64,000 nucleotides of DNA from Acutalibacteraceae bacterium. Its GTDB lineage: Bacteria > Bacillota > Clostridia > Oscillospirales > Acutalibacteraceae. Positions 1-64,000 of the stretch are shown in pieces. The notes under the pieces are model-generated. The model worked only from the letters and a program-made list of their open reading frames with translations. It was not told the origin of the DNA and made no database searches. The first letter of the stretch is position 1; every line of letters begins with the position of its first letter. The DNA lies in contig JAZRFT010000017.1 in assembly GCA_045643805.1 (NCBI GenBank), forward strand, positions 88,123-152,122. Direction: 5' to 3'. The position numbers were made by a program, and so were the translations under genes.

Positions 1-1
1 G

Positions 2-1282
2 CTCCTTGATGCTATCGTTTATTCAGCTCCCTCACCCGATAAGGCAGAGGCTGAAATTGCTACAACCGAGGATGGCGACGAAATCGAAATCGAATGCAAG
101 GCAGATGCTCCTCTTTCCGCAATCTGCTTCAAGACAATTGCTGACCCCTTCGTTGGTAAGATGTCCTTTGTAAAGGTGCTTGCAGGTAAGATTACTCACG
201 AAACTCCTGCCTTCAACACAAGAACAGGTGAAACTCAGAGAATGGGTAAGCTTGTTGCTGTTAACGGTATTAAGCAGGAAGACGTAAAGGAAATTGCAAC
301 CGGTGACATCGGTGTTATCACAAAGCTTTCAGGTCTTGCTACAGGTGATACTCTTTGCACAGCAAAGCAGCCCATCACCCTTGCAGGTATCGACTTCCCC
401 AAGCCCTCACTTTCAATGGCAGTTGTTGTTAAGAAGAAGGGTGAAGAGGATAAGGTTGCTTCAGGTCTTCGTAAGATTATGGCTGAAGATCCCACAGTTT
501 CATTCGTATCAAACGACGAAACAAAGGAAATGGTACTTTCAGGTCTTGGTGAACAGCACCTTGAGGTTGTTGTTTCCAAGCTTAAGGCAAAATACGGTGT
601 AGATATCGACCTCAAGATTCCCAAGGTTGCTTACAGAGAAACAATCCGTAAGAGCTGTCAGGTTCAGGGTCGTCACAAGAAGCAGTCAGGCGGTTCAGGT
701 CAGTTCGGTGATGTATTCATCCGCTTTGGGCCCCATACAGGCGACGAGCTTATTTTCGAAACAGACGTTGTCGGCGGCTCAGTTCCCAAGAACTTCTTCC
801 CCCCAGTTGAAAAGGGTCTTCAGGAAGCTATCCTCAAGGGTCCCCTTGCCGGTTATCCTATGGTAGGTCTTAAGGCTGTTCTTTATGACGGTTCATACCA
901 TCCCGTTGACTCAAACGAAATGGCATTCAAGACCGCTGCAAAGATTGCTTACAAGAACGGTATGGCTCAGGCTAACCCTGTAATTCTTGAGCCCATCGGT
1001 GAGCTTAAGGTTTATATGCCTGATGCTAACCTCGGTGATATCATGGGTGACATCACAAAGCGCCGCGGCCGTGTGCTTGGTATGGGCGCTGCTGATGAGC
1101 CTAAGATGCAGGAGCTTGTAGCAGAGGTTCCCATGGCTGAAATGGGTGACTTCTCAACAACACTCCGCTCAGTAACAGCAGGCAGAGGCTACTTCACTCT
1201 TGAGTTTGCGCGCTATGAGGATGCTCCCTCAATGGTTGCACAGAAGGTTATTGAAGAAGCTAAGAAGGATATGGAAGACTGA
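2..1282 (+). CDS. fusA: Elongation factor G family GTPase, C-terminal ~426 aa (5' end outside window)
   Basis: The frame is open from the window edge (LLDAIVYSAPSPDK...) into ORF 161..1282. EF-G-like stretches are present: ICFKTIADPFVGKMSFVKV, GLGEQHLEVVVSKLK, YHPVDSNEMAFKTAA, GDIMGDITKRRGRV. Confidence 0.85.
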   Translation, partial: LLDAIVYSAPSPDKAEAEIATTEDGDEIEIECKADAPLSAICFKTIADPFVGKMSFVKVLAGKITHETPAFNTRTGETQRMGKLVAVNGIKQEDVKEIATGDIGVITKLSGLATGDTLCTAKQPITLAGIDFPKPSLSMAVVVKKKGEEDKVASGLRKIMAEDPTVSFVSNDETKEMVLSGLGEQHLEVVVSKLKAKYGVDIDLKIPKVAYRETIRKSCQVQGRHKKQSGGSGQFGDVFIRFGPHTGDELIFETDVVGGSVPKNFFPPVEKGLQEAILKGPLAGYPMVGLKAVLYDGSYHPVDSNEMAFKTAAKIAYKNGMAQANPVILEPIGELKVYMPDANLGDIMGDITKRRGRVLGMGAADEPKMQELVAEVPMAEMGDFSTTLRSVTAGRGYFTLEFARYEDAPSMVAQKVIEEAKKDMED

Positions 1283-1360
1283 TAAAAATTCGGAACTCGG
1301 AATTCGGAATTACGCCCAATGTTTTAGTGGATGGAAAGTATCAGTCCGAAGAATAAAAGC

Positions 1361-1390
1361 AAATCCACAGAACAGTTGTTCTGTGGATTT
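1361..1390 (+). terminator. Stem-loop terminator after EF-G gene
   Basis: AAATCCACAGAAC-agtt-GTTCTGTGGATTT, a 13-bp perfect stem about 80 nt after the stop codon. Confidence 0.6.
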
Positions 1391-1410
1391 CTCAAAGGCA
1401 GGTTATTTAT

Positions 1411-1683
1411 ATGGATAATAAAAGCAGATTAAGTAAAACATTTTTTCTTATCTTCGTTGTATTTATGGTTCTTGCAACTGTATTGGTTTTTACGTCGATA
1501 CCGCATAAAGAGCTTATCATCATGATTATTGCAACTGTGTCGGTAGTTTCTTGTATAATTTCTAAGAGCCTCAGACCTAAAAACAGTTCAGTAGTAAAGC
1601 GCACTTTTAATATTTTGCATATTATATTTGTTCTTTTTGTGGTTGTGTTTATGTTTTTTATTACTATTACAAGGTTGTATTAA
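1411..1683 (+). CDS. Small hypothetical membrane protein (90 aa, 3 predicted TM segments)
   Basis: The ORF is flanked by terminators and the product is very hydrophobic. I recognise no family. Confidence 0.4.
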   Translation: MDNKSRLSKTFFLIFVVFMVLATVLVFTSIPHKELIIMIIATVSVVSCIISKSLRPKNSSVVKRTFNILHIIFVLFVVVFMFFITITRLY

Positions 1684-1706
1684 GAAGCAATTAAAATCAA
1701 TAACTA

Positions 1707-1736
1707 AAGCACAGGGGTTTAAATTCCCTGTGCTTT
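1707..1736 (+). terminator. Stem-loop terminator
   Basis: AAAGCACAGGG-(8 nt)-CCCTGTGCTTT. Confidence 0.6.
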
Positions 1737-1909
1737 AGTATATCTGCTTCTTATTATTGATAGTCACAGGGCGTTATCTTTTTATTAAAAGGCTCTTACA
1801 GAAATGAGAAGCATTTACGGAGAAGGTATCCCTTTTCCCCTTCACCCCCTCTTATTATCCAAATTTCATAAAATCTTCTAACAATATACACAAAATATAT
1901 ACTTATTCG

Positions 1910-1938
1910 TTGACATTTTTGTTGTAAAAGTATATTAT
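1910..1938 (+). promoter_or_regulatory. Sigma-A type promoter of hppA
   Basis: TTGACA, a 17-nt spacer, then TATTAT. A 5'-UTR hairpin follows (CACGGTG-8nt-CACCGTG, 1951..1972). Confidence 0.6.
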
Positions 1939-1995
1939 AGTACATTATAACACGGTGGGTTATTACACCGTGAATCCGTGAAAAGGAGAAAAATT

Positions 1996-4026
1996 ATGGA
2001 CAAGTTGATTTATGCCATTCCCTTTGTGGGTGTAATCGGTCTTATCTATGCTGTTTTTCTTGCAATAAGAATCGGCAGATATGACAAGGGCAACGAGAGA
2101 ATGAGAGAGATATCCGCCGCAATTCACGACGGCGCAAAGGCATTCCTTTTTGCTGAATATAAAATTCTTATTTATTTTATTATAGTGCTTTTTGTTGCGG
2201 TAGGCTTTGCCTTAAGCTGGCTTACAGCGGTAAGCTTTGTGCTCGGCGCGGTTTTCTCAATTATTGCAGGCTACTTCGGTATGAGCGTTGCAACAAAAAC
2301 AAACGTAAGAACAACTGCAGCTGCTATGAATAAGGGTATCCAGGGCGCCCTTCGTATTTCATTTTCGGGCGGCTCGGTTATGGGTATGAGCGTTGTAGGT
2401 CTTGGCCTTCTGGGTATTGCCGGTATTTACGCTCTTACAAAGGACACAAATGCACTTTTCGGCTTCAGCCTCGGTGCTTCATCAATTGCACTTTTTGCCC
2501 GTGTAGGCGGCGGTATTTACACAAAGGCCGCTGACGTCGGTGCTGGCCTTGTAGGTAAGGTTGAGGCAGGTATTCCCGAGGATGACCCACGTAACCCCGC
2601 AGTTATTGCCGATAACGTAGGTGATAATGTCGGTGACGTTGCAGGTATGGGTGCTGACCTTTTTGAAAGCTATGCCGGTGCAGTTATTTCTGCTATCACA
2701 CTTGGTGTTGCTTGCTTCAAGGGCAGTGAAACTCCGTTTTACGGTGCACTTTATCCGCTTCTTATTGCGGCAGTAGGCGTTTTTGCTTCTATGACAGGTA
2801 CACTTTTTGTACGTACCTTTAAGGCAGATCCTCATAAGTCACTTAAAACTGCAACTTATGTTGCTTCAGTTGTTGTGCTTATGACATCAATAATCTTAAG
2901 CTATGTGCTCTTTAACTCCTTTGGCTTTGCACTTGCTGTTATTTCAGGTGTTATAGTGGGTACGGCTATTGGTATGCTTACCGAGATTTATACCTCTGAC
3001 CATTATAAGGCAGTTAAAAAAATCGCAGAGCAGAGTGAAACCGGCTCGGCTACAAACATTATTTCAGGTATGGCAGTTGGTCTTAAATCAACAGCTTTCC
3101 CCATTATACTTATCTGTGTGGGTATTTTCGTTTCCTATGTATGCTGCAAGAGCGGCGGTGACGGAATGGGTATCTATGGCGTTGCTCTTGCCGCAGTAGG
3201 TATGCTTTCTACAACAGGTATCACCGTTGCGGTTGATGCTTACGGTCCCATTGCTGACAATGCCGGAGGGATTGCCGAAATGAGCGGTCTGGACCATTCG
3301 GTAAGAGAAATTACAGACAAGCTTGACTCCGTAGGTAATACAACTGCTGCTATGGGTAAGGGCTTTGCAATCGGCTCAGCCGCCCTTACCGCACTTGCTC
3401 TCTTCTTCTCTTATGCTGAATCCGTTAACCTTAAGGAAACAGGTATTGACCTTCTTAACTATCAGGTAGTTATCGGTCTTCTTATCGGCGGTGTGCTTCC
3501 CTTTGTGTTCTCCGCTTTCACAATGGAATCTGTAAGTAAAGCCGCTTACGAGATGATTGAAGAGGTACGCCGTCAGTTCAAGGAAATTCCCGGCATACTT
3601 GAAGGCACTGCAAAGCCTGACTACAAGACCTGCGTTGCAATTTCAACAAAGGCGGCGCTTAAGGAAATGATTATTCCCGGACTTCTTGCAGTTCTTACTC
3701 CCGTTATCGTCGGTGTCTTCCTCGGTGTTGCGGCTCTTGGCGGTCTGCTCGCAGGCTCACTTATTACGGGCGTGCTTCTTGCAATCTTTATGTCAAATTC
3801 AGGCGGTGCATGGGATAATGCCAAGAAGTTCATTGAAACCGGTACACACGGCGGTAAGGGCTCAACCTCTCATAAGGCGGCTGTTGTAGGTGACACCGTC
3901 GGTGACCCCTTCAAGGATACGTCCGGTCCTTCAATCAACATTCTTGTTAAGCTGATGAGTGTTGTTGCACTTGTGTTTGCTCCCTTGTTTATGATGATAA
4001 ATGCGGGACAGGGAATATTTATGTAA
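1996..4026 (+). CDS. hppA: Membrane-bound proton/sodium-translocating pyrophosphatase
   Basis: Start moved to the ATG at 1996, after the RBS AAAGGAGA. H+-PPase motifs are present ([64 protein letters not shown]) in a multi-TM protein. Confidence 0.95.
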
Positions 4027-4029
4027 AAA

Positions 4030-4081
4030 GTAAAGTTCTTTTGTTTCTTTTCTTCCAAGAAAAAAAGCCTTGCGGCGAGCG
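4030..4081 (+). repeat. Solo type-B REP-like unit
   Basis: GTAAAGTTCTTTTG plus an imperfect hairpin plus TTGCGGCGAGCG, starting 4 nt after the hppA stop. It matches units at 48644, 60116(rc), 26071(rc) and 48828(rc). Confidence 0.7.
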
Positions 4082-4095
4082 AAAAAACAAATATT

Positions 4096-4131
4096 ACACC
4101 GTTTTGGCTAGTAACCAAGGCGGTGTTTTTT
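4096..4131 (+). terminator. Rho-independent terminator of hppA
   Basis: CACCG...CGGTG stem with an inner TTGG/CCAA pairing, followed by TTTTTT. Confidence 0.7.
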
Positions 4132-4169
4132 GCTTTGAAAAATATTTTCATGTTTTTTATAAAAAACTG

Positions 4170-4200
4170 TTGACACTTACCTTAGGTAATAATATATGAT
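4170..4200 (+). promoter_or_regulatory. MerR-type promoter with 19-nt spacer and dyad operator
   Basis: TTGACA (4170..4175), a 19-nt spacer, then TATGAT (4195..4200). The perfect palindrome TTACCT-T-AGGTAA (4177..4189) lies inside the spacer. Confidence 0.6.
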
Positions 4201-4243
4201 ATAGACAGAAAACAGAAAAACAAGGCGAAAAGGAGGCGTTTTT

Positions 4244-5449
4244 ATGAAGATTAAAGAGGTTACGGAAAAAACCGACCTTACGGAAAGAGCGGTAAGGCTA
4301 TACATTGAAAACGGTCTTGTTGCGCCCAATGTCAATGAATCCTATTCGGGCAGACGTAACATCGACTTTTCCGACGAGGACGTGGAGAAGCTTAAAAGCA
4401 TTTCCGTTTTAAGAAAAGCGGGCTTTTCAATTGCACAGATTAAGCTGATGCAGCAGGAGCCCGAAAAAAGTAAAGAGGTTTTGCAGGAGTTTATTGCTGA
4501 CGTAAAAGAGAGAATTGAAACGGACAGTGAAATTGTTGCCTGCCTTACGCCCTTGCTTTCTCTTGAGGCTTTAAGCCCCGAGCAGATAAGCCGCAACCTT
4601 GAAAAGCCGGTTGTTGAAGAAAAGGCTATCCCGCCCGAGGACAGTGAGCCCTCTGTTTTGCAGAAGTTTATCCGAAAGCTGTTTTTTGGTCTGGGTGTTG
4701 CAGGGCTTATTTTTGCCGTTATCTGCTGTGCGCTGATTCTGCGTATTGAAATAAGGGATTGGATTCATTACCTTTACCCGCGTTATTTACCCCACCACGC
4801 ACATTATTTTCTTTGGTTTTTCGGGTCACTTCTGTTGCCTTTGCCCGTCATTCTGCTTAACAGAAAAAAGAGCTTGAGTACAAAGAAAAAGCAGAAAATA
4901 AAAACACTTGTTTCATTGGTGTTTTTATGCCTTTATGCCTGGTGCACGGTTTTCAATTATGTAAACGCCTTCCTTTCATTCTGGGGTTCTCACCCCGAAA
5001 GCTATGTTATATCATTCACCCAGAATACAGAAAACTATATGGTCTTTGATGCCGAAGGGGCAGAAAAGGCTCTTGCTGAATTTTTACCCGAAAAATTGCC
5101 CGATGTTGACGGATTAAAATACATATACCGTTATAAGGAATACGGTGTTTCTCATGAGCCGCCGACTACAAGAGTGTATATTGAAATTCCCCTTGAAGAA
5201 GAAGCCTTCTGCGAGACTGTGGAAAAATACAAGGCCTACCGCCCTTCAGACAGTACCTGTGAGCCCTTTGAAGAAAAGAAGGATGACTGGACGGTTATTT
5301 ACTACCGTGAGGATGATGAACACGCGCCGACAAACTATAATCCGGTTTTTGCCTTTAATGAAAAGACTAAAAAAGTGAGGCTCAGCTGTTATTACGGGCA
5401 GGTATCTAAGAAGGGTGCTAACAACAGCTTTGACAGCTCGGAGTGGTAA
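4244..5449 (+). CDS. MerR-family transcriptional regulator fused to 3 TM segments and a C-terminal domain
   Basis: The N-terminal HTH (MKIKEVTEKTDLTERAVRLYIENGLV) is typical of MerR. Three hydrophobic segments lie at about aa 155-250. A strong RBS AAAGGAGG precedes the start. Confidence 0.8.
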   Translation: MKIKEVTEKTDLTERAVRLYIENGLVAPNVNESYSGRRNIDFSDEDVEKLKSISVLRKAGFSIAQIKLMQQEPEKSKEVLQEFIADVKERIETDSEIVACLTPLLSLEALSPEQISRNLEKPVVEEKAIPPEDSEPSVLQKFIRKLFFGLGVAGLIFAVICCALILRIEIRDWIHYLYPRYLPHHAHYFLWFFGSLLLPLPVILLNRKKSLSTKKKQKIKTLVSLVFLCLYAWCTVFNYVNAFLSFWGSHPESYVISFTQNTENYMVFDAEGAEKALAEFLPEKLPDVDGLKYIYRYKEYGVSHEPPTTRVYIEIPLEEEAFCETVEKYKAYRPSDSTCEPFEEKKDDWTVIYYREDDEHAPTNYNPVFAFNEKTKKVRLSCYYGQVSKKGANNSFDSSEW

Positions 5450-5463
5450 AACGAAATAGCCTG

Positions 5464-5501
5464 AAGGGGCTGTAAAAACGATAAGTTTTTTACAGCCCCT
5501 T
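5464..5501 (+). terminator. Long stem-loop after the MerR gene
   Basis: AAGGGGCTGTAAAAA-(7 nt)-TTTTTACAGCCCCTT. Confidence 0.55.
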
Positions 5502-5686
5502 CCTTACTACCCACTACTTACTACTTTGTCACTCGCATCTGCGGACACGGCGTGCCGTGTTCTTACTCGGCCCTTTGGCCCTCCCCCTTCAAAAATGTAA
5601 ATTTCTTCCTTCCGTTGACAGAAAAGATAAAATTGTGCTATATTTACAATGTAAACTTTTGCATAAGAAAGGACGGAAAACGCCTT

Positions 5687-6838
5687 ATGAAAATAAGCAA
5701 CGACATTATATATATCGGTGTGAATGACACAAAAATTGACCTTTTCGAGGGTCAGTACAGGGTGCCTCACGGTATGAGCTATAACTCCTACGTTATCCTT
5801 GACGAAAAGATTGCCGTTATGGATACCGTTGATGCCGCCTTTACTGATGAGTGGCTCAGCAATCTTGAAAAGGCTCTTTCGGGCAGAAGTCCCGACTACC
5901 TTGTTGTTCAGCATATGGAGCCTGACCACAGTGCCAACATTGCCAATTTTCTGAAAAATTATCCTGAAGCAAAGGTTGTCTGCAATCAGAAAACAATAAA
6001 AATGATTGAGCAGTTTTTCGGTGAAGGCTACGAGAACAGGCGTGTTATAGTTGAAAACGGTGAAAGCCTTTCACTAGGCAGTCACACGCTTACCTTTGTT
6101 TTTGCTCCTATGGTGCATTGGCCCGAAGTTATGATGACCTATGACAGTAAGGATAAGGTGCTTTTTTCAGCTGATGCCTTTGGCCGCTTTGGTACGAGGG
6201 ATGCGGATATCACCTGGGATGATGAAGCAAGACGCTACTATATTGGTATTGTGGGCAAATACGGTGTGCAGGTACAGGCTGTGCTTAAAAAAGCGGCAGA
6301 GCTTGATATTGCCGTTATTGCACCTCTTCACGGATCCGTGTTAAAGGAGGACCTTGCACATTATATCGGCCTTTACGATATATGGTCATCCTATGCCATA
6401 GAGCAGGAGGGTGTTGTTATAGCCTATACCTCAATTTACGGTAACACAAAAAAGGCAGCAGAGCTTCTCAGAGACAAGCTTGTTTCCGACGGTGCAACTA
6501 AAGTGGTAATGCACGACCTTGCACGCTGTGATATGTCACTTGCGATTTCAGATGCATTTAGATACAGCAAGCTTGTTCTCGCGTCTACAACCTACAATGC
6601 AGGCATTTTTCCCTTTATGTGCGAGTTTATTCACGGCCTTGTTGAAAGAGGCTATAAAAACAGAACGGTTGCCTTTATTGAAAACGGCTCCTGGGCACCC
6701 GTTGCGGCAAAGAATATGAAGACTTTGCTTGAGGGATGTAAGAATCTCAGTTTTTGTGAAAATGTTGTTACGGTAAGGTCGGCTCTTGATGGCAGCTCGA
6801 GAGAGCAGCTTGACAGACTTTGCGGAGAATTGAGGTAA
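5687..6838 (+). CDS. Flavodiiron protein (FprA-type, metallo-beta-lactamase plus flavodoxin domains)
   Basis: Start moved to the ATG at 5687 (MKISNDIIYIGV...). The di-iron motif HMEPDHS (HxExDH) is present, and the C-terminal half is flavodoxin-like. A candidate promoter is TTGACA at 5615 with TATATT at 5639. Confidence 0.85.
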   Translation: MKISNDIIYIGVNDTKIDLFEGQYRVPHGMSYNSYVILDEKIAVMDTVDAAFTDEWLSNLEKALSGRSPDYLVVQHMEPDHSANIANFLKNYPEAKVVCNQKTIKMIEQFFGEGYENRRVIVENGESLSLGSHTLTFVFAPMVHWPEVMMTYDSKDKVLFSADAFGRFGTRDADITWDDEARRYYIGIVGKYGVQVQAVLKKAAELDIAVIAPLHGSVLKEDLAHYIGLYDIWSSYAIEQEGVVIAYTSIYGNTKKAAELLRDKLVSDGATKVVMHDLARCDMSLAISDAFRYSKLVLASTTYNAGIFPFMCEFIHGLVERGYKNRTVAFIENGSWAPVAAKNMKTLLEGCKNLSFCENVVTVRSALDGSSREQLDRLCGELR

Positions 6839-6844
6839 AAAATC

Positions 6845-6875
6845 AGGTCACGGAAAAAATTCCGTGACCTTTGTT
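6845..6875. terminator. Terminator hairpin (GTCACGGAA type)
   Basis: AGGTCACGGAA-aaaa-TTCCGTGACCT followed by TTGTT. The same stem sequence recurs at 25971 and 48721. Confidence 0.65.
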
Positions 6876-6954
6876 ATATCTGAGTTCTTGGCAACCTTAT
6901 CGGTCGGGGGAGTCTTGCTTTTAAAAAGGGCAAGCTGAGAAGGTTTGTTTTTAT

Positions 6955-7674
6955 TTAAAAGTTGCTGTCATCTGCAAGGATTCTTTCGAAAATATTTACA
7001 AGCAACTCCGTAAGGCAGCTTTCCTTTCTGTCGTTCATTTCGCGGTAATCCTCAACGGAGGTGTCATCAGCATCGTCGCTGATTTTTCTCAAGGAAAGCA
7101 TGGGAATGCCTGCCTTGTCGCAGACACTTGCAATTGCACCTGTTTCCATATCGAAGGACTGAATTGAGAAGGTTGTTTTGAAAAATTCCTTTTTATCTTT
7201 GTCTGAAAGGAAAATATCACCTGTACCGCAGGGTGCCTTGACAATGCCCTTGCTTTCGAGTGCATAGGCAAGAAGCTTTGCATCTGCAGGTAAGAGTGAT
7301 TTCTGTCCGTCACACTTCTGTCCGGGAGCATAGCCGATGGCTGTGAGGTCAAAGTCACATTCAATGTAGCTTTCACCTGCAATCATATCTTCTCTCTTAA
7401 GTCCTGAAACAGCACCTGAAAGTCCTGCATTGAGTATCATATCAGCCTTTTCAGTTGCGATAAGGTAAGCTGTTGCGGCGGCGGCATTAACCTTTCCTAT
7501 TCCGCATTTCACACCAACAATTTTTATGCTTCTTTCACCATCTGAAAGAATAACCTCTACGCTTTCGTTACCGAAAAGCATTTTTTCTGAAGCTGTGCTT
7601 TGTGTTTTTGCCCAATCGAGGAAGGGGGCATATTCCATGGAGTCGGCAAAAATTGCACCAACAGTAAGTGACAT
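6955..7674 (-). CDS. mtnN: 5'-methylthioadenosine/S-adenosylhomocysteine nucleosidase
   Basis: Start moved to MSLTVGAIFAD. PNP/UDP-1 family motifs are present (GIGKVNAAAATAYLI, FDMETGAIA). Confidence 0.8.
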   Translation of the reverse strand: MSLTVGAIFADSMEYAPFLDWAKTQSTASEKMLFGNESVEVILSDGERSIKIVGVKCGIGKVNAAAATAYLIATEKADMILNAGLSGAVSGLKREDMIAGESYIECDFDLTAIGYAPGQKCDGQKSLLPADAKLLAYALESKGIVKAPCGTGDIFLSDKDKKEFFKTTFSIQSFDMETGAIASVCDKAGIPMLSLRKISDDADDTSVEDYREMNDRKESCLTELLVNIFERILADDSNF

Positions 7675-7851
7675 TGTTAAACATCCTTTCAAATTTTCTT
7701 TTCGGCCTTCATTATATCTCAAAACCTTACTTTATGTCAACAATGGAGCAAATTCTTTTGTTTCAGGTGTTGCATAATGGAAATATATTTGTTATAATAA
7801 CAAAAAGAATGATAAAATTCTGTTAAGAGGCAACAGATATAAGGAGATGAC

Positions 7852-8226
7852 ATGAAAATGAAAATAAAAGGAAAGCTTATTATTCCCCTTGTCGCAATTA
7901 TTATTGCAATGTGTACTTTAGGTGCTACACCCGGTTTTGCAGGTGACACACAGCCCAACACTTCTGTGGAGGATTCATTTACATATGTGAAGCCCGAAAC
8001 AACAACAGCTGTTCCCCTTGAGGATCAGATCGCAGGATTTGTTTCCGGTGCTGTGGGTGACGAGCTTCAGAGTGCAGGTGACACCGTATTGGAAAAGGGC
8101 GGAATTATGAATAAGCTTCTTAACGCTTTCAAAAACATTCTTGAATCATTTGTCAGAATTTTTGAAAGAATCGGTCTTATGATGGGAAATAGTAACATTG
8201 AGCTTGGCGGCGGCTTGCTCGGTTAA
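7852..8226 (+). CDS. Small secreted hypothetical protein with C-terminal amphipathic helix
   Basis: The RBS is AAGGAGA. There is an N-terminal signal peptide (KLIIPLVAIIIAMCTLGATPGFAGD). The C-terminus is NKLLNAFKNILESFVRIFERIG. Confidence 0.5.
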   Translation: MKMKIKGKLIIPLVAIIIAMCTLGATPGFAGDTQPNTSVEDSFTYVKPETTTAVPLEDQIAGFVSGAVGDELQSAGDTVLEKGGIMNKLLNAFKNILESFVRIFERIGLMMGNSNIELGGGLLG

Positions 8227-8235
8227 AAAACAGAT

Positions 8236-8276
8236 AAAGCAGGTGTTCGGATTCGTTCCGCATACACCTGCTTTTT
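8236..8276. terminator. Bidirectional terminator between convergent genes
   Basis: AAAGCAGGTGT-(17 nt)-ACACCTGCTTTTT. Confidence 0.65.
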
Positions 8277-8280
8277 GGTT

Positions 8281-9246
8281 TCAGCTCATTGAATAAAAAA
8301 TATCAATATTTTTACTGCTGTATTCCATTTGCTTTGAGTAAAGAACAGCACTTTTTAAAAGTGACTCAAAGCTTTTTTTCTTGCCTGAATTGTAAAGGGC
8401 TGAAATAACTGTTACGGAAAATAGTGCAAATCTGATTTTTTCTGTAACACAGTAGTCGAAAACTGCGGTGAGGAAGTATCTCCACACAAAGTAAGCAAAA
8501 AGCCGTGTGAGATATTTTTCTTCATCTTCATCGGGCTTAAGTGCGATTGTCGAAGCCTTTAAATGCTCAAATTCATTAGTCCATTTTTCGTTTATAGGCT
8601 CGGTTTTTTCAAGAACAGCCAGGGCTTTTTGAAGCTCGTTGTTAAAATCAAAGGGTGAGATTTCTTCTTTTTCACAGTCGTTCAGTCTTGCTTCGGCTTC
8701 ACTGCAAAGGTCAAGTATACAGTCTGCCTTCTCTGTGAAGGAGAGCTTTTCTTCACAGAGAACATCGAAAATATTATCTCTTACCGTTAAAAGGAAGTGG
8801 TATGCATCCTCGTCAAAATCCTCGTCGGGTTCCTCATCAATCATACCTTCAAAGTAGTCCCCGAAGCCGTCCTCGGTTAAAATCAGTCTTGCACCTTCCT
8901 CACAGGAAAGTCCTATTCCGCCTTCCTTTTCGTTGCCGTACCATTCAAACCAACGGGGATGGTCGCGGCATATCTGACAAAGGGCGTTTTCACCAAGGTT
9001 TATTATAATGTCGCAAAGGTTGTTTTTGTTAAGGAAGGGACAACGTTCACCGTTGAGAATGAAAGAGGGCTCGTCACCGTCGGTTATATTTTCCTTGAGG
9101 CACCTGCCGAAGTCTCCGTCAATGCTTTTGTAAAAGCTGTCGGTTTCAGTATCGATGCATATTTCCCAACCGATACAGCAATTGTCGGCGCACTTGTCGG
9201 CGGTGCAGGTAAAATTATCGTAATAACAGGGTCTGCGGAAAAGCAT
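8281..9246 (-). CDS. FliB-like cysteine-rich protein (flagellin lysine-N-methylase family)
   Basis: The N-terminal pattern PCYYDNFTCTADKCADNCCIGWEICIDTETDSFY matches the FliB/YkgJ-type Cys motif (F.C....C.d.CC.GW.I..D..T) as I remember it. The RBS is AAGGAG. Confidence 0.55.
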   Translation of the reverse strand: MLFRRPCYYDNFTCTADKCADNCCIGWEICIDTETDSFYKSIDGDFGRCLKENITDGDEPSFILNGERCPFLNKNNLCDIIINLGENALCQICRDHPRWFEWYGNEKEGGIGLSCEEGARLILTEDGFGDYFEGMIDEEPDEDFDEDAYHFLLTVRDNIFDVLCEEKLSFTEKADCILDLCSEAEARLNDCEKEEISPFDFNNELQKALAVLEKTEPINEKWTNEFEHLKASTIALKPDEDEEKYLTRLFAYFVWRYFLTAVFDYCVTEKIRFALFSVTVISALYNSGKKKSFESLLKSAVLYSKQMEYSSKNIDIFYSMS

Positions 9247-9260
9247 AATGCAAGCTCCTT

Positions 9261-10109
9261 TTAATCAGAATAGAGAACGACGGTTATTATTTCGGGACGG
9301 TTTAAAAGTCTTAAAGGTATAATACTGTTACCAAGTCCTCGGCTTACTATCATTGAGGTGCCGTCCTTTTCATAAAGCCCTGAATCATATTCGGGGAAAA
9401 GTCCCTGACCGGGAGCAATAAAACCACCGACAAAGGGCATACGGAACTGACCGCCGTGGGCGTGACCCGACAAGACAAGGTCAAAGCCATATTCTGCATA
9501 GAGGTCAAAAAATTCAGGACGATGTGAAAGCAGAAGGGTAAAGCTGTTATTTTTCTGTAGCTCTTCAAGGTGATGAGCTACAACAAAAGCCTCATCACCG
9601 AACAGATAATCTGCCACAAAGGTAGGATCAGCAATACCGCAAAGGGAGATGATGTCCGTTCCTTCGGTGAGGGTCAGGCTTTCATTTTCAAGAACGGTAA
9701 CACCGAGGTTTTTTATTTCGCCAATAAAGCTTTCACTCTGAGCAATACGAAATTCGTGGTTGCCCGTTACATAGTACACGGGTGCAATCGAAAGAGCTTC
9801 TTTAAGAAAATCTGTGGCAATGGCGGTGTTCGTTCTTCTTGAATCTATAACATCACCCGTTACTGCAATTATATCAGGCTCGGATGCTTTTATCATTTCC
9901 AGAAGCTTTGCATTATTCTTACCGAAGGTGGCATTGTGCAGGTCTGAAACCTGAACAATTCGGAAACCGTTGAATGCGGATGGAATGTTTTCGGATTTTA
10001 TCTGAAATGTTCTTTCTGTAAGAGCCTTATCTGCCCATAAGGAATAGGCGGTGAAAACGGTCATAATTGCCAAAGTTATAATTAAAGTTAATTTCGTATT
10101 TCTTTTCAT
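9261..10109 (-). CDS. Calcineurin-like metallophosphoesterase with N-terminal membrane anchor
   Basis: Motifs VSDLHN, TGDVID, GNHE and SGHAHGGQ are present. Confidence 0.85.
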   Translation of the reverse strand: MKRNTKLTLIITLAIMTVFTAYSLWADKALTERTFQIKSENIPSAFNGFRIVQVSDLHNATFGKNNAKLLEMIKASEPDIIAVTGDVIDSRRTNTAIATDFLKEALSIAPVYYVTGNHEFRIAQSESFIGEIKNLGVTVLENESLTLTEGTDIISLCGIADPTFVADYLFGDEAFVVAHHLEELQKNNSFTLLLSHRPEFFDLYAEYGFDLVLSGHAHGGQFRMPFVGGFIAPGQGLFPEYDSGLYEKDGTSMIVSRGLGNSIIPLRLLNRPEIITVVLYSD

Positions 10110-10177
10110 TTATATTTCCTTTTATGTAAGTGTATTTTTTTAAATTTTAACAATAGCTTATTTAAAAGTCAATGCAA

Positions 10178-10239
10178 AAAAAATAAAAGGGTCAAGCTTT
10201 CACTTGACCTCTTTTACTTATGGCGCGCTGTAAGGGATT
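10178..10239. repeat. Direct repeat copy 1 (tRNA-Arg 3' end plus terminator)
   Basis: This 62 nt is identical to 10381..10442. It contains the last 19 nt of tRNA-Arg and the GGTCAAG/CTTGACC terminator. Confidence 0.9.
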
Positions 10240-10380
10240 TTGTCCCGGCGCTCCCGCGCCTATCGCCTCGCTGCGCTCGTTGCCACGTCAGCGAAAACAG
10301 TCCACCGGACTGTTTTCTTCCGAAATCCTTGCGGATTTCTCCTTCCTTGTTCGAATCCCTTTTAAGGTCAGTATTCTATT

Positions 10381-10442
10381 AAAAAATAAAAGGGTCAAGC
10401 TTTCACTTGACCTCTTTTACTTATGGCGCGCTGTAAGGGATT
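10381..10442. repeat. Direct repeat copy 2 (part of the functional tRNA-Arg and its terminator)
   Basis: This 62 nt is identical to 10178..10239. Confidence 0.9.
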
Positions 10443-10500
10443 CGAACCCCTGACCTTCTGGTCCGTAGCCAGACACTCTATCCAGCTGAGCTAACAGCGC
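10424..10500 (-). tRNA. tRNA-Arg (anticodon ACG)
   Basis: The reverse complement GCGCTGTTAGCTCAGCTGGATAGAGTGTCTGGCTACGGACCAGAAGGTCAGGGGTTCGAATCCCTTACAGCGCGCCA folds as a cloverleaf with a 7-bp acceptor stem, GTTCGAAT T-loop and encoded CCA. Confidence 0.93.
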
Positions 10501-10584
10501 ATTGCTTTTTGTTGCCCGAGTATATTATCATAACTGAAGGCATATGTCAAGCCTTTTGAAGAAAAAATATAAAATTTTTATTTG

Positions 10585-10613
10585 TTGCAAAAACGCTGTT
10601 TTCGTGCTATCAT
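10585..10613 (+). promoter_or_regulatory. Promoter of ppa
   Basis: TTGCAA, a 17-nt spacer, then TATCAT preceded by TGc (extended -10). Confidence 0.55.
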
Positions 10614-10642
10614 AATTACAGTTAAAATGAAAGGATGATTTT

Positions 10643-11176
10643 ATGAACATCTGGCATGATATAAATCCTCAGAGAATTACTGAGCAGCTTTTTGACAGCG
10701 TTGTTGAAATCAGCAAGGGCAGTAAAATGAAGTATGAGCTTGACAAGCAGACAGGTATGCTCCGTCTTGACCGTGTGCTTCATACATCAACTCACTATCC
10801 TGCAAACTACGGCTTCATTCCCCGTACCTATGCTCTTGACAATGACCCATTGGATGTTCTTATCCTCTGCTCTGAAAAAATTGAGCCTATGAGTATAGTT
10901 GAGTGTTATCCCATCGGTGTAATTTCAATGCTTGACAACGGTGACCCCGACGATAAGATTATCGCCATCCATACAGGTGACCCCAACTATAACTGCTATA
11001 CAGATATTGCCCAGCTTCCTAAGCATATATTTGAGGAAATGATTCACTTCTTCACCGTTTACAAAATGCTTGAAGGCAAGGAAACTGTTATTGATGAGGC
11101 AAGAGGTCCCGAGGAAGCAAGACGCATTGTTGATGAATCAATTGTAAGATACAACGAAATTTTTGAAAATAAATAA
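10643..11176 (+). CDS. ppa: Soluble inorganic pyrophosphatase (family I)
   Basis: Typical family I motifs are present (YPANYGFIP.T...DNDPLDVL, DDKIIA). Confidence 0.93.
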   Translation: MNIWHDINPQRITEQLFDSVVEISKGSKMKYELDKQTGMLRLDRVLHTSTHYPANYGFIPRTYALDNDPLDVLILCSEKIEPMSIVECYPIGVISMLDNGDPDDKIIAIHTGDPNYNCYTDIAQLPKHIFEEMIHFFTVYKMLEGKETVIDEARGPEEARRIVDESIVRYNEIFENK

Positions 11177-11196
11177 TTCTTTCAGAGATTTATACC

Positions 11197-11236
11197 TCAC
11201 CGTCAGGAGTGAAAAACTTCGGACGGTGATTTTTTT
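11197..11236 (+). terminator. Rho-independent terminator of ppa
   Basis: TCACCGTC-(17 nt)-GACGGTGA followed by TTTTTTT. Confidence 0.7.
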
Positions 11237-11282
11237 GTTGAAAAAAAGTATCCTTTTGCAACATTTTTTTGCTTTTTATCTC

Positions 11283-11311
11283 TTGAAAAAGTTTTTTTGC
11301 AGGTGTATAAT
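11283..11311 (+). promoter_or_regulatory. Promoter upstream of the PHP gene
   Basis: TTGAAA, a 17-nt spacer, then TATAAT, followed by a ~95-nt leader. Confidence 0.6.
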
Positions 11312-11408
11312 GAAGCAGAATAGTAACATAGCACAATTATGCCCTTTTTAGGTCGGATTTCTGACATTTTAATTCTTAAAGGGTAAAATAAGGAAGCGGG
11401 GAGTTATT

Positions 11409-12290
11409 TTGAAAGCGGATTTACATTGTCACACAAAACTTTCTGACGGTACAATGGGTATTGATGACCTTCTTGTCCTGGCAAAAAACAGCGGTGTAAC
11501 AACAATCGCTGTTACTGATCATGACTGTCAGGCAGGTACCGTAAGAGCAGAAATTATCGGAAGACGCTACGGCATTACTGTTATTCCTGCCGTTGAGTTT
11601 TCAGCCACAGACTCAAAAAGAGGCTCAAAGGCTCACATACTCTGCTATCTTCCCGACAGACCCGAAAGACTTGAAGGCCTTTGCAAGAGCAACTCCCTTT
11701 TAAGAAAAAGATCAGGTCAGCTTATGGCGGCAAAGGTTGCAAGGAAGTTCCCCGTAAGCACTGAATTTATTTCAAAGTGCTGTCAGGGCTCAACAAATAT
11801 CTTCAAGCAGCACATTATGCAGGCTCTTATGGAGTGCGGCTACACAACAAGCATTTTCGGCGACCTTTACAAAATGCTCTTTACGAAGGAATCCAGAATG
11901 AATGTGCTTATGGAAGCTACATATCCCGAGCCCGAGGAAATTATTGAAGCCATCCATGAGGCAGGCGGTATTGCCGTGCTTGCACATCCCGGCTTTTATG
12001 ATAATTTTGAGCTTCTTGATGAGCTCGTCTCCAAGGGCGTGCTTGACGGTATTGAGGTATATCACCCCGAAAATACACCCGAGCAGCAGGAAATGCTTCT
12101 TAAAATTGCAAAGAAAAACGGCCTTGTTGCAACCGGCGGCAGTGACTTCCACGGTGCCTTCAACGCATATCCCGTTAAAATCGGTGAATACGGTCCGAGC
12201 GAGGATGAGGTTGCAGCTCTTATGGCTTACAAGGCAAAAAAACGCAGAAAGCAGAAAAAGCTTGAGGCGGCTGCAGCTGTAGCAGAATAA
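11409..12290 (+). CDS. PHP-domain phosphoesterase
   Basis: TTG start after GGAAGCGGGGAG. The N-terminus ADLHCHTKLSDG...AVTDHD is the PHP metal-binding signature. Confidence 0.8.
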   Translation: MKADLHCHTKLSDGTMGIDDLLVLAKNSGVTTIAVTDHDCQAGTVRAEIIGRRYGITVIPAVEFSATDSKRGSKAHILCYLPDRPERLEGLCKSNSLLRKRSGQLMAAKVARKFPVSTEFISKCCQGSTNIFKQHIMQALMECGYTTSIFGDLYKMLFTKESRMNVLMEATYPEPEEIIEAIHEAGGIAVLAHPGFYDNFELLDELVSKGVLDGIEVYHPENTPEQQEMLLKIAKKNGLVATGGSDFHGAFNAYPVKIGEYGPSEDEVAALMAYKAKKRRKQKKLEAAAAVAE

Positions 12291-12327
12291 AGATAAAGCC
12301 CTATCAATCGGGAAAGGAGAATGAATC

Positions 12328-12903
12328 ATGAGTGAAAATGATGTAAAGATTTATGTAAGCAAAAAGGAACTGAGCAAAAACTGTGAAATTGTTGCGGCAG
12401 TAAATGACGTAAGAATTCACCGCGCCAACGGAAATATCGAAAAAGCAAGAAGACTCGGTGAGGAGCTTGCTACAATCACACCTACGGGAGAGGGAGAAGT
12501 CAGTGTTAATCTCCGCAATCACCTTGCACCCAAGTTTTTCGCTCCTGATATTCTCTATCAGATAAAGGTACTGCTTGTTTTTGCAAGTGAAAGTCTTATT
12601 CAGCTTGAAATTCCCGTTTCAATCCTTTCAACGGCGGCGGTTACCGCGATGTATGAAAAGCTTGAAAAGCAAAGCCCCGGCTTTTACAAAAATATCTCAA
12701 ACGGTGCGGCATTCACTTTTTATTACCTTGCCCTTCAGAAGGGCGGCAACCTTGCGGAAAATATGGGTGAAGCCTTTGCTATGCTTTGCGATGTGAAAAA
12801 TAAAGATAGCTTTGTTGACGCAGGTAAAACCGTGTGGAACATAGCCGTTGACCTTATCGAAAAGGAAATTGAAAAGGTAGAATTTGAAAAAGTAGAATTT
12901 TAA
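12328..12903 (+). CDS. Hypothetical protein (191 aa)
   Basis: The RBS is GGAAAGGAGA. I recognise no family. The C-terminus carries a 15-bp tandem duplication (EKVEF x2). Confidence 0.5.
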   Translation: MSENDVKIYVSKKELSKNCEIVAAVNDVRIHRANGNIEKARRLGEELATITPTGEGEVSVNLRNHLAPKFFAPDILYQIKVLLVFASESLIQLEIPVSILSTAAVTAMYEKLEKQSPGFYKNISNGAAFTFYYLALQKGGNLAENMGEAFAMLCDVKNKDSFVDAGKTVWNIAVDLIEKEIEKVEFEKVEF

Positions 12904-12913
12904 ACGATAAATC

Positions 12914-12944
12914 AAAGGCTGTTTCACGAAAACAGCCTTTTTTT
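12914..12944 (+). terminator. Rho-independent terminator
   Basis: AAAGGCTGTTT-cacg-AAACAGCCTTT followed by TTTT. Confidence 0.7.
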
Positions 12945-12999
12945 GCAAAAAAATAACTGAAAAGTACGGCGGTGCGTTGCTTTTCAAAGGAGAAAAAAT

Positions 13000-13350
13000 A
13001 TGAAAATCAAAGATATTGTTGAAATTCTCGGTGCAGAGGTAATTTGCCGTGACGACCTTCTGGATACCACTGTTGAAAGGGCCTTCGGCAGTGATATGAT
13101 GAGCGACGTGCTTGCTTTTGTAAAGGACCAGGCTGTTTTGCTTACGGGTCTTGTCAATCCCCAGGTAATCCGTACAGCGGAAATGATGGATACTCCCTGC
13201 ATTATTTTTGTAAGGGGCAAAAGGCCCGACCTTAAAATGATTGAAATGGCAGAGGACAGAGATATGGTTATTCTCTGCTCAGAGCTTGGTATGTTTACTG
13301 CCTGCGGAAAGCTTTACTCGGCAGGTCTGAAGGGAGGCCTGAGCAGATAA
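13000..13350 (+). CDS. DRTGG-domain protein
   Basis: Small protein with AVLLTGLVNPQVIRTAEMMD..CIIFVRGKRP, typical of the DRTGG domain. It is the first gene of a translationally coupled operon (TAATG overlap with the next gene). Confidence 0.7.
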   Translation: MKIKDIVEILGAEVICRDDLLDTTVERAFGSDMMSDVLAFVKDQAVLLTGLVNPQVIRTAEMMDTPCIIFVRGKRPDLKMIEMAEDRDMVILCSELGMFTACGKLYSAGLKGGLSR

Positions 13351-13772
13351 TGGACAGTATAAAGCTTCATTATGATGTGCCCGGTGACGATTTTACAAGA
13401 GCCGGTGCGGCTTCGGGTGACGTTAAGCGTAATCTGAAAAGTCTTGGAATTTCTCCTTCTGTTATACGAAATGTTTCAATAGCTATGTATGAGGGAGAAA
13501 TCAATATGGTAATTCATGCAGGCGGCGGTGAAATTGATGTTGAAATCACGGAAAGTGAAATCATAATGACTCTTTCCGATAAGGGCCCCGGTATTGAAAA
13601 CATTGAGCTTGCAATGCGTGAGGGCTACTCAACTGCGCCTGATAATATCCGTTCACTCGGCTTCGGTGCAGGTATGGGCCTTCCCAATATCAAAAAATAC
13701 AGCGACGAATTCGGTATTGAAACAAAGGTAGGTGAGGGTACAACCCTTAACCTCAAGGTTTACATTCAGTAA
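13350..13772 (+). CDS. GHKL-type ATP-binding protein (anti-sigma/Ser-kinase-like HATPase_c)
   Basis: G1 box DKGPGI and G2 box GFGAGMGLPN are present. Its size (140 aa) is like RsbW/SpoIIAB. Confidence 0.75.
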   Translation: MDSIKLHYDVPGDDFTRAGAASGDVKRNLKSLGISPSVIRNVSIAMYEGEINMVIHAGGGEIDVEITESEIIMTLSDKGPGIENIELAMREGYSTAPDNIRSLGFGAGMGLPNIKKYSDEFGIETKVGEGTTLNLKVYIQ

Positions 13773-13823
13773 GCAAAAAGAGAAAATATTGAAGAATTGG
13801 TATAATGCCGGAAAGGAGCTTTT

Positions 13824-15161
13824 ATGCCTACGGTATTTCATTCAGTAAGATTGGATGCGGATAAGTGTCAGGGCTGTACAAACTGTATCAAGCGTTGTCC
13901 TACCCAGGCAATCCGAGTAAGAAATAAAAAAGCATATATAATTTCCGACAGATGCATTGACTGCGGAGAGTGTATCAGAGTATGCCCTCATCACGCAAAA
14001 ATTGCTGTTACGGAAAGCTTTAACGAGCTTATAAAATATAAATACAGAATAGCTTTGCCTGCTCCTGCCCTTTACGGACAGTTCAATAATCTTGAAAATG
14101 TTGACTATGTGCTGACGGGCCTTAAAAGGATGGGCTTTGACAGTGTCACCGAGGTTTCAAAGGCGGCAGAGCTTGTAAGCAGTGCAACAAGGGTTATGCT
14201 TGAAAGCGGAGAACTGCAGAAGCCTGTTATTTCTTCTGCTTGCCCTGCGGTTTTAAGGCTTATAAGGACAAGGTTTCCCAACCTTCTTTCTAATCTTCTT
14301 CCCCTTTACACTCCCGTTGACCTTGCGGCAAAAATTGCAAGGGAGGAAGCAAAAAAAGAAACGGGTCTTACCGATGAGGAAATAGGTGTGTTTTTCATTT
14401 CACCCTGCCCTGCAAAGCGTACCGCTACAAGAAGTCCCCTTTGCTATGAAAGCAGCGGCATCAACGGAGCTATTGCAATAAAGGATATCTATCCCGTGCT
14501 TGTGCATACTATGGACAGACTTGATCCGTCAGAGCTTGAACCACTCAATGACTCGGGTATAATCGGTGTAAGCTGGGCACAAAGCGGCGGTGAATCGGCG
14601 GGCCTTTTAAAGGAAAGATATCTTGCCGCTGACGGTATTGAAAATGTTATAAATGTCCTTGAGGAGCTTGAGGACGAAAAGCTCAACGACCTTGACTTTA
14701 TTGAGCTTAACTGCTGTACGGGCGGTTGTGTGGGCGGCGTGTTGACCGTTGAAAATCCTTATGTTGCAAAGGCAAGAATTCAGCGCCTTCGTAAATTTAT
14801 GCCCGTTTCCTGCAATACAATAGGCTGTGAGCCTGACATTGACACGCTTGGCTGGACAAATGAGCTTACTCCCTCTCCTGCAATGAAGCTTGCGGATAAT
14901 GTTGTAAAGGCAATGCGGATGATGACAAAGCTGCGTGAAATTGAAAGCACACTTCCCGGTCTTGATTGCGGTATCTGCGGTGCTCCGTCCTGCCGTGCCC
15001 TTGCAGAGGATATTGTCCGCGGATATGCCGAGGAAACGGACTGTGTTTTGCGTAAATATCAGATAGAAGCAACCGATAAGGGTGAAGATTGGTTACCCCT
15101 TCCCTTCAGAATGAAGGTAATGGGCGAGGAAGCAAGTGAGGTGAAAAAGGATGAAGGTTAA
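13824..15161 (+). CDS. HydS-type sensory [FeFe]-hydrogenase-like protein (2x[4Fe-4S] ferredoxin, H-domain and C-terminal 4-Cys cluster)
   Basis: Two CxxCxxCxxxCP motifs lie at the N-terminus. H-cluster motifs are L1 SSACPAV (canonical TSCCP), L2 SPCPAKR and L3 ELNCCTGGCVGG. The C-terminal motif CGICGAPSCx16C is Cx2Cx4Cx16C. Confidence 0.8.
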   Translation: MPTVFHSVRLDADKCQGCTNCIKRCPTQAIRVRNKKAYIISDRCIDCGECIRVCPHHAKIAVTESFNELIKYKYRIALPAPALYGQFNNLENVDYVLTGLKRMGFDSVTEVSKAAELVSSATRVMLESGELQKPVISSACPAVLRLIRTRFPNLLSNLLPLYTPVDLAAKIAREEAKKETGLTDEEIGVFFISPCPAKRTATRSPLCYESSGINGAIAIKDIYPVLVHTMDRLDPSELEPLNDSGIIGVSWAQSGGESAGLLKERYLAADGIENVINVLEELEDEKLNDLDFIELNCCTGGCVGGVLTVENPYVAKARIQRLRKFMPVSCNTIGCEPDIDTLGWTNELTPSPAMKLADNVVKAMRMMTKLREIESTLPGLDCGICGAPSCRALAEDIVRGYAEETDCVLRKYQIEATDKGEDWLPLPFRMKVMGEEASEVKKDEG

Positions 15162-15477
15162 GGAGCTTACAGAAAAGCTCGGTCTTTCCGTACTTACACA
15201 GGGTGACCTTGAAAAGGAATGTATGGGTTGCTACAGCGGTGACCTTTTATCCTGGGTAATGTCACGTGCAAGGGAAAACGATGTGTGGCTTACGGTTATG
15301 GGTAATGTAAATGCCGTTGCCGTTGCTGTACTTACGGATTGTGCCTGCATTATACTGACGGAAAATTCTGCCCTTGATGAGGATGCAAGGAAGCGAGCAG
15401 AAATGCAGAGGGTTACAATTCTTCGCAGTGATAAAAACGCCTATGAGCTTTCCGTGCTCATTTCAAAGCTGATATGA
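15151..15477 (+). CDS. DRTGG-domain protein (second copy)
   Basis: Small protein overlapping the previous stop by 11 nt. Its size and pattern are DRTGG-like (VWLTVMGNVNAVAVAVLTD.ACIILTEN). Confidence 0.65.
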   Translation: MKVKELTEKLGLSVLTQGDLEKECMGCYSGDLLSWVMSRARENDVWLTVMGNVNAVAVAVLTDCACIILTENSALDEDARKRAEMQRVTILRSDKNAYELSVLISKLI

Positions 15478-16190
15478 GGCTTTATTACGATTTACACATT
15501 CACTCCTGCCTTTCACCCTGCGGTGATGATGAAATGACTCCGTGGAATCTTGTCAATATGGCAAAGCTTCAGGGGCTTGATATTATTGCTCTGACAGATC
15601 ACAACAGCTGTGGTAACTGTCGCAGTGCAATGAAGGTGGGGGAGAGTGTCGGGATAACGGTCGTGCCGGGAATGGAGTTATGTACGGCGGAGGAGATACA
15701 TTGTCTTTGCCTTTTTGATGACATTGATAAGGCAGAGGAATTCAGCCGATACATTAAAACTACAATGCCCGACGTGAAAAACCGCGAGGATATTTTCGGC
15801 AACCAGCTTTTGATGGATGAGGGTGACGGAATCCTCGGCAGGGAGGAAATTTTGCTTACGGCGGCTTCCTCGGTGAGCATTGACAGTCTGCCCGACCTTG
15901 TTAAGGAATACGGTGGAGTGTGTTTGCCTGCTCATATTGACAGAGAGAGCTACAGCATACTTTCCGCTTTGGGTGATTTTCCGCCTGAGCTTGAGGTTAA
16001 TGCCTTTGAGCTTATTCCGATGGCTGATGAAAGCTTTTATTTTGAAAATTACAGATATCTCAAGGATAAGAAGCTTCTGAAAAGCTCCGATGCCCATTAT
16101 CTTGAAAGTATAAGGGAGAAGGAGTTTTATCTCGAGCTAGAGGAAAACAGTGCCCGAGCCCTTATAAATTTTATAAAGAAGGAATTATAA
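15474..16190 (+). CDS. PHP-domain phosphoesterase (second copy)
   Basis: ATGA overlap with the previous gene. YYDLHIHSCLSPCGDD...ALTDHN is the PHP signature. Confidence 0.8.
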   Translation: MRLYYDLHIHSCLSPCGDDEMTPWNLVNMAKLQGLDIIALTDHNSCGNCRSAMKVGESVGITVVPGMELCTAEEIHCLCLFDDIDKAEEFSRYIKTTMPDVKNREDIFGNQLLMDEGDGILGREEILLTAASSVSIDSLPDLVKEYGGVCLPAHIDRESYSILSALGDFPPELEVNAFELIPMADESFYFENYRYLKDKKLLKSSDAHYLESIREKEFYLELEENSARALINFIKKEL

Positions 16191-16664
16191 ATGAACAGAG
16201 TTGATAAAGCAGCAGAGCTTTTTCTTGAAGGCTTTAACTGCTCACAGTCAGTGTTTACAGCTTTTTGTGATCGCTTCGGTATTGATGAGGAAACAGCAAA
16301 AAAGGTTTCTGCAGGTCTTGGCGGCGGTGTAGGCAGAATGCGTGAGGTCTGCGGTGCAGTATGCGGTGCGGCAATGGTGCTTGGCAGTCTTGCTTCTGCT
16401 ACCGACGGTGATGATACTAAGAGCAAGGCTGAAAATTACGAGCTTGTACGCGAGTTTGCAGAACGCTTTAAGGAAAGGCACGGCGGTACGGTTATCTGCC
16501 GAGATCTGCTTAAGCTTAAAATACCGATGGAAAATACAGCTATGCCTGAAAACCGCACAGCTGAATATTATAAAAACCGCCCCTGCCTAAAGATTGTTGA
16601 GGACGCGGCGGATATACTGACACAAATGATTAAGGAATATGAAAAAGGAGAAATTTTAAAATGA
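16191..16664 (+). CDS. C_GCAxxG_C_C family redox-active protein
   Basis: The start abuts the previous stop. Motifs are FNCSQSV and GGGVGRMREVCGAVCGA. Confidence 0.8.
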   Translation: MNRVDKAAELFLEGFNCSQSVFTAFCDRFGIDEETAKKVSAGLGGGVGRMREVCGAVCGAAMVLGSLASATDGDDTKSKAENYELVREFAERFKERHGGTVICRDLLKLKIPMENTAMPENRTAEYYKNRPCLKIVEDAADILTQMIKEYEKGEILK

Positions 16665-18073
16665 ACATTCTTATTGTAAACGGAAGTCCTAAGGGTAAGT
16701 ACAGTATCACTTTGCAGACAGGTAAATATCTCGAGCTGCTTTATCCCGAGCATAAATTTGAGGTTATTCACGCAGGACAGATTATCAAGAAGCTTCAGCG
16801 TGATTTTACTCCTGCAAGGGAAATGCTGGAAAATGCCGATCTTGTGATTTTTTCATATCCTGTTTATACATTTATTGCGCCCTCGCAGCTTCATTATTTT
16901 ATTGACCTGATGAAGAAGAGTGGAATTGACTTCAGCGAAAAATTCGCAACACAGATTTCAACTTCAAAGCATTTTTATGATGTGACTGCTCATAAGTATA
17001 TTGAGGATAACTGCTATGATATGGGCTTCAAGTACCTTAAGGGCCTTTCAGCAGACATGGATGACCTTTCAACCGAAAAGGGACAGAAGGATGCTGAGGA
17101 GTTCTTCAGACTGGTTCTGTGGCAGATTGAAAATGATTTTTACGAGCTTCCCCAAAGAGAAAAGCGTAAGGTTAAAAAGCCCGTAAAGGCAAGTGCTGAT
17201 TGTGATAATATTGCAAAAAGCAGTGGTACAGTTGCAATTGTTACCGATGCAACTGCAGAGGACAAAAACCTTCTTACAATGATAGAGCGTTTCAGAAAGA
17301 AGCTTTCCGTCAACACAAAGGTTATCAATATCAGCGAGTTTCCCATCAAGGGCGGATGCCTCGGCTGCTTCAAGTGTGCAGTTTCGGGCAACTGCTTCTA
17401 TAAGGATGGCTATCAGCAGCTTCTTCGTGACGAGATTCAGACAAGCGACGCAATTGTTTATGCATTTACAATCAAGGATCACTCAATGGGTCCGAGATTC
17501 AAAATGTATGATGACAGACAGTTCTGTAACGGTCACCGAACAGTTACAATGGGTGCGCCTGTCGGCTACCTTGTAAGTGGTGAGTACAGCATAGAGAAGA
17601 ATTTGCAGACTATCCTTGAAGGCAGAGCAGGTGTAGGCGGCAACTATCTTTGCGGCGTTGCAACCGATGAGTTTGACCCCGACAGAGAGATTGACAGACT
17701 TGCAGGTACCCTTGCTTATGCAATCAAGAACAAATACACACAGCCGGCCGATTTCTTAGGAATAGGCGGTATGAAGATTTTCCGTGACCTTATTTTCATC
17801 ATGCAGGGTCTTATGAAGGCTGACCACAAGTTCTATAAGGCAGACGGTCAGTATGACTTCCCCCAGAAGCAGATGCCGAGAGTTATTGCTATGTATCTTG
17901 TAGGCGGTCTTATGGCTATGCCTGTAAAGGGTGGCAAAGCAAAGGCTAAGATGACTCAGATGATGAATGAGGGTATGATTATGCCTTATCAGAAGGCACT
18001 TAAGGAAGCTGAAAAGCGTGGTGCGGAGAAGAAGGTAAAGGCAGAAGAAAAAGAACTAACTGAAGTGAAATAA
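16661..18073 (+). CDS. Flavodoxin-like-fold NAD(P)H-dependent FMN oxidoreductase (two-domain, Cys-rich)
   Basis: ATGA overlap with the previous gene. The N-terminus MNILIVNGSPKGKYS is typical of the FMN-reductase fold. A Cys cluster GGCLGCFKCAVSGNC begins the second flavodoxin-like half. Confidence 0.65.
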   Translation: MNILIVNGSPKGKYSITLQTGKYLELLYPEHKFEVIHAGQIIKKLQRDFTPAREMLENADLVIFSYPVYTFIAPSQLHYFIDLMKKSGIDFSEKFATQISTSKHFYDVTAHKYIEDNCYDMGFKYLKGLSADMDDLSTEKGQKDAEEFFRLVLWQIENDFYELPQREKRKVKKPVKASADCDNIAKSSGTVAIVTDATAEDKNLLTMIERFRKKLSVNTKVINISEFPIKGGCLGCFKCAVSGNCFYKDGYQQLLRDEIQTSDAIVYAFTIKDHSMGPRFKMYDDRQFCNGHRTVTMGAPVGYLVSGEYSIEKNLQTILEGRAGVGGNYLCGVATDEFDPDREIDRLAGTLAYAIKNKYTQPADFLGIGGMKIFRDLIFIMQGLMKADHKFYKADGQYDFPQKQMPRVIAMYLVGGLMAMPVKGGKAKAKMTQMMNEGMIMPYQKALKEAEKRGAEKKVKAEEKELTEVK

Positions 18074-18074
18074 A

Positions 18075-18343
18075 TGTAAAGTTTTGGTCAAGCTTTTACA
18101 AAAGCTTGGCAGGGGTTTCAGGGGGGGTGACACCCCCTGATATAAAACCAATACAGTAAGAGCTGTTGCGTTAAGCACAGACTAAAAAAAGCAGATATTT
18201 TTAGGAAGCTCACCTGAAAATATCTGCTTTTTCTTATTCAATTATAAAATTTTAAGCTTAGTACTGAAATAATTTCTTTATATCAAGGGGCTTTGCCCCT
18301 TGACCCCACAAGCTTTTGTAAAAGCTTGACCAAAACTTTATGC
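18075..18343. repeat. REP/BIME-like inverted doublet (type A / type A) around a terminator
   Basis: A perfect 32-bp inverted repeat spans 18077..18108 and 18309..18340 (TAAAGTTTTGGTCAAGCTTTTACAAAAGCTTG). Each arm carries an internal hairpin and a second GC-rich hairpin. Confidence 0.85.
18186..18232. terminator. Bidirectional terminator
   Basis: AAAAAGCAGATATTTT-(15 nt)-AAAATATCTGCTTTTT. Confidence 0.75.
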
Positions 18344-18347
18344 TTTT

Positions 18348-19445
18348 TTACCTCAGGCTCGAACTACTGTTAACAATAGCTGTGCCGTAAATAAACAGTA
18401 CATCCTGGCTGTCAAAGCTTACAAACTGCTTGACCATATTCGTGGGAATATATCTCGTGTCAACAAGCATAACCTTACTGTAACCGGGAATGAGCAAGGG
18501 CGCAAGACTGCTACCGAAGGAGTCTCTGAAAATAACAAGCTCCTTGCCTTCCTCGCCCTTCGGGTTAGTGATTTCAATAATTGATAATGCCCCCGAAAGG
18601 AAGATATCATACTTATCAAGAGCCTCAAGCTTGCGTAAATCGTAAACCTTGGTTACCGCTTCATTTTCTATATTTGTTACGGTGGAGCCTTCTATTTCAT
18701 CGTCAGTGAGGTAAACAAGCTTGTCTGCGGCAAGGGGAAGAGCCGACTGTCCGTAATAAACACCGTAAAACTCGCCTGCCTCTTTTTCTGTAAGCTCCCC
18801 GAGAGGAGCAGCACCGAGTCTTTCTCTGATACGGTTTGCTAAGGGGACAAGCTTTTCCTGCCTCCAATGGCTGTCAGTACTGTAATAGCTTTCAGCGGAA
18901 AGAAGGTCGTTTGTTCTGATTTTCTTCAGTGCTGAGGGTAGGCTCTGTACGGTGAGATTGTAAAGCTCATTATACTCAAAGCGAGGGTAAATTGTGCCCT
19001 CGGTGAGGTAAGTGTTTTTGTCGGGAACAAGACTGAAATAGGCCTTACAGTCGGTGCCTTTAAGATAGGTGTCGTAAATCTTTGTGATTTTTTCTGCAAA
19101 GTTGTTTACGGAAACACCGTTGATTGTTCTGTCAAGCTTACTTGCAGAGCCGTTCACGATTACAATGTCGTTGTTATCCTTCTGTCCGAGTACATTAAAA
19201 TGGAATCTTGCCTTAAGGGTGCGGAGTGTATCTCTTAAAGGAAACTGATCTGCAAGGTAGGTTTCAAAGCTGTGCATAAAGTAGCCGTCAAAAAGACTTG
19301 AAAGGCTTATGTCAGGCACTTGCTGAAGCTTGCGCCTTTCCCAGGCGGAAACCTCACCGTCGGGAAGGATAATGTGAAAAAGGGTGAAGCCGCCGATGAT
19401 AAGAGAAAACACGGTAACGGTTAAAATGTTTTTAAGCTTTTTCAT
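18348..19445 (-). CDS. DHHW-family protein (partner of the MBOAT acyltransferase)
   Basis: Start moved to the ATG 5 nt after AAGGAGGGG. An N-terminal TM anchor and the YYSTDSHW motif are present. It lies directly downstream of the MBOAT gene. Confidence 0.7.
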   Translation of the reverse strand: MKKLKNILTVTVFSLIIGGFTLFHIILPDGEVSAWERRKLQQVPDISLSSLFDGYFMHSFETYLADQFPLRDTLRTLKARFHFNVLGQKDNNDIVIVNGSASKLDRTINGVSVNNFAEKITKIYDTYLKGTDCKAYFSLVPDKNTYLTEGTIYPRFEYNELYNLTVQSLPSALKKIRTNDLLSAESYYSTDSHWRQEKLVPLANRIRERLGAAPLGELTEKEAGEFYGVYYGQSALPLAADKLVYLTDDEIEGSTVTNIENEAVTKVYDLRKLEALDKYDIFLSGALSIIEITNPKGEEGKELVIFRDSFGSSLAPLLIPGYSKVMLVDTRYIPTNMVKQFVSFDSQDVLFIYGTAIVNSSSSLR

Positions 19446-19457
19446 ATTCACCCCTCC

Positions 19458-20849
19458 TTAAAACCTGAAATATAAAAACGGATTGAAGGAGCCGTCAACA
19501 AGGTAAGCGGTGCTTAAAATGAGGATTGCTCCCGTCAGGAGGATTTCGATAACCTGAACAAAGCCGTTCTTTTCAATTTTTCTGAAAATGTTTTTGCAAA
19601 GGGGAGTTGCACCGATAAATGCAGCTGCGAGTAAAACCCCGTAGGACGAAAGGTTGTACACCGTATCGTCACTTATAAGGGGCAGACCGCCGAGACCGAA
19701 CATAACGGCAAGGTCGTCCTTTGCTACGGTAAAGGTATCGGCATTGAAAAGTACAAATGAAATAAGGACAAAAAAGAGTACATAGGTGTGCTGTAAAGCC
19801 GAAGGAAGCTTTTCAAGGAATTTTTTAAGAAAGAGCTTTTCAATGATGAGAAGAATACCGAAATAAAGTCCCCATGCCATAAAGGTCCAGTTTGCACCGT
19901 GCCACAATCCTGTAAGGCACCACACAACAAGGATGTTGAAAATCTGTCTTTTTGCACCGACTCTGTTACCGCCAAGGGGAATGTAAACATAGTCGCGGAA
20001 CCATGAGCCGAGAGATATGTGCCATCTTCTCCAGAACTCGGTAATGCTTTTTGAAATAAAGGGATAGTTGAAGTTTTCAAGGAAGCGGAAGCCGAGAATT
20101 CTGCCCATACCGATTGCCATATCACTGTATGCGGAAAAGTCGAAGTAAATCTGCAGAGCAAAGGAAACAGCATAAACCCACGCAAACACAACAGACGGGT
20201 CACCGCTTTCACGGTATGCGGTACAAAGGGAGCCTAAAAGGTTTGCAATAAGCACCTTTTTACCGAGACCTATAACAAAACGTCGGATGCCCGAAGCGGT
20301 CTTTTCGAGAGAATGTGTTCTCGAGGAAAGGTCCTCTGCAATGGTTGTGTAGCGTACAATAGGACCTGCAATAAGCTGGGGGAAAAGAGTAATATAGGTT
20401 GCAAGGCTTATAAAATTACGCTGTGCGGGAACATCTCCGCGGTAAACATCCACAACATAGCTTAATGCCTGGAAGGTGTAAAAGCTGATACCTATGGGAA
20501 GGGTAAGCCTTAAAAGGGGAATGTCTGCACCTGTAAGGGAAGCCACGGAGCCTAAAAGAAAATCGGCATACTTGAATAAAGCAAGAAGCCCGAGGGGCAC
20601 CGCTACTGACAGCGCCAGCAGCCATTTGCCCTTCGGGTCATTACGTCGATTTTCAATTATGATTCCCATAAAATAACAGAAAGTTATTGTAAATACCATT
20701 ACAAGCGCGTACTTGGGCTCTCCCCACCAGTAAAAGAGAAGTGAGAAGATAAGAAGTACGGGATTTTTTATTTTCCTTGGTGCGATTGCATAACAGATGA
20801 GCACCGCCGGAAGGAAAAAGTAAAGAAAGGGAATCGATGAGAAAACCAT
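19458..20849 (-). CDS. MBOAT-family O-acyltransferase (AlgI/DltB-like)
   Basis: Multi-TM protein with the conserved FWRRWHISL and NRVG...W.LTGLWHGA motifs. Confidence 0.9.
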   Translation of the reverse strand: MVFSSIPFLYFFLPAVLICYAIAPRKIKNPVLLIFSLLFYWWGEPKYALVMVFTITFCYFMGIIIENRRNDPKGKWLLALSVAVPLGLLALFKYADFLLGSVASLTGADIPLLRLTLPIGISFYTFQALSYVVDVYRGDVPAQRNFISLATYITLFPQLIAGPIVRYTTIAEDLSSRTHSLEKTASGIRRFVIGLGKKVLIANLLGSLCTAYRESGDPSVVFAWVYAVSFALQIYFDFSAYSDMAIGMGRILGFRFLENFNYPFISKSITEFWRRWHISLGSWFRDYVYIPLGGNRVGAKRQIFNILVVWCLTGLWHGANWTFMAWGLYFGILLIIEKLFLKKFLEKLPSALQHTYVLFFVLISFVLFNADTFTVAKDDLAVMFGLGGLPLISDDTVYNLSSYGVLLAAAFIGATPLCKNIFRKIEKNGFVQVIEILLTGAILILSTAYLVDGSFNPFLYFRF

Positions 20850-20855
20850 TAGTTA

Positions 20856-21446
20856 TCAGCCTCTTGTAAGAACTGCGCCTGAAAGAGCTGCGGTAACATT
20901 ACCGTCAGTTACTTCAGCCTGTCCGCCTACTACTTCAGCAAATGCTTCAACCATACCGTCAGCAACGCCGGGAGCAAGCTCTGAGGAAACCATTACAAGC
21001 ATAATGATGTCCTTGCAGGAAACAACACGGAGCTGGTCAGCTTCAACGCAGATCCATTTTCTTGTGTTGATGTTTTCGAACATTGTCTTTTTGATTTCTT
21101 CAATCTTGTCTGTGTCTTCTGCTCTTGCAACAACAAGTGAGTAAGCCTGAGCGCCGATCATTGACTCTGAGAAGTAAGCTTCCTTGAGGTCTGTCTTGAT
21201 GATAGTACCGTCAGTTACGTTTTCGTCAACGGGGAAGCCGAGGTATGCGTTAACGCTCCAGGGATCTGAAAGCTCAACGGGCATTGCTTCACATGTCATG
21301 AACTCAACGGGCTGTTTCTCGTAAAGAGATGCGATTACTGCTGAAAGCTCACCCTCGTAAGCTTCAACCTTTGTTGTGTTACCGCCGCAGGCTGCAAAGC
21401 ATACGAGCAGAACGAGTGCTAAAGAAATTGCTAATACTTTTTTCAT
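20856..21446 (-). CDS. Lipoprotein of unknown function
   Basis: Start moved to MKKVLAISLALVLLVCFAACGG (lipobox FAAC). It is the first gene of the MBOAT/DHHW trio. Confidence 0.6.
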   Translation of the reverse strand: MKKVLAISLALVLLVCFAACGGNTTKVEAYEGELSAVIASLYEKQPVEFMTCEAMPVELSDPWSVNAYLGFPVDENVTDGTIIKTDLKEAYFSESMIGAQAYSLVVARAEDTDKIEEIKKTMFENINTRKWICVEADQLRVVSCKDIIMLVMVSSELAPGVADGMVEAFAEVVGGQAEVTDGNVTAALSGAVLTRG

Positions 21447-21571
21447 TTTTTTGTCCTCCATAAAATTATTATTAAATATCGCAGAGATACTTATACACTA
21501 ACATTTAGGCATATTTGGGAATAATGTGTGAAGTAAATGTGAATTTGAACAAAAACAGGATATTTGTTATG

Positions 21572-22291
21572 TCAATGACGGGTATCGTCGCTGAAGCATT
21601 CACACCATCTTGCACAGAAGGACGGCTTTTCACCGCCCTTGTAAAGGTGTGAAAGGTCACCGAAGCTGCTGCAGGTAAAAATAGCCTTGCCTTTTTCTCT
21701 TTCCTGGGTCTGAAGTACAGTCACCGATGTGGGAAGCGCCACAAAGTTGTGCCAGAAAATCATAGGTGAAACGCTCATAATGTGTGAAAGCAGAACAGCC
21801 TCAACTCCGAAGTGACAGAAAAGGACAACGGTATCGTGATTTTCGTTCACAACGTCAAAAAGTCTGCCGTTATGCTTGTAGCCGTGCTTTTCGAGGATAC
21901 CGTCAATGCCCTGACAGACCTTTTTGTATTCCTCGGGCACATTGCGGCTTTGCATAAGGTCAACACCGAGCCACTTTTCATAGGAGTAGTAATCGTCTAT
22001 TGCCGTCCAGTAAGAGGGCATTCTGTCCCAGCAATGGGTTTTGCCCTTTTCGGGAAGGTCAACCGTGCCTCTGAACTCCTGAAGGAAGTCGCAGATTTCC
22101 GCCTTGCGCTTCATCTTTTTAAGGGTGTAGGAGGCGGTCTTTTTCGCTCTGCCTAAAGGTGAGCAGTAAAAGGCGGCAACATCCATCTGTGAAATGCGGT
22201 TTGCAAGGAGCTTTGCCTCACGTATACCCTTTCTTGTAAGGGTGTCGAGGGTATAGTTGGGGTCACCGTGACGGATGATTATAAGCTGCAT
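21572..22291 (-). CDS. Histidine phosphatase family protein (phosphoglycerate-mutase-like)
   Basis: The N-terminal catalytic motif is IIIRHGD. Confidence 0.8.
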   Translation of the reverse strand: MQLIIIRHGDPNYTLDTLTRKGIREAKLLANRISQMDVAAFYCSPLGRAKKTASYTLKKMKRKAEICDFLQEFRGTVDLPEKGKTHCWDRMPSYWTAIDDYYSYEKWLGVDLMQSRNVPEEYKKVCQGIDGILEKHGYKHNGRLFDVVNENHDTVVLFCHFGVEAVLLSHIMSVSPMIFWHNFVALPTSVTVLQTQEREKGKAIFTCSSFGDLSHLYKGGEKPSFCARWCECFSDDTRH

Positions 22292-22303
22292 AGGTTCACA
22301 TCC

Positions 22304-22861
22304 TTAAATTTTTTCAAAGAATTCAATATTTGGTGTAAGAGTGCCGAGAAAAGCGAGAAAATCCTTTTCTTCGTTGGCGTCTTTGAAGCTTGTGAAGGGG
22401 ATAACATAACCTCTCATGCTGTCTATGAAAATAAAAACATAGCTGTTCATAACAACACAGATTTTATCGATAGCAGTATAATTTGATTCGGTTTTGTTAT
22501 CGGGTGCGATTTCTTTGAAAAAGTCATCGTAGAATTCCAGCGTGGATTCGGGAGTGTAGGGCTTTTTAGCTTTACCTTTAAGCATGAAACCGGTAAACGC
22601 TTTGGTGAAAACAGTGTTGAACTTTTTGGAGCAAAGCAAAAAAATCAAGCCGAGTAAGCAAAGAAGAATTACACCGACAATTGAAACGGGATTTATGCCA
22701 TTAGTGATTAAAAGGTTTGCGCAGGAAACGATGAAAATTATTGAAACAAGGATTTTTGACAGAAGGTCTGCTCTTTTGCTCATTCCGGAATTTTTCAGTG
22801 CAAATTCGTTAAAAAGCAGATAATCCTTATCGGTAAGCTTAACATCAAAGCTGAATCGCAT
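22304..22861 (-). CDS. Hypothetical membrane protein (YcxB-like architecture)
   Basis: The RBS is AAAGGAG, and two central TM helices are predicted. The family call is weak. Confidence 0.45.
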   Translation of the reverse strand: MRFSFDVKLTDKDYLLFNEFALKNSGMSKRADLLSKILVSIIFIVSCANLLITNGINPVSIVGVILLCLLGLIFLLCSKKFNTVFTKAFTGFMLKGKAKKPYTPESTLEFYDDFFKEIAPDNKTESNYTAIDKICVVMNSYVFIFIDSMRGYVIPFTSFKDANEEKDFLAFLGTLTPNIEFFEKI

Positions 22862-22878
22862 AAAATCACTCCTTTGTT

Positions 22879-22904
22879 AAAAAGGGGATGCCGTGGGGCA
22901 TCCC
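22879..22904 (-). terminator. Rho-independent terminator of 22988..24088
   Basis: On the minus strand: GGGATGCC-ccac-GGCATCCC followed by TTTTT. Confidence 0.7.
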
Positions 22905-22987
22905 TATGCGATTATTTGTCATAACAAGCCTTGTTGCCGCGAAGCGGCAATCCTGACTACTGACTACTGGCTACTGACTGCTTTAAC

Positions 22988-24088
22988 TTACCACTTATTC
23001 TCAACGTACTCACAGAATGCGTACATATCCTTGATTTCGAGCACCTTGCCGCAGTCAAGGGTAACTGTGCCGTTCCACATACCGTGTACCTGATGGGTAT
23101 GCATACGGAGAATGCCGAGGTTGAGGTCTGAATGGTGGTCGAAGGTGGGAGTCATTGAAAGGTTGAAGCGTCCGTCCTCGGAAACGAACTTCCACTCGTT
23201 CATGAACTTGTCGGGCTTGGGGAACACCTCAACGTCAACTGCGCCGAACTTGTGAGCCTTGCCGTCGTAGAAGAGAGCAGTTTCGGTAGCGTTTGTTTCG
23301 TCACCGATTGCCCAGGTGATTTCAAAGCCGAAGAGATGCTTTTCACCGTTTTCGTCTGTGATGTAGCTTGAGCCGTTACCCCAGTACCATACCATCTTGT
23401 GAGGTGTGTTTACACGGCCCCAGTCAAGTGCACAGAAAGCAGTGTCCTTTGAAAACTCGTAAACATCGTCGCCGAACTTGTAGTAGCCTTCGCAGGGCAT
23501 ACAGTTCTGCTTTGTTGTCATAAAGTACTTGGTGGGCTCGCCCTCAAAGGGAAGAACTGTTGTGATGTTTTCGAGACCGGGCATAATATCCATATCGAAC
23601 TTGCATTCAACAATTTTATCCTTAAGAGGCATTTTGAAGTAAAGAGTTCTTGTTGTCTCTCTTGTATCAAAGTCGAATTCAGCCTTGCCGATTTTAGCGC
23701 CGAAGTGGTTGGGAACGTCACCCTTCTTGGGAGGAATGTACTTGTTACCGCCAAGGTAAAGCTGTGTTGCGTCTGCAATAACTGAGCCTGCCTTGAGGTC
23801 GATAAGCTTTGCTGCAACGTAGCCGCCGATGCCGATGTTTGCAAAGCTGAGCTGTACCATATAGTTGCCGTCAGCTACCTGATAGAAGTCCCATTCCTTT
23901 TTGCTTGTGGGATGACCCTTTTTGGTAAAGTCTCTGTTATAGTCGAATACGTTGTGTCTTGCCCAGCCCTTTGCAAGAAGAGTACCGTCAGAAGCAAGAA
24001 GAGGAGTTTCCTCTGTGTATTCTGTCTGCTTGGATTTGCATTTCCAGTTTTTGTAGGTCTGATAGGTTCTTAATGTTTCTTTACTCAT
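22988..24088 (-). CDS. Hypothetical protein, possibly DUF2804 family
   Basis: The RBS is AAGGAGA. This is a 366-aa soluble protein, and the family assignment is from memory of the DUF2804 size and pattern only. Confidence 0.5.
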   Translation of the reverse strand: MSKETLRTYQTYKNWKCKSKQTEYTEETPLLASDGTLLAKGWARHNVFDYNRDFTKKGHPTSKKEWDFYQVADGNYMVQLSFANIGIGGYVAAKLIDLKAGSVIADATQLYLGGNKYIPPKKGDVPNHFGAKIGKAEFDFDTRETTRTLYFKMPLKDKIVECKFDMDIMPGLENITTVLPFEGEPTKYFMTTKQNCMPCEGYYKFGDDVYEFSKDTAFCALDWGRVNTPHKMVWYWGNGSSYITDENGEKHLFGFEITWAIGDETNATETALFYDGKAHKFGAVDVEVFPKPDKFMNEWKFVSEDGRFNLSMTPTFDHHSDLNLGILRMHTHQVHGMWNGTVTLDCGKVLEIKDMYAFCEYVENKW

Positions 24089-24167
24089 AATACTTTCTCC
24101 TTATTATGTAATATAATAACAGTTTTATTTTACAACTTTACGGTGGGTTTTGCAAGGGGTTGGAAGA

Positions 24168-24731
24168 TTATTTTCCTCGCATAATATCCCAATAAAATTT
24201 AATATCTGCCTTGGTCAGTCTTTCTTTTGTTGTGATTGCCTTGTAAACAAAATAACAGCAAACTACAAGCATAAAAATGCCGAGATACAAAAAGCTGACA
24301 CCTTCCTGATGAAGTTTTTTTTGTGCATAATCGAAATTAAGAATTTCTTCTTCATTCGCTTTTAGTTCAACTATATAATTGTTGTCGGGATTTATCAGTA
24401 TATGAAGCTCTGTGCCTTTTTTAATGGCTTCTATATCTTTTCGCAGGTCTTGGTTTACACATATACCTCGGATATATTCCTCTTCTGCATTTTCGAAAAA
24501 GAGCACTGCGTATGCAAGTGAAAAGTTTTTACCATATTGTATATCACAAAAATCAAACACCGCAGTTTTTTCTATGGCTTCAGATTTGTCGATTGGACTG
24601 TTTGCAAGGAAAAACTTTGCAGAAATAAGGGTCATAAGCAGAGACAGTACAGCAATGAAAATTGCACAAGGTCTGCTTATGTCGTGGTTGTTTTTTCTTG
24701 CCCACTTGTTTGACATGAATTTTTGCTTCAT
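24168..24731 (-). CDS. Hypothetical membrane protein
   Basis: The RBS is AAAGGAG, with one N-terminal and one C-terminal TM segment. Confidence 0.45.
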   Translation of the reverse strand: MKQKFMSNKWARKNNHDISRPCAIFIAVLSLLMTLISAKFFLANSPIDKSEAIEKTAVFDFCDIQYGKNFSLAYAVLFFENAEEEYIRGICVNQDLRKDIEAIKKGTELHILINPDNNYIVELKANEEEILNFDYAQKKLHQEGVSFLYLGIFMLVVCCYFVYKAITTKERLTKADIKFYWDIMRGK

Positions 24732-24931
24732 TTTCCTACTCCTTTTATTTGCTAAACAAATTATACTACACCAAACCTGCCCTTACAATAGTAAAACACA
24801 TACTTTTCGAATGAAAAAGTATGTGTTGTGATACTAAAAGCACGAAAAAGTATAGTATTTTATCAAACCCATTGTTCCCGTAATTGTTTTGTGTTAAAAT
24901 AAAAGAGAAGAAACAGGAAGGAGAAAACATT

Positions 24932-25894
24932 ATGCTTGATTTTCTTGATAAGGTTGAAATAATAAACGAACACAACTACGCTTACCTTATGCAGACAGAG
25001 GTTGAGCCTTACCTCAGCAAAAAGGGCAGAGAGGATTTTATCTTTACCGCCGACGGACGTAAGCTTCACTATGAGGCCTATGACAAAATGCTTTCAAGGG
25101 GAAGCGTTGTGCTTCTTCACGGCTTTACGGAAAGTGCTGAAAAGCTTCGTGAAGCGGCATACTATTTCAGAAAAGCGGGCTACGGTGTGTATGCTCTTGA
25201 TATGGAGGGTCACGGAAAATCTCACCGCACCTCGACTAAAAAAGAAAAGGTGGAAATTGATTCCTTTGACACCTATGCCGAGGACCTTAAGCTTTTCATT
25301 GACCGAGTGGTTGCTCCTGCGACCAAAAACGGTAAGGTGCATATCTATGCCCATTCACTTGGTTGTACTGTTGCAATTATGTATATGATGAAAAATCCCT
25401 ATATAATCGAAAAGGCAGTGCTTTCCTCGCCGATGATATGCGGCAATATGGGAATGCCCGTTGCTGTTGCGGGCACAGTTGCAAGGCTCCTTTGCGCTGT
25501 TGGCGGGAAAGGAATTCCTGCTCCCGGCAGATGTGCATTTGATGAGAAGCAGACCGTGGAAAACAGCGATGCAACAAGCAAGGCACGCTTTGAATATTAC
25601 CACGCGAAGAGAAAGGCAGAGCCTCTTTATCAGACAAGCGGTCCTTCCTTCGGCTGGGTAAAGGCTTCACTTGAGGCAAGGGAAGAAATTCTTGACGGCA
25701 AGCTTAAAACAAGGTCACTTATCTTCCTTCCCGAGGAGGACAGACAGCTTCTGCACAGCTATACAAAGGTGTTTGCCGATAAGAATGATATTAAGGTTAA
25801 AGATGTAAAGAACTCGAAGCATGAGATTTTCATGAGCGGTGATGAAACGCTTAAGTGGTATTTTGAGGAAGTGCTGGAGTTTTTTGCGGAGTAA
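24932..25894 (+). CDS. Alpha/beta hydrolase (lysophospholipase-like)
   Basis: Start moved to the ATG at 24932 after AGGAAGGAGAA. HGFTES (oxyanion region) and the nucleophile elbow AHSLG are present. Confidence 0.8.
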   Translation: MLDFLDKVEIINEHNYAYLMQTEVEPYLSKKGREDFIFTADGRKLHYEAYDKMLSRGSVVLLHGFTESAEKLREAAYYFRKAGYGVYALDMEGHGKSHRTSTKKEKVEIDSFDTYAEDLKLFIDRVVAPATKNGKVHIYAHSLGCTVAIMYMMKNPYIIEKAVLSSPMICGNMGMPVAVAGTVARLLCAVGGKGIPAPGRCAFDEKQTVENSDATSKARFEYYHAKRKAEPLYQTSGPSFGWVKASLEAREEILDGKLKTRSLIFLPEEDRQLLHSYTKVFADKNDIKVKDVKNSKHEIFMSGDETLKWYFEEVLEFFAE

Positions 25895-25897
25895 AAA

Positions 25898-26071
25898 GTA
25901 AAGTTTTGGTCAAGCTTTTACAAAAGCTTGCGGGAGTCAAGAGGGCGGAGTCCTCTTGCTGTTTAAAAGAAAAAGTCACGGAATTTTATCATTTTTCCGT
26001 GACTTAATTTATTATTTCGCTCGCCGCGTGGCGTTACTTTTTTTGTAAAAAAAGTAATCAAAAAAACTTTT
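25898..26071. repeat. REP/BIME-like inverted doublet (type A arm plus type B arm) around a terminator
   Basis: The left arm 25898..25930 is GTAAAGTTTTGGTCAAGCTTTTACAAAAGCTTG, followed by the hairpin CAAGAGG/CCTCTTG. The right arm 26018..26071 is the reverse complement of AAAAGTTTTTTTGATTACTTTTTTTACAAAAAAAGTAACGCCACGCGGCGAGCGA. Confidence 0.8.
25971..26005. terminator. Bidirectional terminator (GTCACGGAA type)
   Basis: AAAAGTCACGGAA-(11 nt)-TTCCGTGACTT. Confidence 0.7.
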
Positions 26072-27251
26072 ATTTATTTCTCTCCAACATCACATACGCC
26101 GCCATACTCGTTCTTGCAGCATCTGCATTGTAAAGGGGCCATGCATGGTTATCCATAAGCTCGGCGTAATTTGTCATATAAGCCGTAACTCTGTCAACAT
26201 CGTTCATTTTTGCAGCCGCCAGAACATTGGAGCCCCAGTAAAAATCGTCAGGATAGTCAAAGCTTTCCCACTCAAAGCTTTCACAGAATTTGTTGTAAAG
26301 ATGCTCGGCTCGGGCTGTGTTGGGCTCGATAACGCCGCAGATTACGGGGAAAAGCTGAGATGTAGCCTGAGGATAATATAAATCCCAGGAGAAAATCTTT
26401 GTAGGAATGTTGACATAAGCAGTTATACCGGCTCTGTAGTGATTGCCCACAAAATTCCAGAGCTCACTGTTTATGTTTTCCTTTATTTCGGGAACAAGCT
26501 CTGCACAGTCCTTCTGCAGGTCGGCATATTCATTTTTACCTAAGCGGACTATCTCTTCGAATATTCCCGCGGCGGCAATAACGCCCTCGTAAACCTCGCA
26601 GTTATCCATAAGGTACTTTACTCTGTGGTTAGGCTTCGCATAGGTCAGACCGTTCTGCAGATTTGAAAAGATAACATCAGTAATTCTTTCAAGATCCTTT
26701 GCGTTAGCAACAAGGTAATAGCTGTCACCGGTTTTAAGGAAATACTTATATACAACTGTAAGGAAGGTTGCCGCATAGGAGTCTGTTGTGTCATAGGAAT
26801 CTGCATTGTCGGGGTTTGACACAGCCTCGTTTATGATTCTGCCGTCCTTCATTGTGATTACATAGTCATAGATTGTGCCGTCAAGGCCGTTGAAATCCTC
26901 TTCGGCAGTATTGAGGTGAGCAAAGTGCCAGTCCATATATGCTTTTACATTGTCAGCATACTTTTCAGCATTGTCAAGCAGAGCAAGAGCGGCGAAGTCT
27001 GCAAAATAAGGGTTCATACGAAGCTCACCGTTTTTTGCGTAGGTCATAGGCAAAGCACCGTTTTCAAGCTGAAGCGAGGCAAGCCACTCGGTTTCGGTTT
27101 CGAAAATGTATTCGAAAAGCTCAAGCTGCTCAGACGTTGCCGTTGCTGTACTGCCCTCGGTCGGCTTGAGGTCGTTGGGAGTAAAGGTGATGCCCAACAA
27201 ATTCATTGCGGAGTAAAGCACTGCGAGAAAGAATGAAGTAATCTGATTCAT
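26070..27251 (-). CDS. Hypothetical exported protein (393 aa)
   Basis: There is an N-terminal hydrophobic segment. The repetitive helical W/Y-rich sequence suggests an alpha/alpha-toroid-like fold, but I recognise no family. Confidence 0.5.
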   Translation of the reverse strand: MNQITSFFLAVLYSAMNLLGITFTPNDLKPTEGSTATATSEQLELFEYIFETETEWLASLQLENGALPMTYAKNGELRMNPYFADFAALALLDNAEKYADNVKAYMDWHFAHLNTAEEDFNGLDGTIYDYVITMKDGRIINEAVSNPDNADSYDTTDSYAATFLTVVYKYFLKTGDSYYLVANAKDLERITDVIFSNLQNGLTYAKPNHRVKYLMDNCEVYEGVIAAAGIFEEIVRLGKNEYADLQKDCAELVPEIKENINSELWNFVGNHYRAGITAYVNIPTKIFSWDLYYPQATSQLFPVICGVIEPNTARAEHLYNKFCESFEWESFDYPDDFYWGSNVLAAAKMNDVDRVTAYMTNYAELMDNHAWPLYNADAARTSMAAYVMLERNK

Positions 27252-27500
27252 AATAATTTCTTCTTTTTTCTGATGTGGAAATTATATTATGTAAACGGTA
27301 GGTTTGTCAAGAAAAGAATAAAGCAGACGACTGGGAAGAATCGTCTGCTTAGGTGCGGGTGATTTTATCATGGCAACGCCGTAGATATCATCAAAATAAA
27401 GTTTTGTATATCATCATTGTGTAAGGGTTTTTATGCACACATTCAGTGTGATGATATACACGCTAACGCGTGATGATATGCCATTGCTTTCGCAAAGGAT

Positions 27501-27534
27501 AAAAAAACAGACAAGCTATTGCTTGTCTGTTTTT
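27501..27534. terminator. Terminator downstream of the tRNA-Thr/Tyr pair
   Basis: AAAAAAACAGACAAGC-tatt-GCTTGTCTGTTTTT. Confidence 0.75.
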
Positions 27535-27535
27535 C

Positions 27536-27620
<85 letters not shown>

Positions 27621-27629
27621 ATATAAAAT

Positions 27630-27705
27630 TGGAGCTGGTGGACGGACTCGAACCCCCGACCTGCTGATTACAAATCAGCTGCTCTACCAACTGAGCTACA
27701 CCAGC
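27630..27705 (-). tRNA. tRNA-Thr (anticodon TGT)
   Basis: The reverse complement is GCTGGTGTAGCTCAGTTGGTAGAGCAGCTGATTTGTAATCAGCAGGTCGGGGGTTCGAGTCCGTCCACCAGCTCCA. Confidence 0.92.
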
Positions 27706-28012
27706 TTATTTGCTGTGTTCCGTAGAACGCTCGGATATAATATCACAATAAAACGGGGTTGTCAATACTTTTTTTGAATTTTTTTGATATTTTTTTATTT
27801 TTTCAGAATTGCCTTTCGAACTGCTGTTTTTCAACCTGAATTGAAAAAAACACATTGTTTAATTGCTACAATTTTTTTAAACAAAGTGAGAATGCGTAAG
27901 CTTTTTGAACAAAATTTATTTATCCTATTGCTTTTTGGTAAAAGTTTTTGATATTATAAAAAATGACAGAATTTGTCATACTTATAATCGAAAGAGAATT
28001 GGAGTGTAAATT

Positions 28013-29755
28013 ATGGATTTATTTGATATTCTTTCGCTTGTGGGAGGCCTTGCTCTTTTCCTGTTCGGTATGAACATAATGGGTTCTTCATTGGAAAAGA
28101 AGGCGGGCGGTCAGCTTAAGGCTGTTCTCAGTAAAATGACGGATAATCCCGCAAAAGGTTTCCTTTTGGGGCTTATCGTAACAGCAATTATTCAGTCATC
28201 ATCAGCAACCACTGTTATGGTTGTCGGCTTTGTTAACTCAGGTATTATGACTCTTCACCAGGCAGTCGGCCCCATTATGGGTGCTAATGTCGGTACCACA
28301 ATTACAGGCTGGATCCTTTCTCTTTCCGCTATCAAGGGCGGCGGTTTTATGGATTTATTAAAACCTGACTCATTTGTTCCCGTTCTTGCTCTTATCGGTA
28401 TTTATCTTCTTATGTTCAGCAAAAAGAACAAGAGCAAAGATACGGCAATGATTCTTCTCGGCTTTGCCACTCTTATGACCGGTATGGAAACTATGTCCGA
28501 TGCCGTGTCAGGTCTTAAGGAGGTTCCTGAATTTACAAGCATCCTCACCCTCTTCTCAAATCCCGTTTTAGGTGTTCTTGCAGGTGCGGTGCTTACAGCT
28601 ATCATTCAGTCATCTTCAGCATCAGTCGGTATCCTTCAGGCTATTTCAACCACAGGTGTTGTTACCTTCGGTACAGCAATTCCTGTTATTATGGGTATGG
28701 CTATCGGTACTTGTATCACAGCTGTTCTTTCTTCAATCGGTGCAAACAAGAATGCAAAGCGTGCAACCCTTGTGCATCTTTATTTCAACATTTTCGGTAC
28801 CATAGCAGCTCTTGTGCTTTTCTACGGCGCAAACGCAATTTTCAAATTTGATTTCTTTGACAATGCTGCCACAGAGGTAGGCATTGCAATCGTAAACACT
28901 GCTTACAAGGTCTTCTGTGTTGTTATGTGGGCACCTATGATTAAGGTTCTTGAAAAGATGGCAACCGTCAGCATCAAGGATACAGATGAAAAAGAAAAGT
29001 ACGAAATGCTCGACGAAAGACTTCTGGCAACTCCTGCTGTTGCAGTTGACCGTTGCCGTGCAGTTACTCTTTCAATGGCTGAAATTGCGGTTGAAAGTGT
29101 TAAGAATGCTCTTTCACTTGTCGGAAAATATGACGAAAAGCTTGGCGAAAAGGTTGTTGAAGCTGAAAAGAAAACAGATAAGTATGAGGATAAGCTCGGT
29201 ACTTACCTTGTAAAGGTTTCTGCTCTTGAAATGACAGATGAGGATACCGAAGAGGCATCAACTCTCCTTCACGTTATCGGTGATATTGAAAGAATTGCCG
29301 ACCACCCTGTAAATATCCTTGAATCTGCCCAGGAGGTTGACGAAAAGAAGCTTGAATTCTCCGATGAATGTAAGCAGGAGCTCGGTCAGATTATCGGAGC
29401 AGTAGAAGAAATTATAGACCTTTCCCATGCGGCATTTACTGAAAATGACCTTGAAAAGGCAAAGCTTGTTGAGCCTCTTGAACAGGTTGTTGATGACCTT
29501 CAGGATGTGCTTAAGGCACGTCACATCAAGCGTCTTCAGAAGGGTGAGTGCACAGTTGAACTTGGCTTTGTGCTGACTGACCTTCTGAGAAACTTTGAGC
29601 GTATTTCCGACCATTGTTCAAACATTGCAGGTATTGTGCTTGAAATGAACAGATCCCATGACGTGGCAATCCATAAGTATCTTAAAAAGGTGCGTAAGGG
29701 TGAAAACGACTACGAGAACAAGTACGTGTCTTTCTCCGAAAAATACAAAGTGTAA
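28013..29755 (+). CDS. Na/Pi cotransporter family protein with C-terminal PhoU-like repeats
   Basis: The N-terminal half has duplicated QSSSATT / QSSSASV motifs typical of the Na+/Pi-cotransporter family. The C-terminal half has two PhoU-like helices with E.I.DH motifs. Confidence 0.85.
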   Translation: MDLFDILSLVGGLALFLFGMNIMGSSLEKKAGGQLKAVLSKMTDNPAKGFLLGLIVTAIIQSSSATTVMVVGFVNSGIMTLHQAVGPIMGANVGTTITGWILSLSAIKGGGFMDLLKPDSFVPVLALIGIYLLMFSKKNKSKDTAMILLGFATLMTGMETMSDAVSGLKEVPEFTSILTLFSNPVLGVLAGAVLTAIIQSSSASVGILQAISTTGVVTFGTAIPVIMGMAIGTCITAVLSSIGANKNAKRATLVHLYFNIFGTIAALVLFYGANAIFKFDFFDNAATEVGIAIVNTAYKVFCVVMWAPMIKVLEKMATVSIKDTDEKEKYEMLDERLLATPAVAVDRCRAVTLSMAEIAVESVKNALSLVGKYDEKLGEKVVEAEKKTDKYEDKLGTYLVKVSALEMTDEDTEEASTLLHVIGDIERIADHPVNILESAQEVDEKKLEFSDECKQELGQIIGAVEEIIDLSHAAFTENDLEKAKLVEPLEQVVDDLQDVLKARHIKRLQKGECTVELGFVLTDLLRNFERISDHCSNIAGIVLEMNRSHDVAIHKYLKKVRKGENDYENKYVSFSEKYKV

Positions 29756-29822
29756 AATCAGATTAAACAGTGTTACATAAATTTGACTTTTGTATTAGTT
29801 TTTGAAGCAACTGTTATTTTTG

Positions 29823-29851
29823 TTGACAAACATTGAATTATCTGTTATTAT
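29823..29851 (+). promoter_or_regulatory. Near-consensus promoter of the 34-aa peptide gene
   Basis: TTGACA, a 17-nt spacer, then TATTAT. Confidence 0.6.
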
Positions 29852-29898
29852 TAATTTACGGAAAATCCGAAACAAGTATTTTAACAGGAGGTACTATC

Positions 29899-30003
29899 AT
29901 GGAAGCTTTAGAAAAAGTATTTGCTACAATCAAGGAAGTTCTCGAAATCATCAAGAATTTCTTCAGCGAAATCTTCCCCCAGAAGGACGAAGCAGCTCAG
30001 TAA
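29899..30003 (+). CDS. Unannotated 34-aa amphipathic peptide (MEALEKVFATIKEVLEIIKNFFSEIFPQKDEAAQ)
   Basis: The RBS AACAGGAGG lies 7 nt before the ATG. It has its own promoter upstream and a terminator 14 nt downstream. It is below the ORF-track length cut-off. Confidence 0.55.
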   Translation: MEALEKVFATIKEVLEIIKNFFSEIFPQKDEAAQ

Positions 30004-30016
30004 TTTTAAAAATTGA

Positions 30017-30045
30017 GAGGAGACCGAAAGGTCTCCTCGTTTTCT
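30017..30045. terminator. Bidirectional terminator (peptide gene / pth)
   Basis: GAGGAGACC-gaaa-GGTCTCCTC followed by GTTTTC. Confidence 0.75.
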
Positions 30046-30059
30046 TGTGTTATGATTTT

Positions 30060-30662
30060 TTAAGAATTAACCTTGCTCATTGCTCCGTCAATGTCACCTT
30101 CAACCATAAATTCAAGCGCTGTTGCAGTTTTTTCTGCGGCAGCCTTTATTTTTTCTGCTTCGTCCTTTGAAAAGCGTGAAAGCACCCAGTCAGCAAGATC
30201 GTATTCCGGGTTAGGCTTTGCACCGATACCAACTTTTATACGGGGGATAGCGTCACTTTTCATATGATAAATTATGTTCTTCATACCGTTCTGACCGCCG
30301 TCTGAGCCCTTGCGACGGATTCTTACCTTGCCGGGCTCAAGGCTGATATCATCGTAAATGACAATAATATTTTCGGGCTTGATTTTGTAAAACTCTGCCG
30401 CATCTCGTACAGCTTCACCGCTTAAATTCATAAATGTCTGCGGTTTAAGGAAAAGGCAACGGTGCCCCTTGATTCTTGCTTCACCCATAAGTGACTTGAA
30501 TTTAAGGCGGTCAATTTTAAATCCGTTTTTTTCGGCAAAAAGGTCAATACAGATAAAGCCTGCATTGTGACGTGTTATTTCGTATTGCTTGCCGGGGTTT
30601 CCCAGGCCGACGATAAGGTACTCATAGGTACCGCTGTTTTCAAATTTCTTTTTAAAAACCAA
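30060..30662 (-). CDS. pth: Peptidyl-tRNA hydrolase
   Basis: Start moved to the TTG 8 nt after AAGGAG (LVFKKKF...). LIVGLGNPGKQYEITRHNAGF is the Pth signature. Confidence 0.9.
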   Translation of the reverse strand: MVFKKKFENSGTYEYLIVGLGNPGKQYEITRHNAGFICIDLFAEKNGFKIDRLKFKSLMGEARIKGHRCLFLKPQTFMNLSGEAVRDAAEFYKIKPENIIVIYDDISLEPGKVRIRRKGSDGGQNGMKNIIYHMKSDAIPRIKVGIGAKPNPEYDLADWVLSRFSKDEAEKIKAAAEKTATALEFMVEGDIDGAMSKVNS

Positions 30663-30913
30663 TGTAAAAACTCCTTGTGTGATTTTCTGATTATCAATTA
30701 TATACAAATCCTCTGAAAAGTGCAATAGTTAAGGTTGTTTTCAGTCTGACATTATATAGTATAGCAAAAAAATATATTTCTTTACCTCCGGCGGCACTTA
30801 TATTGCTAATATAGAAATAAATTTGAAAATCATTATGCTATAATTTAAGTTAACTTAAATTGAGTTATTATGCTTATTTTCAGATAAATACTGTTAAATA
30901 CGGAGGAATAAAA

Positions 30914-31735
30914 ATGGAAAGACAGAAGGGTCGCAGAGACGGTTTTGACAAAAATAAAAAGCGTGAAGATAACGATGAAAAGGAAGAGAGAAATCAGGAT
31001 CTCATCATTGGCAGAAATGCTGTAAGTGAGGCTCTTCGCAATGACCGTGCAATTGACACTCTGCTTGTGCTTCGCGGTGAAAGGAATGGTTCTGTGGGCA
31101 GAATAATTGCCGAGTGCCGTGAAAAGGAAATTGTAATCAAAGAGGTTGACAAAAAGAAGCTTGACTTCCTTTGCGGTCAGGGTAACCATCAGGGTGTTGC
31201 CGCCTGGGCAGCGGTGCACGAGTATGCTACCGTTGAGGATATGCTCGCTCTTGCAAAGGAAAGGGGAGAGGATCCCTTCATCATTCTTTGTGACGAGCTT
31301 GAAGACCCTCACAACCTCGGTGCTATAATCCGTACGGCTGAAACAACGGGGGCTCACGGAATAATTATTCCAAAAAGAAGAAACGCTTCCCTTACCTGGG
31401 CGGTAGGCAAAGCTTCCGCAGGTGCAGTTGAATATGTTCCCGTGGCAAGGGTGGCAAACATTGCTTCAACTCTTGATGAGCTTAAAAAGCAGGGCTTCTG
31501 GGTTTACACGGCGGATATGGACGGAAAAAACTGGTGCGAAACCGATTTCAGCGGCAGTGTAGCTCTAGTTGTTGGCTCGGAAGGCAAAGGCGTAAGCCGA
31601 CTTGTTAAAGAAAAGAGTGACTTTGTTGTATCCCTTCCCATGAGGGGCAAAATCACATCCCTCAACGCTTCCGTTGCCGCAAGTGTACTTATGTATGAAG
31701 TTGCAAGACAAAGACTCGGCATCAAGGCAAAATAA
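30914..31735 (+). CDS. rlmB: 23S rRNA (guanosine-2'-O)-methyltransferase, SpoU/TrmH family (RlmB-like)
   Basis: Start moved to the ATG at 30914 after GGAGGA. Motifs are HNLGAIIRTAE, VGSEGKGVSRLV and SLNASVAASVLMYE. Confidence 0.85.
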   Translation: MERQKGRRDGFDKNKKREDNDEKEERNQDLIIGRNAVSEALRNDRAIDTLLVLRGERNGSVGRIIAECREKEIVIKEVDKKKLDFLCGQGNHQGVAAWAAVHEYATVEDMLALAKERGEDPFIILCDELEDPHNLGAIIRTAETTGAHGIIIPKRRNASLTWAVGKASAGAVEYVPVARVANIASTLDELKKQGFWVYTADMDGKNWCETDFSGSVALVVGSEGKGVSRLVKEKSDFVVSLPMRGKITSLNASVAASVLMYEVARQRLGIKAK

Positions 31736-31808
31736 ACTGTGTTCAATTCCGAATTTTTTATAAAAAACGAGCATTCCCCTTATTACATCTGAAAGGATCT
31801 GAAAGCTC

Positions 31809-34169
31809 ATGTCAGACAATAACAAAGAAAGAAAGCTTCCCGGAAAGGACTATTTTCATAACTATAAAGGTGACCCCGAGGCAAAAAAGCACAAGCGTGA
31901 TATAAGTGAAACGCAGAAGCTTGAATTTGCCGCCGCCTTCAGCGATGATGACGAAGAGGTGAAGACCTATACCCCTGCACCGAAGCAGAAGCCTGCCGAG
32001 GTGAAGGTTGAGGTTGCTCCCGTTTCCGAGGAGGAGCTTTACGCTGTACCCGAGTTTAACTCCGATGAATTTTTCCAGACTCTCGGTATTAAGGTTGACG
32101 CAGATGCCGAGAAAAAGGAAGATATGGACAAAACAGTAGCGTTTTCAAAAAAGGAGCTTGAAAAAGTCGCCGAGCCCGAAAAGGCTGACGAGAAAGAAAA
32201 CACAAAGGAGTTAAGTGATACTCTCGGTAATACAAGATATTTTAACCTTCGCCAGAAGATGAAGAGAAATCCTCAGGATAAAAACAGAAAGACCTTTATG
32301 CAGAATTTCCGTGTGCTTTCAAAGGACAGAGAGGACAGGGCAATTTTAGAGGTTGCTCCTACGGGCAGAGGCGGAAGAGGTCTTGCCGACTCCGTTAAGC
32401 CTGAAAAGGGTGAGGATATTTTTGACGCTGTTGAAAAAGCCTGCATAGATAAGGATGAAGGAGCAAAGGATAAAAACGATAAGCTCCTTCAGAAAAAAGA
32501 AAGAGAACAGCAGGGTATTTTCAGAGGTGAAGAGCTTAAGACAGAGCTTAGCCGTGAAACCGAAAAAAACAGAACCGGTATGATTATTTATGGTGTACTT
32601 TTTGCTGTCAGTCTTATTCTTACTTTGTTTTTTAAACGCTTTGATTTTTACGGCTATGCAAGTCTGTTGATTTCACTTGTAAGCTGCGGAATGTGCTTCC
32701 CTGCTTTTATTAAAAGCTTCAAGGCCATCAAGGACCTTACTGCTGTTTCTGATACGGCGCTTGCTGTAATGAGCTTTTTTGCTCTTATTCACAACCTTGC
32801 TCTTATCGGTCTCGGACAAAAGGGCAGCACCTATACACTTTGCGTTGTGTTTGCCTGCCTTGTAAGAGTATGTGCAAATTATTTCAGACTTATGGGCAGA
32901 AGCCGTTTTGTTTCTATGGCGCTCAAAAGCAAAAGTCTTTCAATTTTACAGCGTATCCCCGTTAAAAGTGATGCTGCTTCCTTTGCAAAGAATGTGAGCA
33001 AAAATGAAGAGCCTGACGTTTTTTACTGTGCTGACGCTTTCCTTGACACAAGCGTTGAAGAGCCTGTAAACGACAAAACGAAGGAAAACAAATATTACAT
33101 TTTCACAATGAGCTTTGTGCTTCTTGCTTCTCTTGTTGTCGGTCTTATCTGCTTTGTAACGGAGCTTTCAGGCTTAAGCTTCATCACAGCACTTACCGCA
33201 ACGGTATGTACGCTTATTCCTGTTATGTACGATCCCCTGAGCAGAATTATCTTCTACCGTAACGGTAAAGAAATGCTTAAGCAGGGTGCTTGTATTTCAG
33301 GCAGAGAAGCCCTTGAACACATCGGCTCCTCCGACGGCTTTGTGCTTGATGCAAGAGATGTTTTTGCAGGTGAGGTTTCACGCTTCCGTAAGTCGGCAAT
33401 TTCATCAATTTCACAAAATGACAGCGCTGTTTTTGCAGCCTTGCTTATAAGAGAGGCAGGCTCTGTGCTTGCTCCCTGCTTTGATGAATTTTTAGAGCAG
33501 ATGAACATCACCCTTCCTCCCGTGGAAAACTTCCTTTACGAGGAGCGTCAGGGCTATTCAGCCTGGGTGCTTGACAGAAAAATCCTTGTCGGTAACAGAC
33601 AGATGCTTCTCAATCATTCAATCAGCGTTCCCTCAAAGGAGCACGAAAAGGCTTACGGCAAGGGCAGATATGTAATGTACGTTGTAATCGACGGTGAAAT
33701 TACGGCAACCTTCCTTGTAAATTACAAGGTGCTTTCCTCCTTAAGAAGATATTCCCGTGACTTCAATAAAACAGGTCTTGTGCTTATGCTCACCTCAAAG
33801 GAAGCCTTCCTCAGCGAGGAAATTGTTGCGGCAAAGTTTTCACTTGACGCTTCCTCTGTAAAGCTTCTTTCGCAGAAGGCGGCAAACGTTATGGAAAAAT
33901 ACAACAGCTTTGAAAAGCAGAGCTCTACGGGACTTATCTGTTCAAGAAAAAAGCGCAGTATAATGCACCTTATTATGGGCTGCTATAATTCAAATGCAAC
34001 CGACCGCTTCATTCTTACAATGATGCTTCTCGGTCAGGTTCTCGGCTTTATTCTTCTTGTTCTTTCACCTATTCTCAATATGCCGATATTCCTCAACCCC
34101 GTTACAATTGTTGTGCTCAGGCTTTTATGGGGTGCGGTTACAAACTTTATTACAGAGCGAAAAAAATAA
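31809..34169 (+). CDS. Membrane protein: degenerate (catalytically dead) P-type ATPase homologue with a long charged N-terminal extension
   Basis: The topology matches P1B ATPases, with several TM segments, a ~220-aa cytoplasmic domain and 2 C-terminal TM segments. Blocks ILVGNRQML, YVMYVVIDGEITATFLV and TGLVLMLTSKE align by eye with P1B ATPase blocks. DKTGT, TGDN and GDGxND are all absent. Confidence 0.55.
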   Translation: MSDNNKERKLPGKDYFHNYKGDPEAKKHKRDISETQKLEFAAAFSDDDEEVKTYTPAPKQKPAEVKVEVAPVSEEELYAVPEFNSDEFFQTLGIKVDADAEKKEDMDKTVAFSKKELEKVAEPEKADEKENTKELSDTLGNTRYFNLRQKMKRNPQDKNRKTFMQNFRVLSKDREDRAILEVAPTGRGGRGLADSVKPEKGEDIFDAVEKACIDKDEGAKDKNDKLLQKKEREQQGIFRGEELKTELSRETEKNRTGMIIYGVLFAVSLILTLFFKRFDFYGYASLLISLVSCGMCFPAFIKSFKAIKDLTAVSDTALAVMSFFALIHNLALIGLGQKGSTYTLCVVFACLVRVCANYFRLMGRSRFVSMALKSKSLSILQRIPVKSDAASFAKNVSKNEEPDVFYCADAFLDTSVEEPVNDKTKENKYYIFTMSFVLLASLVVGLICFVTELSGLSFITALTATVCTLIPVMYDPLSRIIFYRNGKEMLKQGACISGREALEHIGSSDGFVLDARDVFAGEVSRFRKSAISSISQNDSAVFAALLIREAGSVLAPCFDEFLEQMNITLPPVENFLYEERQGYSAWVLDRKILVGNRQMLLNHSISVPSKEHEKAYGKGRYVMYVVIDGEITATFLVNYKVLSSLRRYSRDFNKTGLVLMLTSKEAFLSEEIVAAKFSLDASSVKLLSQKAANVMEKYNSFEKQSSTGLICSRKKRSIMHLIMGCYNSNATDRFILTMMLLGQVLGFILLVLSPILNMPIFLNPVTIVVLRLLWGAVTNFITERKK

Positions 34170-34187
34170 AAAAGAAGGTGTATCCTT

Positions 34188-34889
34188 TTGAAAGAAATTG
34201 TAAAAATAGATTCCCTTGTTAAATCCTACGGCAAAAAGACCGTGCTTGACGGGATTTCATTTTCATTGAATGAGGGCGAAATTGTGGGACTTCTCGGCCC
34301 CAACGGCTCGGGTAAGACTACGCTTATAAAAATTCTTACGGGTCTTATCAAGGACCACAAGGGAAGCGTAAAAATCGACGGTGAGGCTCCCGGTGTACAC
34401 ACAAAGGAAATTGTTGCCTTCCTTCCCGATAAATCCTATCTTCCCGACTGGATGAAGCCGACAGATGCAATAGATTATTTTGCCGATTTTTACAAGGATT
34501 TTGATAAAAACAAGGCAACTGAAATGATGCAGCGCTTCGGTGTGGATATGAATCAGCGCCTTAAGACTATGTCAAAGGGTCAGCAGGAAAAGGTTAACCT
34601 CATTCTTGTAATCTGCCGTAGAGCAAAGGTGTATATCCTTGACGAGCCTCTCGGTGGTCTTGACCCTGCTTCAAGAAGTGCAATCCTTGACTTTATCCTT
34701 GAAAATTATTCAAAGGAAGCAACCGTGCTTCTTTCAACACACCTTGTAAATGATGTTGAAAGAGTTTTCAACCGTGTGCTTATGATAAGCGGCGGCAGCC
34801 TTGTTATCAATACTCCCGTTGAGGAAATCAGAAAAACAGGCAAAAGCGTTGAGGATGTTTTCAAGGAGGTGTTTGCTTATGTTTGGTAA
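34188..34889 (+). CDS. ABC transporter ATP-binding protein
   Basis: Walker A GPNGSGKTT, signature MSKGQQEK and Walker B VYILDEP are present. The start codon is TTG. Confidence 0.9.
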   Translation: MKEIVKIDSLVKSYGKKTVLDGISFSLNEGEIVGLLGPNGSGKTTLIKILTGLIKDHKGSVKIDGEAPGVHTKEIVAFLPDKSYLPDWMKPTDAIDYFADFYKDFDKNKATEMMQRFGVDMNQRLKTMSKGQQEKVNLILVICRRAKVYILDEPLGGLDPASRSAILDFILENYSKEATVLLSTHLVNDVERVFNRVLMISGGSLVINTPVEEIRKTGKSVEDVFKEVFAYVW

Positions 34890-35700
34890 GCTTTTAAAGC
34901 ACGAAATCAGACACAGTGCAAGATACAATCTTGTAATTTACCTTGTTGCTGTTGCAGTTACACTTGTAATGGCCCTGTCCCTTGTAACGGAATCAACAGC
35001 CCTCGGAGTTGTAAGCTGCTTTGCAATTTATATTACGGGCTTTGCAACGGTGCTTGTCACCCTTGTTTCCGTAATCAAAAATTTTTACGATACCCTTTAT
35101 TCCCGTCAGGGCTATCTGACCCTTACCCTTCCCGTAAAGTCGAGTGAGCTGCTTGCTTCGAAGGTGCTTGTTTCATTTTTGTGGATTATAGTAAGCTTTC
35201 TCATTATGGCACTTACCTGGGTTTCAATTTTCTTCTATGTAAAAGAGCAGACCCAGGCAAGCTTCGATGTGCTGAAAATTCTCTTTACCGATTCAGGACT
35301 TCTTGAAATGCTTCCCTCAGGCTTTGTTGTGGCGCAGGTGATTATAGTTTTCGGACTTATTATTCTTGCAAAAATCCTGACCTATGTAGGCTATATTTAT
35401 TTTGCAGTTACCGTTGCAAATACAAGGAGCTTTCAGGCTCATCCCAAGTTTTTCGGCGGTATAACATTCTTTGCAGTAATGCTTGTTATTTCAAAAATCA
35501 ACAATTTCCTCACAGAAAAGGCTCCCCTTACATTTTTTGTTACAAACGAAAAAGCCTTCTTTACCTTTGAACCTATGGGAGGTGTAGAGGGCGCAATTAT
35601 TTCCTACGGTGTAGGCGGTACCCTTTTTACAGGCCTTGTTGCCCTTGTATTACTCATTTGTACAGCGTATATAATTGAGCATAAGGTTAACATCAAATAA
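34879..35700 (+). CDS. ABC-2-type membrane permease (hypothetical)
   Basis: Start moved to the ATG at 34879 after AAGGAGGTG, overlapping the ATPase stop by 11 nt. Six hydrophobic segments are predicted. Confidence 0.6.
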   Translation: MFGKLLKHEIRHSARYNLVIYLVAVAVTLVMALSLVTESTALGVVSCFAIYITGFATVLVTLVSVIKNFYDTLYSRQGYLTLTLPVKSSELLASKVLVSFLWIIVSFLIMALTWVSIFFYVKEQTQASFDVLKILFTDSGLLEMLPSGFVVAQVIIVFGLIILAKILTYVGYIYFAVTVANTRSFQAHPKFFGGITFFAVMLVISKINNFLTEKAPLTFFVTNEKAFFTFEPMGGVEGAIISYGVGGTLFTGLVALVLLICTAYIIEHKVNIK

Positions 35701-35716
35701 CAAACTCAATTACTGA

Positions 35717-38779
<3,063 letters not shown>

Positions 38780-38933
38780 AAAATCTAAGGATAAAAAACA
38801 GAAAGGTCGTTGAATTTATGAAAAAAAACTATGGTGAACCTGTTGCCGCACTCTGTGCGATTGCAACGCTTATTTGCCTGAGATGTACGGTTAAGCGTAT
38901 GGTTAAAAAGTATTCGGGTGTAAAGTTATAATT

Positions 38934-40145
38934 ATGGCAGACAACAAAAAAACGAACAGAAAACCCAATAAAAGAACAGCACCCTTGCCGCCTAAAAAGG
39001 TGGGCAAGGGTAACGGCTGTGCGCTTTATAAAAAGTGCGGCGGCTGTCAGCTTCAGAATATGACCTATGAAGAGCAGCTTTCCTTCAAGCAGGTCAAAGC
39101 AATCAAAAACCTCGGACGCTTCGGTCACGTTGAAGAAATTATCGGAATGGAAAACCCTGTGCATTACCGCAACAAGGTGCAGGCGGCGTTCGGCTATAGA
39201 AACGGCAGAATTATTTCCGGCGTTTATCAGTCCTCAACACATAATATCATCCCCGTAGATGAATGTTTACTTGAGGATAAGCTTGCCGACAGTATTATTG
39301 TTACCGTCAGAAAAATGCTTCCGAAGTACAAGCTGACTTCTTACAACGAGGATACGGGCAAGGGCTTTTTGCGTCACGTCCTTGTAAAAAGGAGCTTTCA
39401 CACCGGACAGACAATGGTTGTGCTTGTTTCGGGTACTCCGCTTTTCCCGAAAAAGGACGAATTTGTTAAGGAATTGCTTTCAAAGCATGAGGAGATAACC
39501 ACGGTTATCCACAACATCAACGGTGCAAAAACAAGCCTTGTCCTCGGTGATAGAGAAACGGTGCTTTACGGTAACGGATATATTGAGGATATCCTCTGCG
39601 GAAAAACCTTCCGCATTTCGGCAAAGTCCTTTTATCAGATAAATCCCACGCAGACTGAGGTGCTTTACAATACGGCGGTTGAGTTTGCAGGTCTTACGGG
39701 CAAGGAAAGGGTGCTTGACGCCTACTGCGGCACGGGTACAATCGGTATAGTTGCCTCGGATAAGGCGAAAGAGGTTATCGGTGTTGAACTCAATGAGCAG
39801 GCAGTCCGTGATGCAAAGGTCAATGCAAAGCTCAACAACACGGAAAACATACGCTTTTTTGCCGCCGATGCAGGTAAATTTATGGTAGAAGCCGCAAGGG
39901 CAAAGGAAAAATTTGACCTTGTGTTTATGGATCCGCCGAGGGCAGGCAGTGACCTCAACTTTTTAAAAAGTGTTGTCACACTTGCCCCTAAAAAGGTGGT
40001 TTATGTTTCCTGTAACGTGGAAACCCAGGCAAGGGACCTTGCCTTCCTTTGCAAAAACGGTTACAGGGTGAAAAAAATTCAGCCCGTGGATATGTTCCCT
40101 CATACGGGGCATGTAGAATGCGTAGTAAATCTTGAACGAAAATAA
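38934..40145 (+). CDS. 23S rRNA (uracil-5-)-methyltransferase, RumA/RlmCD family
   Basis: The Fe-S Cys cluster CALYKKCGGCQLQ is present. SAM motifs are LDAYCGTGTIG and DPPRAG, with the catalytic YVSCN. Confidence 0.85.
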   Translation: MADNKKTNRKPNKRTAPLPPKKVGKGNGCALYKKCGGCQLQNMTYEEQLSFKQVKAIKNLGRFGHVEEIIGMENPVHYRNKVQAAFGYRNGRIISGVYQSSTHNIIPVDECLLEDKLADSIIVTVRKMLPKYKLTSYNEDTGKGFLRHVLVKRSFHTGQTMVVLVSGTPLFPKKDEFVKELLSKHEEITTVIHNINGAKTSLVLGDRETVLYGNGYIEDILCGKTFRISAKSFYQINPTQTEVLYNTAVEFAGLTGKERVLDAYCGTGTIGIVASDKAKEVIGVELNEQAVRDAKVNAKLNNTENIRFFAADAGKFMVEAARAKEKFDLVFMDPPRAGSDLNFLKSVVTLAPKKVVYVSCNVETQARDLAFLCKNGYRVKKIQPVDMFPHTGHVECVVNLERK

Positions 40146-40160
40146 AGGGGAGGAAAACAG

Positions 40161-41720
40161 ATGAATCAGCTTAAATCACAAACGATTCGCAATAAAATAA
40201 CAAAAGACGTTATATTTACAGCGTTTATTTTCATTGCTTTTGCAGTACTTGTATATTTGTTCCCTTATTCGGGAGATGACTGGGCATGGGGCACACAAAT
40301 CGGTCTTGACCGACTTGCGGTATGGTTCAAGGCTTATAACGGCAGATATTTAGGCAACCTGCTTGAATTGGCGCTTACACGAAGTGAGCTTCTTAATATG
40401 CTTGTAAGCAGTGCCTTTTTTACAGCGGCCTGCTTTTTGCCAAGGCTTTATTCGGGAAGCAAAAGCTTTACCGCTTATTTAATGGGCTGTGTAATGTTCC
40501 TGCTTATGCCGAAGGATGTTTTTGTGCAGTCAATAGTATGGACCGCAGGCTTTTCAAATTACATACCTCCCATTGTTCTTACAATGCTTTACTTTGTATT
40601 TATAAAGAACATTTTTGATGAAAAAAAGCCGGAATACCGTCCGTGGATTGGTGTCCTTTCGGCAGTAATCGGCTTTTCGAGTACATTGTTTATGGAAAAT
40701 GTAACGCTTTTTGTTGTTGCAATTTCTGTGCTTATAATATTTTATTCTTATCTGCGCTTTAAAAAGCTGTTCGTTGTTCACCTTATGCATCTTGCAGGCT
40801 CGGTTATCGGTGCGGTTGTAATGTTTACAAATGCCGCTTATCTTAACATTGCCCAGGGTGACGACTTTTACCGTGAAACTGCCGCAGACCTTGGAATTGT
40901 TGATACCGTGCTTTCAAACTCAATGGAGATATTCAGAAGCTTTTTCAGCGGAAACATCACCGCTCTTGTTATTTTCAGTGTGCTTTGTGCCATTCTTTGC
41001 ATTGTTTTTGTTAAAGGCTCGGCAGACCGTATCAGAAAGCTTATTGCTGTTGCAAGCTTCGGTGTCAATGTATTATCTCTTATGATTATTTATTTCAAAA
41101 GCAGATTTACTCATTGGGAGCTTTTCTATGGATATGAAAAGTCCTCGCTGATCACTGTTTTGTTTTTCATTATGATTGCCGCGGTTTATTTTGCAAGCGG
41201 TATTGTTTGTGTTTTTATCTGTGTTGAGTGTGAAAAAACGAGAAACAAAAATTTACTTCTGCTTATAAGCATTCCCGTGCTTATTGCACCCCTGGCTGTG
41301 GTTTCACCCATAGGTCCACGTTGCTTCTTCCCACCGTATATGATGCTTATGGGCATATGCGTTTCCTTGTTTGTTTATATTAAGGATAAGCTTGGTTGGA
41401 GCCCTGAAGTGAATAAGAGCATAGCTGTGTCATTGATTGCAGTATGCATTGCAAGTGTTACCTTCCTTTTCAGTATATATTCGTCAATACATTATTTTGA
41501 TGTAAAGAGAAGCGAGTATGCTGTAAAGCAGGCAGAGGAAAGAAGCAAAAATGTGATCGTCTGCAACCTTCCGTATCCTTCTTATGTGTGGACGGGAGAC
41601 CCTGAGGTTGAGCCCTGGAGCACCCGTTACAAGCTCTTTTACGGCATTGATAAGGATGTAACCTTTGAATTTATTTCCCGTGAGGAGTTCAAAGAATTTA
41701 TGAAGAGCTACGAGGAGTAA
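40161..41720 (+). CDS. Polytopic membrane protein (DUF6056-like, GT-C-like architecture)
   Basis: The RBS is AAGGGGAGGA. About 12 TM segments are predicted, with an early SGDDWAW motif. The family call is from memory. Confidence 0.5.
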   Translation: MNQLKSQTIRNKITKDVIFTAFIFIAFAVLVYLFPYSGDDWAWGTQIGLDRLAVWFKAYNGRYLGNLLELALTRSELLNMLVSSAFFTAACFLPRLYSGSKSFTAYLMGCVMFLLMPKDVFVQSIVWTAGFSNYIPPIVLTMLYFVFIKNIFDEKKPEYRPWIGVLSAVIGFSSTLFMENVTLFVVAISVLIIFYSYLRFKKLFVVHLMHLAGSVIGAVVMFTNAAYLNIAQGDDFYRETAADLGIVDTVLSNSMEIFRSFFSGNITALVIFSVLCAILCIVFVKGSADRIRKLIAVASFGVNVLSLMIIYFKSRFTHWELFYGYEKSSLITVLFFIMIAAVYFASGIVCVFICVECEKTRNKNLLLLISIPVLIAPLAVVSPIGPRCFFPPYMMLMGICVSLFVYIKDKLGWSPEVNKSIAVSLIAVCIASVTFLFSIYSSIHYFDVKRSEYAVKQAEERSKNVIVCNLPYPSYVWTGDPEVEPWSTRYKLFYGIDKDVTFEFISREEFKEFMKSYEE

Positions 41721-41727
41721 GCAAGAC

Positions 41728-42561
41728 TTACTCTGTTATAATTGAAAAAACATAAATAAGTCCCTTTTCCTCGGGATGCTTTTCGAGGTAAACGAGCTTA
41801 CTGTTTATTCCCTTTTCCCTTGCGGCAAGGTCAAAATTGCAGGCGGCAATGCCGATGTCAAGACGCTGGATGTCGTGAGCGGAGGAGGGGATAGTTTTTT
41901 TCTCAAAGAAATGGAAGGTATTTCCATCCTTGAGAATACGCCAGGGCTGAGCATTTTTTGCAGAGGGAGCAAGGCGTACAGACTCAAGAATTTCGGAATA
42001 ATCACCTGAAGCCTCTTTTGAGAGGGGAGAAGAAAAGCTTTTATCAAAAAAGATTTCCTCAAAGGCTTTTCTGCTGTCGGCCTTTATAGCCTTGCGCATA
42101 ATTTTATCAACGGTGTGGTTTTTCGGTGCGGGGTAACCGACAGGTGAAGCAATGGGGAAAAACTCATTTCCCTGAAGTTCCATTGCTTTTGCAAATTCAC
42201 CTCTGTTAAAGGTGCCTCCGAGCCAGCAGGTGCCAAGGCCTATACTTGCCGTGTAAAGCACAAGCTTTTCGAAAACATAGCCTACGGCTTCCATAGCGTC
42301 TTCGGTTTCATCGACGGCAACACCGAGGTATGTACGGGCATTTTTAATTACCCCGTAGGTGCCAAGGTCCTTTGCATTTATGTCCTTGTCAACGTCGAAT
42401 ATACGTATTCTTACCTTTGCGGCAAAGGGAGTTTTATCTTCTGCAAGAAAATTTATAAAAGCACTTATCTTTTCTCTGTCTGCATTTTCCAGAGGCTTTT
42501 CAATGTAGGTGCGGACGCTTTTTCTTTTTTCAGCGGTTTCTTTTACAGGGAAGCTTGTCAT
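41728..42561 (-). CDS. Nitroreductase family protein
   Basis: KRKSVRTY is near the N-terminus, and LAPSAKNAQPW is typical of the nitroreductase fold. Confidence 0.8.
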   Translation of the reverse strand: MTSFPVKETAEKRKSVRTYIEKPLENADREKISAFINFLAEDKTPFAAKVRIRIFDVDKDINAKDLGTYGVIKNARTYLGVAVDETEDAMEAVGYVFEKLVLYTASIGLGTCWLGGTFNRGEFAKAMELQGNEFFPIASPVGYPAPKNHTVDKIMRKAIKADSRKAFEEIFFDKSFSSPLSKEASGDYSEILESVRLAPSAKNAQPWRILKDGNTFHFFEKKTIPSSAHDIQRLDIGIAACNFDLAAREKGINSKLVYLEKHPEEKGLIYVFSIITE

Positions 42562-42683
42562 ATTGTTTATCTCCTTTTATATTTATCTTAAAAGAATTAT
42601 AACACATAAAATATGGTAATAAATGTATTTTTATTTAAAACAATAACGGCTGAAGATTGTTTTCTTCAGCCGTCCGTTTTAAG

Positions 42684-43901
42684 TTATGCCTTTTGAGTGT
42701 TCTTTACTTCTTCCGCCTTCTGTTCGGTTTTCTCGGCTTCTGCCTTTGAGGATTTCCAGATGTGGATGATGCCCTCATCATTGAGCACCTTGAGCATGGT
42801 TACAAGGATGGGAGCAATAATCATACCGAGTACACCGAAAACCTTAAGTCCGAGGTAAAGAGCAGAGATTGTAACAACGGGGGAAAGACCCAGCTGACCT
42901 GCAACGAGCTTGGGCTCGATAACCTGACGGATAACGGTGATTGCGGCATAGATAACTGCAAGGCCGATAGCAAGACCGAAGTTACCGGTGATGAGGCTGT
43001 AAAGCGCCCAGGGAATGAGGATTGTACCTGTACCGAGCACGGGGATGATATCAACAATTGCGGTTGCAATAGCAATTAAAACTGCGTAGCTTGATGAGTA
43101 AATGCCTGCAAGCTTAAGGATAGAAAGACCGATGAACATTTCGGTAAAGGTTACGGTCATAATAAGAGCGTAGGCCTTTGCCATTTTTGAAAGTGTGCTT
43201 TTGAGCAGGACCTTTGCCCTTGAAAGATCCTTGCGCTTGTTTTCGGGGAACTGGCGCTTGATAAAGCCCATAATTTCACCGTAATCGGAGGTCATAAAGC
43301 AGGAAGCAACAAGGGTGATAACAACGGCAATGAGAATTGAAGGAATCTGCTTTGCGGTTGAAATAACACCGCTTAAGGGTGTTGTAATCCATGAAAAGCT
43401 GAAGGCGTTTCCGAGTGAGCCGGTAATGCTGTCAGTAAGCTCGGTGCTCTGACCTGCAAGGTATTCACGAATCTGCGTAAAAATTGTGGTTACGGATTCT
43501 GTAAGGGTTTCTGAAAGGAAGCTGGGGAGATTTCCTACAAAGCCCATAATTGCATTTTCTATGTTTGTTACAAGCACGTCGATGTGCTGAATCTGTATGC
43601 TGATGTACTCAATAAATCCGCTGATTTCACTTACGGCACGCACACCGATAAGAGCGACTAAGGCGATTACAATAAAAATCATCAGGAAAAGTGAAATTAC
43701 GGAAGCGGCTCCTTTTTTCAGGAAGGTTTTACGTGTAAGAAAGTTCTTGGGCCCCTGAAGGATTGTGGCGATGAAAAATGCACAAACAATCGGGAAGCAC
43801 ACACCGAGAGCATATCTTACAAATAAAAAGCCCAAAGCTATAATCATAAAGATGTAAGCAACATTTACTATGGCTTTTTTCTTTTTTTCAACATCTGTCA
43901 T
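42684..43901 (-). CDS. AI-2E family transporter (YtvI/PerM-like)
   Basis: Start moved to MTDVEKKK after GAGGTG. Eight TM segments are predicted, and the conserved tail is IEPKLVG..LGLSPVV. Confidence 0.8.
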   Translation of the reverse strand: MTDVEKKKKAIVNVAYIFMIIALGFLFVRYALGVCFPIVCAFFIATILQGPKNFLTRKTFLKKGAASVISLFLMIFIVIALVALIGVRAVSEISGFIEYISIQIQHIDVLVTNIENAIMGFVGNLPSFLSETLTESVTTIFTQIREYLAGQSTELTDSITGSLGNAFSFSWITTPLSGVISTAKQIPSILIAVVITLVASCFMTSDYGEIMGFIKRQFPENKRKDLSRAKVLLKSTLSKMAKAYALIMTVTFTEMFIGLSILKLAGIYSSSYAVLIAIATAIVDIIPVLGTGTILIPWALYSLITGNFGLAIGLAVIYAAITVIRQVIEPKLVAGQLGLSPVVTISALYLGLKVFGVLGMIIAPILVTMLKVLNDEGIIHIWKSSKAEAEKTEQKAEEVKNTQKA

Positions 43902-44120
43902 AAAAAAACACCTCACTATTACTTTTAATAATATTAACTTATTTTTATTTCAAAATCAATCTTTTGAGAAAATAAATAAAAAAATTACTTTTGAAGTGAA
44001 AAAAATTTCGTTAAAGCCTTTTATTATTTGATAAAGTATGTTATTATTATTGAGTATATATGCGATTATTGTCATTTATTAAGTTATTGACAGCTTTTTG
44101 CAGAGAAAGGTAGTGAAAAA

Positions 44121-45350
44121 ATGAACGTTGCTATTCTCGGTTACGGTATTGTCGGTTCCGGTGTTGCTAAAGTTCTGAAAGAAAATTCAAAGACTATTAC
44201 AGAAAAAACCGGTCACGAATTTAAGGTAACACGCATTCTTGATATCAGAGATTTTCCTTTAAGCGAATATCGCTCAATTATTACAAAGAATTTTGAGGAA
44301 ATTGCCAACGATAAAAATATTGATATCGTTGTTGAAACAATGGGCGGTGTAGAGCCTGCCTTCGGTTTTGTTTCAACTTGTCTTGAAAAGGGCAAGCACG
44401 TTGTTTCCTCAAACAAGGAGCTTGTTGCGGTAAAGGGTGCACAGCTTCTTAAAATTGCACGTGAAAATAACGTAAACTTCTTTTTCGAAGCTTCTGTCGG
44501 CGGCGGTATTCCCGTAATCAGACCCATCAGCCGCGACCTTGCAGGTAACAATATCGAAAAAATTTCCGGTATTCTTAACGGAACAACAAATTACATTCTG
44601 ACTAAAATGATAACAGAGGGTGTTTCCTTTGAGGCTGCCCTTAAAAATGCGCAGGAGCTCGGCTATGCTGAAAAGGATCCCGGCGCTGATGTTGACGGCA
44701 TTGATGCAATGAGAAAAATCTGTATCCTTGCATCTCTCTGCTACGGCACACATCTTGCTCCCGATGAAGTATATTGCGAAGGCATCAGAAGAATTACACT
44801 TGCTGACGTTGCTTATGCAGAAAAGTTCGGTAGCGTAATTAAGCTTGTTGCAAGAGCACAGAAACTTGCTGACGGTAAGGTTTATGCAGCAGTTTCACCC
44901 TGCTTTGTTAAAAAGACTCATATGCTTGCAGGTGTAGACGGTGTTAACAACGCTTGTCTTGTAACCGGTGATATGACAGGTGACGTGCTTATGTACGGTC
45001 AGGGTGCAGGCAGCGAAGCAACAGCTTCCGCAGTTGTAGGTGATATCATCGACTGTGCAGACAACAGCAAGGAAAGAAAGATTTTCGGCTGGGAAAGCGC
45101 CTGTGAGGATATTCTTTCCGATTATACTGAAAAGGAAACTGCACTTTATGTAAGATGTACAGCTCTTGATAAGGCAGAGACCTGCAGAAGAATCAAGTCA
45201 ATTTTCGGTAAGGTTGTTTTCCTTTGGAGAAAGGATCAGCCCGAAAACGAAATCGCTTTCATCACACCCGTTATGAAGGAAAAACAGCTTCGCAAGGTGC
45301 TCAGCACAACCGGAGTAAGCGTAATTACCACAATCAGAATATTCGAATAA
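44121..45350 (+). CDS. hom: Homoserine dehydrogenase
   Basis: The NAD-binding N-terminus is VAILGYGIVGSGV. LNGTTNYILT, GYAE.DP..DV.G.D and a C-terminal ACT-like domain are present. Confidence 0.9.
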   Translation: MNVAILGYGIVGSGVAKVLKENSKTITEKTGHEFKVTRILDIRDFPLSEYRSIITKNFEEIANDKNIDIVVETMGGVEPAFGFVSTCLEKGKHVVSSNKELVAVKGAQLLKIARENNVNFFFEASVGGGIPVIRPISRDLAGNNIEKISGILNGTTNYILTKMITEGVSFEAALKNAQELGYAEKDPGADVDGIDAMRKICILASLCYGTHLAPDEVYCEGIRRITLADVAYAEKFGSVIKLVARAQKLADGKVYAAVSPCFVKKTHMLAGVDGVNNACLVTGDMTGDVLMYGQGAGSEATASAVVGDIIDCADNSKERKIFGWESACEDILSDYTEKETALYVRCTALDKAETCRRIKSIFGKVVFLWRKDQPENEIAFITPVMKEKQLRKVLSTTGVSVITTIRIFE

Positions 45351-45426
45351 ATTTAATCAGCACTCGGTGAAGGCCGTAAGGATTTAAACTTCGGCTTTTT
45401 CCGTTTTTATAGGAGGCACATATACA

Positions 45427-46629
45427 ATGGCATTGATAGTACAGAAATTCGGCGGCTCATCCGTTGCCGATGCCGACAGAGTAAGAAACGTTGCCCGTAT
45501 TATTACGGACACTTATAAGGAAGGCAACAACGTTGTTGTTGTAGTTTCTGCTCAGGGTGATACAACAGACGACCTTATTGATAAGGCAAAGGAAATCAGC
45601 TCAAATCCCTCAAAAAGAGAGATGGATATGCTTCTTACCGCAGGTGAGCAGATTTCAATTTCACTTCTTGCAATGGCAATTGAAGCAATGGGATATCCCG
45701 TCATTTCACTTCTCGGCTGGCAGGCAGGCTTCAGCACAAACTCAAGCTACGGCAGCGCAAGAATCCGCGAGGTTAAAACAGAAAGACTTGAAAAAGAGCT
45801 TGATCAGAAAAAGATTGTTATCGTAGCAGGCTTCCAGGGCCTTAACAAGTACGATGACCTTACAACTCTCGGCAGAGGCGGTTCAGACACAAGTGCAGTT
45901 GCTCTTGCAGCCGCTCTTCACGCAGACCGTTGTCAGATTTTCACCGACGTTACAGGCGTGTTCACCGCAGACCCCAGAAAGGTTGAAAACACACAGAAGC
46001 TTACAGACATCACTTATGATGAAATGCTTGAATTTGCTACTCTCGGCGCACAGGTTCTTAATAACCGTTCCGTTGAAATGGCAAAAAAATATAATGTTGA
46101 ACTTGAGGTTCTTTCAAGTCTTGTGAGAGAGCCCGGAACCATCGTCAGGGAGGTAGCAAAGATGGAAAAGATGTTAATCAGAGGCGTTACAAAGGATACA
46201 GATATCGCAAGAATTTCAGTTGTAGGTATGAAAGACATCCCCGGCAACGCATTCAAAATGTTCTCACGCCTTGCACAGAAGGGTATCAACATTGACGTTA
46301 TCCTTCAGTCAGTAGGCAGAGACGGCACAAAGGATATTTCCTTTACCTGTGCAGCAGGCTGTGCAGATGAAGCAGTTGAAATCCTTAAGGATATCTTTGA
46401 TATGGAGGGTGCAGTTGTTTCAAGCGACACATCAGTTGCAAAGGTTTCAATTGTAGGTGCAGGCATGCAGTCACATTCAGGCACTGCTTCAAAGATGTTT
46501 GGCGCCCTTTATGAGGCAGGCATCAACATCAGCATGATTTCCACAAGTGAAATCACAATTTCAGTTCTTATTGACAAGGAATATGCCGACAAGGCTGTAT
46601 CCGCAGTTCACAAGGCATTCTTCGGTTAA
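45427..46629 (+). CDS. lysC: Aspartate kinase
   Basis: IVQKFGGSSV, LGRGGSDTSA and two C-terminal ACT domains are present. Confidence 0.92.
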   Translation: MALIVQKFGGSSVADADRVRNVARIITDTYKEGNNVVVVVSAQGDTTDDLIDKAKEISSNPSKREMDMLLTAGEQISISLLAMAIEAMGYPVISLLGWQAGFSTNSSYGSARIREVKTERLEKELDQKKIVIVAGFQGLNKYDDLTTLGRGGSDTSAVALAAALHADRCQIFTDVTGVFTADPRKVENTQKLTDITYDEMLEFATLGAQVLNNRSVEMAKKYNVELEVLSSLVREPGTIVREVAKMEKMLIRGVTKDTDIARISVVGMKDIPGNAFKMFSRLAQKGINIDVILQSVGRDGTKDISFTCAAGCADEAVEILKDIFDMEGAVVSSDTSVAKVSIVGAGMQSHSGTASKMFGALYEAGINISMISTSEITISVLIDKEYADKAVSAVHKAFFG

Positions 46630-46634
46630 AAGAT

Positions 46635-46766
46635 GTTTAATTAAGCGCAGAGCAAAAAGCAAACTTTCAAAGCGAAAGTTTGCTTTTTTAGACATTTTTT
46701 TGCCCGCTCGGCGTATAGACATACGCCTTCGGGACAAAGAAAATGCCTTCTGCATCTTAATTAAAC
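46635..46766. repeat. Inverted-repeat-flanked terminator cassette (distinct sequence family)
   Basis: GTTTAATTAAG (46635..46645) and CTTAATTAAAC (46756..46766) form a perfect 11-bp IR that extends imperfectly. The IR encloses a terminator and a second hairpin, and it starts 5 nt after the lysC stop. Confidence 0.6.
46654..46689 (+). terminator. Rho-independent terminator of lysC
   Basis: AAAAAGCAAACTTTC-aaagc-GAAAGTTTGCTTTTTT. Confidence 0.8.
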
Positions 46767-46900
46767 ACTTTTAAATGTGTTGCGGTGCCCCAAATTTGAA
46801 TTTGGGTAGGAGCAATGTGGTATATAACAATAAAAAATATGGTAAAAAGATAGTTGAGAATAGAGGTAATAAAAATTTCCAATTTACGAAGGTGTAGAAA

Positions 46901-48640
46901 ATGACCAAAAAAGGCTTACTTAAAAAACACTTTATCCCTTATTTCAAAAAGCACAAGGCAGTTCTTGCACTTGACCTTTTCTGTGCCCTTTTGACAACGG
47001 GGTGCGAAATTGTGCTGCCTATGATTATAAGGGAAATAACCTCCGTTGCAACAACGGATATTTCAAAGCTCACCTGGGAGCTTATTTTACGCCTTGCAGC
47101 GGTTTACGGTGTGCTTAAGCTTATTGATATGGCGGCAGGCTATTATATGATTTACATCGGTCACGGTATGGGTGTTAAAATTGAAAAGGATATGCGTGAG
47201 GATATGTTTGCTCACCTGCTTACTGCTCCCTTTTCTTATTTTGACAAAACAAAGGTCGGTCAGCTTATGTCAAGAATTACTACGGACCTTTTTGACATTG
47301 CGGAGTTTTCCCACCATTGCCCTGAGGAGTTTTTCATTGCGGGCATAAAGGTTATTGCCTCCTTCTCTATTCTTGCTTCAATCAATCTTACCCTGACTGT
47401 TGCAACCTTTATTGCAATACCTCTTATTTTCTTCGGTACAATTTATTTCAGAAGAAAAATGCGTACCGCCTTCAAGGAAAGAAGAGTCATTGCAGGTGAT
47501 GTCAATGCACAGACGGAAACGGCTCTGCTTGGTATCAGAGTTGTGAAATCTTTTGCAAATGAGGAGCTTGAAAAGGAAAAGTTCAACAAGGAAAGTACAG
47601 CGCTGAGTGTTGTTCAGCGTGATTCCTATAAATATATGGCAAGGCTCAACGGTGTGACAAGGCTTTTTGACGGCGTGATGTACGTTATTATGATTATCCT
47701 TGGCGGTAGTTTTCTTATAAAGGGCAAAATCACCGCTGCTGATATGACCGCTTACCTGCTTTATATAGGTATGCTGATTGCGGCAATAAAGAGAATTGTT
47801 GAGTTTACCGAGCAGTTTGAAAAGGGTATGACGGGTATTGAACGCTTTGCGGAAATACTTGAAACTCCGTCAGAGCCCGGCTATGGTAACGGTGAGACAG
47901 TTGAAGCGGTAAAAGGTGAGCTTGAGTTCAGAGATGTTTCCTTCAGCTATGCAAAGGAAAAGGGTGATGTGCTTGTTAACATCAGCCTTAAAGTAAATGA
48001 AGGTGAGAATGTTGCCGTGGTCGGCCCGTCTGGCAGCGGTAAAACAACGCTTTGCTCACTCGTTTCAAGGTTTTATGAGCCGCAGCAGGGCGGAATTTTT
48101 CTTGACGGTAAGGATATAAGAGAGCTTTCACTTTCATCATTGCGTGAGGCGGTTGGTGTAGTACAGCAGGATGTATATCTTTTCTCGGGAAGTGTTATTG
48201 AAAACATACTTTACGGCAAGAAAAACGGCACAAGGGAAGAGGCTGTTGAGGCGGCAAAAAGAGCAGGTGCTCACGAGTTTATTATGAGCCTTCCCGAAGG
48301 ATACGATACTTATGTCGGTGAAAGAGGTGTAATGCTTTCAGGCGGACAGAAGCAGAGAATAAGCATTGCGAGAGTGTTTGTGAAAAATCCGCCGATACTT
48401 ATTCTTGACGAGGCAACCTCGGCTCTTGACAATGAAAGTGAGCTTTACATCAAAAAATCCCTTGCAGAGCTTTCAAAGGGCAGGACAACCTTTACTATTG
48501 CACACAGACTTTCCACGGTGCGCAATGCTGACAGGATAATTGTGCTTACGGAAAAGGGCATTGAGCAGCAGGGTACACATGAGGAGCTTGTGAAGACAGA
48601 GGGTGTTTACAAAAGGCTTTATGAGAACTCAGAAATGTAA
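46901..48640 (+). CDS. ABC exporter, fused permease/ATPase (MsbA/multidrug type)
   Basis: The N-terminal domain has 6 TM segments. Walker A GPSGSGKTT, signature LSGGQKQR and Walker B ILILDEATSALD are present. Confidence 0.9.
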   Translation: MTKKGLLKKHFIPYFKKHKAVLALDLFCALLTTGCEIVLPMIIREITSVATTDISKLTWELILRLAAVYGVLKLIDMAAGYYMIYIGHGMGVKIEKDMREDMFAHLLTAPFSYFDKTKVGQLMSRITTDLFDIAEFSHHCPEEFFIAGIKVIASFSILASINLTLTVATFIAIPLIFFGTIYFRRKMRTAFKERRVIAGDVNAQTETALLGIRVVKSFANEELEKEKFNKESTALSVVQRDSYKYMARLNGVTRLFDGVMYVIMIILGGSFLIKGKITAADMTAYLLYIGMLIAAIKRIVEFTEQFEKGMTGIERFAEILETPSEPGYGNGETVEAVKGELEFRDVSFSYAKEKGDVLVNISLKVNEGENVAVVGPSGSGKTTLCSLVSRFYEPQQGGIFLDGKDIRELSLSSLREAVGVVQQDVYLFSGSVIENILYGKKNGTREEAVEAAKRAGAHEFIMSLPEGYDTYVGERGVMLSGGQKQRISIARVFVKNPPILILDEATSALDNESELYIKKSLAELSKGRTTFTIAHRLSTVRNADRIIVLTEKGIEQQGTHEELVKTEGVYKRLYENSEM

Positions 48641-48643
48641 AAT

Positions 48644-48828
48644 GGTAAAGTTCTTTGGGTTACCTTTCTTACAAGAAAGGTAACGCCTCGCGGCGAGCGA
48701 TTAAACAATACAACAAAGACAAAGGTCACGGAAGAAAAATCCGTGACCTTTAATTTTAAGCGTAATTTGTTTTATGACCTCGCCGGTCGGGCATTCTTTC
48801 TTGTAAGAAAGAATCAAAGAACTTTACC
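48644..48828. repeat. REP/BIME-like inverted doublet (type B / type B) around a terminator
   Basis: The termini form a perfect 14-bp IR: GGTAAAGTTCTTTG (48644..48657) and CAAAGAACTTTACC (48815..48828). Arm hairpins are GTTACCTTTCTT/AAGAAAGGTAAC and ATTCTTTCTT/AAGAAAGAAT. Confidence 0.85.
48721..48751. terminator. Bidirectional terminator (GTCACGGAA type)
   Basis: AAAGGTCACGG-(9 nt)-CCGTGACCTTT. Confidence 0.75.
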
Positions 48829-48839
48829 CTTTCTTGCTT

Positions 48840-49664
48840 TTACTTAAACGCCACATAAACATAAACAATACCATCCTCGTTAAGTCTCGTTTCATTTTCC
48901 ACAGTCTGCTTGTCAAGCACATAAAAGCCCGTGCTTGTAATATGCACATTCTTCGAATTCTTACCGCCAAAGGAAAAACCGCAGTAGTTCCTTAAAAACA
49001 GTATGTCACTGTCAAAAACAACGGGCGGATATCCCTGACGGAAAATGAAAAGCACCTTGGGTCTGAAACCGAGATTTATGGTCTTTTCAATATCGTAGCC
49101 GTGACCTGTGTAGGTTCCTGTTACAAAAGGCTCGTTGTATTTCGCATGCTCGGTGGCGGTTACGTGAATGTCCTTGTCGTTGACATGGGTCTTGCAGAAA
49201 AAGTTATGCGGAACGGTTATTGACTCGTTCTGTGAGTCGGGTGCGGGGCAGGTCTCCCTTTCGTAAAAGATTTTACATACAATACGGAAGGCCTTGACCT
49301 CATCATCGTATTCCGTTTCACCGATGGTGTAGCCGGAAATTTCCGTGATGTATTTTTCGTTGAGGAAGGTCAGCACCTCCTCAAGCAGAATGTGAGTGTC
49401 CGAGGCAAGACTTCCAAGCGGTGAGAAGCAGGTCATTCGTATTGTAACCTCGTTTTTCTGGCAGAATTCCTTGTTTTCGTTTTCAAAGTAGCTTATGGTG
49501 TTCTGCTCGGGGACAAGGGAAAGGTAGATTTTTTTAAGAGGAATAGGCAGGTCCTTGGTGTCAAAGCCTCTTATGGCGTCGCAGTTTTCAGGCTGAAGAA
49601 TGTTGTTGATGTCATCTATCATTCCTTCAATTATCTGTGATGTAAAAAGCATATAAATTTCCAT
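48840..49664 (-). CDS. Hypothetical protein, last gene of the phage-like block (274 aa)
   Basis: It follows a 147-nt gap after the connector genes, and I recognise no family. The start is ambiguous: ATG at 49664 or at 49652. Confidence 0.4.
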   Translation of the reverse strand: MEIYMLFTSQIIEGMIDDINNILQPENCDAIRGFDTKDLPIPLKKIYLSLVPEQNTISYFENENKEFCQKNEVTIRMTCFSPLGSLASDTHILLEEVLTFLNEKYITEISGYTIGETEYDDEVKAFRIVCKIFYERETCPAPDSQNESITVPHNFFCKTHVNDKDIHVTATEHAKYNEPFVTGTYTGHGYDIEKTINLGFRPKVLFIFRQGYPPVVFDSDILFLRNYCGFSFGGKNSKNVHITSTGFYVLDKQTVENETRLNEDGIVYVYVAFK

Positions 49665-49811
49665 AGCCCTTTCTGGCTACAAATTTGTATGAAAACGGAG
49701 ACATCAGCCTTGTTGTAGCCTGACAAGGCGTGATGGAAATTCAGTCCATCTCGAAATTTGTTAACGACAAATTTTGAGGGACTTATAATCGGAATAGCGT
49801 GATTATTCACG

Positions 49812-50195
49812 CTATTCCTCCTTGCTTACAATTGACCAGGTATAATAGGGGTTTTTGCCGAGGTAAACCTTTTCGGTGTGGTCAATGCTTAAGTGTTTTT
49901 CGCCGAAAAAAAGTGAAACGGATGTGCCGTCAACAACGGAGAGATCAATATCGGCAGGGGAAATGAGCAGGTACTTTTTAAGACTGTCATATCCGAGCTC
50001 TGTTGCAACACCGCGAAGGTAGATTTTGTTTTTGTATCGCAGCGGCTGAAGAAAGGCGTTGAAGCTTGCTACCGTTTCACCGTCCTTTTTAATTGTAAGG
50101 CATACACCTGATTTTTTAAAAAGAGCCTTCGGGGCTTTATCAGTAACCACAGCAATAGAACCCCCCGTCAATGAGTATTGAAGCGGCTTCTGCAA
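49812..50195 (-). CDS. Hypothetical phage head-tail joining candidate (127 aa or shorter)
   Basis: The call is positional, downstream of the connector gene. It overlaps the upstream ORF by 56 nt if the ATG is used. An internal GTG at 50150 would reduce the overlap to 11 nt. Confidence 0.4.
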   Translation of the reverse strand: MQKPLQYSLTGGSIAVVTDKAPKALFKKSGVCLTIKKDGETVASFNAFLQPLRYKNKIYLRGVATELGYDSLKKYLLISPADIDLSVVDGTSVSLFFGEKHLSIDHTEKVYLGKNPYYTWSIVSKEE

Positions 50196-50502
50196 TGGCG
50201 GTATCTCTCAACAGCGTTTCTCTCTCAAGTGCTTTTGAAGGGTTATTTGTTATTGAAATGTCGCCTACGCGGTAGCTTTCATACTTTTCCGGCTCACACA
50301 GGGTACGGACAAAAAAGTGGTAGTGTGCTACCGCGGCAGCTGTCCTTGTCACAAGTGGGTCTTCCGCCTTGGCGTCGGACTTGAGGCGGGAATTAACCCA
50401 CTCAAGTCCGGCATCACAGCAGGGGATAAGCTCCTCGTCGGGATAATCGGCGGTGTCATAATTACTGCGAAGGACGGTTAAAACATCATTTGCTGTAATC
50501 AT
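50140..50502 (-). CDS. Phage head-tail connector (gp6-like) candidate
   Basis: It is a 120-aa protein directly after the capsid gene. Its helical N-terminal pattern resembles gp6-like DNA-packaging/connector proteins. Confidence 0.5.
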   Translation of the reverse strand: MITANDVLTVLRSNYDTADYPDEELIPCCDAGLEWVNSRLKSDAKAEDPLVTRTAAAVAHYHFFVRTLCEPEKYESYRVGDISITNNPSKALERETLLRDTAIAEAASILIDGGFYCCGY

Positions 50503-50516
50503 CAGGGAGCCTCCCT

Positions 50517-51521
50517 TTATGCACAGGTCATCTTAACGCAGGAATTGTCGTAAATCTTTGAGAAACCTGCAATTGTAGTGATAGCTGCTCTTTCAAGCTG
50601 ACGGTCGATAAGCTTGTCGAATTCTGTTGTTACGGGCATAGCTTCAACCTTTTCAAGGGCACAGCTCTTATCAAAGCCGATGATTGACTGCTCGGGTACA
50701 TTTTCACTCTTGAAGAGCTCGGCGCCGAGAGGTGTAATCATCTTACCAGTTGCGTGGAAGTCAAGTCCCTTGTAGCTGTCTCTGAATTCGGGAAGTGCGA
50801 GAAGCTTGCTCATAATATCGGGAGAAGCGATGAGAGTTGTGAGACTGTGGGGTGAAAGTGAATTCCAGATGTTGATAAGGTCAGCATAGGTGATATCTGC
50901 GCCTGAGGCGGCTACACTTGCTGCGCTGTTGCTGTTACCGTCACCGTTGATAAGCACGTCAATAGCCTGTGCAAGCTGGGCACGGGCAATGCCTGCACCA
51001 ATCTGCTTGAGGGCAACGGTGAAAAGGTCAAGACGCTGGAAGCGGATTGCTTCATAGGAAGCACTGAGAAGACGGCCGCATTTATGAAGTGAAACAAGCT
51101 TTGTTTTTGTAACAATTTTTGTTTCGGGAATAAAGGCGCCTTCAGCAATGAGTGAGGGTGCAGAAGCCTCTTCACCGCCTTCAGTTGTTACTGAACGGTA
51201 GTCAAGGCCGTCGATTTTAGTAGTAGTTGCAACGATTGAATCAAGGATGCTTGAGTTTTCAATTCCCTGTGCAACGGAACGTGAAACATATTCGGGGAAA
51301 AGAGTAGCAGCGTCTGTGGTTCTGAAAAACTTTTCAATGGGGTCACTGTTTTTGCCGCTTACCTTGATGTCAAAGCGCTTGAGCTGACGCTGGAAGGCAT
51401 CAAGGCCTTCAAGCTCTGTGCCGATATAGTTTTCACTGGGGTCGATGCTTTCAAGGGCATCAGAAAAGCTTTTGCCGGTTGTGTAAAGACCCTTGTCGAG
51501 TCTGATGTTATCAAAATTCAT
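50517..51521 (-). CDS. Phage major capsid protein
   Basis: The RBS AAGGAGGA is strong. This 334-aa protein lies between the decoration-like and connector genes. Composition and position are typical of an HK97-fold MCP without a delta domain. Confidence 0.7.
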   Translation of the reverse strand: MNFDNIRLDKGLYTTGKSFSDALESIDPSENYIGTELEGLDAFQRQLKRFDIKVSGKNSDPIEKFFRTTDAATLFPEYVSRSVAQGIENSSILDSIVATTTKIDGLDYRSVTTEGGEEASAPSLIAEGAFIPETKIVTKTKLVSLHKCGRLLSASYEAIRFQRLDLFTVALKQIGAGIARAQLAQAIDVLINGDGNSNSAASVAASGADITYADLINIWNSLSPHSLTTLIASPDIMSKLLALPEFRDSYKGLDFHATGKMITPLGAELFKSENVPEQSIIGFDKSCALEKVEAMPVTTEFDKLIDRQLERAAITTIAGFSKIYDNSCVKMTCA

Positions 51522-51567
51522 AGTTGAAAATCCTCCTTAAGTAAGTTGTTTTAATCGGTACACTTTA

Positions 51568-51912
51568 TTAAAGTATGAATTCAAAGGTTTTTGCAGTCAA
51601 GTCAACACCTACAACTGTGTAGGGTGTGCCGTTTTCTTCGTCAACCTCAAGGTTACCCATGGAGCCGGTAACAAGCTTGCAGATGCCCACAGAGGGAAGA
51701 GTATCCTTGAAGGATGCAACTGCGTAGCCCTTCATAATAACGGAAGCTACTCCGTCACGGTATGAAGCAACAATGCCTGTGAAGGGGTCACCTCTGTCGG
51801 GGTAATATACCTCGCCGGAGCTCTGGAGAGCAACTGCTCTGTTTGTGAATAATGCTGATGCAGCGCGGAATGTAGCTTCGTTTGTTGCAAAGCCGTTTAA
51901 AAGTGCGTTCAT
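51568..51912 (-). CDS. Small Gly/Val-rich protein, DUF2190-like head decoration candidate
   Basis: The RBS is AAGGAGGA. This 114-aa protein lies between the protease/scaffold and capsid genes. Confidence 0.45.
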   Translation of the reverse strand: MNALLNGFATNEATFRAASALFTNRAVALQSSGEVYYPDRGDPFTGIVASYRDGVASVIMKGYAVASFKDTLPSVGICKLVTGSMGNLEVDEENGTPYTVVGVDLTAKTFEFIL

Positions 51913-51927
51913 ATTGTATAGTCCTCC

Positions 51928-52875
51928 TTAAATTTTAAATGAGTTATTGTTTGATTCGTTTTTCTTGGGTGTTACAGCCTTAAGCTGAAGGGTGACGGGA
52001 ATGATTTCACTTGCCTGGTCGCGAAGGCTTTCCATAAGAGTCTTAAGTTCTGTTGAATTCATACTCTTACAGCCTGCACAAAAGGCGTCGATATTCACCT
52101 TGTGCATAGAAATCAAAGCATATTTTCGGATTTCCGAGCAAAGATGCTCTCTGTAAAGCTCTCCGTCGTGTGCCTTGAGCTCAAGCTCGTTTATGTAGCT
52201 TTTTGAATAAAGCTCCATATTTTCTTTGTTGTTTATTTCAGCAGGACGGCTGACAGCCTTTTTTTCTCCCTTTGCCTTCTCTTTTGAAAAAGCCTTTGTA
52301 ACTCCTGCATTTTTCTGTGCGGGTACAGCTACGAATGACCATTCGTAAGCATCGGTAGCATTGTTTAAGATGCCGTGGCATTGCTTTTTGCCGTAGTATT
52401 TGCCCTTGATATGGTTGCATTCGTGAGTTTTCATATTCTTTCCGCAGATTGAGCAGGTCATACTGCCCATTGAACATCCTACGCTTACCTCTTTTTTTAT
52501 GCCGCCCTCAATCTGCTCAATCATATCCTTGTTTTCATCTGTAACAAGCATATAGGCTGTAGCCTTAAGCGCAACATAGCCTTCACCTGTGGATGTCTTT
52601 TTGCTCTTGTCCTCCTGAAGCCAGGTTTTGAAAATTCTCGCCTTCTGGTTAACAGAGCTCATATTGTGGTCCGATATACCGGTTTTACCGATGAAAAGTT
52701 CGGCAAGTTTTTTAAGTGCTTCAACGTCAAAGCGTTCAAAATCACGGTCAACCTCGTTGTCGCAAAGGGTAAGATTGAAGCAGTAAACATCCTCTGCTTT
52801 GAGGGGATTTCTTGCATAGGTGTTGATGAGGGCAAGATCCTCTGCAGCAGGCGTGTTGTTAATTGCTGTTGTCAT
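51928..52875 (-). CDS. Prohead serine protease (S78/HK97-like) fused to a scaffold-like C-terminal region
   Basis: Start moved to MTTAINN after AGGAGGTG. Candidate catalytic His (GISDHN) and Ser (VSVGCS) are present, plus a conserved EWSFVAVPAQ block. A Cys4 insert is CSICG...HECNH, and the C-terminal 110 aa are charged and helical. Confidence 0.6.
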   Translation of the reverse strand: MTTAINNTPAAEDLALINTYARNPLKAEDVYCFNLTLCDNEVDRDFERFDVEALKKLAELFIGKTGISDHNMSSVNQKARIFKTWLQEDKSKKTSTGEGYVALKATAYMLVTDENKDMIEQIEGGIKKEVSVGCSMGSMTCSICGKNMKTHECNHIKGKYYGKKQCHGILNNATDAYEWSFVAVPAQKNAGVTKAFSKEKAKGEKKAVSRPAEINNKENMELYSKSYINELELKAHDGELYREHLCSEIRKYALISMHKVNIDAFCAGCKSMNSTELKTLMESLRDQASEIIPVTLQLKAVTPKKNESNNNSFKI

Positions 52876-54031
52876 CAGTTTTTTCACCTCCTGTTTCGGT
52901 AATGAGTTTTTGCGTTTGTGCATCATAGTATCGGCTTCTTGAAAGCTCGGTGATATCCTGAAGAGTTATTGCTTCCCAGTTGATTTCGAAGTCACAGTCA
53001 AAGCCGTTGAGCCTTAAGAAAAGGCGGCAGATCTGTGAGATGACGGGGTTGAGCTGTCGACGGTAAAATTCAATTTCACTTGTAAGGATATCCGCCTGCT
53101 GATAGCTCATTCGCTCGGTGGTTGACCAGCTTAAGCCAAGCAGAAAGGGCGGAATGCCCAGCTTTGCTACAATCTGCTCAAGCATTTCTCTTACGGGAAC
53201 ATCACTGTCAAGAATCTGATTGTCTGCGCCGATTGCCTTGATGTTGACGTCACCTACGGCAACAAAGTCCTTTGCGGCACCGCTGCCCGAGGACATCGCC
53301 TTACTCCATTCGTTGGCAACAAGCATTGCCCTCTCTTTGGCATATGCCTTGTCGATGACGTCATTCTGAGGCTTGTAGGTAACGGCAAAACGTACATTGC
53401 CGTCCCTTTCCCAGTTGGTACCGATGGTATTGTAAATTTTAAGCAGAATGTCACTTACAAAGGGCAGACCCTTAAGGATTGATGTTCCGTAAATGCTTCC
53501 CGGCTCAGGGTTAAGCACGGAGAGAAGCACGAGTGCAGGATATTTTACGGGCACAAAGGTGCCGTTTCCCTTGTCAGCACTCACAATAATGTCAAGAGCG
53601 CTGCTGCCTTCCGACAATGAAACAGCCTTAAGGTCAGCATTGTAAAGGTGGGTAACGGTGCTTCCGTCGGTTACGATTTCACCTATCGATGTGCCGTAGG
53701 TGAGAAGCTGTTCAAGGAAGGTGGACACAAAAGCGTCAATACCCTGTCTTGTGCCGCTTACGTTGACATTTTTAAGGAAATCTTTGAGAAGGTCTTCCGC
53801 GGCTCGGTTTTCACAGTTAATTTCAAAGGTGCCGATAAGTCTGATAAGCTTATAAATTGCGGCATCGATTATGGGAATTGCTTCTCTCAAGGATTTGTAA
53901 AGCGCCATATCGGCAGAAGATAGGGGGTTATAATTCTGCAGAGTCAGAAAGGGATGCTTTGCTCCCGATGTCTGCGGTACTGCGATAACCGCACTTTCGG
54001 GTGTTTCTTTTTTTCTTTTCCCGATTGCCAA
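52859..54031 (-). CDS. Phage portal protein
   Basis: The TTG start lies 8 nt after AAAGGAG; the GTG at 54040 overlaps the SD. This ~390-aa protein lies directly after terL. Confidence 0.7.
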   Translation of the reverse strand: MAIGKRKKETPESAVIAVPQTSGAKHPFLTLQNYNPLSSADMALYKSLREAIPIIDAAIYKLIRLIGTFEINCENRAAEDLLKDFLKNVNVSGTRQGIDAFVSTFLEQLLTYGTSIGEIVTDGSTVTHLYNADLKAVSLSEGSSALDIIVSADKGNGTFVPVKYPALVLLSVLNPEPGSIYGTSILKGLPFVSDILLKIYNTIGTNWERDGNVRFAVTYKPQNDVIDKAYAKERAMLVANEWSKAMSSGSGAAKDFVAVGDVNIKAIGADNQILDSDVPVREMLEQIVAKLGIPPFLLGLSWSTTERMSYQQADILTSEIEFYRRQLNPVISQICRLFLRLNGFDCDFEINWEAITLQDITELSRSRYYDAQTQKLITETGGEKTDDNSN

Positions 54032-54088
54032 GTTTTTCACTCCTTTCCTTCAGGGTGAAAATCCCTGATTTTACTTGTAACAAAGGGG

Positions 54089-55348
54089 TTATCTGTCGGA
54101 GGCAAAAACAAAAAATCCGTCACTCGCATCGTTAAGGACATTGAGCACAAAGTATCGGATATCGTCCATTGCGTGGTCATGCTCTTTTTTAGGAGTATCC
54201 TTGTGTGCTCCTTCCTCCCAACGGTAAAGGGAAAATTCCTTTAATGTGTTCTTGCAGGCGGGAGAAATTCTGATTTTGCCGTCACGGAAGGCACCTTGTA
54301 CCTTGCGGATGCCGTCGGTGACATCATTTTTTGCCGGTATAACGGAAAATTTTCCGTGCCGACAGATACATTCGATGAAGGAGGCGGCTGACGGGTCAAC
54401 AATAACAGCGGCAATGCTTTTGCCTTCTGTCAGCTTTGTCAGCTCGCTGTAATACTCCTCATCGGTTTTGTGGGTGCCCTCTTCCCTTGAATTGAAATAG
54501 TACTCGTCAATGCGGTACCACACTCCGTTGTAAAGTCCCCACAGACCCATAGAGGTGGGGTTGACCGTGCCGTAATCACAGGAAACATAATATTTTTCAA
54601 ATTCCGTTACGGGCGGTGAAAGAGTGTATTTGCCCTTTGCTGCGTCGGGATAAACAAGTCCGTCAACGGCAACCCACTTGCCAAGTACAAACCTTTCATA
54701 AAAGGCTCCGCTGTAAAGACTTTCGTAGCGCCTTATCATTTTTGCGGAAAGCGAAGGATTGTCTGACATCAGGAAGTGGATATAAAGGCAGTTTTTTTCT
54801 TCGTGCTTTTTAATCCATTCCGTGTAAAACCAATGCATAGGATTTTCAGGGTTGCAGTTGAACCAGAACTTTGATCCTGCAACAGAGCAACGGGCAAGAG
54901 CCTGCTCAACAAAGGAACGGGGCATGAGGGCAACTTCATCAAGGAGAATTCCGCCAAGGGTCATACCCTGAATAAGGGAAGCAGAGCTTTCATCTCTGCC
55001 GCCGAAAAGGTAAAAGCGGTTGGTTTTTCCGCCGTGGGAGACCTCAATCATATTCTGGCTGTACCTTTCCTTGCATTCAAAGCCAAGCTCCTTAAGTCGG
55101 GGGATAAGGTCGGTTATAATGTTGCGCCTTAAGGAGGTTATGGTTTTTCCGCAAATCGCAAAGGAGGTATCGTCAAAGCTGTAAAAGGTCCATGCAACAA
55201 AGGATAATGACATACAGGTCGTTTTGCCGCTTCGCACAGCTCCGTCACATATAAGCCCATCATAGCTGCAAAAAGGTGAGCTTTTATGCCACCAGGAGAA
55301 AACGGCAAGCTGTTTTTTTGAAAAGCTGCTGAAGCCCTGCTTACTCAA
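54089..55348 (-). CDS. terL: Terminase large subunit (PBSX-type)
   Basis: Walker A is GAVRSGKT and Walker B-like is GILLDEV. A C-terminal nuclease half is present. The likely TTG start lies 5 nt after AGAGGA and overlaps the terS stop by 8 nt. Confidence 0.88.
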   Translation of the reverse strand: MSKQGFSSFSKKQLAVFSWWHKSSPFCSYDGLICDGAVRSGKTTCMSLSFVAWTFYSFDDTSFAICGKTITSLRRNIITDLIPRLKELGFECKERYSQNMIEVSHGGKTNRFYLFGGRDESSASLIQGMTLGGILLDEVALMPRSFVEQALARCSVAGSKFWFNCNPENPMHWFYTEWIKKHEEKNCLYIHFLMSDNPSLSAKMIRRYESLYSGAFYERFVLGKWVAVDGLVYPDAAKGKYTLSPPVTEFEKYYVSCDYGTVNPTSMGLWGLYNGVWYRIDEYYFNSREEGTHKTDEEYYSELTKLTEGKSIAAVIVDPSAASFIECICRHGKFSVIPAKNDVTDGIRKVQGAFRDGKIRISPACKNTLKEFSLYRWEEGAHKDTPKKEHDHAMDDIRYFVLNVLNDASDGFFVFASDR

Positions 55349-55856
55349 TGCTGTCCTCTTTAAGTGCTGAGGCACAGGATGAAATTGCATTGTAAAGTGA
55401 GTTTTCTGTCATATAATCCTTTTCGTCACAAAGCTGCTGTAATTTTTCAAGAGCTTTAAGACGGTCAAAAAACTTGATTTCAATATCTCCGCCCTTTTTT
55501 CTCTTGATTTCGGAAATATTAAAAAAATCCATTTCCTCAAGCTTTTCCTTTTCGGGGTCTTCGGAATATAAAAGTCCGATTGCATCACTGACACAGCCGA
55601 AGGCAAGTCGTACGTATCCTTGAGCGATATCCTTTCTGTCGGCCCTTCGCTGCTTGTCAAGCTCATCAATGTAGTCTTTTATCTCCTTTCTTTTCAGAAG
55701 TCGCAGTGCGGCCTTTTCCGGAAACATATAGCCGGATTTTGCCGCCGCCTCTCTGCCGTTGCAGCTTACACTGCAGTAGGTGCAGAAAAGCTTTTCTTTA
55801 CTTGTGAGTTCTTTTTTTATGGTTAATTCTCCTTTCCGAGAGGAAATACCCCTCAC
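55341..55856 (-). CDS. terS: Terminase small subunit
   Basis: The N-terminal LTSKEKLFCTYY..NGREAAAKSGY HTH-like motif is typical of Terminase_2-type small subunits. The start codon is uncertain (GTG at 55856, or an unusual codon after AAAGGAGA). Confidence 0.65.
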   Translation of the reverse strand: MRGISSRKGELTIKKELTSKEKLFCTYCSVSCNGREAAAKSGYMFPEKAALRLLKRKEIKDYIDELDKQRRADRKDIAQGYVRLAFGCVSDAIGLLYSEDPEKEKLEEMDFFNISEIKRKKGGDIEIKFFDRLKALEKLQQLCDEKDYMTENSLYNAISSCASALKEDSIE

Positions 55857-56010
55857 TTATAGTCCGGAAAACGCAATTTGTGGCATGATTTTGTCCGTTT
55901 TTTGCCTTGAAATGCGAAAATTTTTCAAAAATATTTTTTCCGGGACAAAAAACGGACTGAAAACAGGCAATTTACTGTTTTGTAAAAATGAATAATTTTT
56001 GAATTAACTA

Positions 56011-56039
56011 TTGACATTGTTTAAATGCTGATATATAAT
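56011..56039 (+). promoter_or_regulatory. Consensus sigma-A promoter of the 27-aa peptide gene
   Basis: TTGACA, a 17-nt spacer, then TATAAT, with both hexamers perfect. Confidence 0.7.
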
Positions 56040-56095
56040 TAAAGTAACTTGAAGGAGTGAATCCTTAGGTTTAATATTAAAAGGAGGAAATAATA

Positions 56096-56179
56096 ATGGA
56101 AATGATTAAGGAATATTGGCCTCAGATCGTAGCTTTCTTTGATAAGCTCTACGCTATTCTTAAGGGCATTCTTGCTTAA
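56096..56179 (+). CDS. Unannotated 27-aa amphipathic peptide (MEMIKEYWPQIVAFFDKLYAILKGILA)
   Basis: The RBS AAAGGAGGA lies 7 nt before the ATG. A perfect promoter lies upstream and a terminator at 56238. It is below the ORF-track cut-off. Confidence 0.55.
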   Translation: MEMIKEYWPQIVAFFDKLYAILKGILA

Positions 56180-56237
56180 TAATTTTTAACTGCGCATTAA
56201 AAATTTAAAGCTATTTTAAAATTTGAAATTTTAAAAT

Positions 56238-56270
56238 AAAAAGCCACCCTGATGGGTGGCTTCTTATTTT
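56238..56270. terminator. Bidirectional terminator (peptide gene / mfd)
   Basis: AAAAAGCCACCC-tgat-GGGTGGCTTCTTATTTTT. A second hairpin GCTGACGG/CCGTCAGC lies at 56283..56310. Confidence 0.75.
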
Positions 56271-56321
56271 TATAAAAGTAATGCTGACGGATTTTGCAGT
56301 TTCCGTCAGCAATTTTTTGTT

Positions 56322-59300
56322 TTAACAGCAGGCTGAAAGGCAGGTGATAAGCTCCTTTATGGCTTCAATAGATGAGCGCCCCATAAGCTTGACTGAAATG
56401 TAGGGTGCAGTACTTCTTGCGCCGCTTATCAGTGCACGGCCTCTCATGTTCTGCGCAACGGCAGAGGCATATTCGGGCCTGAAATCGTTGAAAAATGCAA
56501 GCACCATACCATTTTGCTGTTTAATTTCGAAAATTCCGAGCTTTGCCGCGTTGGCTCGAAGCAGAGCAACATCAATAAGCCCCTGAACACTGGGCGGAAT
56601 ATCACCGAAACGGTCAATGAATTCGTCGGTGACGTCCATAGCATCCTCACCGTTTTCAATTTCTGCAATACGCTTGTACATATTTATGCGGTTTTTCACC
56701 GAGTCAATGTAGGTTTCGGGGATGTGAGCGTCAACATTGATATCAACAACGCATTCTTTTTTCTCCACGTGCTCCTGACCTGTTTTTTCTTCACCGATGG
56801 CCTCGGAAAGAATTTTAAGGTACATATCGTAGCCGACAGCCTCCATATGTCCGTGCTGTTGAGCACCGAGGATACTGCCTGCACCGCGGATTTCAAGATC
56901 ACGCATAGCAATTTTAAAGCCCGAGCCGAATTCCGTAAATTCACGGATTGCTTCAAGGCGGCGCCTTGCGGTTTCGTTTAATTCCTTGTGCTTGTTGTAG
57001 GTGAAATAAGCAAAGGCTCGGCGGGGACTTCTGCCCACTCGGCCTCTTATCTGATGAAGCTGTGCAAGACCGAGGCGGTCAGCATCCTCAATGATGAGGG
57101 TGTTTGCGTTGGGAACATCAACACCTGTTTCAATTATAGTGGTGCAGACAAGGATGTCAATTTCATTTTCAAGAAGCTGACGCCACACCTCACTTAATTC
57201 TTCCTCGCTCATTTTACCGTGGCCTATGCCGATACGGGCATCGGGCAGGTATTCCTTAATCTGTGCGGCACGTCCTTCAATACCGTCAATGCGGTTGTAA
57301 AGGTAGTAAACCTGACCACCTCTGCGAAGCTCCCTTTCCATTGCCTCGGCAAGGATATCCATTTCCTGGGCAACAACGTAGGTCTGTACCGGATGTCTGC
57401 CCGTGGGAGCAATTTCCAGAAGTGACATATCACGGATGCCCGTCATTGCCATATTGAGTGTACGGGGAATAGGTGTAGCCGAAAGGGTCAGCACGTCAAC
57501 ACCGGGAAACTTTTCCTTGAGCTTTTCCTTCTGAAGCACACCGAAGCGTTGCTCCTCATCGACAATGAGAAGTCCCAGGTCTTTGAATTCAACGCTTTTG
57601 GCAATGATTGCGTGAGTGCCGACGATGATATCAATACTGCCTCTTTTTAGGGCTTTTTTTATTTTAGTTCGGTCACCCTGACTGCGGAAGCGTGAAATCA
57701 TATCCACTTCAACGGGGAAGCCGTCAAAACGCTTTTTTATAGTCTGAAAATGCTGGAAGGCAAGAATTGTTGTAGGTACAAGAATTGCACATTGCTTTCC
57801 GTCGGCCACACATTTGAAGGCGGCACGCAGGGCAACCTCTGTTTTGCCGAAGCCTACATCACCGCAAAGGAGTCTGTCCATAGGTGAGGGGCGCTCCATA
57901 TCGTGCTTTATATCGTGGATTGCAACAAGCTGGTCGTCGGTTTCCTCAAATTCAAAACGGCGCTCAAAGTCACTTTGCATATCCATATCAGGTGAAAAGC
58001 TGAAGCCCTTGCTGTTCATACGCTCGGCATAAAGCTCGGTAAGCTTTTTGGCCATATCCTTTACAGCGGCACGGACACGGGACTTTGTCTTTTTCCACTC
58101 ATCAGAGCCTAGCTTATTGAGCTTCACCGTTTTGTCCATATCGTGAGGTGAGGCGTATTTTGAAATCAGGTCAAGCTGTGTGACAGGAAGGTAAAGCACA
58201 TCACTTCCGCGATAGTTGATTTTGATAAAATCCTTGATAACGCCTGACATATTCATTGTCTTAATGCCGTCAAAAACACCTATGCCGTGCATAGCGTGAA
58301 CTATGTAGTCACCCTTTGATATTTCATCAAGTGAGGTAAGACCTTTCCCCGTTTTATACTTTGCTTTCTGCTTTTTCTTTTCTGTTGCAACAACCTTTCC
58401 GTAGGTAAAAAGGGAGAATTTAAGGAAATCGTATTCCATACCCGAGGAAACACAGCCTGCAATAACGCTGACAAAGCCCTTCGGGAATTCACCGGGCACA
58501 ACGGGGAAATATCTTGCCTTTATGCCCTCTGTTTCAAGGTCAAAGGCAAGCTCCTTTGCACTTTTTTCCGTGCCTGCCATAACAACACAGGTGTAGCCTG
58601 AATGGATGCAGGGTTTAAGGTCATCCATAAGATATGAGAGTGTGCCGTCCCAACGGGAGGTCTGACGGGCATTGATGCTCACAAGCTCCTTTACGGGAGT
58701 ATCAAAGGAGCCTCGGGCAAGGGAGTCAAGATAAATTGCACCTTGCTCCTCATATTTTTTCAGCACTTCTGTCCAGGTGAGTGCATAGGTGTCAATGCCC
58801 TTTGTAAGAATACCTTCCTCAAAAAGAGTGCGGATATCCTCGTTGAGAAGAGCCGAGGAGGTGTTGAACTTCTGCTTGACGGAAGCGCTTTCACATACAA
58901 ACAGAAGATCATCCTTCATATAATCAAAAACCGTTGCAAGTCCGTCGTAGGCAAGGGCAAGATATTTGTCGGGAGCACCTACGCCGATAAAATGCTCGAG
59001 GGCGTCAATATCTTCACGGATTTTTTCCTTTGCCTTGACGCTTCCTTTACCCTTGACGGTTTCAATAAAGGAAAGAAGCTTTTCCTTCATTGCCTCGTGT
59101 GAGTCGAAAAGCACCTCTGTTGCAGGGGTAAGCTTTACGGCGTCCAGAACATCGGTACGGCGCTGACTTTCAATGTCAAAATGAGCCATTGAGTCAATTT
59201 CATCACCCCAGAATTCAATACGGCAGGGTTCTGTGCTGTCGGGAGGGTAGAAGTCAAGTATGCCGCCGCGAAGGGAAAACTGACCTACACCTTCAACAAG

Positions 59301-59798
59301 GTCGGTACGGCTGTAGCCTGCGGCAAGTAAAAGGTTTGTGATTTTGTGAGTGGTAATTTCATCGCCGACAGAAAAGGACGGACTGCGTTTGCGAAGCTCA
59401 TCGCAGGGGAGAGTAAGCTGGGTAGCGGCCTCAATACTGCAAAGGACAAAGCGGCACTTGTTGTCGAGAATCTGACAAAGTGCGGAAAGACGCTTCTGCT
59501 CAAATTCGTGGGACTTGTTGTCGTTTGAGCGGAAGGAGAAATCTCGTGCAGGGTAAAGCACGGCACCGCCGCAAAAGCTGTTAAGGTCATCACAGAGCTT
59601 GCTTGCAGTACCCTCGTCGTGGCAGATGATGAGGGCTTTTTTGTTGTCTTTCTGCTCCTCGAGGAGGGCGGAGATATAGTGAGCCTTATGCACCTGGGAA
59701 AGACAGATTACGCCCATAGGGAGTCGGCGGTTATTTATTGAGGCAGATATTTTTTCAAACTCTGAGCTGCCCTTTAATATTTTTGAAAAGCCCGACAT
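56322..59798 (-). CDS. mfd: Transcription-repair coupling factor
   Basis: The 1158-aa product has superfamily-2 helicase motifs (GDVGFGKTEVA, DEEQRFG, SATPIPRT), a CarD-like domain and a TRCF C-terminus. Confidence 0.97.
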   Translation of the reverse strand: MSGFSKILKGSSEFEKISASINNRRLPMGVICLSQVHKAHYISALLEEQKDNKKALIICHDEGTASKLCDDLNSFCGGAVLYPARDFSFRSNDNKSHEFEQKRLSALCQILDNKCRFVLCSIEAATQLTLPCDELRKRSPSFSVGDEITTHKITNLLLAAGYSRTDLVEGVGQFSLRGGILDFYPPDSTEPCRIEFWGDEIDSMAHFDIESQRRTDVLDAVKLTPATEVLFDSHEAMKEKLLSFIETVKGKGSVKAKEKIREDIDALEHFIGVGAPDKYLALAYDGLATVFDYMKDDLLFVCESASVKQKFNTSSALLNEDIRTLFEEGILTKGIDTYALTWTEVLKKYEEQGAIYLDSLARGSFDTPVKELVSINARQTSRWDGTLSYLMDDLKPCIHSGYTCVVMAGTEKSAKELAFDLETEGIKARYFPVVPGEFPKGFVSVIAGCVSSGMEYDFLKFSLFTYGKVVATEKKKQKAKYKTGKGLTSLDEISKGDYIVHAMHGIGVFDGIKTMNMSGVIKDFIKINYRGSDVLYLPVTQLDLISKYASPHDMDKTVKLNKLGSDEWKKTKSRVRAAVKDMAKKLTELYAERMNSKGFSFSPDMDMQSDFERRFEFEETDDQLVAIHDIKHDMERPSPMDRLLCGDVGFGKTEVALRAAFKCVADGKQCAILVPTTILAFQHFQTIKKRFDGFPVEVDMISRFRSQGDRTKIKKALKRGSIDIIVGTHAIIAKSVEFKDLGLLIVDEEQRFGVLQKEKLKEKFPGVDVLTLSATPIPRTLNMAMTGIRDMSLLEIAPTGRHPVQTYVVAQEMDILAEAMERELRRGGQVYYLYNRIDGIEGRAAQIKEYLPDARIGIGHGKMSEEELSEVWRQLLENEIDILVCTTIIETGVDVPNANTLIIEDADRLGLAQLHQIRGRVGRSPRRAFAYFTYNKHKELNETARRRLEAIREFTEFGSGFKIAMRDLEIRGAGSILGAQQHGHMEAVGYDMYLKILSEAIGEEKTGQEHVEKKECVVDINVDAHIPETYIDSVKNRINMYKRIAEIENGEDAMDVTDEFIDRFGDIPPSVQGLIDVALLRANAAKLGIFEIKQQNGMVLAFFNDFRPEYASAVAQNMRGRALISGARSTAPYISVKLMGRSSIEAIKELITCLSACC

Positions 59799-59883
59799 AG
59801 CAAATCTCCTTTAACGCAGTATTGCACCCGAACAGCTTCACGGTGGGGGGTGAAGGCTTCGGGTGTAATTTTATATCGGTTAT

Positions 59884-59913
59884 ATTATAGTATAAAAAAA
59901 GAGTGAAAGTCAA
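59884..59913 (-). promoter_or_regulatory. Promoter of mfd
   Basis: On the minus strand: TTGACT, an 18-nt spacer, then TATAAT. The 5' UTR holds an interrupted 14-bp hairpin (59825..59865). Confidence 0.5.
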
Positions 59914-59938
59914 TGAATTTTGACACACCAAAACAAGA

Positions 59939-60116
59939 AAAGTTTTGGTCAAGCTTTTACAAAAGCTTGTCAGGGTTTGTAAGGGGTGAAACCCCTTACG
60001 CATTAAAACAATATAGAAAAGCAGGTGTTTTAAAACACCTGCTTTATTTTTATTATTTCACCGCTCGCCGCGGGGCGTTACTTTTCTTGGAAGAAAAGTA
60101 ACCCAAAGAACTTTAC
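59939..60116. repeat. REP/BIME-like inverted doublet (type A arm plus type B arm) around a terminator
   Basis: The left arm 59939..59969 is AAAGTTTTGGTCAAGCTTTTACAAAAGCTTG, followed by the hairpin GTAAGGGG/CCCCTTAC. The right arm 60061..60116 is the reverse complement of GTAAAGTTCTTTGGGTTACTTTTCTTCCAAGAAAAGTAACGCCCCGCGGCGAGCGG. Confidence 0.85.
60019..60044. terminator. Bidirectional terminator
   Basis: AAGCAGGTGTTTTAAAACACCTGCTT with flanking A and T runs. Confidence 0.75.
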
Positions 60117-60133
60117 ATTTTTTGCGCTCTTAC

Positions 60134-61531
60134 TTATTCAGCATCCTCAACGGGAGCCTTGCCCTTTGCAAGGATAAGGTTTGTAACAATACCGAGAATA
60201 AGAGCACAAGCAATTGATGTGATTGTAATCTTACCGAAGTTGAGGGTAAGACCGCCGATACCTGCAATAAGGATAACTGAAACGGTGTAGAGGTTCTTGT
60301 TATCCTCAAGGTTAACAGCCTGTACCATCTTAAGACCTGAAACAGCGATGAAGCCGTAAAGTGCCATGCAGACACCACCCATTACACAAGAGGGAATGGA
60401 GTCAACAAAAGCAACGAAGGGCTGGAAGAAGGCGATGATGATTGCGCCGATTGCTGCTGCGATGATGGTGTAAACTGATGCGTTTCTTGTAAGAGCAACG
60501 CAAGCAACTGATTCACCGTAGGTTGTGTTGGGGCAGCCGCCGAAGAATGCACCTACCATTGAGCCGACACCGTCACCGAGGAGAGTTCTGTGAAGACCGG
60601 GCTCCTTAAGAAGATCCTTGCCGATGATGGAAGAGATGTTTTTATGGTCGGCAATGTGCTCTGCGAAAACAACGAATGCAACGGGAAGGTAAGCTGCAGC
60701 GATTGTGCCGATGTAAGCACCGTCAATTTCCTTGATACCCTTCATAGCGGTAAGGAAGGTGAATTCGGGGAGTGCGAAAAGGCTGATGCCTGAGAATACG
60801 CTGAAGTCGATAAGCTTAAGAGCATCATTGCCCGTCTTTGTGCCGATTAAGGTAAGAATAACTGCAAAAGCGTAGCCTGAAAGGATACCGATGATGAAGG
60901 GGATAAGCTTGATTGACTTTTTGCCGTAGGTTGAGCAGATCATTGTAACAAAGAGAGTTACAAGACCGCAGGCAATTGCAACAAGGGGATTTGCGGAGGA
61001 AACCTTGTTTACAACATCAACAACCTGACCGTCCTGAATTATCTGTGAAGCGGCGTCAATCATAAACTTGCCCTTCTGAAGGTCGCCGATTGCATTACCT
61101 GCAAGTGAAAGACCGATGATGGCAACTGTGGGACCGATAACCTGCTTGGGCATAAGCTTGTCAATCCAGTTAACACCTGCAAATTTAACAATAAGTGCAA
61201 TTGCAACATAAACAAGACCTGCAAAAATTGCACCGAGGATGATACCTGCGTAGCCTGCCTGTGCACTTACTGCACCTGCAAAGGCGGCACCCATTGAGCC
61301 GAGGAATGCAAAGGATGAGCCAAGGAAAACGGGGCTGTTAGCCTTTGTGAAGGCAACATAAACAAGTGTACCTACACCTGCACCTAAGAGGGCTGCGGAG
61401 GGTTGCATGCCGTTGCCGATAATGATGGGCACAACAAGTGTTGCCGCCATAATGGCAAGGAGCTGCTGAATTGCATAAATAATCAGCTGCGGAATTTTAG
61501 GCTTGTCTTTAATGTCGTAATAAAGTTTCAT
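60134..61531 (-). CDS. NCS2-family nucleobase permease (uracil/xanthine type)
   Basis: About 13 TM segments are predicted. NCS2-like blocks are present (QQLLAIMAATLVVP, FLGSSFAF, CPNTTYGES). Confidence 0.8.
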   Translation of the reverse strand: MKLYYDIKDKPKIPQLIIYAIQQLLAIMAATLVVPIIIGNGMQPSAALLGAGVGTLVYVAFTKANSPVFLGSSFAFLGSMGAAFAGAVSAQAGYAGIILGAIFAGLVYVAIALIVKFAGVNWIDKLMPKQVIGPTVAIIGLSLAGNAIGDLQKGKFMIDAASQIIQDGQVVDVVNKVSSANPLVAIACGLVTLFVTMICSTYGKKSIKLIPFIIGILSGYAFAVILTLIGTKTGNDALKLIDFSVFSGISLFALPEFTFLTAMKGIKEIDGAYIGTIAAAYLPVAFVVFAEHIADHKNISSIIGKDLLKEPGLHRTLLGDGVGSMVGAFFGGCPNTTYGESVACVALTRNASVYTIIAAAIGAIIIAFFQPFVAFVDSIPSCVMGGVCMALYGFIAVSGLKMVQAVNLEDNKNLYTVSVILIAGIGGLTLNFGKITITSIACALILGIVTNLILAKGKAPVEDAE

Positions 61532-61555
61532 ATTTTCCGTCCTTTTCTTAAATTT

Positions 61556-61594
61556 TATTCTTAAAAATCAGTGCCACAAGCAGTGGCACTGATT
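61556..61594 (-). terminator. Terminator of the GH5 gene / possible attenuator before the permease gene
   Basis: On the minus strand: AATCAGTGCCAC-(5 nt)-GTGGCACTGATT followed by TTTTAAG. It ends about 25 nt before the permease ATG. Confidence 0.7.
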
Positions 61595-61600
61595 AAAAAG

Positions 61601-62872
61601 TTACAGATGTGCCTGAACATTGGCCTCAAAGTGGCCTGTATCCTGGAATCCTGTCTTTGTGTTAAGTCTTTCTGCTGACCATGCTTCCTGGATATCTTCA
61701 TAGCTGCCGTTTGCAATGTCTGCTCTCCAGAAGCCGTCCTTTGCGCCGTACATGCACCAGTCGGAGCTCCACATGCCGTGACCTGTTGCCTTGTAGGTCC
61801 AGAGCATCCAGCTGTAATCAAGCTTGTTCATTGTGCTGAAGCAGTTCTTCCAGGTTGTCTTCTGATGGGGATAGAATTCACCGACCATAAGGGGTACATT
61901 GGGATGAAGGAAGATTGTAAGAAGAAGGAAGAAGTTGAAGATAAAGTCATTGTTGTTGTAGAAGTGAACCTGATAAACGATGTTATCCCAGCCCTTAAGG
62001 AAGGTTTTGGGAAGAGCAAAGCCGGTCCAGATTGCTTCCATTGTGATGATGTGGTCTTCGTCAACGGCACGTACTGTATCGTAGAGGATGCCGTAAATCC
62101 ATTCGTTCTTTACGCGTCTTTCAATTTCTGTGCACTGAACGTCGCACATGGGTTCATTGAGAAGGTCGTACATTGCAACTGCGGGGTTGCCGTTAAAGCG
62201 TTCTGCAATAGCCGTCCAGAGCTCCTTTGTAAGGCGGCGGTATTCTTCGCCTCTTTCGCTCTGTTCGTAAAGCTGTGCACCCTGGAAAGCACGTCCGCTG
62301 TGAGGAGCATCACTCTGTGAGCCTACTGCACCGTGCATGTCAAGGATAACATAAAGCTCACGCTCACGGCATTCTTCAACAACCCAGTCAAGGATTGAGA
62401 AATCCCATTCGCCGTTTTCGTCAAGGATTTTTGTACCCTTGTCGTCGTAGTAGAAGTTTCTGTACCAGAAGGGAACACGGACACAGTTGAAGCCCTTTGC
62501 CTTGATGTTGTCAAGGTCCCACTCGGTAATCCAGTTTTCATAGTACTGATCCATAAGAGCCTTTGCCTTTTCTCTGCCGAAGCGCTCTTCAAGGGTATCG
62601 TAGATGTATTCGCCGTCGTACTGCACATCCTCGGGAATGTGGTCGGGGCAGAGCCAGTCCTCACGTACAAGCCATGCACCGAGGTTTACGCCCTTTAACT
62701 GAACGTGCTCACCCTTTTTGTTGTAGAGTGTTCTGCCTTTTACAATGAGGAAATCCTCATCGGTAAAGCCTGTAACCTCTGCGGTTTCACCTGTAGCAAG
62801 GGCTATGCTTGCCGTTGAGAAAACCATAAGAAGGCACAGAAGAAGACTCAAAGCTTTTTTAAATGTTTTCAT
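61601..62872 (-). CDS. Secreted glycoside hydrolase family 5 (cellulase/glucanase-type)
   Basis: The signal peptide is MKTFKKALSLLLCLLMVFSTASIALA. The acid/base block is LLNEP and the nucleophile block is MVGEF. Confidence 0.8.
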   Translation of the reverse strand: MKTFKKALSLLLCLLMVFSTASIALATGETAEVTGFTDEDFLIVKGRTLYNKKGEHVQLKGVNLGAWLVREDWLCPDHIPEDVQYDGEYIYDTLEERFGREKAKALMDQYYENWITEWDLDNIKAKGFNCVRVPFWYRNFYYDDKGTKILDENGEWDFSILDWVVEECRERELYVILDMHGAVGSQSDAPHSGRAFQGAQLYEQSERGEEYRRLTKELWTAIAERFNGNPAVAMYDLLNEPMCDVQCTEIERRVKNEWIYGILYDTVRAVDEDHIITMEAIWTGFALPKTFLKGWDNIVYQVHFYNNNDFIFNFFLLLTIFLHPNVPLMVGEFYPHQKTTWKNCFSTMNKLDYSWMLWTYKATGHGMWSSDWCMYGAKDGFWRADIANGSYEDIQEAWSAERLNTKTGFQDTGHFEANVQAHL

Positions 62873-62914
62873 AAATATTGACCTCCGTTTTTATATGTTT
62901 TTATACCATTTATT

Positions 62915-62942
62915 ATTATACTGCGCTTGGAAAAAATGTCAA
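62915..62942 (-). promoter_or_regulatory. Promoter of the GH5 gene
   Basis: On the minus strand: TTGACA, a 16-nt spacer, then TATAAT. Confidence 0.6.
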
Positions 62943-63035
62943 TGTGAAAAGGATTGATTTTACCTATTGACCAAAAACGACCTCGCATTTTTGGAGTAAA
63001 TTTCAATTTATAAAGTGACTTGCAAATTACAGATA

Positions 63036-63075
63036 TAAAATAAAAAGTCAGAACACGGTTTCCCGCGTCCTGACT
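63036..63075 (-). terminator. Rho-independent terminator of icd
   Basis: On the minus strand: AGTCAGGAC-(12 nt)-GTTCTGACT followed by TTTTTATTTT. Confidence 0.75.
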
Positions 63076-63103
63076 ACTTTATCATTTGACCCTTGGTCCT
63101 AAA

Positions 63104-64000
63104 TTAAAGTGCCTTTTCAAGCTCTGCCTTGATAGCCATAATAAATTCTTCCGTTGTAAGTGCGGTTGCCTCGCTGCCCTCCCAGAGACCTACAAGGTCC
63201 TTTGTCATTTTACCGCTTTCGATGGTGTCGATACAAGCCTTTTCAAGCTTTGCGGCAAAGTCCATAAGCTCCTTGTTGCCGTCAAGCTCACCACGTTTTG
63301 AAAGTGCACCTGTCCATGCAAAAATTGTTGCAATGGGGTTGGTTGTGGTTTTTTCGCCCTCAAGGTAACGGTAGTAGTGTCTTGTAACAGTACCGTGAGC
63401 AGCCTCGTATTCGTAGTTGCCGTCGGGGGAAACAAGTACGCTTGTCATCATTGCAAGGGAGCCGAAGGCGGTGGAAACCATATCACTCATAACGTCGCCG
63501 TCATAGTTTTTGCAAGCCCAGATGTAGCCGCCCTTTGAACGGATAACTCTTGCAACGGCATCGTCAATGAGGGTGTAGAAATATTCAATACCAAGCTCAT
63601 CAAATTTTGCTTTGTATTCTCTGTTGAAAATATCTTCAAATATAAGCTTGAAGGTCTGGTCATACTTTTTAGAAATAGTGTCCTTTGTTGAGAACCAGAG
63701 GTCCTGCTTTGTGTCAATAGCATATTTGAAGCAGGAGTGAGCAAAGGATTCAATTGAGCTATCCTTGTTGTACATGCCCTGAAGCACGCCGCCGCACTCA
63801 AAGTCATAAATAGTTGCTCTTTCCTCTTCACCGTCAACGCTTGTGAAAACAAGCTCTGCCTTGCCGGGCTTTGTGGTGCGGAATTCACTTGCCTTGTAAA
63901 CATCACCGTAGGCATGACGGGCAATTGTGATTGGAGCTTCCCAGGTTCTTACTGTGGGCTTGATGCCGCTTACAAGGATAGGTGTTCTGAAAACGGTGCC
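63104..64000 (-). CDS. icd: NADP-dependent isocitrate dehydrogenase (IDH1-like type), C-terminal ~298 aa (5' end outside window)
   Basis: The frame is open to the window edge. Typical blocks are ITIARHAYGD, IWACKNYDGDVMSD, GSLAMMTSVLV and EAAHGTVTRHY. Confidence 0.9.
   Translation of the reverse strand, partial: GTVFRTPILVSGIKPTVRTWEAPITIARHAYGDVYKASEFRTTKPGKAELVFTSVDGEEERATIYDFECGGVLQGMYNKDSSIESFAHSCFKYAIDTKQDLWFSTKDTISKKYDQTFKLIFEDIFNREYKAKFDELGIEYFYTLIDDAVARVIRSKGGYIWACKNYDGDVMSDMVSTAFGSLAMMTSVLVSPDGNYEYEAAHGTVTRHYYRYLEGEKTTTNPIATIFAWTGALSKRGELDGNKELMDFAAKLEKACIDTIESGKMTKDLVGLWEGSEATALTTEEFIMAIKAELEKAL

Follow-up and report, generated by a model that had tools for sequence, protein, structure and literature searches.

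PBSX, a defective prophage of Bacillus, is controlled by its host and packages host DNA, which it is not known to transfer; its contractile tail is complete, and it has lysis genes as well as regulators of its own, xre and xpf. The TerS of RcGTA has no obvious DNA-binding domain. All known classical GTAs carry a tail, and no tail is linked to the block described here within the 64-kb window, that is, the whole stretch of DNA that was analysed. The GTA of Faecalibacterium prausnitzii, FpGTA, is encoded by a head operon and an unlinked baseplate/lysis operon, and its particles measure 40 nm, have no visible tail and contain host DNA fragments of 8.4–8.9 kb (Borodovich et al., Nat Commun 2026, PMC12946183). 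The FpGTA TerS is without an obvious DNA-binding domain (PMC12946183). Similar clusters have been described in Butyricicoccaceae and Oscillospiraceae, and Acutalibacteraceae DNA has been detected in mouse VLP fractions (bioRxiv 10.64898/2026.07.08.737213).

The block and FpGTA are both host-fixed chromosomal operons of gut bacteria that belong to one order; both have genes for TerS, TerL, portal, scaffold/protease and capsid as well as a few small structural genes, and neither has integration or replication genes. The host group also shows GTA-like packaging in faecal VLPs. Like FpGTA particles, those predicted for the block may have no visible tail. However, FpGTA features an N4-gp56 capsid, a Prp protease and a podovirus nozzle, in contrast to the HK97/PF25209-type capsid, PBSX-family TerL and terminator-fold neck encoded by the block. 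FpGTA operon I spans 10.5 kb including tail parts, against 7 kb for the block, and the second FpGTA operon supplies a baseplate, fibre, holin and endolysin, whereas the window shows no second locus and the block has a fibre-tip-like domain fused to the neck.

The cf-PICIs (Alqurainy et al. 2023; He et al. 2025 preprint) likewise make their own capsids, use their own terS and terL for packaging, encode an adaptor and a connector and have no tail or lysis genes, tail-less capsid release being one of their features. Unlike the block, which is ~7 kb in size and co-diverges with its host, they are mobile (int, alpA, rep, HNH and att), span 10–18 kb and have been found in different species in identical copies. 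The defective Bacillus prophages of the PBSX type share with the block the TerL family, a weak XkdF-type protease signal and, in relatives of the block, the XkdP–XkdV gene order; compared from description and family models, the block has lost the sheath, tube, tape measure and baseplate. The alphaproteobacterial RcGTA-type viriforms are also phage-derived structural clusters that are inherited vertically under purifying selection without replication or integration genes, but RcGTA combines head and tail in one ~15 kb cluster, and the block is unrelated to it in sequence and belongs to a different phylum. Our best reading is a head–neck locus of PBSX-like ancestry that is analogous to, not homologous with, FpGTA.

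Packaging, head and neck genes

Nine intact, co-directional ORFs on the minus strand were recovered from the ORF listing of the window at exactly the coordinates given in the preliminary description, in the order terS, terL, portal, protease/scaffold-like, small structural, HK97-type capsid, head–tail adaptor, an unassigned ORF and a 274-aa ORF (Table 1). Their description as a head and packaging block was confirmed: Pfam, PHROG and TIGR profiles bore out the terS, terL, portal and capsid assignments, and structure searches added a terminator fold for the 274-aa product. The packaging and capsid set is complete (TerS, PBSX-family TerL, portal, protease/scaffold-like protein, small head protein and HK97-fold capsid), and the neck is also encoded, by an adaptor, a stopper-like protein and a terminator-fold protein.

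Table 1. Features of the block and its borders. dN/dS values compare the window with related locus L001.
Feature	Coordinates	Strand	Basis	dN/dS
terS, small terminase	55341..55856	-	171-aa ORF from GTG at 55856	0.09
terL, large terminase, PBSX family	54089..55390	-	TIGR01547 5.6e-58	0.056
portal	52859..54040	-	PF04860 3e-12; phrog_30703 9e-132	0.043
probable prohead protease + scaffold-like part (332 aa)	51928..52926	-	phrog_16951 8e-98, a PHROG of no assigned function	0.10
small head protein (114 aa), candidate decoration or accessory protein	51568..51912	-	phrog_4588 "virion structural protein" 1.8e-10	0.21
major capsid protein, HK97 fold	50517..51521	-	PF25209 5.5e-15; phrog_3922 1e-88	
head–tail adaptor (120 aa)	50140..50502	-	via orthologues, phrog_541	0.066
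conserved neck protein (~112–127 aa)	49812..50195	-	putative head-closure/stopper protein by position	0.09
two-domain neck protein (274-aa ORF)	48840..49664	-	AF2 model, Foldseek, tblastn	N-domain 0.039; C-domain 0.049
operon upstream control region	55857..55960	-	alignment of upstream regions	
divergent small-peptide gene region	56011..56262	+	ORF 56096-56179, 27 aa, MEMIKEYWPQIVAFFDKLYAILKGILA	
distal intergenic region, shared with convergent ABC exporter gene	48640..48832	.	operon's distal end	

The short overlaps quoted earlier between these ORFs proved unreliable because several ORF starts were over-extended: the terL and 332-aa ORF extensions are interrupted in relatives by stop codons at codons 3–16, those of terL at query residues 3–14. 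Based on start-codon comparison with relatives, terS probably begins at the ATA at 55820–55818, 8 nt past the RBS GAAAGGAG, to give ~159 aa. The first 10–15 or so codons of the terL ORF are probably untranslated, and the likely starts of the 332-aa protein and the 274-aa ORF are M at 52875 and ATG at 49652, respectively, the latter giving 270 aa.

TerS matched PF03592 Terminase_2 (7e-16, profile positions 1–128 of 141) and phrog_2606/51, and keeps Terminase_2 complete, N-terminal part included. Because the TerS proteins of FpGTA and RcGTA, by contrast, have no obvious DNA-binding domain, packaging could here be site-specific, not random, a point against the GTA-like reading. TerL also matched PF03237 (2e-14), PF04466 and PF17289, and its translation shows the Walker A motif GAVRSGKT.

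The 332-aa product is a probable prohead protease, in which an XkdF/S78-like N-terminal half with a Cys-rich insertion would be followed by a helical scaffold-like C-terminal part. Its earlier designation as an S78-like protease stands in weakened form, with weak matches to NF045541 (prohead protease/MCP fusion, E 0.0096) and PF14550 (Peptidase_S78_2/XkdF, E 0.015) and none by sequence in the PDB, together with a conserved His/Ser pattern and Cys cluster (invariant H70, S131, C134, C141, C144, C153, H155 and C166; alignment A7). For the 114-aa protein, the label “DUF2190-like” was not reproduced; phrog_4588 was the sole match, with none in Pfam or the PDB. A ~113-aa gene precedes the capsid gene in most relatives, and the window copy shows the highest dN/dS in the block. 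The match of the capsid to the HK97 model TIGR01554 was borderline (27.7 bits), and 7994 capsid homologues were found. Among 50,697 GenBank phage records, no isolated phage exceeded 25% capsid identity; this capsid lineage was represented there only by unverified faecal virome scaffolds, one of which is plainly a chromosome fragment.

Support for the “gp6-like connector” of the preliminary description came from orthologues: of 41, 12 matched the head–tail adaptor family phrog_541 (best E 7e-5); the window copy had no profile match of its own. The gene that follows is present in 84 loci, and its product carries an invariant motif, PLRYKNK..Y (alignment A4), without a match in Pfam, PHROG or the PDB; gene position suggests a head-closure or stopper protein.

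In the AF2 model of the 274-aa protein (pLDDT 78), residues 1–140 adopt a tail-terminator/gpU-like fold and are connected by a disordered linker (residues 145–172) to a beta-sandwich (residues 175–274). Foldseek matches in the PDB comprised lambda gpU, the SaPI1 neck, the E217 gateway, T5 p142 and the pyocin/diffocin collar (E 1e-5 to 1e-3), and the BFVD match was a “neck terminator gp12-like” protein; the C-domain model gave no significant fold match. By tblastn, residues 5–135 matched a stand-alone 135-aa gene in L007/L008, and residues 156–274 matched the C-terminus of the last baseplate-module gene in L086/L088/L090. The protein is a neck terminator fused to a domain homologous to the tip encoded by the short, fibre-like gene that ends a mini-baseplate module, and both of its domains are constrained. 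Some relatives still have this module, in PBSX XkdP–XkdV-like order, between the terminator and the fibre-like last gene. It directly follows the neck genes in L084, L086, L088, L090 and many IMG/VR contigs, with the order XkdP-Q-R-S-T-U-V and a strong baseplate-wedge match (phrog_6, 1e-62); the ancestral particle therefore had a baseplate. With a fibre-tip-like domain fused to its terminator, this lineage may have lost the tail or baseplate, instead of having tail genes elsewhere as the preliminary description proposed for a domesticated locus. Because the C-domain has no recognisable fold relative, we infer its possible receptor-binding role from homology to the fibre-like gene.

As described earlier, genes for a tail tube, tape measure or baseplate and for lysis, integration or replication are absent from the window, and so is a sheath gene. 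This was borne out by NCBIfam searches of 10 flanking genes, by tblastn of baseplate proteins, for which the 64-kb window gave no homologue, and by inspection of the translations from 1–41 kb, all of which look like housekeeping genes. Neither the locus nor ~90 related chromosomal loci contained an integrase, alpA, a replication gene, HNH or att repeats. The lack of a lysis gene in the window counts against a GTA-like reading.

Flanks and control regions

The block of ~7 kb is flanked by mfd (TIGR00580, 1030 bits) on one side and by an MsbA-like ABC exporter gene on the other, and its computed composition is consistent with the earlier impression that it resembles the flanking chromosome. The gap to mfd, put at ~460 bp in the preliminary description, measures 465 bp and additionally holds the 27-aa peptide gene, which has a 12/12 sigma-70 promoter (56011–56039) and a terminator (56241–56262). 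Homologous peptides (W..IVA[FL]FDK[LFI]Y), often two in tandem and also called as 29–37-aa genes in relatives, occupy the mfd–terS interval in almost every mfd-adjacent locus that was examined, the exceptions being L015, L017 and L020, in which none was found; loci away from mfd had none.

The region upstream of the operon has no sigma-70 consensus promoter on the operon strand. A −10-like TATAAG is located at 55861–55856 within the conserved motif TATAAGTGAGGGG, with no recognisable −35. Just upstream, relatives carry the palindrome TTGTTGCA-N7-TGCAACAA, which is exact in 6 loci, each time directly upstream of terS; it is degenerate in the window, where a search allowing up to 3 mismatches did not find it. 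At the distal end, nested inverted repeats surround a terminator with a 13-bp stem (48720–48752). What had been taken for a REP-like doublet is the two palindromes around this terminator, which have no further copies in the window.

Conservation and inheritance of the block

The block is inherited vertically and is under strong purifying selection. It occurs in at least 549 GTDB species-level genomes, mostly gut MAGs of Acutalibacteraceae and Oscillospiraceae, and is surrounded by host genes in every case. In relatives at 80–90% capsid identity, the block has mfd on one side and the ABC exporter/aspartate kinase/homoserine dehydrogenase genes on the other, and mfd adjacency persists to ~58–64% capsid identity. 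Other subclades have other fixed host positions (MgtE-adjacent in 12 loci; ABC, MscS-like or GH31 neighbours elsewhere), and these differences could stem from rare relocation events. No internal stops or frameshifts were present in ~700 gene copies, and the genes were intact in the ~80 species examined. Between the window and L001, dN/dS of the nine genes ranged from 0.04 to 0.21 at a dS of ~1, similar to host genes, for which dN/dS was 0.044 (mfd), 0.067 (ABC) and 0.042 (aspartate kinase) at comparable dS. Distances based on terL, portal and capsid followed those of mfd across 17 genomes (Mantel r = 0.90), a value reached in none of 5000 permutations.

Origin of the block and proposed particle cycle

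Because the block is vertically inherited and selection has kept it intact in hundreds of species of gut Clostridia, we interpret it as most likely a host-owned maker of GTA-like particles, not as a dead prophage or a mobile satellite. In this interpretation, to which we assign a probability of about 0.62, it is a host-domesticated, phage-derived head–neck operon, a “viriform” of the GTA kind, fixed in a gut spore-forming Clostridium of the Acutalibacteraceae/Oscillospiraceae group. Of the three readings initially offered, the domesticated GTA-like head locus is the one supported by synteny, selection and co-divergence. The prophage remnant with only a head half did not survive analysis: it is extremely improbable that a stretch of head genes amid housekeeping genes is inert and still intact by chance when purifying selection equals the mfd/ABC level at dS ~1, the genes are free of pseudogenes in ~80 species and the block is this widespread; co-divergence with mfd argues against recent independent insertions as well.

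Membership among cf-PICI-like satellites, the remaining early reading, conflicts with the co-divergence of the block with mfd and with the missing integrase, alpA, replication, HNH and att functions, although “make heads, borrow tails” is still conceivable as a way of working separate from such membership. We consider it unlikely that the block is a fixed descendant of a capsid-forming satellite whose DNA-filled, tail-less capsids use the tails of infecting or resident phages, which would spread host DNA and perhaps interfere with phage. In favour of this idea, the genes of the block correspond to those of the cf-PICI packaging module (terS, terL, capsid, protease, portal, adaptor and connector), which likewise includes neither tail nor lysis genes. 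The tail-less capsids that cf-PICIs release join with foreign tails, and a cluster described as “capsid-forming-satellite-like” is on record from Oscillospiraceae and Butyricicoccaceae (bioRxiv 10.64898/2026.07.08.737213). However, the block is vertical and smaller (7 kb versus 10–18 kb), and close relatives show purifying selection on its adaptor and neck genes, not exchange of them. Long-tailed phages assemble the terminator on the tail, and therefore a head with its own terminator-fold ring and an outward domain would be a poor docking partner for a finished tail.

A less likely alternative is a split GTA, in which the window holds the head/neck “operon I” and an unlinked operon provides a baseplate or short tail, holin and endolysin, yielding short-tailed particles. 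FpGTA has exactly this two-locus layout, with loci 125 kb apart (PMC12946183), relatives carry the baseplate module after the neck genes, and the lack of lysis genes in the window means that some function must be encoded elsewhere. The strongly constrained tip domain on the terminator is nevertheless hard to explain alongside an intact baseplate with its own fibre, and the window has no baseplate homologue. Exaptation beyond gene transfer, as sporulation or stress DNA containers, as decoys or abortive-infection devices directed at related phages, or as a PBSX-like killing/lysis particle, appears rather unlikely. It would agree with the TerL family common to PBSX (possibly also the protease family and module order), with spore-forming hosts, YtvI near the block and a GerA-like gene adjoining L084, and with the terminase and portal always being kept, so that DNA packaging is needed. 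PBSX, however, kills via a contractile tail that is not present here, the block has no linked genes of defence type, and retention of the surface-exposed C-domain suggests contact with something outside the particle.

For the domesticated GTA-like operon, we propose that expression would be switched on, probably via a dedicated activator or sigma factor given that no sigma-70 promoter is visible, and that the cell would then build small capsids. Headful packaging by the terminase would fill the capsids, the cargo probably being host DNA, as it is for PBSX and GTAs. The adaptor, the stopper and a hexameric terminator ring could then seal the portal, with the ring predicted to show six copies of the C-terminal beta-sandwich. 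Particles would exit by cell lysis or mother-cell lysis, through functions presumably encoded elsewhere, and the displayed C-domain may bind recipient cells, whose own uptake machinery would take in the DNA. Alternatively, the particle might be completed by a baseplate from an unlinked locus. At 7 kb, the operon might also be small enough for its own capsid; inability of a particle to carry its own genome is a GTA criterion, which would then be blurred.

Gene content and control regions of the block

The ORF listing of the window contained all nine minus-strand ORFs of the preliminary description, at 48840–55856, and profile-HMM searches with every product against Pfam, PHROG and NCBIfam bore out the terminase, portal and capsid identities. 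For the S78-like protease with a scaffold-like tail that had been proposed for the 332-aa product, the protease part is weakly supported by the XkdF/S78_2 match, and an alignment of its orthologues shows that they have invariant His/Ser residues and a Cys cluster in common. PDB profile searches with the adaptor, 127-aa, 114-aa and protease/scaffold proteins gave no credible match. The claimed absence of tail, lysis, integrase and replication genes held for the block and for the 64-kb window. Translations of the remaining 41 kb were read and resemble typical housekeeping products, among them H+-pyrophosphatase, Pth, beta-galactosidase and a DltB-like protein. The GC content of the block is in line with that of its flanks, and a search for att-like direct repeats bracketing it found none.

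Features of the block and its surroundings, in window coordinates unless another locus is named
Feature	Position	Strand	Matches and remarks
terS		minus	PF03592 (profile search)
Apparent terS start region	55856–55818	minus
terL		minus	PF03237, PF04466, PF17289; PBSX-family TIGR01547, 5.6e-58, 197 bits against a cut-off of 105
Portal		minus	PF04860; phrog_30703, 9e-132
332-aa product		minus	Strong match to an uncharacterised PHROG; weak prohead-protease matches: NF045541, E 0.0096; Peptidase_S78_2/XkdF, E 0.015
114-aa product		minus	Sole match in PHROG search: "virion structural protein"
Major capsid protein, HK97-type		minus	PF25209; phrog_3922, 1e-88; TIGR01554 at threshold
Insertion between 127-aa and 274-aa genes	49655–49815	minus	About 145 nt, window-specific
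Palindromes CTTTCTTACAAGAAAG and CTTTCTTGTAAGAAAG	48640–48832		Perfect; nested in a longer inverted repeat
Small-peptide gene	56011–56262	plus	27–50-aa amphipathic family
mfd	56322–59798	minus	Flank, one side
MsbA-like ABC exporter, aspartate kinase, homoserine dehydrogenase, YtvI			Flank, other side
pth	30060–30725	minus	Identified by eye
812-aa terL-portal ORF	L008, 6608–9046
812-aa terL-portal ORF	L009, 554–2992

No sigma-70 promoter was found on the strand of the block. In the related loci L011, L012, L015, L017, L023 and L030, a perfect palindrome, TTGTTGCA-N7-TGCAACAA, lies directly upstream of terS and is followed by a GCCG-T5-CGGC hairpin and then by TAT(A/T)AGTG(A/G)GAGG; these elements likely represent a putative operator/promoter of the operon. 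Together with the lack of a sigma-70 promoter, the palindrome suggests a dedicated regulator. This operator is unrecognisable in the window, where its left half is degenerate, and it marks no other window operon.

The terS gene appears to start with an AUH codon (AUA, AUU or AUC), 7–9 nt past a strong ribosome-binding site, in much of the clade of loci adjoining mfd, at precisely the site occupied by ATG or TTG in other relatives. The codon is ATA in the window, L007, L008, L013 and L016, ATT in L001 and L012, and ATC in L005, L011 and L023, and the annotated GTG in the window sits upstream of the ribosome-binding site. Because of this apparent non-canonical start, gene callers shorten terS to 63 aa in L001–L004. 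Initiation at AUH would keep TerS scarce.

Divergent from terS and equipped with a perfect sigma-70 promoter are genes for small peptides with the motif W..IVA[FL]FDK[LFI]Y.I, often present as two tandem paralogues. They lie between mfd and terS in the window and in L001–L024, L026, L030 and L073, remain linked to the block also in loci with an inverted mfd, and are absent from loci that do not adjoin mfd. They may encode a regulator or a peptide acting in lysis or at the membrane, or they may be host genes unrelated to the block. At the other end, between the ABC gene and the block, the palindromes CTTTCTTACAAGAAAG and CTTTCTTGTAAGAAAG flank a strong terminator. They had been taken for a REP-like doublet; since they have no other copy in the window, a dispersed REP family was not borne out.

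Inheritance and selection

Thousands of homologues of the capsid protein were detected, and no record was returned when the exact sequence of the window's copy was looked up. The same nine genes occupy the same site on contigs with 90% and 80% identical capsids, in the shared order permease, mfd, block, ABC, aspartate kinase and homoserine dehydrogenase. At 64–67% capsid identity the block still adjoins mfd, with mfd inverted and the outer flanks different. A breadth scan of one genome per GTDB species identified a relative in at least 549 genomes; the best 80 of these at least 549 were nearly all Acutalibacteraceae, Oscillospiraceae or "Clostridia" gut MAGs of human and ruminant origin, and each of the 80 contained essentially all nine genes by tblastn. 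Among about 700 gene copies, stops were present only in over-extended N-termini of the query ORFs or at natural C-termini.

In comparison of the window with L001, a related locus in another genome, dN/dS ranged from 0.04 to 0.21 across the nine genes, alongside 0.044 for mfd, 0.067 for the ABC gene and 0.042 for aspartate kinase, and the dS of the block genes was comparable to that of these three host genes. Protein distances for terL, portal and capsid combined followed the mfd distances (Mantel r 0.90, 17 genomes, 0 of 5000 permutations as high). The preliminary description had considered a prophage remnant that retained the head half. Based on the conserved synteny, the absence of pseudogenes, the low dN/dS and the co-divergence with mfd, we excluded a decaying remnant, as the orthologues displayed neither relaxed selection nor inactivating mutations and comparison across related genomes found the block syntenic, intact and under purifying selection.

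Outside the mfd clade the block occupies a few other fixed host positions: the neighbour, named by inspection, is MgtE in 12 loci and ABC, MscS-like or GH31 in others, and no recombinase is present near the block in these loci. A gene of about 462 aa divergent from terS in 12 loci was considered as a serine integrase and rejected, its sequence being by inspection that of an MgtE-type Mg transporter.

Several rearrangements were observed around these genes. The orientation of mfd in L007, L008 and L012–L024 is opposite to that in the window and L001–L006, with outer flanks that also differ, which resembles the inversion of a single gene or, alternatively, recurrent association between the block and mfd. 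The pth and mfd genes are adjacent in many Firmicutes, and their separation by 26 kb here points to rearrangement around mfd in the window's lineage. A single called ORF spans terL and portal in L008 and again in L009, which come from one lineage but were assembled independently; it may be a genuine terminase-portal fusion or a read-through.

Neck proteins and the tail module of relatives

Of 41 orthologues of the 120-aa protein, 12 match the head-tail adaptor family phrog_541. Searches with the family of the conserved 127-aa protein against PDB, Pfam and PHROG were without match; judged by its position, this protein should be a head-closure or stopper protein. Pfam scans of all orthologues of these two proteins gave scattered sub-threshold matches only.

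The AlphaFold model of the 274-aa protein (pLDDT 78) is composed of an N-terminal alpha/beta domain, a disordered linker and a C-terminal beta-sandwich. In Foldseek searches the N-domain matched tail terminators and neck "gateway" or collar proteins, including lambda gpU, the SaPI1 neck, E217, T5 p142 and the pyocin and diffocin collars (E 1e-5 to 1e-3), as well as the BFVD "neck terminator gp12-like" family. The C-domain modelled alone had no significant Foldseek match; the best was a ToxT cupin (E 0.027), and a receptor-binding fold was not confirmed. Residues 5–135 align with a stand-alone 135-aa gene that closes the block in L007 and L008. L086, L088 and L090 have a longer module, and the C-terminal part of its last gene aligns with residues 156–274. 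Both halves of the fusion are strongly constrained, with dN/dS of 0.039 for the N-domain and 0.049 for the C-domain.

In these relatives, the module that follows the neck genes encodes proteins of about 172, 316, 119, 136, 355, 189 and 158 aa, with a strong baseplate-wedge match (phrog_6, 1e-62), a weak hub match and no sheath or tape measure; its gene order mirrors that of PBSX XkdP to XkdV. Most IMG/VR relatives, with capsids 52–60% identical, possess the baseplate module, in some directly after the neck and in others after about 2.6 kb of additional sequence, enough for sheath and tube. Among the GTDB loci, 53 carry the long fused form (269–328 aa), 17 a short terminator (127–194 aa) and four the baseplate module; Ruminococcus sp. 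LCP21S3_E8 is a cultured carrier of the baseplate type. Where co-directional genes follow the block, as in some loci, they belong to the host (DHDPS, TrmB, TPK, HAD). Neither the block nor the 64-kb window contains tail or baseplate genes, according to the ORF list, a baseplate tblastn and reading of the translations. In the simplest history, a PBSX-like ancestor would have lost its tail stepwise, and in the window's lineage the terminator gene would have become fused, through a deletion, to the tip domain encoded by the module's last gene.

Where close relatives have a 2-nt gap between the 127-aa and 274-aa genes, the insertion in the window holds a hairpin with a 12-bp stem (GGAATAGCGTGA/TCACGCTATTCC) and, out of frame, an ORF of 59 aa that includes a DivIVA-like motif. 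No repeat of it was found elsewhere in the window or in related loci.

Relation to gene transfer agents, satellites and phages

We compared the block with the criteria for gene transfer agents (GTAs) and viriforms (PMC9662315). The window and the related loci hold a phage-derived structural cluster without integration, replication or lysogeny modules, and this cluster evolves in concert with the host genome, as seen in its vertical inheritance and purifying selection. A tailed particle that delivers DNA belongs to the same criteria, and tail and baseplate genes are missing from the block and the 64-kb window. GTAs further package host DNA in pieces too small for the whole element (PMC9662315); the operon described here is 7 kb long.

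The Faecalibacterium prausnitzii GTA (FpGTA) comprises a 10.5-kb head operon and an unlinked 5.5-kb operon with baseplate, fibre, holin and endolysin genes, and its 40-nm particles have no visible tail and contain host DNA fragments of 8.4–8.9 kb (PMC12946183). The same study describes GTA-like packaging across Ruminococcaceae, Oscillospiraceae and Christensenellaceae. Whereas FpGTA features an N4-gp56-family capsid, a Prp protease and a podovirus nozzle in operon I, the capsid of the block matches PF25209 and the HK97 family TIGR01554, and its TerL is of the PBSX family. On these sequence grounds the block is an independent domestication and not an orthologue of FpGTA, a distinction drawn from profile families and FpGTA annotations rather than from sequence alignment. 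A mouse "transductome" preprint attributed about 10% of one virus-like particle (VLP) condition to Acutalibacteraceae DNA and described GTA-like or capsid-forming-satellite-like clusters in sister families (bioRxiv 10.64898/2026.07.08.737213). Literature searches turned up no account of the Acutalibacteraceae block itself.

A capsid-forming satellite (cf-PICI), also considered in the preliminary description, would likewise have its own capsid, protease, portal, adaptor, connector, terS and terL without tail or lysis genes, although the protease call in the block is weak. The defining features of these satellites are int, alpA, rep, HNH and mobility. Integrase or recombinase genes and att sites are missing within 10 kb in the window and in about 90 chromosomal loci; in place of alpA and pri-rep modules there is only a 27-aa peptide gene upstream of the block, and none of the nine products matched an HNH endonuclease in Pfam, PHROG or NCBIfam. 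Because the lineage is also old, inherited vertically and under selection without a recombinase, membership of the cf-PICI group was excluded. With PBSX, a defective prophage of Bacillus, the block shares the large-terminase family; the contractile tail (sheath, tube, tape measure and baseplate) and lysis cassette are absent from the window, and the baseplate part survives only in relatives of the block.

The genes of the block cover packaging, capsid and neck completely, its inheritance and selection are host-like, and it has no tail, lysis or mobility genes. A functional account may be proposed from this comparative sequence evidence. Capsids would be filled by the PBSX-type headful terminase and sealed by adaptor, stopper and terminator ring, release would depend on lysis functions encoded elsewhere, and a dedicated regulator, for which the palindrome upstream of terS in relatives is a candidate site, would control the operon. 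The fused C-domain may bind cells, a baseplate from an unlinked locus may complete the particle, or foreign tails may be borrowed. The most far-reaching reading is tentative, with a probability of roughly 0.3: Acutalibacteraceae and their neighbours (at least 549 species) may have kept a tail-less, minimal "head-and-neck" GTA, in which a terminator ring with six former fibre-tip domains would replace the tail, and which would bind recipients directly or hand over its DNA to uptake machinery, with no tail, baseplate or borrowed phage tail.

Capsid-packaged host DNA is a measurable share of gut VLPs and is concentrated in Oscillospirales, where FpGTA is the only responsible element characterised. 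If the GTA reading is true, the block would add a second domestication event that happened independently of FpGTA and began from a PBSX/HK97-type rather than an N4-type ancestor. It is fixed across a large, abundant gut family and is a concrete and testable candidate source of Acutalibacteraceae DNA in VLP fractions. The loci also form a natural reduction series, from an expanded tail module through baseplate only and fused tip domain to terminator only, which illustrates how a phage-derived particle can lose its tail under selection that preserves the head. They further supply a sequence signature by which such loci, at present mislabelled "Bacteriophage sp." or proviruses, can be recognised in metagenomes.

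No capsid of an isolated GenBank phage exceeded 25% identity, and the only closer matches were five unverified faecal virome scaffolds, the human "Bacteriophage sp." records MT835508.1 (L010), MT835952.1, MT836604.1, MT835769.1 and MT838993.1. The first carries SecY, RpoA, Rnf, NrdD and ABC transporters besides the head block, which identifies it as a bacterial chromosome fragment; the other four match the block itself. We rejected these records as evidence of packaging, given the chromosome fragments and a deposition biased towards contigs with capsid genes. Loci of this kind also seem to underlie many "viral" contigs in IMG/VR.
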